Shown: positions 1 through 25,270 of the stretch, piece by piece
Position numbering within the stretch: the stretch's first letter is position 1
How the letters are laid out: the number at the start of each line of letters is the position of its first letter
IMG/VR virus record: IMGVR_UViG_2713897042_000013
Span: 1 to 25,270 of that record
Length of the DNA stretch: 25,270 nt
Direction: 5' to 3' (one strand)
Source: a virus
Lineage: Duplodnaviria > Heunggongvirae > Uroviricota > Caudoviricetes
The notes under the pieces: model-generated
Told to the model about the DNA's origin: nothing
Databases searched by the model: none
The model's input: only the letters and a program-made list of their open reading frames with translations
Translations under genes and position numbers: made by a program

Positions 1-8099: not shown

Positions 8100-8723
8100 T
8101 TATGCGACCTCGGAAGGAAGTCCAATCATCTTATTCAAATCTTCTACCCGTAAAGCAGGAAGTGCTGTACTTGCTATATCTGCTTCTTTTGGTAGCAACT
8201 CTTTGCTTTCAGGCCAAACTTCAATAAGTCGCTTAACTGTTGTGACTGAGTTCAAAGCAGCCCATACATTTGATTCGATATCCTTTTTCTTGGCTTCAAG
8301 TTTTTGTTGCAATGCGCAGATTTCATCAAACCTTTTTGTTATTTCGTGTTCTGCGCTAAACATGCATTTATCTTTGGTCGGAGTAGGGAGCAATATATCT
8401 TCGCCGTTGCCGTCTTTCCCATATGAATACCAGCCAACCCTTCTGCCAGATACAGTCAGATAAATTGAAGTTGAACGGGCATCGCATGAGTAAAATGAAC
8501 ATCCCAGCTTTTCAAGTTCTTCGCTTATAGCCATTAACTTGGATGATAACTGATCCACTTCCTCAGTTTTCTTTTTACCGCCAAACGCAACAACTCTGGC
8601 GTCAAGTGCAAGCTGGTTCTTTAACTTTGTTACTTCTTCAAGCTCAGTGAAAACCCCAGATTTAATTAAAGCGTTACGAGCGATTTTCTCTTTCATTCTC
8701 GTAGTTAAGCGGATTGATGACAT
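8100..8723 (-). CDS. Hypothetical protein (207 aa) between N and cIII, where lambda has sieB/ral/ea10
   Basis: Start taken at ATG 8723 with GAGGAA upstream. Hydrophilic, no recognised motif. Confidence 0.75.
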   Translation of the reverse strand: MSSIRLTTRMKEKIARNALIKSGVFTELEEVTKLKNQLALDARVVAFGGKKKTEEVDQLSSKLMAISEELEKLGCSFYSCDARSTSIYLTVSGRRVGWYSYGKDGNGEDILLPTPTKDKCMFSAEHEITKRFDEICALQQKLEAKKKDIESNVWAALNSVTTVKRLIEVWPESKELLPKEADIASTALPALRVEDLNKMIGLPSEVA

Positions 8724-8784
8724 ATTAATTCCTCTCAAATAAGTGGTTTGCTGCCTAATTTCATTTTCTGGCGACCAACACAAG

Positions 8785-9057
8785 TCATCTTGCTGTCAGT
8801 TGTTTGGATTTCCGGTAGCCTGCCGCGTAAAGAGCTACATTTGGAAGACAAGTTGAGCCTTCATATTTTCTGGTCAACGTTGTCAGTGTTATTACTTCTG
8901 CTCTCATTGCTGGTTTGCGCTTGCATTGCAAGACCACTCGAGAGGGGGTTGGTCTGTGTAGCTTGTCGGAGCTAATCGCCTCCTGACTTTGCAGGTTTGC
9001 GCGACGAGCTCTACGACGAGAAGCTGAGGTGCCTTTAAATTCTGTTTTTCTGGACAT
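8785..9057 (-). CDS. N: N-like transcription antiterminator (90 aa)
   Basis: Start ATG 9057 with GGGAGGAA upstream. N-terminal arginine-rich motif GTSASRRRARRANLQSQE resembles the phage 21 and P22 N ARMs. Lies downstream of nutL and pL. Confidence 0.8.
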   Translation of the reverse strand: MSRKTEFKGTSASRRRARRANLQSQEAISSDKLHRPTPSRVVLQCKRKPAMRAEVITLTTLTRKYEGSTCLPNVALYAAGYRKSKQLTAR

Positions 9058-9154
9058 AGATTCCTCCCGAATAAACTTTGGTGATGCAATCTCGAAGCTC
9101 CTCCTGAGACGGTTGCTTCGGCATTGCATCCCACAGCTTATGTGGTTGGGTGAT

Positions 9155-9200
9155 CTGGCTTTTCAGCCACGTAGTCGAGAGTCGACGTTGTTTAAAGAGC
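9155..9200 (-). promoter_or_regulatory. nutL: boxA-like GCTCTTTAAACAACG and boxB-like hairpin TGGCT-GAAA-AGCCA
   Basis: Read on the minus strand. boxA resembles the rrn/lambda boxA consensus; the hairpin has a GAAA loop. Confidence 0.6.
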
Positions 9201-9246
9201 CTGCCAGTCTGTTCCATTTAGCTTCCAGCGTCCTGCTGATGTGTTT

Positions 9247-9310
9247 AGTATCACCGCTGGAGGTATTTTCGTCAACACCGCTAGAGATAAAATATTACCG
9301 CAAATGGTTA
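9247..9310 (-). promoter_or_regulatory. pL promoter with oL1-oL3 operators
   Basis: Minus strand -35 TTGACG, 17-bp spacer, -10 GATACT. Operators TATCACCGCTGGAGGTA, CAACACCGCTAGAGATAA and ATTACCGCAAATGGTTA resemble lambda oL1-3. Confidence 0.8.
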
Positions 9311-9458
9311 TGTGCATGTTTTTACTATTGATTTATTTTTTAAAGTTTTGCAGAGCTAGTCTGGATGTGTAGGAGCTGAATTGCGCAATGTGATAAGTGT
9401 GATTTATATTTATTCAATAAATACAATTCGTTAGGTGTGTTTTTGACGGACTGATGGT

Positions 9459-9485
9459 AAAAGAAAACCCGGCGCGGAGGCCGGG
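9459..9485 (-). terminator. Intrinsic terminator downstream of the rex-locus module (tImm-like position)
   Basis: Minus strand: stem CCCGGC / GCCGGG with loop CTCCGC, followed by TTTTCTTTT. Confidence 0.7.
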
Positions 9486-9500
9486 CTGAAGGGGCTCATT

Positions 9501-10430
9501 CTAATCGATTGATTTAATATCCCATTGAGGTCGAGAAACCAGAGTGTATCTGGGCTTGCCCTTACCAACAGTTTTTTTCAGGAACGTGGCTGTTGCAACG
9601 CTTCCTAAGTGCTTGTTTATAATATCTGGGTCATCTACAGCTTTGTCAATGCTAGCGGTTCTGATATCAGTGTTACCTAAAACTATAAATTCACATTGGC
9701 GCTTGTTAGGAAGAGTTCCCAAAAATATAACGTTCTCAATAATTTTTTCCTGCTGAATGTTATCATTGCTGAGATGTTGATATACAGCTTCAAGCTGTTT
9801 TGGCTCTCTAAAAACGATGCTAAAACCTTGGCTTTTAAGTGTAAAAACTGTTTTATTTTCATGCAGATAATGAATGAATGCTCTGATTTTATCTAAGGCC
9901 CGAGAGTCTAAGTTTTCTATAGCATCAGACAATTCTTCATCATCATTATCCAAGCTTGCCTGAAATATTTTTCTGGCCTTATTAATAGCTTTTGCTACTG
10001 GGGTTTCTTCATCGAATTCAAGAGGAGCATCAGGTCTAAACTCTTCAAGTACGAATCCGAAAGAACCACGGGCTGACGCGGTAATCATGAGATGATTATT
10101 TTCTATGTTTGGTATCTTGCCTGATGCAGGAAGTGGGCCATTGAAAGAGGTTGCCAAGTAAGCTATTGCATCATTAAAACAAGATATAGCTTTTGTTCCA
10201 AATACTGCTGAAATGCCATGCGTGCCAACTACTGTTGGGCCTCTAAAAGTTAACACAGCATGCGTAGGTTCATGTTCTCGAACGTCAGCTTGTGAAATTA
10301 ATCGCTCAACTTTCTCCAGACGGTCTTCTAAGCTTTTTCGGCTAATAGAATGACTTGTTGGCATATTTTTTAATAGATTACTTATTTGCTCGCGCTCACT
10401 GAGAGCGAAAACATAATCATTACGATTCAT
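9501..10430 (-). CDS. Uncharacterized protein (309 aa), distal gene of the two-gene rex-locus module
   Basis: ORF from the track. Its ATG overlaps the stop of the upstream ORF (ATGA). No recognised catalytic motif. Confidence 0.85.
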   Translation of the reverse strand: MNRNDYVFALSEREQISNLLKNMPTSHSISRKSLEDRLEKVERLISQADVREHEPTHAVLTFRGPTVVGTHGISAVFGTKAISCFNDAIAYLATSFNGPLPASGKIPNIENNHLMITASARGSFGFVLEEFRPDAPLEFDEETPVAKAINKARKIFQASLDNDDEELSDAIENLDSRALDKIRAFIHYLHENKTVFTLKSQGFSIVFREPKQLEAVYQHLSNDNIQQEKIIENVIFLGTLPNKRQCEFIVLGNTDIRTASIDKAVDDPDIINKHLGSVATATFLKKTVGKGKPRYTLVSRPQWDIKSID

Positions 10431-11005
10431 TGTTTGACCCCCTCAGTAGTAGCCGAATTAAGTATAGTCATTGCCACAACATCAAGTTGTGGGTTTAACG
10501 GGATTTGGATAAATCCCTTCCACGACAGATCGCGTCTATGTGCCCACATACTGTACCAATATACAGTCATTTCAACAAGCTCATGACTTGGTAGATTAAG
10601 TTCTTGGAAGTAGGAATCTACGAAAAACTCCTTCTTAACAAAATCATGATCAAATAGCTCTGGCTTTCTACCGATTACGATTGCATCATTATCGCCATTA
10701 CTGAATTGAAAAAAGGTCACAACATCGACATCATTCGGTGGCCTTTTTTCAATAAGTTCAATATGTTCTGTGAAGCTTCCATCTACCCACTGAAAACCTT
10801 CAACTAGCCCTGCTTGAGTGAGTGAAACACGAAAGTTAAGAAAACCCTTAAGGATTTTAATCCTTGCAGGGCTAAGCGAAAAAGTACTAACAAAGCGTAC
10901 TATATCCATTTTGTATGGGGAACGAGTATGGCTTGTAGGATCAGCCTCGTCTATTGGGGGGATTAACCCCATCTCATTCCATAGAGAGACAGTTGGTATA
11001 CTCAA
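10427..11005 (-). CDS. Uncharacterized protein (192 aa from TTG at 11005, or 181 aa from ATG at 10972), proximal gene of the rex-locus module
   Basis: ORF from the track, immediately downstream of cI on the same strand. Contains GSF-x12-PNDVDVV, weakly resembling a nucleotidyltransferase GS…DxD motif. Confidence 0.8.
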   Translation of the reverse strand: MSIPTVSLWNEMGLIPPIDEADPTSHTRSPYKMDIVRFVSTFSLSPARIKILKGFLNFRVSLTQAGLVEGFQWVDGSFTEHIELIEKRPPNDVDVVTFFQFSNGDNDAIVIGRKPELFDHDFVKKEFFVDSYFQELNLPSHELVEMTVYWYSMWAHRRDLSWKGFIQIPLNPQLDVVAMTILNSATTEGVKQ

Positions 11006-11091
11006 TGCTTAACCTTTATAACGAACTGAATATTCGGCAAAATATTGTTTTTAGGTATTGGCTGCTGTGCTTGTCGGACGTTTATTTCGTG

Positions 11092-11808
<717 letters not shown>

Positions 11809-11815
11809 TTAAATC

Positions 11816-11880
11816 TATCACCGCAGGGGATAAATATCTAACACCGCAGATGTTGACTATTTTACCTCTGGCGGTGATAA
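11816..11880. promoter_or_regulatory. oR3-oR2-oR1 operators with divergent pRM and pR promoters
   Basis: TATCACCGCAGGGGATA, TAACACCGCAGATGTTG, TACCTCTGGCGGTGATA; pR -35 TTGACT and -10 GATAAT. oR2 differs from recalled lambda (TAACACCGTGCGTGTTG). Confidence 0.9.
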
Positions 11881-11896
11881 TGACTGTATGTACTAA

Positions 11897-12106
<210 letters not shown>

Positions 12107-12113
12107 GTAACCC

Positions 12114-12159
12114 CGCTCTTTGTAACAACGGACATTCGTCCTACGTCGCTGAAAAGCGA
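12114..12159 (+). promoter_or_regulatory. nutR: boxA-like CGCTCTTTGTAACAA and boxB-like hairpin TCGCT-GAAA-AGCGA
   Basis: Read directly downstream of cro. Same hairpin architecture as nutL (5-bp stem, GAAA loop). Confidence 0.6.
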
Positions 12160-12244
12160 GCCCCAAGATATCTGACCAACTCAGGCCATATGCGTTTCCA
12201 CGCATACCAGTCAACTAACTATTCACTATTGGAAATCTTAAGAA

Positions 12245-12541
12245 ATGGAAAGAACAAGTTACAGCAAACTATCACAGCGCGACGTTGATCGCGCAGAAAC
12301 AGATTTACTCATCAACCTGTCAGCGATTACCCAGCGAGGTCTGGCAAAGATGATTGGCTGTCATGAATCGAAGATAAGCAGAACGGACTGGAGATTTATT
12401 GCTTCTGTCTTGTGTGCTTTCGGAATGGCATCAGACATCAGTCCGATTAGCAGGGCTTTTAAGTATGCGCTTGATGGAATCACAAAGAAAAAATCCCCGG
12501 TGGCCGCCGGGGACTCTAAGCAAATTGATATGCAATTCTGA
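12245..12541 (+). CDS. cII: CII-like transcriptional activator (98 aa), not lambda cII
   Basis: Position between cro and O. Helix-turn-helix-like LAKMIGCHESKISR and C-terminal …KKKSPVAAGDSKQIDMQF parallel lambda CII (…KKRPAATERSEQIQMEF) with divergent sequence. Confidence 0.8.
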   Translation: MERTSYSKLSQRDVDRAETDLLINLSAITQRGLAKMIGCHESKISRTDWRFIASVLCAFGMASDISPISRAFKYALDGITKKKSPVAAGDSKQIDMQF

Positions 12542-12573
12542 GGGAATTACTGGATCAATCCACAGGAGTCATT

Positions 12574-13473
12574 ATGACAAATACAGCAAAAATACTCAAC
12601 TTCGGCAGAGGTAACTTTGCCAGACAGGAGCGTAATGTGGCAGATCTCGATGATGGTTACGCCAGACTATCAAATATGCTGCTTGAGGCTTATTCAGGCG
12701 CAGATCTGACCAAGCGACAGTTTAAAGTGCTGCTTGCCATTCTGCGTAAAACCTATGGGTGGAATAAACCAATGGACAGAATCACCGATTCTCAACTTAG
12801 CGAGATTACAAAGTTACCTGTCAAACGGTGCAATGAAGCCAAGTTAGAACTCGTCAGAATGAATATTATCAAGCAGCAAGGCGGCATGTTTGGACCAAAT
12901 AAAAACATCTCAGAATGGTGTATCCCTCAAAACGAGGGAAAATCCCCTAAAACGAGGGATAAAACATCCCTCAAATTGGGGGATTGCTATCCCTCAAAAC
13001 AGGGGGACACAAAAGACACTATTACAAAAGAAAAAAGAAAAGATTATTCGTCCGAGAATTCTGGCAAATCCTCTGACCAGCCAGAAAACGATCTTTCTGT
13101 GGTTAAACCGGATGCTGCAATTCAGAGCGGCAGCAAGTGGGGAACAGCAGAAGACCTGACCGCCGCAGAGTGGATGTTTGACATGGTGAAGACCATCGCG
13201 CCATCAGCCAGAAAACCGAATTTTGCTGGGTGGGCTAACGATATCCGCCTGATGCGTGAACGTGACGGACGTAACCACCGCGATATGTGTGTGCTTTTCC
13301 GCTGGGCCTGCCAGGACAACTTCTGGTCCGGTAACGTGCTGAGCCCGGCCAAACTCCGCGATAAGTGGACCCAACTCGAAATCAACCGTAACAAGCAACA
13401 AGCAGTCGTGACAGCCAGCAAACCAAAACTCGACCTGACAAACACAGACTGGATTTACGGGGTGGATCTATGA
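12574..13473 (+). CDS. O: Replication initiator O (lambda O, 299 aa)
   Basis: Translation matches recalled lambda O; contains the ori iterons. Confidence 0.97.
   Translation: MTNTAKILNFGRGNFARQERNVADLDDGYARLSNMLLEAYSGADLTKRQFKVLLAILRKTYGWNKPMDRITDSQLSEITKLPVKRCNEAKLELVRMNIIKQQGGMFGPNKNISEWCIPQNEGKSPKTRDKTSLKLGDCYPSKQGDTKDTITKEKRKDYSSENSGKSSDQPENDLSVVKPDAAIQSGSKWGTAEDLTAAEWMFDMVKTIAPSARKPNFAGWANDIRLMRERDGRNHRDMCVLFRWACQDNFWSGNVLSPAKLRDKWTQLEINRNKQQAVVTASKPKLDLTNTDWIYGVDL
12923..13050 (+). repeat. ori-lambda: four iterons (TCCCTCAAAACGAGGGA-like) followed by an AT-rich tract
   Basis: Direct repeats tccctcaaaacgaggga / tcccctaaaacgaggga / tccctcaaattggggga / tccctcaaaacaggggga read directly, then aaaagacactattacaaaagaaaaaagaaaag. 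Confidence 0.9.
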
Positions 13474-14171
13474 AAAACATCGCCGCACAGATGGTTAACT
13501 TTGACCGTGAGCAGATGCGTCGGATCGCCAACAACATGCCGGAACAGTACGACGAAAAGCCGCAGGTACAGCAGGTAGCGCAGATCATCAACGGTGTGTT
13601 CAGCCAGTTACTGGCAACTTTCCCGGCGAGCCTGGCTAACCGTGACCAGAACGAACTGAACGAAATCCGCCGCCAGTGGGTTCTGGCTTTCCGGGAAAAC
13701 GGGATCACCACGATGGAACAGGTTAACGCAGGAATGCGCGTAGCCCGTCGGCAGAATCGACCGTTCCTGCCATCTCCCGGGCAGTTTGTTGCCTGGTGCC
13801 GGGAAGAAGCATCCGTCATCGCCGGACTGCCAAACGTCAGCGAGCTGGTTGATATGGTTTACGAGTATTGCCGGAAGCGAGGCCTGTATCCGGATGCGGA
13901 GTCTTATCCGTGGAAATCAAACGCGCACTACTGGCTGGTTACCAACCTGTATCAGAACATGCGGGCCAATGCGTTGACTGACTCGGAATTACGGCGCAAG
14001 GCTGCCGATGAATTGTCCTGTATGACCGCACGAATTAACCGTGGTGAGGCTATACCTGAACCAGTAAAACAACTTCCTGTCATGGGCGGTAGACCTCTAA
14101 ATCGTGCACAGACTCTGGCGAAGATCGCAGAAATCAAAGCTAAGTTTGGGCTGAAAGGAGCAAGGGTATGA
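13470..14171 (+). CDS. P: Replication protein P (DnaB helicase loader, lambda P)
   Basis: 233-aa ORF matching recalled lambda P; start overlaps the O stop. Confidence 0.97.
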   Translation: MKNIAAQMVNFDREQMRRIANNMPEQYDEKPQVQQVAQIINGVFSQLLATFPASLANRDQNELNEIRRQWVLAFRENGITTMEQVNAGMRVARRQNRPFLPSPGQFVAWCREEASVIAGLPNVSELVDMVYEYCRKRGLYPDAESYPWKSNAHYWLVTNLYQNMRANALTDSELRRKAADELSCMTARINRGEAIPEPVKQLPVMGGRPLNRAQTLAKIAEIKAKFGLKGARV

Positions 14172-14458
14172 CGGGCAAAGAGGCAATTATTCATTACCTG
14201 GGGACGCATAATAGCTTCTGTGCGCCGGACGTTGCCGCGCTAACAGGCGCAACAGTAACCAGCATAAATCAGGCCGCGGCTAAAATGGCACGGGCAGGTC
14301 TTCTGGTTATCGAAGGTAAGGTCTGGCGAACGGTGTATTACCGGTTTGCTACCAAGGAAGAACGGGAAGGAAAGATGAGCACGAACCTGATTTTTAAGGA
14401 GTGTCGCCAGAGTGCCGCGATGAAACGGGTATTGGCGGTATATGGAGTTAAAAGATGA
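14168..14458 (+). CDS. ren: Ren (Rex exclusion protection protein)
   Basis: 96-aa ORF matching recalled lambda Ren; start overlaps the P stop. Confidence 0.9.
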   Translation: MTGKEAIIHYLGTHNSFCAPDVAALTGATVTSINQAAAKMARAGLLVIEGKVWRTVYYRFATKEEREGKMSTNLIFKECRQSAAMKRVLAVYGVKR

Positions 14459-14483
14459 CCATCTACATTACTGAGCTAATAAC

Positions 14484-14515
14484 AGGCCTGCTGGTAATCG
14501 CAGGCCTTTTTATTT
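14484..14515 (+). terminator. tR2-like intrinsic terminator
   Basis: AGGCCTGC-TGGTAATC-GCAGGCCT hairpin followed by TTTTTATTT. Confidence 0.8.
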
Positions 14516-14531
14516 GGGGGAGAGGGAAGTC

Positions 14532-14972
14532 ATGAAAAAACTAACCTTTGAAATTCGATCTCCAGCACATCAGCAAAACGCTATTCACGCAGTACAGCAA
14601 ATTCTTCCAGACCCAACCAAACCAATCGTAGTAACCATTCAGGAACGCAACCGCAGCTTAGACCAAAACCGAAAGCTTTGGGCTTGCCTTGGTGACGTCT
14701 CTCGTCAGGTTGAATGGCATGGTCGCTGGCTGGATGCAGAAAGCTGGAAGTGTGTGTTTACCGCAGCATTAAAGCAGCAGGACGTTGTTCCTAACCTTGC
14801 CGGGAATGGCTTTGTGGTAATAGGCCAGTCAACCAGCAGGATGCGTGTAAGCGAATTTGCGGAGCTATTAGAGCTTATACAGGCATTCGGTACAGAGCGT
14901 GGCGTTAAGTGGTCAGACGAAGCGCGACTGGCTCTGGAGTGGAAAGCGAGATGGGGAGACAGGGCTGCATGA
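14532..14972 (+). CDS. ninB: NinB (Orf family recombination mediator)
   Basis: MKKLTFEIRSPAHQQNAIHAVQQ… matches lambda NinB. Start placed at the ATG (the track's longer version uses an upstream alternative start). Confidence 0.9.
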   Translation: MKKLTFEIRSPAHQQNAIHAVQQILPDPTKPIVVTIQERNRSLDQNRKLWACLGDVSRQVEWHGRWLDAESWKCVFTAALKQQDVVPNLAGNGFVVIGQSTSRMRVSEFAELLELIQAFGTERGVKWSDEARLALEWKARWGDRAA

Positions 14973-15841
14973 TAAATGTCGTTAGTTTCTCCGGTGGCAG
15001 GACGTCAGCATATTTGCTCTGGCTAATGGAGCAAAAGCGACGGGCAGGTAAATACGTGCATTACGTTTTCATGGATACAGGTTGTGAACATCCAATGACA
15101 TATCGGTTTGTCAGGGAAGTTGTGAAGTTCTGGGATATACCGCTCACCGTATTGCAGGTTGATATCAACCCGGAGCTTGGACAGCCAAATGGTTATACGG
15201 TATGGGAACCAAAGGATATTCAGACGCGAATGCCTGTTCTGAAGCCATTTATCGATATGGTAAAGAAATATGGCACTCCATACGTCGGCGGCGCGTTCTG
15301 CACTGACAGATTAAAACTCGTTCCCTTCACCAAATACTGTGATGACCATTTCGGGCGAGGGAATTACACCACGTGGATTGGCATCAGAGCTGATGAACCG
15401 AAGCGGCTAAAGCCAAAGTCTGGAATCAGATATCTTGCTGAACTGTCAGACTTTGAGAAGGAAGATATCCTCGCATGGTGGAAGCAACAACCATTCGATT
15501 TGCAAATACCGGAACATCTCGGTAACTGCATATTCTGCATTAAAAAATCAACGCAAAAAATCGGACTTGCCTGCAAAGATGAGGAGGGATTGCAGCGTGT
15601 TTTTAATGAGGTCATCACGGGATCCCATGTGCGTGACGGACATCGGGAAACGCCAAAGGAGATTATGTACCGAGGAAGAATGTCGCTGGACGGTATCGCG
15701 AAAATGTATTCAGAAAATGATTATCAAGCCCTGTATCAGGACATGGTACGAGCTAAAAGATTCGATACCGGCTCTTGTTCTGAGTCATGCGAAATATTTG
15801 GAGGGCAGCTTGATTTCGACTTCGGGAGGGAAGCTGCATGA
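14969..15841 (+). CDS. ninC: NinC (PAPS-reductase-like family), 290 aa
   Basis: ATG at 14969 overlaps the ninB stop (ATGA). Sequence matches recalled lambda NinC. Confidence 0.9.
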
Positions 15842-16011
15842 TGCGATGTTATCGGTGCGGTGAATGCAAAGAAGATAACCGCTTCCGACCAAATCAACCT
15901 TACTGGAATCGATGGTGTCTCCGATGTGAAAGAACACCAACAGGGGTGTTACCACTACCGCAGGAAAAGGAGGACGTGTGGCGAGACAGCGACGAAGTAT
16001 CACCGACATAA
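15838..16011 (+). CDS. ninD: NinD (57 aa, Cys-rich)
   Basis: Hand-translated [61 protein letters not shown] overlap with ninC. Confidence 0.8.
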
Positions 16012-16160
16012 TCTGCGAAAACTGCAAATACCTTCCAACGAAGCGCTCCAGAAATAAACGCAAGCCAATCCCAAAAGAATCTGACGTAAAAACCTTCAAC
16101 TACACGGCTCACCTGTGGGATATCCGGTGGCTTAGAGAACGTGCGAGGAAAACAAGGTGA
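15978..16160 (+). CDS. ninE: NinE (60 aa)
   Basis: ORF from the track, [34 protein letters not shown]…; matches recalled lambda NinE. Confidence 0.85.
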
Positions 16161-16327
16161 TTGACCAAAATCGAAGTTACGAACAAGGAAGTGTCGAGCG
16201 AGCTTTAACGTGCGCTAACTGCGGTCAGAAGCTGCATGTGCTGGAAGTTCACGTGTGTGAGCACTGCTGCGCAGAACTGATGAGCGATCCGAATAGCTCG
16301 ATGCACGAGGAAGAAGATGATGGCTAA
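16157..16327 (+). CDS. ninF: NinF (56 aa, GTG start)
   Basis: Hand-translated [60 protein letters not shown] overlap with the ninE stop. Confidence 0.75.
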
Positions 16328-16931
16328 ACCAGCGCGAAGACGATGTAAAAACGATGAATGCCGGGAATGGTTTCACCCTGCATTCGCTAATCAGTGGTGG
16401 TGCTCTCCAGAGTGTGGAGCCAAGATAGCACTCGAACGACGAAGTAAAGAACGCGAAAAAGCGGAAAAAGCAGCAGAGAAGAAACGACGACGAGAGGAGC
16501 AGAAACAGAAAGATAAACTTAAGATTCGAAAACTCGCCTTAAAGCCCCGCAGTTACTGGATTAAACAAGCCCAACAAGCCGTAAACGCCTTCATCAGAGA
16601 AAGAGACCGCGACTTACCATGTATCTCGTGCGGAACGCTCACGTCTGCTCAGTGGGATGCCGGACATTACCGGACAACTGCTGCGGCACCTCAACTCCGA
16701 TTTGATGAACGCAATATTCACAAGCAATGCGTGGTGTGCAACCAGCACAAAAGCGGAAATCTCGTTCCGTATCGCGTCGAACTGATTAGCCGCATCGGGC
16801 AGGAAGCAGTAGACGAAATCGAATCAAACCATAACCGCCATCGCTGGACTGTCGAAGAGTGCAAGACCATCAAGGCGGAGTATCAACAGAAACTTAAAAA
16901 ACTGCGAAACAGCAGAAGTGAGGCTGCATGA
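16317..16931 (+). CDS. ninG: NinG (Rap Holliday-junction endonuclease), 204 aa
   Basis: ORF from the track matching recalled lambda NinG/Rap. Confidence 0.9.
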
Positions 16932-17593
16932 ATATCTACGAAAGAATTGATGGCAGCAAATACCGAAATATTTGGGTAGCTGGCGACCTGCACGGATGCT
17001 ACACGAACCTGATGAACAAACTGGATACGATTGGATTCGACACCAAAAAAGACCTGCTTATCTCGGTTGGCGATTTGGTTGATCGTGGTGCAGAGAACGT
17101 TGAATGCCTGGAATTAATCACATTCCCCTGGTTCAGAGCTGTACGTGGAAACCATGAGCACATGATGATTGATGGCTTATCAGAGCGTGGAAACGTCAAT
17201 CACTGGCTGCTTAATGGCGGTGGCTGGTTCTTTAATCTCGATTACGACAAAGAAATTCTGGCTAAAGCTCTTGCCCATAAAGCAGATGAACTTCCGTTAA
17301 TCATCGAGCTGGTGAGCAAAGATAAAAAATATGTCATCTGCCACGCCGATTATCCTTGTGACGAATACGAGTTTGGAAAGCCAGTTGATCATCAGCAGGT
17401 AATCTGGAACCGCGAACGAATCAGCAACTCACAAGACGGGATCGTGAAAGAAATCAAAGGCGCGGACACGTTCATCTTTGGTCATACGCCAGCAGTGAAA
17501 CCACTTAAATTTGCCAACCAAATGTATATCGATACCGGCGCAGTGTTCTGCGGAAACCTCACATTGATTCAGGTACAGGGAGAAGGCGCATGA
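16928..17593 (+). CDS. ninI: NinI (Ser/Thr protein phosphatase, metallophosphoesterase), 221 aa
   Basis: GDLHGCY…GNHE metallophosphatase motifs; matches recalled lambda NinI. Starts immediately at the ninG stop. Confidence 0.9.
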
Positions 17594-18213
17594 GACTCGA
17601 AAGCGTAGCTAAATTTCATTCGCCAAAAAGCCCGATGATGAGTGACTCACCACGGGCCACGGCTTCTGACTCTCTTTCCGGTACTGATGTGATGGCTGCT
17701 ATGGGGATGGCGCAATCACAAGCCGGATTCGGAATGGCTGCATTCTGTGGTAAGCACGAACTCAGCCAGAACGACAAACAAAAGGCTATCAACTATCTGA
17801 TGCAATTTGCACACAAGGTATCGGGGAAATACCGTGGTGTGGCAAAGCTTGAAGGAAATACTAAGGCAAAGGTACTGCAAGTGCTCGCAACATTCGCTTA
17901 TGCGGATTATTGCCGTAGTGCCGCGACGCCGGGCGCAAGATGCAGAGATTGCCACGGTACAGGCCGTGCGGTTGATATAGCCAAAACGGAGCAGTGGGGG
18001 AGAGTTGTTGAGAAAGAGTGCGGAAGATGCAAAGGTGTCGGCTATTCAAGAATGCCAGCAAGCGCCGCATATCGCGCTGTAACGATGCTAATCCCAAACC
18101 TTACTCAACCCACCTGGTCACGCACTGTTAAGCCGCTGTATGACGCTCTGGTGGTGCAATGCCACAAAGAAGAGTCAATCGCAGACAACATTTTGAACGC
18201 GGTCACACGTTAG
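17590..18213 (+). CDS. Q: Late-gene antiterminator Q (lambda Q, 207 aa)
   Basis: ORF from the track matching recalled lambda Q. Confidence 0.95.
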
Positions 18214-18255
18214 CAGCATGATTGCCACGGATGGCAACATATTAACGGCATAATA

Positions 18256-18290
18256 TTGACTTTTTGAATAAAGCTGGGTAAATTTGACCC
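18256..18290 (+). promoter_or_regulatory. Late promoter pR' with overlapping qut region
   Basis: -35 TTGACT (18256..18261), 17-bp spacer, -10 TAAATT (18279..18284). Flanking sequence is lambda-like. Confidence 0.7.
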
Positions 18291-18489
18291 AATAATGGGT
18301 TAATTCGCTCGTTGTGGTAGTGAGATGAAAAAAGGCGGCGCTTACTACCGATTCCGCCTAGTTGGTCACTTCGACGTATCGTCTGGAACTCCAACCATTG
18401 TAGGCTGAGAGGTCTGCAAATATTGACGCAATAAAGTTGCTAATGTGGTAACTAATACCCCCGTATCTCTGCGGTGGTTTTTTATTTAA

Positions 18490-18669
18490 TTATTTCAATA
18501 GTTTCTGAGCTTCAGCGACTAGATCTGCATGTCTTTTCATTAGTGGTGCGATAAGACTTTTCTTGTTTTCATCAGAGTACGTTGCCATAGCTATTTGCAA
18601 GGTATTATCAGCGATCTCTTGAAGTGACATATGGATTGTGTGGAGTCTTCTTGTGTCAAAGTCATTCAT
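18490..18669 (-). CDS. Small hypothetical protein (59 aa) on the minus strand inside the Q-S intergenic insert
   Basis: Hand-translated MNDFDTRRLHTIHMSLQEIADNTLQIAMATYSDENKKSLIAPLMKRHADLVAEAQKLLK. AAGGA about 10 nt upstream. Confidence 0.4.
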   Translation of the reverse strand: MNDFDTRRLHTIHMSLQEIADNTLQIAMATYSDENKKSLIAPLMKRHADLVAEAQKLLK

Positions 18670-18994
18670 TTGTGTTTAATCCTTCTTTATATGAATGCTA
18701 ACATTAGCATAACATTTCTGAAGTACATAACCAACCAAACACAAAGCATACAAAACAATCACCTTATCCGCTGTGGTACGGTGCGGTGTGCTTTGCATAA
18801 AAGAAAACCAGCTCAATGGCTGGCTTCGTGAAAGCGGGTGGCAAGAGGCTGCGCTAACAGCCTCATGCCGTTTTGCCCGTGCATATCGGTCACGAACAAA
18901 TCCGATTACTAAACACAGTAGCCTGGATTTGTTCCATCAGTAATCGACCTTATCCCTAATTAAATAGAGCAAATCCCCTTATTGGGGGTAAGAC

Positions 18995-19318
18995 ATGAAG
19001 ATGCCAGAAAAACATGACCTGTTAGCCGCCATTCTCGCGGCAAAGGAACAAGGCATCGGGGCAATCCTTGCGTTTGCAATGGCGTACCTTCGCGGCAGAT
19101 ATAATGGCGGTGCGTTTACAAAAACAGTAATCGACGCAACGATGTGCGCCATTATCGCCTGGTTCATTCGTGACCTTCTCGACTTCGCCGGACTAAGTAG
19201 CAATCTCGCTTATATAACGAGCGTGTTTATCGGCTACATCGGTACTGACTCGATTGGTTCGCTTATCAAACGCTTCGCTGCTAAAAAAGCCGGAGTAGAA
19301 GATGGTGGAAATCAATAA
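18995..19318 (+). CDS. S: Holin/antiholin S (lambda S107/S105)
   Basis: [32 protein letters not shown]… with the Met1-Lys2-Met3 dual-start motif; matches lambda S. Confidence 0.95.
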
Positions 19319-19778
19319 TCAACGTAAGGCGTTCCTCGATATGCTGGCGTGGTCAGAGGGAACTGATAATGGACGGCAGAAAACCAGAAATCATGGTTAT
19401 GACGTCATTGTAGGCGGAGAGCTATTCACTGATTACTCCGATCACCCTCGCAAACTTGTCACGCTAAACCCCAAACTCAAATCAACAGCAGCCGGACGTT
19501 ACCAGCTTCTTTCCCGTTGGTGGGATGCTTACCGCAAGCAACTTGGTCTGAAAGACTTCTCTCCGAAAAGCCAGGATGCAGTTGCATTACAGCAGATTAA
19601 AGAGCGTGGCGCTTTACCGATGATTGATCGCGGCGATATTCGTCAGGCTATCGATCGTTGCAGCAATATCTGGGCGTCGTTACCTGGTGCAGGTTACGGT
19701 CAGTATGAACATAAAATCGGTGACCTGATTTCCCGGTTTAAAGAGGCTGGTGGGGTGGTAAATGAAGTTGAGCTATAA
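19302..19778 (+). CDS. R: Endolysin R (lytic transglycosylase)
   Basis: Matches recalled lambda R over most of its length; the C-terminal ~25 residues diverge. Confidence 0.95.
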
Positions 19779-20154
19779 GCTGGTTATCGCTGCATTCTTC
19801 TTTACTGTCATTGGTTCTTTCATCTGGTCTGCCAACCACTACTACAGCAAATATCAGCACGAAAAGAAACGTGCTGATGAGGCTGTACAAAATGCTGAAT
19901 CTGCAACAGCCATTACCCGTAACGTCCTGCAATCACTGCAACTCGTCAATACAGTTATAGAGGTTAACCAGCATGCAAAACAGCAGATCGCACTGGAGTC
20001 ACAGAGAACCCAGAAAGATATCAAAGTGGCTGTTGCGGATGATGATTGTGCTGCAGGCCTTGTGCCTGCTGCCGCTGCTGAGCGGTTGCGGAAGTACGCG
20101 AACAGTTTACGTGAGCATTCCGGTGGTTCCGTTACCAGCCACCCTGACGGCTGA
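19762..20154 (+). CDS. Rz: Rz-type inner-membrane spanin (130 aa), not lambda Rz
   Basis: N-terminal transmembrane segment (LVIAAFFFTVIGSFIW) then a helical periplasmic domain. Position directly after R. Confidence 0.75.
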   Translation: MKLSYKLVIAAFFFTVIGSFIWSANHYYSKYQHEKKRADEAVQNAESATAITRNVLQSLQLVNTVIEVNQHAKQQIALESQRTQKDIKVAVADDDCAAGLVPAAAAERLRKYANSLREHSGGSVTSHPDG

Positions 20155-20296
20155 AACGCCTTATCCTGACATTCCGGATAATATGACATGGGGTAATAGT
20201 CTTAATTTAAATGTCAGTCTGCTATCGGCACTTGGCCAGTGCAATCGGGATAAGGCTGATATCAGGCAGGCTGAGAAAAAAAGAGCGGGCTTCTAA
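20039..20296 (+). CDS. Rz1: Rz1-type outer-membrane lipoprotein spanin, overlapping and extending beyond Rz
   Basis: +1 frame relative to Rz. Lipobox LLSGC followed by a proline-rich sequence. Start codon uncertain (Met at 20039 or 20042). Confidence 0.6.
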   Translation: MMIVLQALCLLPLLSGCGSTRTVYVSIPVVPLPATLTAETPYPDIPDNMTWGNSLNLNVSLLSALGQCNRDKADIRQAEKKRAGF

Positions 20297-20302
20297 GCCC
20301 GC
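20274..20302 (-). terminator. Intrinsic terminator for the minus-strand cassette; the hairpin also contains the Rz1 stop codon
   Basis: Minus strand: GCGGGC-TTAGAA-GCCCGC followed by TCTTTTTTT. Confidence 0.75.
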
Positions 20303-20323
20303 ATTATGGTGAATATTATGATT

Positions 20324-20884
20324 TTAAAGTACCCACCAGCGGATCGATTCCGTGGGTATGGTTGCAGCCTCGACTTGATGAACAATTCCCAACTCGGAGG
20401 CCCTTCCGGGATGAAGGATGGTTGCCGAAGTGATCAAATCCTTCCAATCAGCAATCTCACTTGGATTTTTCTTTTTTGTTTCAATATCCATGATTTGAAT
20501 AAATCGATTTAGATCGTCATCGAGGCATGAAGCCCATTCTCTCAATCGTAGGTGATCTGCGCTGGGTGCGGCGAACCCCCAATGCAGTGGGTGAAGAAGG
20601 AAGCGAGAAAGTGGGTTGGCAGTTCGCACTTCTCCAGCCATATAGATCACGTTTGCGATTGATTCAACATTACTGAGGTTATGCGTAGTAACCTTTACAC
20701 CAAGTGACTTTAAAAAATTGTAAGCAGTAAAGCCTGAAACTGTATCTCCACCTTTGCTGGAAATATAGAGCTTAATTTCTGTTGCTGGTTGATTAGTATT
20801 TGAAACTGCTTTTAAGCAGACATCCATCAGATTAGTTACAGAGGCAACTGTAACATCTGTCAAAAAATGTACCGTATGGATCAT
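20324..20884 (-). CDS. ClpP-fold serine peptidase-like protein (186 aa)
   Basis: GAGGAG ribosome-binding site. LYISSKGGDTVSGFTAYNFL…SNVESIANV…SRFLLHPLHWG aligns by eye with ClpP (YINSPGG…GQAASMGA…SRVMIHQPLGG), with the catalytic Ser and His positions conserved. Confidence 0.85.
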   Translation of the reverse strand: MIHTVHFLTDVTVASVTNLMDVCLKAVSNTNQPATEIKLYISSKGGDTVSGFTAYNFLKSLGVKVTTHNLSNVESIANVIYMAGEVRTANPLSRFLLHPLHWGFAAPSADHLRLREWASCLDDDLNRFIQIMDIETKKKNPSEIADWKDLITSATILHPGRASELGIVHQVEAATIPTESIRWWVL

Positions 20885-20962
20885 TTTTACTCCTCAATGG
20901 CAGGTCGCTAATGCAACAGGAAATGCAAATAATCGAATGTTATTAGAGCATCAAAGTAGAGC

Positions 20963-21511
20963 CTAGCTCTGTGGCGTGCTTAAGCATTTTGCTTCGTAAT
21001 GTACCCTCATGGAAAACATAGCGAATAACATAATGAGCTTATCGCGTAAGCTTGTAGAGGATCCCGTGAAACTTACAACCCTAGTTTCTGCTCCGTAAAC
21101 CCCAAGCTTAAAATCTCTAATGGGGGTCAAGCTATCAGGGTAACCGTGCTCCATTAGACTTGTTAAGGAGTCAATCTCACTGTTAGTGATGTCAGAGTTG
21201 TTAATTTGATGTGAGCGTTTGTTTCTGAAGTTGTTGAACCTTCGAATAAATTTGTTTAGCTCTGAGCTCATCCCATAGTTCATCGCAAGCTGAGCTTTAA
21301 TGGCAAAATCCATGTTGATATTTTCGCCAAAACCGCTGAAGAAATCCCTGTTACCAGAGGCACAGATAATCCAAGCTTCCAAGATTTGTTCAATCAAAAG
21401 GTGAGTGCGGAGATAGATACCAATGTCATCTTGGGACCGAACTATAGTCATTATTCTATCGGGTTGATGGGATGCTAAAGTCAACTCTTCAAAATGAGTA
21501 AAATCAAACAT
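20963..21511 (-). CDS. Hypothetical protein (182 aa) with a HEPN-like RNxxxH motif
   Basis: AAGGA ribosome-binding site. Motif FRNKRSHQ (R-N-x3-H). Lies upstream of the ClpP-like gene on the same strand. Confidence 0.8.
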   Translation of the reverse strand: MFDFTHFEELTLASHQPDRIMTIVRSQDDIGIYLRTHLLIEQILEAWIICASGNRDFFSGFGENINMDFAIKAQLAMNYGMSSELNKFIRRFNNFRNKRSHQINNSDITNSEIDSLTSLMEHGYPDSLTPIRDFKLGVYGAETRVVSFTGSSTSLRDKLIMLFAMFSMRVHYEAKCLSTPQS

Positions 21512-21686
21512 ATTGATTCCTTGTAGAGGCTATTTTGTTGCTAATATCTTGTAAATTTGAACGTTTACTATCGATTTGTCTAACAAAAAAATCCTGAGGT
21601 TTTTATGGCAAAACCGTAGTGGAATACGCTTCGATTCTGAAAAGGATGCCACATATCGCACGTGAACCAACCAAGAGTATTATGCA

Positions 21687-22037
21687 ATGCCCTCACGAAC
21701 CCCAAAAGCCTGCCGTGTTCGCGGCTGCCGCTCTACAACCACAGACCCTTCAGGCTACTGCGAAAGCCACAAAAGCGAAGGCTGGAAGCAATACAAACCT
21801 GGACAATCCCGTCATCAGCGCGGCTACGGTTCGAAGTGGGACAGTATCCGCGCGCGTGTCCTGAAGCGTGACAAAGGCCTGTGTCAGTTATGTCTGCGTT
21901 CTGGTGTGGTGCGTGAGGCGAAAACTGTTGACCACATCATCCCTAAAGCGCATGGCGGCACTGATGCTGACAGTAATCTGCAGAGTCTGTGCTGGCCGTG
22001 CCATAAGGCGAAGACGGCCCGTGAACGGTTAAAGTGA
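21687..22037 (+). CDS. HNH endonuclease (packaging-associated), 116 aa
   Basis: Cys/His-rich; …VDHIIPKAHGGTDADSNLQSLCWPCHKAK… is an HNH motif. Located just upstream of the small terminase subunit. Confidence 0.8.
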   Translation: MPSRTPKACRVRGCRSTTTDPSGYCESHKSEGWKQYKPGQSRHQRGYGSKWDSIRARVLKRDKGLCQLCLRSGVVREAKTVDHIIPKAHGGTDADSNLQSLCWPCHKAKTARERLK

Positions 22038-22063
22038 TAATAATTCTCAACTGTCTGAGGGGA

Positions 22064-22123
22064 GGGGCGGGTCAAATCCCTGTGACCTGACGTCTTCCGG
22101 ACTGCCCGCCCCATCGTTTTTTT
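22064..22123 (+). other. Long-loop inverted repeat GGGGCGGG…CCCGCCCC followed by a T7 run; terminator or packaging-site (cos) associated structure
   Basis: Read directly in the HNH-terS intergenic region. Confidence 0.35.
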
Positions 22124-22162
22124 ATACCCGCGAAAAATGAAATTTAACCAGGAGTGCCGCAT

Positions 22163-22657
22163 ATGGCTGGAACGGCGGGGCGTTCCGGGCGTCGCCCCAA
22201 GCCAACGGCGCGCAAGGCGCTGGCCGGAAACCCCGGCAAGCGAGCCCTGAATAAAGATGAACCTGTTTTTACGCCCATCAAAGGTGTTGAGCCACCGGAG
22301 TGGTTCGCTGAAGAAGATCTCCCTCTCGCTACGATCATGTGGCAACTGACAACTAAAGAACTCTGCGGTCAGGGCCTGCTGTGCGTGACTGACCTTGCGG
22401 TGCTTGAGCGGTGGTGCGTGGCCTACGAGTTCTGGCGACGTGCCGTGAAAAATATTGCCAGACAGGGCAACACCATCACCGGTGCAATGGGCGGTATGGT
22501 CAAAAATCCGGAGCTGACTGCCAAAAAAGAACAGGAGTCCGAGATGAGCAGTACGGGGGCAATGCTCGGACTCGACCCCAGCAGCCGCCAGCGTCTGATT
22601 GGCCTGGCGGGGAAGAAGAAAGCCACTAACCCGTTTCTGAAAATCATCGAATCATGA
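22163..22657 (+). CDS. Terminase small subunit (P27/HK97-like family)
   Basis: ATG at 22163 with GGAG 9 nt upstream. Basic N-terminus [27 protein letters not shown] typical of the P27-family small subunit. Directly precedes the large subunit. Confidence 0.8.
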
Positions 22658-24387
22658 GCCGGAAATCTTACCCCAACGTAAATGCTGCAAATCAGTATGC
22701 CCGGGATGTCGTCCGCGGAAAGATTGTTGCCTGCCAGTTTGTGATTCAGGCCTGCCAGCGCCATCTTGATGACCTGATGGCGGAAAAAAGTAAGTCGTTT
22801 CGTTACCGCTTCGACAAGGACCTGGCTGAACGGGCCGCGAAATTTATTCAGCTGTTGCCGCACACCAAGGGGGAGTGGGCATTCAAACGGATGCCCATCA
22901 CGCTGGAGCCGTGGCAGCTATTTGTGATCTGCTGTGCGTTTGGCTGGGTCAATAAAGGCACCCGGTTGCGCCGCTTCCGGGAGGTGTACACCGAAATCCC
23001 CCGTAAGAACGGCAAATCAGCAATCTCTGCCGGTGTTGCCCTGTATTGTTTTGCCTGTGATAACGAGTTTGGCGCGGAAGTGTATTCCGGTGCCACGACA
23101 GAGAAACAGGCGTGGGAAGTCTTTCGCCCGGCGCGACTGATGTGTAAACGCACACCCATGCTGACGGAAGCGTTCGGGATTGAGGTTAACGCCTCAAACA
23201 TGAACCGTCCGGAGGATGGCGCGCGGTTTGAACCGCTGATCGGCAACCCAGGTGATGGTTCATCACCCCACTGTGCCGTGGTTGATGAATATCACGAGCA
23301 TGCCACCGATGCGCTTTATACCACAATGCTTACCGGGATGGGGGCGCGACGTCAGCCACTGATGTGGGCCATCACCACCGCCGGGTACAACATTGAGGGG
23401 CCGTGCTACGACAAGCGGCGGGAAGTCATCGAGATGCTCAACGGCTCGGTGCCTAACGATGAACTGTTCGGGATCATCTATACCGTTGATGAAGGTGACG
23501 ACTGGACCGACCCGCAGGTGCTGGAAAAAGCCAATCCAAATATTGGCGTGTCGGTTTATCGCGAATTTTTGTTAAGTCAGCAGCAGCGTGCGAAAAATAA
23601 CGCCCGTCTGGCAAACGTCTTTAAAACAAAACACCTCAATATCTGGGTGTCGGCGCGTTCGGCGTATTTCAACCTGGTGAGCTGGCAGAGCTGCGAGGAT
23701 AAATCACTGACTCTTGAGCAGTTCGAGGGGCAGCCGTGCATTCTGGCCTTTGACCTGGCGCGTAAGCTGGATATGAACAGCATGGCGCGACTTTATACCC
23801 GCGAGATTGACGGTAAAACGCATTACTACAGTGTGGCCCCGCGTTTCTGGGTACCGTATGACACGGTGTACAGCGTCGAGAAAAATGAAGATCGCCGGAC
23901 AGCCGAACGCTTTCAGAAATGGGTGGAAATGGGCGTTCTGACCGTTACCGATGGTGCAGAGGTGGATTATCGCTACATCCTCGAAGAGGCCAAAGCGGCG
24001 AACAAAATCAGCCCGGTCAGTGAGTCACCCATCGACCCTTTCGGAGCGACCGGGCTGTCACATGACCTTGCTGATGAAGACCTGAATCCCGTTACTATCG
24101 TCCAGAACTTCGCCAATATGTCCGACCCGATGAAAGAGCTGGAGGCAGCGATTGAATCGGGACGCTTTCATCATGACGGCAATCCCATCATGACCTGGTG
24201 TATCGGCAATGTGGTCGGCAAAAACATGCCAGGTAACGATGATTTAGTGAAGCCCGTCAAAGAGCAGGCGGAAAACAAAATCGATGGTGCAGTTGCGCTG
24301 ATTATGGCGGTTGGCAGAGCCATGCTGTACGAGAAAGAAGACACGCTGTCTGACCACATTGAGTCCTATGGGATCCGCTCGCTTTAA
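22654..24387 (+). CDS. Terminase large subunit (577 aa)
   Basis: Walker A-like PRKNGKS, size and position; start overlaps the small-subunit stop. Confidence 0.93.
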
Positions 24388-24398
24388 CTGAGGTAATT

Positions 24399-24581
24399 AT
24401 GATCATGCTGATTCTCGCGCCTCTGGTGGGCGTGCTGGGGGCGCTTTTGCTGGCGTATGGTGCCTGGCTGATTTATCCCCCGGCGGGGTTTGTTGTTGCC
24501 GGGGCGTTGTGTCTGTTCTGGTCGTGGCTGGTGGCGCGATATCTCGACCGTACACAGTCGTCTGTCGGCGGAGGTAAATAG
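24399..24581 (+). CDS. Small predicted membrane protein (60 aa, two hydrophobic segments)
   Basis: ORF from the track between the large terminase and portal genes. Confidence 0.5.
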
Positions 24582-25270
24582 TGTTCTTTTCGGGATTATT
24601 TCAACGAAAAAGTGACGCACCGGTGACCACGCCAGCAGAGCTGGCGGATGTTATCGGGTTGTCCTACGACACCTATACCGGAAAGCAGATCAGCAGCCAG
24701 CGGGCCATGCGACTGACGGCGGTTTTTTCCTGTGTCAGGGTGCTGGCGGAGTCGGTCGGGATGTTGCCCTGCAACCTGTATCACCTGAACGGCAGTCTGA
24801 AGCAGAGAGCCGCTGGCGAACGTCTGCATAAGCTGATCTCCACGCATCCCAATGGCTATATGACGCCGCAGGAGTTCTGGGAGCTGGTGGTCACCTGTCT
24901 GTGCCTGCGGGGAAACTTTTACGCCTACAAAGTGAAAGCATTTGGCGAAGTGGCTGAACTGCTGCCCGTCGATCCCGGCTGTGTGGTACCGAAGCTTAAC
25001 AGTAGCTGGGAGCCGGTCTATCAGGTCACATTCCCGGATGGCTCCACGGATGTACTGAGCCAGGAGGATATCTGGCATGTGCGCACGCTGACGCTGGACG
25101 GACTGGTGGGGCTGAATCCCATCGCCTATGCCCGCGAGGCAATATCGCTGGCGGCAGCGACCGAAGAGCACGGGGCCAGACTGTTCAGCAATGGCGCGGT
25201 GACGTCGGGTGTGTTGCGTACAGAGCAGACGCTGTCAGATCAGGCTTATGAGCGCCTGAAGAAAGATTTT
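24581..25270 (+). CDS. Portal protein (HK97-family-like), 5' partial; continues past the window end
   Basis: GTG start at 24581 with GGAGG 8 nt upstream. Open reading frame runs to the window edge, so it is absent from the ORF track. Position after terL. Confidence 0.8.
   Translation, partial: MFFSGLFQRKSDAPVTTPAELADVIGLSYDTYTGKQISSQRAMRLTAVFSCVRVLAESVGMLPCNLYHLNGSLKQRAAGERLHKLISTHPNGYMTPQEFWELVVTCLCLRGNFYAYKVKAFGEVAELLPVDPGCVVPKLNSSWEPVYQVTFPDGSTDVLSQEDIWHVRTLTLDGLVGLNPIAYAREAISLAAATEEHGARLFSNGAVTSGVLRTEQTLSDQAYERLKKDF

Follow-up and report, generated by a model that had tools for sequence, protein, structure and literature searches.

The known occupants of the interval between N and cIII in lambda are Ral, SieB and Ea10. 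Gad1 and P22 gp17 also belong to the N-cIII interval of the pL operon. In the prophage described here, this interval encodes a 207-residue protein that almost certainly belongs to the Nmad5 (nucleotide modification associated domain 5) family, and that has no sequence or fold similarity to Ral, SieB, Ea10, gp17 or Gad1. The Nmad names are said to originate with Iyer et al. in 2013. The name Nmad5 was drawn from gene neighborhood only; in the searchable literature just four papers mention it, none with biochemical support, and we found no literature under PF18757, IPR040835 or phrog_1965. Thymidine is hypermodified in the M6/SN1/Yuavirus phages, and there Nmad5 lies within the modification cassette (PMC9476957), an arrangement that we confirmed in a Yuavirus record. 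Its neighbors in these phages are aGPT-Pplase1, a thymidylate-synthase homologue and kinase, radical-SAM and PLP enzymes; the window encodes none of them. Matches from Yuavirus and related Pseudomonas and Bordetella phages are nonetheless members of the same family, with C-terminal modules 31-45% identical to that of the window protein.

The genetic work on an Nmad5 protein comes from virulent Dhillonviruses. Yamashita et al. (2025) found that phages escaping the Tmn defense carry the nmad5 substitutions K216E (SM_A8) or K296E (SM_S22), and that sensitivity to Tmn is regained when the wild-type residue is put back (PMC11846954). Deletion of nmad5 gives no escape from Tmn and the phage still forms plaques without the gene, which could not be cloned, apparently because of toxicity (PMC11846954). 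The one known direct trigger of Tmn is RIIB of phage T2, which has been described as replisome-associated (PMC13001434).

The window, by which we mean the whole 25,270-nucleotide stretch of DNA that was analyzed, is a mosaic lambdoid prophage adjoining ybhC. Among its genes are int, xis, Abc2, SSB, Erf, a small phrog_1723 gene, cIII, N and a two-gene rex-slot cassette, together with a cI-sized ORF. On the rightward arm, cII-, O- and P-sized ORFs, which were assigned from position only, are followed by Ren-like, NinB, NinG, Q, lysis and terminase genes. We take the small phrog_1723 gene to be kil-like because its C-terminus resembles that of lambda Kil.

The Nmad5-family gene occupies positions 8723..8100 on the minus strand, with an ATG start codon at 8723..8721, a stop at 8100 and 207 uninterrupted codons for a stand-alone protein; the assignment draws on the ORF itself, Pfam and PHROG matches, dN/dS and an AlphaFold2 model. 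A ribosome-binding site, GAGAGG, can be read at 8736..8731 (minus strand), 7 nt 5' of the ATG, and the 25 nt directly upstream of the start codon, GAGAGG included, are identical in all eight of the commonest upstream variants among 80 related loci. An in-frame TTG at 8783, which would yield 227 residues and is annotated as the start in Kapi1, was rejected. Almost all homologues begin MSS/MT-(I/V)RLT, and the ATG at 8723 is the better start because it encodes the methionine of MSS(I/V)RLT. There is no other credible ORF in the N-cIII interval. The protein is hydrophilic (GRAVY -0.30) with a pI of 7.6, and the GC content of its gene (40.7%, against 46.9% for the window) resembles that of the rex-slot accessory genes. 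A sequence-only reading of this DNA had described a hydrophilic 207-residue ORF with a good ribosome-binding site between N and cIII, and each of these features is confirmed. Close copies from IMG/VR prophages are intact in 78 of 80 cases and the median dN/dS over 65 alleles is 0.29, so the gene is under purifying selection and is not a chance ORF.

The same reading found no recognizable motif in the protein, and here it must be corrected. The Pfam family PF18757 (Nmad5) matches with E = 2.3e-70 and a score of 237.3 bits (gathering cutoff 27), with residues 4-203 aligned to profile positions 1-206 of 206, and PHROG 1965, annotated "unknown function", matches with E = 1e-80. No other Pfam family matched with an E-value below 0.1. 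The relationship is to a family that has no characterized member, and not to a characterized housekeeping-type phage protein. In RefSeq, the homologues go by "Nmad5 family putative nucleotide modification protein", a product name that the gene bears in about 4% of complete E. coli genomes (211 of 5426). The closest phage copies are Kapi1_018, which is 98.6% identical and carries a CDD Nmad5 note in its record, and gp33 of HK542, which is 94% identical; both have the N-cIII position seen in the window. Stx1a-converting phages also carry the gene, and the only copy in Stx2a phages matches residues 34-207. A scan of GTDB genomes gave four loci. The feature is an ordinary annotated gene, and its family, its position and the gene itself are already present in public annotation. 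The window copy is an ordinary allele, neither a new family member nor a new kind of system.

The family itself is large: at E below 0.001 it comprises 2304 clusters at 50% identity, almost exclusively stand-alone proteins of about 200 residues. With few exceptions, the top 150 representatives have a length of 190-220 residues. In its size, its C-terminal motif and its predicted fold, the window protein shows no material difference from the rest of the family. The motif, T-x-K-[KR]-L-[IL]-x-x-W-P-E ... L-P ... D-L-N-x-x-I-G-L-P, is represented in the window protein by T162, K164, R165, L166, W170, P171, E172, P178, L188, P189, L196, N197, G201 and P203. These positions are conserved, fully or nearly so, in 53 diverse members and in an 11-sequence cross-phage alignment. 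L166, E172, P178 and N197 are invariant in the 53 members, and R5, I14, A18, R43, G48, G93, T162, W170, P171, L176, L188, P189, L196, G201 and P203 are nearly so.

The AlphaFold2 model, built from the 53-sequence alignment, has a pLDDT of 91.7 and a pTM of 0.83. It is a helical bundle that comprises three long helices (residues 8-72), a small beta meander (about 86-121) and a further long helix (127-158), followed by two short helices that contain the W-P-E residues (163-176), a flexible linker (181-193) and a short end helix (194-200). The best Foldseek match in the PDB had an E-value of 0.98, and sequence and profile searches of the PDB gave no match; the predicted fold is without a solved relative. 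Foldseek matches in BFVD with E below 0.001 were named Nmad5-domain proteins or unnamed phage proteins, with E-values down to 1e-12 and a TM-score of 0.76 for the best of them. Conserved positions are mostly glycine, proline and leucine with one tryptophan, and the few polar ones are R5, R43, T162, E172 and N197. No catalytic-looking set of invariant residues was present among the 53 diverse members, and the pattern looks like that of a fold and a binding surface rather than an active site. A DNA mimic was also considered and rejected, as 32 K+R and 31 D+E leave the protein with a net charge close to zero.

The gene sits at the promoter-proximal end of the predicted leftward operon. A pL-like promoter sequence, TTGACG-17-GATACT, is found at 9275..9247 on the minus strand, and nutL follows at 9156..9200 (minus strand), with boxA GCTCTTTAA at 9200..9192 and a boxB hairpin TGGCTGAAAAGCCA at 9169..9156; these nutL elements are assigned from their likeness to the nut sites of lambda and P22. 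The N antiterminator gene (9057..8785, minus strand; PF25694, N_peptide, E = 1e-31) lies directly upstream of the Nmad5 gene on the same predicted transcript, and cIII (7875..7705, minus strand; phrog_550, E = 4e-22) is the next gene downstream. Between the Nmad5 gene and cIII is an intrinsic terminator on the minus strand at 7940..7965, GCCCTC-CAGTGT-GAGGGC with a T-run (stem 7965..7948). No terminator-like site was found between pL and position 7965, and the terminator is by its sequence the first after pL, hence the apparent equivalent of tL1. The layout as read is pL, nutL, N, Nmad5, a hairpin, the first terminator, a variable accessory slot that is empty here, and cIII. The Nmad5 gene is the second gene of this predicted pL transcript. 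As it is 5' of the first intrinsic terminator, it should by the lambda paradigm be transcribed at once with N and be immediate-early, its product made together with N on infection or induction with no need for antitermination.

Comparison of 116 E. coli-type loci separates this position from the better known accessory slot. The upstream gene is N in 74 of these loci, a Nun-like gene in 11 and another small early gene in the others. The downstream gene is highly variable, and may be cIII, Kil, a 322-residue coiled-coil protein, one of several unknowns, DUF2528, gp17 or Gad1. Occupants of the slot beyond the gene's terminator in sister E. coli prophages are Gad1 (PF25705, E = 4e-67) and P22 gp17 (PF17420), besides several unknown accessory genes; Gad1 and gp17 share the N-cIII interval with Nmad5 but lie one slot downstream of it. 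Nmad5 is conserved and precedes the first terminator, whereas Ral, SieB, Ea10, gp17 and Gad1 belong to the variable slot that follows it. Nmad5 is a conserved gene beside a counter-defense hotspot, not an interchangeable occupant of it. The sequence-only reading, which placed the gene in such a neighborhood, was right about the hotspot. Its proposal of an anti-defense role draws circumstantial support only, from the Gad1/gp17 slot, from a Tad2-like (Thoeris anti-defense) gene directly upstream of a distant homologue in one metagenomic phage, and from Tmn escape in Dhillonviruses. The window protein itself matches no characterized anti-defense family (Gad1, Tad2, Ral, gp17 and others) in Pfam at E below 0.1, Gad1, gp17 and Tad2-like genes being found only as neighbors of its homologues, and PADLOC returned no match for it.

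Beyond the E. coli-type loci, 173 loci were dereplicated to 26 Nmad5 lineages at 80% identity and their neighbors compared. A cI-type repressor (HTH plus Peptidase_S24) is encoded one to five genes upstream on the same strand in nine of the 26 lineages, and is the commonest neighbor in temperate phages. In the prophages from Serratia and Providencia, no gene was called between the repressor and Nmad5, which comes first downstream. Around 23 diverse homologues, the neighbors are mostly repressors, nucleases and unknowns. Nmad5 is an early or DNA-metabolism gene in many settings, and base-modification enzymes accompany it in a minority only.

The published Tmn mutations can be placed on this family. 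After confirming the residue numbering of SM_A8 and SM_S22 on both phage genomes, we found that Dhillonvirus K216/K296 corresponds in the alignment to R165 of the window protein. R165 is the second basic residue of T-V-K-R-L-I-E-V-W-P-E, the motif most conserved in the family. As aligned, the Tmn-escape residue falls on the invariant motif of the family, and this mapping is new. The Dhillonvirus and window proteins share the Pfam family and are 35% identical over the C-terminal 80 residues but only about 25% identical overall, and the Dhillonvirus protein is longer (254 residues) owing to an insertion of about 50 residues in the beta region. The Tmn phenotype is known for the Dhillonvirus protein, not for the lambdoid form. 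On one reading of the two Tmn papers together, Nmad5 may contact Tmn, with the K-to-E form binding without activating it. Homology between Nmad5 and RIIB was considered and rejected (hhalign of the 53-sequence Nmad5 profile against T4 RIIB, probability 1.2%).

Variation among alleles that are 92-100% identical is unevenly spread along the protein. Polymorphism is concentrated in residues 41-120 and is lowest in the C-terminal module. Multi-allelic sites with radical changes are K13, E71, A82, Y99, T116 and K145, which we report as an observation only, as the 65 alleles have too few substitutions per codon for a site-wise test of positive selection to reach significance. The pattern would fit a conserved docking module combined with a surface under diversifying pressure.

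We favor, at a probability of roughly 40%, the interpretation that the protein serves host takeover or counter-defense as an immediate-early adaptor without enzymatic activity. On this account, Nmad5 would not be a nucleotide-modifying enzyme. Its invariant C-terminal module would dock onto a partner that is conserved across proteobacterial hosts, and the adaptor would act in the first minutes, establishing or protecting the incoming phage genome. Tmn and other immune sensors of the host would meet the protein at its more variable middle region. Consistent with such a role are its place ahead of the first terminator and the first-gene place in the Serratia and Providencia prophages, and also the low GC content and the occurrence of conflict-related neighbors (Gad1/gp17 and the Tad2-like gene) in two unrelated contexts. 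The Tmn genetics and the reported cloning toxicity (PMC11846954) point in the same direction, and so do the predicted fold without catalytic features, the repressor-proximal position in nine of 26 lineages and the combination of multi-allelic sites with a conserved C-terminal module. Several observations fit less well. Homologues in lytic phages reside in tightly packed operons for replication and nucleotide metabolism, not in early accessory regions, and a family so broad (2304 clusters) with a motif so conserved would be unusual for a specific anti-defense protein. Having Gad1 and gp17 as neighbors places the gene beside the hotspot only, and the Dhillonvirus protein has low overall identity and an insertion.

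A broader and more doubtful version extends this interpretation to the whole family, such that Nmad5 proteins would be very widespread immediate-early adaptors of unsolved fold and not nucleotide-modifying, the module binding a conserved host machine or else KAP/YobI-type NTPases such as Tmn, by their cytosolic arms. Were this so, Nmad5 would be a takeover or counter-defense factor and at once a protein under surveillance by bacterial immunity, and the family name, together with thousands of database annotations, would be misleading. The name already implies a function for which we found no support in the window or in the contexts of most relatives. Discovery of the gene itself matters little; the interest lies in the gap between the size, conservation and name of the family and the functional support for it, and in the mapping of the Tmn residue. 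Here is a large family with a confidently predicted, unsolved fold that appears to be immediate-early in many temperate phages, and in which one residue switches the fate of a phage against Tmn. The lambdoid copy offers a tractable entry point to Nmad5 function, given that the gene is non-essential in related phages and that the E. coli prophages Kapi1 and HK542 are genetically easy.

The main rival, which we regard as possible though on the unlikely side, is that Nmad5 assists phage DNA replication, recombination or the supply of nucleotides as an accessory factor. As a structural adaptor, it would tether proteins of the replisome, of recombination or of dNTP synthesis, and in lambdoid phages it would work alongside Erf/RecT and SSB. 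Many of the genomic contexts can be read in this way. In N4-like phages, the order is ThyX, Nmad5, gp42-like and primase with SSB nearby, and Nmad5 abuts or overlaps its neighbors; in the Yuavirus record, it stands between aGPT-Pplase1 and a thymidylate-synthase homologue, near DNA polymerase. Nmad5 heads a module of DUF2800 nuclease, Enc34 SSB and PolA in a Providencia prophage, is directly 5' of the replication protein O gene in Vibrio phage Athena1, and comes after primase/helicase in eiAU. The window gene is itself upstream of Erf, SSB and Abc2. A link between Nmad5 and Tmn would also fit a replisome-associated protein, as T2 RIIB is (PMC13001434). However, recombination genes are present in every lambdoid pL operon, so that the association is uninformative, and Erf, RecT or other recombinases are interchangeable beside Nmad5. 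Nmad5 precedes the first terminator and the recombination genes do not. In Dhillonviruses, nmad5 is a lone opposite-strand gene within the head module, and plaques are still formed after its deletion (PMC11846954). The Stx2a phages, with only a copy of residues 34-207, also speak against this alternative, as does the charge of the protein, which is neither strongly basic nor acidic (pI 7.6).

The function implied by the name, that of an enzyme or obligatory subunit modifying nucleotides or DNA bases, is in our view improbable. In its favor are the family and RefSeq product names and the cassette of M6/SN1/Yuavirus phages, where the gene is beside aGPT-Pplase1 (PMC9476957). Two unrelated thymidylate-synthase families (ThyX and the one annotated in Yuavirus) also adjoin Nmad5 in two lineages, and the pL operon of the window encodes a MazZ-like dATP/dGTP pyrophosphohydrolase (4275..4928), which is 3.2 kb away and is the window's only nucleotide-pool enzyme. 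Against this, the name was taken from neighborhood, with no biochemistry found in the searchable literature, and the protein has no enzyme-like fold relative and no conserved catalytic constellation. Most members of the family, including that of the window, have no modification genes in their genome or neighborhood; the window lacks genes for a hydroxymethylase (dUMP/dCMP), aGPT-Pplase, kinase or glycosyltransferase partner.

We consider it very improbable that the protein acts in superinfection exclusion or prophage defense in the manner of SieB, and the exclusion role put forward by the sequence-only reading is unlikely. The interval is shared with sieB on the lambda map, the low GC content resembles that of the rex-slot genes, and in some relatives Nmad5 is preceded by a Nun-like gene; Nun of HK022 is reportedly expressed by the HK022 prophage. 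The expected expression of the window gene argues otherwise. In a lysogen, the prophage repressor shuts off pL. No promoter-like site was found between pL and the gene, so that pL is the only one upstream, and a strong terminator at 9487..9466, upstream of pL, would shield pL from read-through of the cI/rex-slot transcript. The gene should be silent in a lysogen because only the repressible pL lies upstream and the terminator at 9487..9466 stands before it. The protein also lacks a PADLOC match, and homologues are common in strictly lytic phages, where exclusion expressed from a prophage is useless.

An early regulator of transcription or RNA, in the first-gene place that N holds in lambda, would suit the Serratia and Providencia loci, which show no N-family match where Nmad5 follows the repressor, and the conserved hairpin in the gene's own 3' UTR, but it is hardly credible for a protein in which Pfam detects no HTH or RNA-binding domain, which in E. 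coli phages is found alongside N or Nun and which is encoded in replication operons of lytic phages.

The hairpin deserves a brief description. A perfect 9-bp inverted repeat, GTGTATTCA/TGAATACAC, at 8055..8047 and 8036..8028, forms the core of a predicted RNA hairpin in the 3' UTR (8057..8026, minus strand), in which G-U pairs lengthen the stem to 14 bp and CAAC is the loop. This repeat and the intrinsic terminator that follows it had both been noted in the sequence-only reading, and are where it described them (8055..8028 and 7965..7940). Rfam at gathering thresholds gave no match anywhere in the window, and the 3' hairpin therefore belongs to no known RNA family. Relative to shuffled sequence, the 181 nt of the 3' region fold far better, at a z-score of -5.0. 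The hairpin is conserved in relatives and is placed at mosaic junctions; it is common to the E. coli-type loci, in many of them together with the terminator stem, and the accessory genes are inserted just beyond.

Recombination has left its junctions at the 3′ side of the Nmad5 gene (8100..8723, minus strand). A 14-bp hairpin lies past its stop codon (8026..8057, minus strand) and is nearly unchanged across the related prophages that carry the gene (loci L014-L093), the copies being too alike for covariation to be informative. When the window was compared with these loci, recombination junctions were found to coincide with the hairpin: in some relatives divergence starts precisely at the hairpin's 5′ edge, in others directly past it, and in others past the terminator that follows. 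The hairpin may act as a site of processing or as the boundary of a module.

The stretch between this terminator and cIII is an accessory slot with varied contents. In sister E. coli prophages, it is occupied by Gad1 (Gabija anti-defence 1, E 4e-67) or by P22 gp17, with the occupants located at 6799..7773 in locus L042 and at 7301..7612 in locus L054. Other occupants are unknown accessory genes, which encode a 322-aa coiled-coil protein, proteins of 98, 156 and 139 aa, and a DUF2528 protein. The slot is a hotspot and is worth mining for new anti-defence genes.

The Nmad5 gene itself varies at a few positions. When it is compared with the alleles from L014-L093, a small number of radical multi-allelic codons are seen among alleles that are 92-100% identical, and at these codons K13 is changed to E, V, D, G or I, T116 to E, D, N or I, Y99 to H or L, and A82 to V, F or S. 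The C-terminal W-P-E ... D-L-N ... I-G-L-P module is nearly unvaried among the same alleles. The multi-allelic codons may reflect diversifying selection. Stx1a phages carry the full-length gene. In records of Stx2a-converting phages (e.g. LC616058.1, 11132..11653), the Nmad5 copy matches residues 34-207 only, and a second matching place is found in the same record. The Stx2a phage lineage may be able to do without the gene, or may carry it in split form.

Between the cI-sized ORF (11805..11092) and pL, the rex slot holds a two-gene cassette (9501..11005, minus strand) that looks like a candidate defence system expressed from the prophage. The first protein (309 aa) matches phrog_18731 and has no match in Pfam or PADLOC; the second (192 aa) contains DUF6932 and has a match (E 2e-10) to PDC-M63A, a candidate system in PADLOC. 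The two genes share a 4-nt overlap, are GC-poor (38-40%) and have a strong terminator of their own after them (9487..9466). A second gene pair (20324..20884 and 20963..21511, both minus strand) lies on the opposite strand, with the lysis cassette on one side and the terminase genes on the other. One member encodes a Clp-protease-fold protein (PF00574, E 2e-12); the product of the other has 182 aa and is of unknown function (phrog_5483). The pair is a moron-like insertion and is possibly a further defence or accessory module.

At its left end the window carries host DNA (1..1284, minus strand), identified as partial ybhC by matches in E. coli genomes, and an integrase-sized ORF follows (1419..2489). 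In no complete E. coli genome does a single place hold over 55% of the window, and therefore the prophage is a novel mosaic built from common modules. A PerC-family transcriptional activator homologue (3463..3777, minus strand; PF06069, E 8e-15) sits between xis and the recombination genes. The pL operon that includes Nmad5 also encodes a 217-aa protein (4275..4928, minus strand) in which DUF551 is fused to a MazZ-like dATP/dGTP pyrophosphohydrolase domain (PF04447, E 8e-42). Downstream of Erf, an SSB-like protein (6460..6840, minus strand) has no Pfam match, but matches PHROG 44 (E 4e-28), and its last residues, DDSIPF, form an acidic tail of the SSB type.

Follow-up and report, generated by a model that had tools for sequence, protein, structure and literature searches.

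A mobile two-gene cassette with a predicted DUF6932 nucleotidyltransferase in the rexAB slot of a lambda-immunity prophage: a candidate anti-phage module

The prophage sequence analysed here (25,270 nucleotides, hereafter the window) carries at positions 9486-11091 a two-gene cassette that spreads horizontally and that here occupies the slot which lambda devotes to rexAB. The stretch behind cI is where, in the textbook case of RexAB, a prophage keeps its exclusion genes, and in this prophage the lambda rexA-rexB space is filled exactly by two minus-strand genes, which we call ORF-A and ORF-B (A and B for short). From its sequence and structural model, A is predicted to be a small pol-beta-type nucleotidyltransferase with intact catalytic residues, and the cassette is a strong candidate for anti-phage defence. 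Our preferred reading, to which we assign a probability of roughly 55%, is that the pair constitutes an anti-phage module, expressed in the lysogen and acting through abortive infection or as a toxin-antitoxin system; B would be the sensor or regulator and A the effector.

The limits of the replacement can be drawn to the base. Positions 11092-12120 of the window align to lambda 37227-38255, so that lambda homology sets in precisely with the cI stop codon; positions 9228-9485 align to lambda 35570-35824, ending 1 base short of the rexB stop codon (35825). Together, the two alignment edges indicate that lambda 35825-37226, which comprises rexB, rexA and the spacer, has been replaced by positions 9486-11091 of the window; lambda homology picks up again at the terminator hairpin that in lambda comes after rexB. 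The sequence-only reading had judged cI, the operators and cro to be almost pure lambda, and this is indeed the case: the 237-aa cI repressor of lambda immunity (11092-11805, minus strand) is 94.5% identical to its lambda counterpart at the protein level, and for Cro the identity reaches 100%. The OL3-OL2-OL1 operators and pL (9228-9456, minus strand), which belong to the flanking backbone outside the cassette, are also recognisably of the lambda type, with 77% nucleotide identity to lambda 35570-35824 over the OL/pL segment, conserved operators and a promoter-like site with the pL hexamers TTGACG/GATACT at 9275-9247 (minus strand). The counterpart of this cI in E. coli CE10 is annotated as a LexA family protein. 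N (34%) and cII (32%) of the window are not lambda-like. As had been suspected by eye, the module is richer in AT than its neighbours, with a GC content of 39.3% versus 44.1% in cI and 46.9% in the whole window, and a GC3 of 0.29-0.34 versus 0.39 in cI.

The right edge of the cassette is the 86-nt spacer between cI and A (11006-11091, minus strand), which contains an AAAGG ribosome-binding site for A and has no homology to the lambda cI-rexA spacer. We detected no terminator-like site in this spacer, and it is unstructured, its folding being less stable than that of shuffled sequences (z = +1.7). The left joint is an intrinsic terminator with a U-tract (9457-9487, minus strand), whose 8-bp GC-rich stem at 9466-9487 is followed by UUUUCUUUU and lies 13 nt past the B stop codon. 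It has a folding energy of -14.6 kcal/mol (z = -2.1 versus shuffles), and we identified its hairpin, which the sequence-only reading had described as a strong terminator just before pL, as the conserved lambda-type terminator located after rexB; the hairpin is also within the block that travels with the cassette in other prophages. Given that the module is on the cI strand, that the spacer is unstructured and free of terminator-like sites and that a terminator follows B, the layout is consistent with expression in the lysogen, cI being presumably the first gene of a cI-A-B transcript that would end at this terminator. Rfam and tRNA scans across the window returned no matches.

The idea that a cassette had been swapped in is borne out by the precise breakpoints and by the recurrence of the same block, about 1.64 kb long (about 9456-11097), at 78-98% identity beside different repressors in other prophages; the homology blocks common to other prophages stop at 9372-9456. 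Of 74 IMG/VR loci, about 53 have a cI-like gene on the same strand no more than 1.4 kb upstream of the pair. A genome-wide scan with the ORF-A alignment placed the pair in at least 389 species of bacteria and archaea. Far relatives at 40-50% identity are found in Planctomycetota, Chlorobi, Bacteroidales, Synergistota and methanogenic archaea, a wide taxonomic scatter that indicates horizontal spread. Moreover, the pair sits inside a same-strand type I restriction-modification (R-M) operon, mostly in the order hsdM-hsdS-A-B-hsdR, in 19 of 80 genomic loci (13 of 43 among those flanked by 5 kb or more of sequence on each side), and SIR2 and YhcG nuclease genes adjoin it in some of these operons.

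These contexts also bear on the view that the slot merely tolerates cargo and that the cassette serves no defence purpose, being instead a selfish addiction module or an accessory of lysogeny or host physiology that would, for example, modulate induction or modify a host molecule. In other phages the slot holds unrelated cargo, such as a protein with an NYN domain (phage 2B8) or a hypothetical one (2G7b), and the module is absent from isolated, plaque-forming phages, ORF-B being carried by none of the 50,697 isolated-phage records that we searched. In addition, the sole experiment on a catalogued relative was negative, since the published deletion of a PDC-M63AB locus from a prophage of E. coli NILS69 brought no change against 10 virulent phages. 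We nevertheless consider a non-defence role quite unlikely, because it leaves unexplained both the repeated same-strand insertion of the pair into type I R-M operons of unrelated bacteria and the neighbouring SIR2 and nuclease genes, and because the negative deletion test covered 10 virulent phages only.

ORF-A (192 aa; 10427-11005, minus strand) starts with a TTG codon, which is backed by the AAAGG 7-11 nt upstream and by an N-terminal IPxWNxxGxxPP segment conserved among homologues, and which is also the start annotated in RefSeq for the identical gene of E. coli CE10. The protein identical to A is named "DUF6932 family protein" in RefSeq, and Pfam DUF6932 (PF22014) matches A nearly full-length with 93.6 bits (cut-off 27; E 2e-26), from residue 9 to residue 168 and over profile positions 3-141 of 142. 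No other Pfam family, including NTP_transf_2 and Polbeta, matched A at E up to 1. The structural model of A is confident and shows a putative nucleotidyltransferase core with a few C-terminal helices and no further large domain; its best PDB matches are pol-beta-type nucleotidyltransferases, all of them low-scoring. A nucleotidyltransferase-like motif had been glimpsed in the proximal protein, and our alignment established that its GS...DxD...D signature is invariant across 39 homologues (36-85% identity). The residues concerned are G76-S77 (10775-10780), D92-x-D94 (10724-10732) and D130 (10616-10618), altogether within 10616-10780 of the minus strand, and they map in the model to the end of strand beta1 (69-75), to the start of beta2 (93-100) and to beta3 (129-135). 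This arrangement corresponds to the motif pattern of the pol-beta superfamily (hG[GS], [DE]x[DE] and a third carboxylate), in line with our prediction that A is a minimal nucleotidyltransferase of this type. Other conserved elements of A are PP...RSPY towards the N-terminus and YWY...WKG towards the C-terminus.

ORF-B (309 aa; 9501-10430, minus strand) starts with ATG; its soluble product begins with a helical hairpin, continues with a central domain and ends in an OB-like beta-barrel. The profile and structure searches suggested in the sequence-only reading were rewarding for A, yielding DUF6932 and the low-scoring pol-beta matches, whereas B gave no match in Pfam or NCBIfam, no full-length fold match in the PDB and no structural match to known toxins. 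Sequence searches of the PDB with profiles of A and B returned spurious matches only (pentatricopeptide repeat proteins, uL23 and BAG). We recognised in B no catalytic motif, sensor domain or effector domain. Its GSFGF motif (residues 122-126; 10053-10067, minus strand), located at the turn of a beta-hairpin, is invariant among 60 diverse relatives. A role as a membrane effector was ruled out, the maximal 19-residue Kyte-Doolittle hydropathy being about 1.15 in both A and B, and so was a reading of B as a HEPN protein, since B does contain R183-x6-H190 but the histidine is not conserved across the family. In one MAG locus (L159), two hydrophobic helices take the place of the C-terminal barrel of B; the other partial matches examined (P0198, P0220, P0227 and others) look frameshifted or chimeric, and we drew from these loci no evidence of C-terminal domain swapping in B. 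Ranked first among the BFVD matches of B is a protein annotated as DUF6575, a domain that Vassallo 2022 counts among the validated PD systems. Neither DUF6575 (Pfam) nor any PD-T4, PD-T7 or PD-lambda model (PADLOC) was among the matches reported for B and its 60 relatives, and kinship with DUF6575 is at this stage an unproven lead.

A and B form an obligate pair. The two genes overlap by ATGA at 10427-10430 (minus strand), where the stop codon of A meets the start codon of B in an arrangement typical of translational coupling; the overlap and the ORF lengths of 192 and 309 aa first given are confirmed. A is directly upstream of B in all 154 related loci (74/74 viral and 80/80 genomic), with overlapping stop and start codons in 148 of them and a 4-nt overlap in 73. 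Furthermore, the divergence of A correlates with that of B (r = 0.94), A being the more conserved protein in 95% of the pairs, and we found no third gene consistently linked to the pair.

The pair might also be a type VII-like toxin-antitoxin system of opposite polarity, as in MntA-HepT, in which B would be toxic and A would neutralise it by nucleotidylylation of a conserved hydroxyl, for example that of S123 or T117 in the GSFGF hairpin, B being freed upon phage infection or prophage loss. In two Cupriavidus species, A is intact and B is shortened to about 55 residues, which speaks against a lethal effect of A when full-length B is missing and is fitted at least as well by a toxic B neutralised by A. 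Decayed loci in which A is frameshifted and B is intact also occur and speak against a toxic B; since decay thus proceeds in both directions, these loci are no guide to the toxic partner. We hold this polarity to be rather unlikely, given that neither a conserved Rx4-6H motif of the HEPN kind nor any other motif of nucleases or toxins occurs in B, that B has no transmembrane segment and no resemblance in structure to known toxins, and that B-like proteins pair as well with a DUF4365 nuclease, which is incapable of serving as a modifying antitoxin.

This last pairing, together with the closest catalogued relative of the cassette, comes from the PADLOC collection. PDC-M63 is a PADLOC phage defence candidate from a guilt-by-embedding screen, in which a candidate qualified by lying embedded within defence systems already known (Payne et al., bioRxiv 10.1101/2024.01.29.577857). 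ORF-A matches two PDC-M63A models, PDLC04744 (E 2.2e-10, 38.7 bits, positions 26-150 of 152) and PDLC04745 (E 1.5e-4), and the present pair and PDC-M63 have in common two genes in the order A then B, embedding in type I R-M operons and occurrence in prophages. They differ in the second gene, since a search with B hit none of the PADLOC models, PDC-M63B included, at E values up to 1; four PDC-M63B models each match 1-2 of the 60 relatives of B, with E values of 2e-4 to 8e-3. Based on the lack of a PDC-M63B match, we view the locus as a divergent sister branch of PDC-M63, which a scan demanding both PDC-M63 models would probably miss. The repressor and R-M contexts strongly support the defence hypothesis of the sequence-only reading, but the system cannot be called wholly undescribed, as A falls into DUF6932 and phrog_9194 and B into phrog_18731, and as the locus is a distant relative of PDC-M63.

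PDC-M02 associates a DUF4365 protein with a partner of about 380 aa, as in LE1-0038 and LE1-0037 of Leptospira phage LE1. LE1-0037 (PDC-M02B) was matched to B by Foldseek (E 1e-9, probability 1.0) and by hhalign (probability 65%, E 6e-5, 169 columns), its GSFGF motif is identical to that of B, and here too a small first gene abuts the second one, with a 2-nt gap in LE1. On the other hand, the first gene of PDC-M02 encodes a DUF4365 protein and not a nucleotidyltransferase, and the N-terminal region of the partner is unlike that of B. A published abstract describes DUF4365 as a nuclease domain found in proteins that are linked to short prokaryotic Argonautes. Profile and model comparisons thus point to B as a remote homologue of PDC-M02B. 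We provisionally define a GSFGF superfamily, containing ORF-B, PDC-M63B and PDC-M02B, by a central domain that bears the GSFGF hairpin, a beta-rich domain behind it at the C-terminus and a gene position directly after a small enzyme gene, features that we observe in ORF-B. Our literature search turned up no mention of DUF6932 or PDC-M02.

We infer that A and B are co-transcribed with cI, that they have an anti-phage role and that B senses while A acts, this division of roles being drawn by analogy. Indeed, B can be read as a shared, non-effector subunit because its remote homologue PDC-M02B pairs with a DUF4365 protein. According to our working model, transcription from the cI promoters pRM and pRE would read through into A-B and stop at the conserved terminator, and B, as a sensor or regulatory subunit, would restrain A until a superinfecting phage is detected. 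Released A would then add nucleotides to a cellular or phage target (RNA, tRNA or protein), and this transfer would halt phage production. Signalling of the CBASS or Hailong kind would assign different tasks to the same proteins: A would produce a nucleotide or a short oligonucleotide, which would be bound by the OB-like barrel of B so as to switch effector activity on or off. We find this very unlikely, as the supporting scores are all low, the model of the 192-residue A adds no large domain to its core and some helices at the C-terminus, none of the known effector domains (transmembrane, nuclease, TIR, SIR2 or other) is recognised in B and no third gene accompanies the pair consistently.

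The division of labour that we prefer, in which B would sense and A would act, can be extended, tentatively and with considerable doubt, to the proposal that ORF-B-type proteins are an unrecognised class of sensors or adaptors in bacteria and archaea, wired to interchangeable small enzymes, and that the nucleotidyltransferase version represents a new defence mechanism. The enzymes that might be exchanged on the B-type subunit are the DUF6932 nucleotidyltransferase (here and in PDC-M63) and the DUF4365 nuclease (in PDC-M02). An infection signal sensed by B would trigger a nucleotidyl transfer distinct from that of CBASS, Hailong, MenT/AbiE and MNT-HEPN, and the nucleotidyltransferase pair would act as a replacement of RexAB in lambda-immunity prophages.

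The presence of a different module in the exclusion slot of a phage with lambda immunity makes it unusually easy to test by standard lambda genetics in E. coli K-12. Nor is the pair a local oddity, as it is found in hundreds of species and, at roughly one in four of the genomic loci analysed, within a type I R-M operon. Showing the role of the module would provide a function for Pfam DUF6932 and for a family of about 1,500 sequence clusters, would test the catalogued candidates PDC-M63 and, via the shared partner fold, PDC-M02, and could reveal a new immune use of nucleotidyl transfer. If the module were inactive, this result would calibrate predictions based on guilt by embedding and on hotspots.

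Several known systems invite comparison with the cassette. Neither A nor B matched the Pfam or PADLOC families of the nucleotidyltransferase toxins AbiEii and MenT (DUF1814) or of the signal-producing enzymes, the CD-NTases of CBASS and HalB of Hailong, and in terms of the CBASS criteria, the pair contains neither a CD-NTase family enzyme nor a recognisable effector. B is likewise different from AbiEi, MenA and the CBASS effectors, and from HalA, which is a membrane channel. The pair agrees with MNT-HEPN (MntA-HepT) in gene order and predicted fold class, but A, at about 190 aa, is extended at both termini by conserved segments and falls into DUF6932, not into NTP_transf_2 or Polbeta, and B has neither the conserved Rx4-6H motif nor a HEPN fold match. 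RexAB shares with the cassette its slot and strand, directly after cI and ending at the conserved terminator before OL/pL, as well as its two-gene composition, and by lambda precedent the cassette may be expected to be expressed in the lysogen. The proteins themselves are unrelated by blastp (E > 2 for A and B against RexA and RexB), in agreement with the initial impression that they resemble neither. Whereas RexB is a polytopic membrane protein, A and B are both soluble, with no membrane component, and the predicted enzyme of the present module is a nucleotidyltransferase.

The module between cI and pL occupies the place that rexA and rexB hold in phage lambda. Window 11092-12120 aligns with lambda 37227-38255 at 91.6% identity, homology beginning exactly at the cI stop, and window 9228-9485 aligns with lambda 35570-35824 at 77%, ending one base short of the rexB stop. 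Given these two clean breakpoints, we conclude that lambda 35825-37226 (rexB, rexA and the spacer) was replaced by window 9486-11091, as the sequence-only reading had proposed. That reading was also right that the immunity region is nearly pure lambda (cI 94.5% identical, Cro 100%, terminator hairpin and OL3-OL2-OL1/pL conserved) and that neither module protein resembles RexA or RexB (E > 2). O is likewise close to its lambda counterpart (96% nucleotide identity), whereas N (PF25694; 8785-9129, minus strand) and cII (12245-12541, plus strand) share only 34% and 32% with theirs and are not of lambda type, so that around the immunity region the backbone is a mosaic on a very fine scale. Other lambdoid phages fill the slot differently: 2B8 with an NYN-domain protein, 2G7b with a hypothetical one. 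In Proteus mirabilis prophages (L005-L008), a DUF3024 gene at 4614-4949 lies between cI and the DUF6932 gene; the slot can thus take extra cargo ahead of the pair.

Three other loci were noted in the window. Nmad5 denotes nucleotide modification associated domain 5, and a 227-aa protein with this domain (PF18757, E 3e-70; 8100-8783, minus strand) is encoded directly downstream of N in the pL operon, making it a second nucleotide-related accessory gene less than 1 kb from the module. A 310-aa PAPS-reductase-domain protein (PF01507, E 1.5e-8) is encoded at 14909-15841 on the plus strand, slightly past lambda O-/P-sized ORFs (12574-14171). Two minus-strand genes, 20324-20884 and 20963-21511, opposed to the plus-strand ORFs of ~19.0 to 24.4 kb, encode a ClpP-like protease (PF00574, E 2e-12) and a 182-aa protein without a Pfam match, and may form a second accessory cassette.

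The module consists, as first described, of two minus-strand ORFs of 192 aa (ORF-A, 10427-11005) and 309 aa (ORF-B, 9501-10430) overlapping by ATGA. We accept the TTG start of ORF-A because it is preceded by AAAGG, because homologs conserve an IPxWNxxGxxPP N terminus and because RefSeq annotates the identical gene in this way. The strong terminator claimed for its end was found 13 nt past the ORF-B stop as a minus-strand hairpin (9466-9487) with an 8-bp GC-rich stem followed by UUUUCUUUU, folding at -14.6 kcal/mol (z = -2.1 versus shuffles). No terminator-like site was found in the 86-nt spacer between cI and ORF-A, which folds less stably than its shuffles. The AT richness noticed by eye is borne out by computed GC contents: 39.3% in the module, compared with 44.1% in cI and 46.9% across the window.

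Profile and structure searches, suggested earlier for both proteins, placed ORF-A in a family and gave ORF-B fold matches to viral models, but no match to Pfam, NCBIfam or PADLOC models. ORF-A belongs to Pfam DUF6932 (93.6 bits, cutoff 27) and also matches phrog_9194 and PDC-M63A (E 2e-10), a component of a two-gene phage defense candidate in PADLOC. The nucleotidyltransferase-like motif that had been glimpsed in it proved to be part of a signature (G76, S77, D92, D94 and D130, among others) invariant in 39 homologs of 36 to 85% identity, as are R59, Q72, W73, E83, Y149, W150, H156, W162, K163 and G164; we treat ORF-A as a predicted nucleotidyltransferase, divergent but catalytically intact. 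ORF-B is soluble, and its sole family match is phrog_18731, which has no assigned function. Searching 1.84 billion representative proteins with a profile gave 1,469 clusters of relatives at E ≤ 0.001, the best 150 listed being mostly 295 to 325 aa long and most matching end to end; G64, F77, G122-S123-F124-G125-F126 and R177 are invariant in 60 diverse members. In one relative from a Paracoccaceae MAG (L159, 8567-9469), two hydrophobic helices replace the C-terminal barrel (past profile position 229), a single case that could be an assembly or frameshift artifact.

ORF-A and ORF-B form an obligate pair. A DUF6932 gene lies immediately upstream of the ORF-B relative in 74/74 viral contigs, and an ORF-B gene immediately follows ORF-A in all 80 of its best genomic relatives, truncated in two Cupriavidus species; the ORF-A stop codon overlaps the ORF-B start in 148 of the 154 loci. 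Divergence of the two proteins is correlated (r = 0.94), ORF-A being the better conserved in 95% of pairs (means, 47% versus 38%). Among 100,044 species genomes, a pattern-limited scan yielded 389 ORF-A relatives, the best 80 of which come from every proteobacterial class and from Planctomycetota, Chlorobi, Bacteroidales, Clostridiales, Synergistota, Verrucomicrobia, Nitrospirae, Chloroflexi and methanogenic or methanotrophic archaea; 40 to 50% identity across such distant taxa indicates horizontal transfer. ORF-B was found on five plasmids and in none of 50,697 deposited phage genome records.

The cassette is mobile, in agreement with the earlier view of a swapped-in accessory element. Identical DNA occurs in 8 of 5,426 complete E. 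coli genomes. In each it comes straight after a LexA-family repressor gene, and in strain CE10 it is part of a prophage; 26 more genomes carry a variant of 67% nucleotide identity, which in strain ST540 also directly follows a cI, one belonging to another immunity type. Three IMG/VR contigs with differing flanking repressors share 9372-11118 (L018, 98%), 9456-11097 (L020, 92%) and 9456-11025 (L022, 78.5%) with the window. The shared block thus shrinks to the cassette itself: on the left, the conserved terminator behaves as a recombination joint, and on the right, the end of the repressor gene does.

A cI-like ORF lies within 1.4 kb upstream on the same strand in ~53 of the 74 viral loci, Proteus, Providencia, Aeromonas and Moraxella prophages included. 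In 19 of the 80 genomic loci, the pair sits within a type I restriction-modification operon, with HsdR plus HsdM or HsdS on the same strand, mostly as hsdM-hsdS-A-B-hsdR; these assignments were confirmed by Pfam and PADLOC, and 13 of the 43 loci flanked by 5 kb or more on both sides had an HsdR match. Next to the pair, some of these operons encode a SIR2 protein or a YhcG PD-(D/E)xK nuclease; the neighboring embedded genes at L109 (4409-7893) and L124 (5682-6728) include those for a SIR2_2 protein, an NTP_transf_2/Polbeta nucleotidyltransferase and a YhcG/DUF1016 PD-(D/E)xK nuclease. PADLOC candidate systems were defined by exactly such embedding in known defense systems (bioRxiv 10.1101/2024.01.29.577857).

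Foldseek against viral models gave three full-length matches for ORF-B (probability 1.0, E 5e-11 to 1e-9), one being Q6NE06 of Leptospira phage LE1, which, judged by length, is LE1-0037. This protein has the GSFGF motif and matches PDC-M02B (E 1e-64), and LE1-0038, encoded directly upstream, is a DUF4365 protein matching PDC-M02A; the two genes lie at 38735-40413 (minus strand) of this sequenced temperate phage. Profile-profile comparison aligned the ORF-B family with LE1-0037 relatives over 169 columns including GSFGF (65% probability, E 6e-5). PMC10810196 describes DUF4365 as a nuclease domain, found in proteins that are associated with short prokaryotic Argonautes. The ORF-B-type scaffold therefore has at least two unrelated small enzyme partners. 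Toward its C terminus, LE1-0038 contains CYWYDI, which is reminiscent of YWYSMW, invariant in DUF6932; the likeness could reflect chance or a shared partner-binding element.

From the observed anatomy, obligate coupling, intact nucleotidyltransferase signature and defense-type contexts, we infer, as our favored reading, a lysogen-expressed defense or abortive-infection module in which ORF-B would be the common sensor or regulator and ORF-A the effector, because ORF-B-like proteins retain one scaffold while the enzyme partner changes, and because ORF-B evolves faster than ORF-A and has no recognizable catalytic motif. The main rival reverses this polarity: as in MntA-HepT, ORF-A would restrain a toxic ORF-B by nucleotidylylation, for example at S123 or T117. 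Gene order speaks for it, as do the Cupriavidus loci (L132 and L166, ~8000-8820), where ORF-A and its catalytic residues are intact and ORF-B retains only its first ~55 residues; the truncation is the same in both species and so appears inherited, and ORF-A seems to be tolerated without full-length ORF-B. Against it stand the absence of toxin-like features from ORF-B and the DUF4365 pairing of ORF-B-like proteins. CBASS- or Hailong-like signaling is less likely, as is a role unrelated to defense. A catalogued relative has been put to experiment only once: deletion of PDC-M63AB in E. coli NILS69 had no effect, with 10 virulent phages only.

Catalogues list the two proteins only under families without an assigned function (DUF6932 and PHROGs), and no mention of DUF6932 was found among the papers that could be searched. 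The existence of the module was partly anticipated by the PADLOC catalogue, and the pair is a distant, partly unrecognized relative of the PDC-M63 candidate. With its wide distribution and unexplored partner superfamily, it is a well-supported candidate that lends itself to experiment. Set against characterized systems, it counts as a variant of the nucleotidyltransferase-containing two-gene defense or toxin-antitoxin modules, with a partner that has no known fold.

Follow-up and report, generated by a model that had tools for sequence, protein, structure and literature searches.

A HepS-related HEPN gene and a truncated ClpP gene behind the lysis genes of an Escherichia coli prophage are probably two independent cargo genes

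HepS (STM14_3211) is an abortive-infection tRNase without a partner protein, encoded by prophage Gifsy-1 of Salmonella Typhimurium 14028 and described in January 2026 (Sargen et al., Nature 2026; PMC13043305; PDB 9OIJ/9OIK). It is expressed constitutively as a non-toxic tetramer, which opens once a phage tail-tip peptide (lambda J) is bound, and the RNA that it cleaves is the anticodon loop of tRNA. The same study lists 393 homologues (PMC13043305). In prophages of Staphylococcus aureus, the HEPN anti-phage system Tha is tail-activated (PMC11087260). The HEPN fold and the Rx4-6H motif are also present in the Abi_2 proteins (AbiD/AbiF-like, PF07751) and in the HEPN-MNT pairs.

ClpP1 of Pseudomonas plecoglossicida (PpClpP1; PDB 9UXT) is a ClpP paralogue without axial loops, which does not bind ClpX and has a Ser-His-Pro "triad" whose third residue is reported to be dispensable (Chen et al., PLoS Pathog 2026; PMC12900304). 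It assembles into a tetradecamer with a wide pore and also forms mixed tetradecamers with the housekeeping ClpP, which results in a more active ClpXP (PMC12900304). The ClpP fold with a Ser-His pair is also found in phage-encoded proteins, namely the ClpP-type prohead proteases (phrog_94, NF045542). Here, a locus is described in which a distant relative of HepS and a relative of PpClpP1 are encoded side by side.

An antisense cassette between the lysis and packaging genes

The window, which is the whole stretch of 25,270 nucleotides analysed (positions 1 to 25,270 of IMG/VR record IMGVR_UViG_2713897042_000013), covers the left half of an E. coli prophage of the lambdoid type, which is mosaic and inserted beside ybhC. 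Its gene order is integrase, ERF recombinase, N, cI-type repressor, NinG, Q, holin, GH104 lysozyme, Rz/Rz1, the cassette, HNH endonuclease, TerS and TerL. The cassette consists of two minus-strand ORFs, 20324–20884 (186 aa) and 20963–21511 (182 aa), which lie between Rz1 and the HNH/terminase genes. This position, antisense after Rz/Rz1, is one that we take to be a cargo-gene (moron) slot equivalent to that of lambda bor. Lambda bor lies antisense after Rz/Rz1 and P22 sieA lies downstream of mnt; both are lysogen-expressed cargo genes, and P22 mnt is itself expressed in the lysogen. The genomic logic and the slots are thus the same as those of the cassette genes described below. The cassette proteins have no sequence relationship to Bor and SieA which, unlike them, are envelope proteins and not enzymes.

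The two ORFs are co-oriented and are separated by a spacer of 78 bp, with a single terminator common to both and none between them. Each has its own ribosome-binding site: AAGGA at 21518–21522, 6 nt ahead of the ATG of the 182-aa gene, and GAGGAG at 20890–20895, 5 nt ahead of the ATG of the 186-aa gene. The leftward unit is closed by an intrinsic terminator on the minus strand (20277–20302), in which the stem-loop GCGGGCTTAGAAGCCCGC is followed by TCTTTTTTT. The stem, at 20285–20302, has 7 pairs, 6 of which are G-C, and a loop of 4 nt; a 61-nt stretch containing it folds at -14.2 kcal/mol (z = -2.8). The terminator overlaps the 3' end of plus-strand Rz1, which ends at 20296, so that the last codons of Rz1 are covered by it. 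The sequence-only reading, which had described a two-gene leftward unit with its own ribosome-binding sites and a strong terminator, placed between lysis and packaging genes in a bor-like slot, was borne out in each of these respects. It was also right that the region is AT-rich, as the GC content is 40.8% for the cassette, compared to 46.9% for the window, 48.3% for the lysis genes and 54.9% for HNH to TerL.

Both genes are under purifying selection, with dN/dS values of 0.07–0.15 when compared to homologues in other phages. The HEPN gene has values of 0.14–0.15 and the ClpP-like gene has values of 0.07–0.08. In a survey of 5426 complete E. coli genomes, none had at least 80% coverage of the window, and the cassette region of approximately 1.5 kb was present in 15 at 98.7–100% identity. 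Strain GN06156 (locus L001) carries an identical cassette, downstream of which lie the genes of a Mu-like contractile tail and of an HK97-type head module, the latter including a prohead protease of its own. The window is not collinear with GN06156 throughout; collinearity is confined to the surroundings of the cassette, and the TIR gene of GN06156 is absent from the window. A megablast search of GenBank phages gave no match to the cassette, no PADLOC model matches either protein, and no mention of the RefSeq accessions of the two proteins was found in the literature searched.

The 182-aa HEPN protein and its relationship to HepS

The 182-aa protein (20963–21511, minus strand) has a four-helix HEPN fold, with the Rx4-6H motif after the third helix in the form R96-NKRS-H101. 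The protein had been assigned to HEPN from an RNxxxH segment, and this assignment is correct. The segment, FRNKRSHQ, corresponds to residues 95–102, with R96 and H101 encoded at 21209–21226, and R96, N97, R99 and H101 are invariant in a 16-member family. A word-index search recovered this family as 16 clusters from Citrobacter, Enterobacter and metagenomes. In PHROGs the protein is phrog_5483, for which no function is assigned there. Two remoter relatives come from other phages. One is phi80 gp52 (34% identity), which belongs to the same PHROG and whose gene lies in antisense orientation with rha and cos on either side; the other is encoded by Salmonella phage FSL SP-016.

Pfam matches had been expected for both cassette proteins. 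The 186-aa protein is over the cutoff for CLP_protease, and the 182-aa protein is not over that for Abi_2, which was matched across the catalytic helices with an E-value of 0.042 and 14.6 bits against a cutoff of 25.6. This sub-threshold score sets the protein apart from Abi_2. It is also unlike the HEPN-MNT pairs, as neither an MNT nucleotidyltransferase gene nor any other antitoxin gene adjoins the HEPN gene in any locus.

The only PDB sequence match of the 182-aa protein is HepS (9oij), with an E-value of 0.053 in phmmer with the protein alone and of 0.0034 when the family profile was used. In the alignment, NNFRNKRSHQI is opposite NNIRNKYAHKI of HepS, which contains HepS R100 and H105, so that the Rx4H motif is at nearly the same position in both proteins. 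Pairwise identity is low, at 18–20%, and the proteins differ in length (182 versus 210 aa) and belong to separate sequence families, PHROG 5483 being that of the 182-aa protein. When the 16-member family was aligned to the single HepS sequence using hhalign, the match was moderate, with a probability of 64% and an E-value of 6.7e-5 over 52 columns. The 210-aa HepS sequence was assembled from overlapping partial database entries and checked against the residue numbers in the paper. Further support came from a confident AlphaFold model of the 182-aa protein (pLDDT 88), for which the best four Foldseek matches in the PDB are HepS chains, with HEPN toxins also among the structural matches.

The relationship becomes clearer with a deeper set of relatives. 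An exhaustive HMMER search, in which the family profile was run against 1.84 billion representatives, found 191 proteins, nearly all of 160–210 aa, and 148 of these were retrieved. BLASTP similarity to HepS is significant for 112 of the 148, at 25–37% identity. A profile that includes the retrieved relatives matches HepS with an E-value of 3.4e-16, and after the removal of all HepS-similar sequences the E-value is still 6.7e-8. In the opposite direction, no match in the phage collection was obtained by tblastn with a HepS fragment, and a word-index search with the fragment found partial HepS entries only. From these comparisons we conclude that the 182-aa protein belongs, as a divergent member, to the HepS superfamily of standalone HEPN proteins. 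Like the HepS family, it is a single-domain protein of less than 250 aa, is prophage-encoded in an accessory-gene slot, and has no conserved partner gene; no conserved same-strand neighbour of the HEPN gene was present in any locus, the ClpP-like neighbour seen here being lineage-specific.

A HEPN fold could also belong to a non-catalytic regulator of the MtlR/YggD type. This is very improbable for the 182-aa protein: R96, N97 and H101 do not vary within the family, the Rx4-6H motif is kept in 143 of the 148 distant relatives, and the gene is carried by phages as antisense cargo, outside any sugar operon.

HepS is a tetramer that cleaves tRNA and acts in defence; the 182-aa protein is known here from its sequence and predicted structure. 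By analogy with HepS, we infer that the predicted 182-aa HEPN ribonuclease would be present in the lysogen as an inactive oligomer until a protein of an incoming phage bound it and switched it on. The activated protein would then cut tRNA or another RNA, resulting in an infected cell that aborts the infection. The logic of a lysogen-expressed HEPN sentinel would be common to Tha, which differs in the host clade and for which no sequence or structural match to the 182-aa protein was recorded.

The trigger is probably not that of HepS. HepS binds the lambda J peptide through segments at its N- and C-termini, which are not conserved in the shorter 182-aa protein, and the trigger-binding residues S13, D15, S202 and T203 of HepS have no counterpart there; a trigger other than lambda J is therefore probable. 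The newly described class of solo, prophage-borne HEPN abortive-infection nucleases would gain a divergent enterobacterial branch, which includes phi80 gp52 and is found in the post-lysis cargo slot. As its trigger is probably different, this branch should be useful for asking how such sensors diversify.

The 186-aa ClpP-like protein

The 186-aa protein (20324–20884, minus strand) is a member of peptidase family S14 (ClpP), as seen from Pfam, the fold and the catalytic Ser and His. It scores 47.7 bits against the CLP_protease cutoff of 20.2 (E 2.1e-12), and its AF2 model (pLDDT 90) matches more than 1000 ClpP chains in Foldseek, with TM scores of 0.72–0.86. Ser75 (20660–20662) and His98 (20591–20593) align with the nucleophile and general base of ClpP, and both are invariant in the 32 family members aligned, as is the SxGG oxyanion motif. 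The earlier proposal of a ClpP fold that keeps the Ser and His positions is therefore correct.

The best match in the PDB by far is PpClpP1 (9uxt_A), with 36% identity over the full length, an E-value of 1.6e-32 and a TM score of 0.86; canonical ClpPs are only 17–22% identical. Ser75 and His98 correspond to S73 and H96 of PpClpP1. The third triad position, which is Pro151 in PpClpP1 and Asp171 in E. coli ClpP, is Ala154 here and is A, T or S across the family as read from alignments. Thus, the non-Asp third position is shared with PpClpP1 and the residue itself differs. The truncation at the N-terminus is also the same. The 186-aa protein begins at the first core strand, so that the axial loops for docking of an unfoldase are absent; residue 13 is opposite residue 36 of Thermus thermophilus ClpP, and residue 3 is opposite residue 4 of PpClpP1, which is itself truncated. 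Unlike PpClpP1, which was studied as a chromosomal paralogue, the 186-aa protein is encoded by a phage cargo gene.

The 186-aa protein has its best PHROG and NCBIfam matches among models for head proteases: phrog_94, "head maturation protease", at 1.8e-25, and NF045542, "head maturation protease, ClpP-related", at 1.4e-13. In addition, a homologue in phage phiv205-1 is annotated in this way. That the protein is the prohead protease of the phage is nevertheless extremely improbable. The NF045542 score of 51.2 bits is well under the NCBIfam cutoff of 120, and similarity to the cellular-type PpClpP1 is much closer. The gene is antisense to the late operon, AT-rich and outside the head module, it has no scaffold or capsid fusion, and its homologues are located behind mnt in immI or within tail modules. 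Moreover, the prophage that has the identical cassette encodes its own HK97-family prohead protease beside the portal and capsid genes. The matches to the head-protease models are a family-level resemblance.

The ClpP-like gene is widespread. The family comprises 58 clusters from Klebsiella, Citrobacter, Pectobacterium, Pantoea, Serratia, Proteus and Chromobacterium, and the gene is present in 148 of the 5426 complete E. coli genomes (approximately 3%) and in many Klebsiella prophages. It occupies three recurrent slots. The first is after Rz/Rz1, as in Klebsiella prophages, in E. coli ECCTRSRTH03 and in locus L024, where the gene is 96% identical. The second is in the immI region of P22-like phages, immediately behind an mnt-like Arc-family gene, whose stop is overlapped by the start of the ClpP-like gene. 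The third is in Mu-like tails, between the tape-measure and baseplate genes. The mnt-like gene of the P22-like phages is the only recurrent same-strand neighbour; the others are variable small ORFs, some of which are probably spurious.

The tetradecamer and the mixed rings have been described for PpClpP1, and for the 186-aa protein there are a sequence and a predicted structure from which to reason. It is an N-terminally truncated ClpP paralogue with a Ser-His catalytic pair, and its gene passes from phage to phage independently. By analogy with PpClpP1, it would be unable to dock ClpX itself, and it would probably form wide-pore rings, or mixed rings with host ClpP, thereby altering proteolysis in the lysogen. 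A more far-reaching proposal, which we hold only tentatively, is that the gene may represent a new class of single-gene prophage function. Here, a lysogen-expressed subunit would enter or replace host ClpP rings and reprogram proteolysis, leading to phage exclusion or a stable lysogeny. Such a function would explain why the gene recurs as autonomous antisense cargo in three hotspots, in phages of Enterobacteria and in Pseudomonas-type phages. A search of the literature on prophage ClpP and superinfection exclusion gave nothing relevant.

The ClpP-like gene might instead serve the phage itself, either by tuning host ClpXP/ClpAP for lysogeny or induction, through turnover of repressor fragments or replication proteins, or by countering a host defence. 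The mixed tetradecamers of PpClpP1 with the housekeeping ClpP, which change the output of ClpXP (PMC12900304), are in line with this, as is the linkage to the mnt/arc/ant switch region in P22-like phages. The remaining two slots, after Rz1 and in tail modules, are typical of cargo or defence genes, and a phage-serving role is on the whole doubtful. A phage-serving role is compatible with the two genes being separate cargo.

The truncated ClpP is a widespread, unstudied cargo gene, whose one characterised relative is able to mix with host ClpP.

Independent distribution of the two genes and the junction between them

The sequence-only reading had proposed that the HEPN protein and the peptidase were a dedicated pair, possibly a protease-controlled RNase. 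In such a two-gene system the ClpP-fold peptidase would control the HEPN RNase, by degrading either the nuclease or an inhibitor of it, in a toxin–antitoxin-like or abortive-infection arrangement. In favour of it, the genes are co-oriented, close together and served by one terminator. Co-conservation in other genomes, which the reading itself had named as a point on which it could fail, was not borne out in a survey of gene neighbourhoods. The genes are side by side in 6 of the 80 viral loci that have the ClpP-like gene and in 6 of the 34 that have the HEPN gene, and each of these 6 is identical to the window. In the remaining loci the genes are solo, 28 of them with the HEPN gene and 74 with the ClpP-like gene.

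The homologues tell the same story over a wide range of divergence. At 90, 84, 66, 57 and 53% identity, the HEPN homologues each stand alone in antisense orientation, with the lysis genes on one side, the gene for the small terminase subunit on the other and no ClpP-like gene in the vicinity. The HEPN gene is solo at loci L002–L012, in phi80 (where it is gp52) and in Salmonella phage FSL SP-016. Relatives of the ClpP-like gene, from 96% down to 47% identity, are solo antisense genes in other phages. Consistent with this, the ClpP-like gene was detected alone in 133 of the 148 complete E. coli genomes that carry it, and the HEPN gene was also present in 15. In these genomes the HEPN subfamily adjoins the ClpP-like gene in 15 of 15 cases, which would favour a pair; the adjacency is confined, however, to one near-identical E. 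coli prophage lineage (98.7–100% identity). One phage contig has both genes, though 15 kb apart.

HepS, moreover, is partner-free and non-toxic if overexpressed alone (PMC13043305). No systems that involve ClpP, or a HEPN protein with a protease, were found in two recent papers on defence discovery in E. coli. A conserved pair is not supported, the dedicated two-gene system is very improbable, and HEPN plus ClpP as a conserved defence pair is a false lead that can be set aside. Because the genes are adjacent in all 15 of the E. coli genomes and both occur on the one contig, a functional link or interaction may exist that is limited to the E. coli lineage. A weaker extension of the ring-reprogramming proposal is that the ClpP-like protein may have been co-opted in this lineage to work with the adjoining HepS-like nuclease.

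A clean recombination junction separates the two modules. Window positions 19959–20943, which comprise Rz, Rz1, the terminator, the ClpP-like gene and its 59-bp leader (20885–20943, minus strand), match L024 with 87% identity, and L024 has no HEPN gene. The upstream end of this leader is the limit of the DNA in common with that solo ClpP-like locus. Positions 20945–21622, which comprise the HEPN gene and its 111-bp leader, match the solo loci L012 (88%) and L009 (85%). The L024 homology stops at 20943 and the L012/L009 homology starts at 20945, so that the two abut at about 20944, between the genes (junction 20944–20945).

We therefore think it probable that the cassette is made up of two prophage cargo genes (morons) that are autonomous and lie head-to-tail in a hotspot between lysis and packaging genes, and that it is not a two-component system. 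The folds and motifs, the separate distribution of the genes and the junction are observed, and the explanation draws on these. Recombination in the E. coli lineage would have brought the HEPN module to a position immediately upstream of the ClpP-like one. Both genes now use the terminator of the ClpP module and are probably co-transcribed, without mutual dependence.

The leaders and the terminator fit with the modules. The conserved leader upstream of the HEPN gene (21512–21622, minus strand) travels with that gene and has a mean column identity of 88% in the alignment. A strict sigma-70 scan found no consensus promoter upstream of either gene, and a consensus scan found no promoter-like site in 21512–21622, which presumably holds the HEPN gene's own promoter. 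The terminator is within 19959–20943, the stretch that travels with the ClpP-like gene into L024, and it is part of the ClpP module. With no second terminator intervening, read-through from the HEPN gene and thus co-transcription of both genes is likely, as a consequence of the junction.

A terminator overlapping the end of Rz1

The minus-strand unit that carries the HEPN and ClpP-like genes ends in a terminator stem-loop at positions 20285–20302 of the window, minus strand, which overlaps the 3' end of the spanin gene Rz1 (ending at 20296). Here, the stem-loop is formed by the last codons of plus-strand Rz1 (…AEKKRAGF*). One stretch of DNA therefore serves twice, coding for the C-terminus of the spanin and ending the antisense transcript of the cargo genes. 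This Rz1-end/terminator stretch accompanies the ClpP-like gene in other phages as well (L024, a locus with the ClpP-like gene alone).

Relatives of the ClpP-like gene and their neighbours

In L085, an enterobacterial viral contig, a 231-aa ORF (4766–5461) lies on the same strand as a ClpP-like gene and approximately 540 bp upstream of it. Inspected by eye, the ORF has a Cys-rich N-terminal segment and a DUF4145/HEPN-like C-terminus. As none of the sister loci (L084, L086, L087) has this ORF, it looks like another variable neighbour of the ClpP-like gene and not a conserved partner. The immI/sieA slot of P22-like phages, where the ClpP-like gene follows an mnt-like gene, is a site at which accessory genes cluster. 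In E. coli SF-088 (L139, 2466–2789), the gene convergent with the mnt/ClpP-like unit carries the annotation of a type II toxin of the YafO family; this locus is the remnant of a P22-like prophage.

Relatives of PpClpP1, the truncated ClpP paralogue of Pseudomonas plecoglossicida, are found at 50% identity as antisense genes in the IMG/VR viral contigs L134–L136. The relative in L134 lies antisense at about 5995–6546, and in this contig the neighbouring ORFs resemble a Mu-like tail module by size only, with lengths that suit its genes for the tape measure, DNA circularisation and the sheath. Thus, the solved, "chromosomal" PpClpP1 may itself stem from a prophage cargo gene.

Other genes of the window and of the GN06156 prophage

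In lambda, rexAB occupies the slot between N and the cI-type repressor gene. In the window, the slot is bordered by N (8788–9129) and the repressor gene (11095–11805) and is filled by two co-oriented, minus-strand genes (9504–11005). The 192-aa product of one is a DUF6932 protein (Pfam, 2e-26) that also matches the PADLOC candidate PDC-M63A (2.2e-10), and for the 309-aa product of the other, none of Pfam, NCBIfam and PADLOC gives a family match. The pair is a candidate two-gene, lysogen-expressed defence system.

The interval between Q and holin is a further cargo hotspot with variable content: it is devoid of genes in the window, whereas in the prophage of E. coli GN06156, whose copy of the HEPN/ClpP-like cassette is identical, it holds an antisense TIR-domain gene (L001, 17660–18475).

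Finally, a minus-strand gene (8103–8783) encodes a 227-aa Nmad5 (nucleotide modification associated domain 5) protein (Pfam, 3e-70), and a PAPS-reductase-like gene is present on the plus strand (14909–15841); both may point to DNA or nucleotide modification functions. The Nmad5 gene is part of the early-left operon, directly downstream of N.
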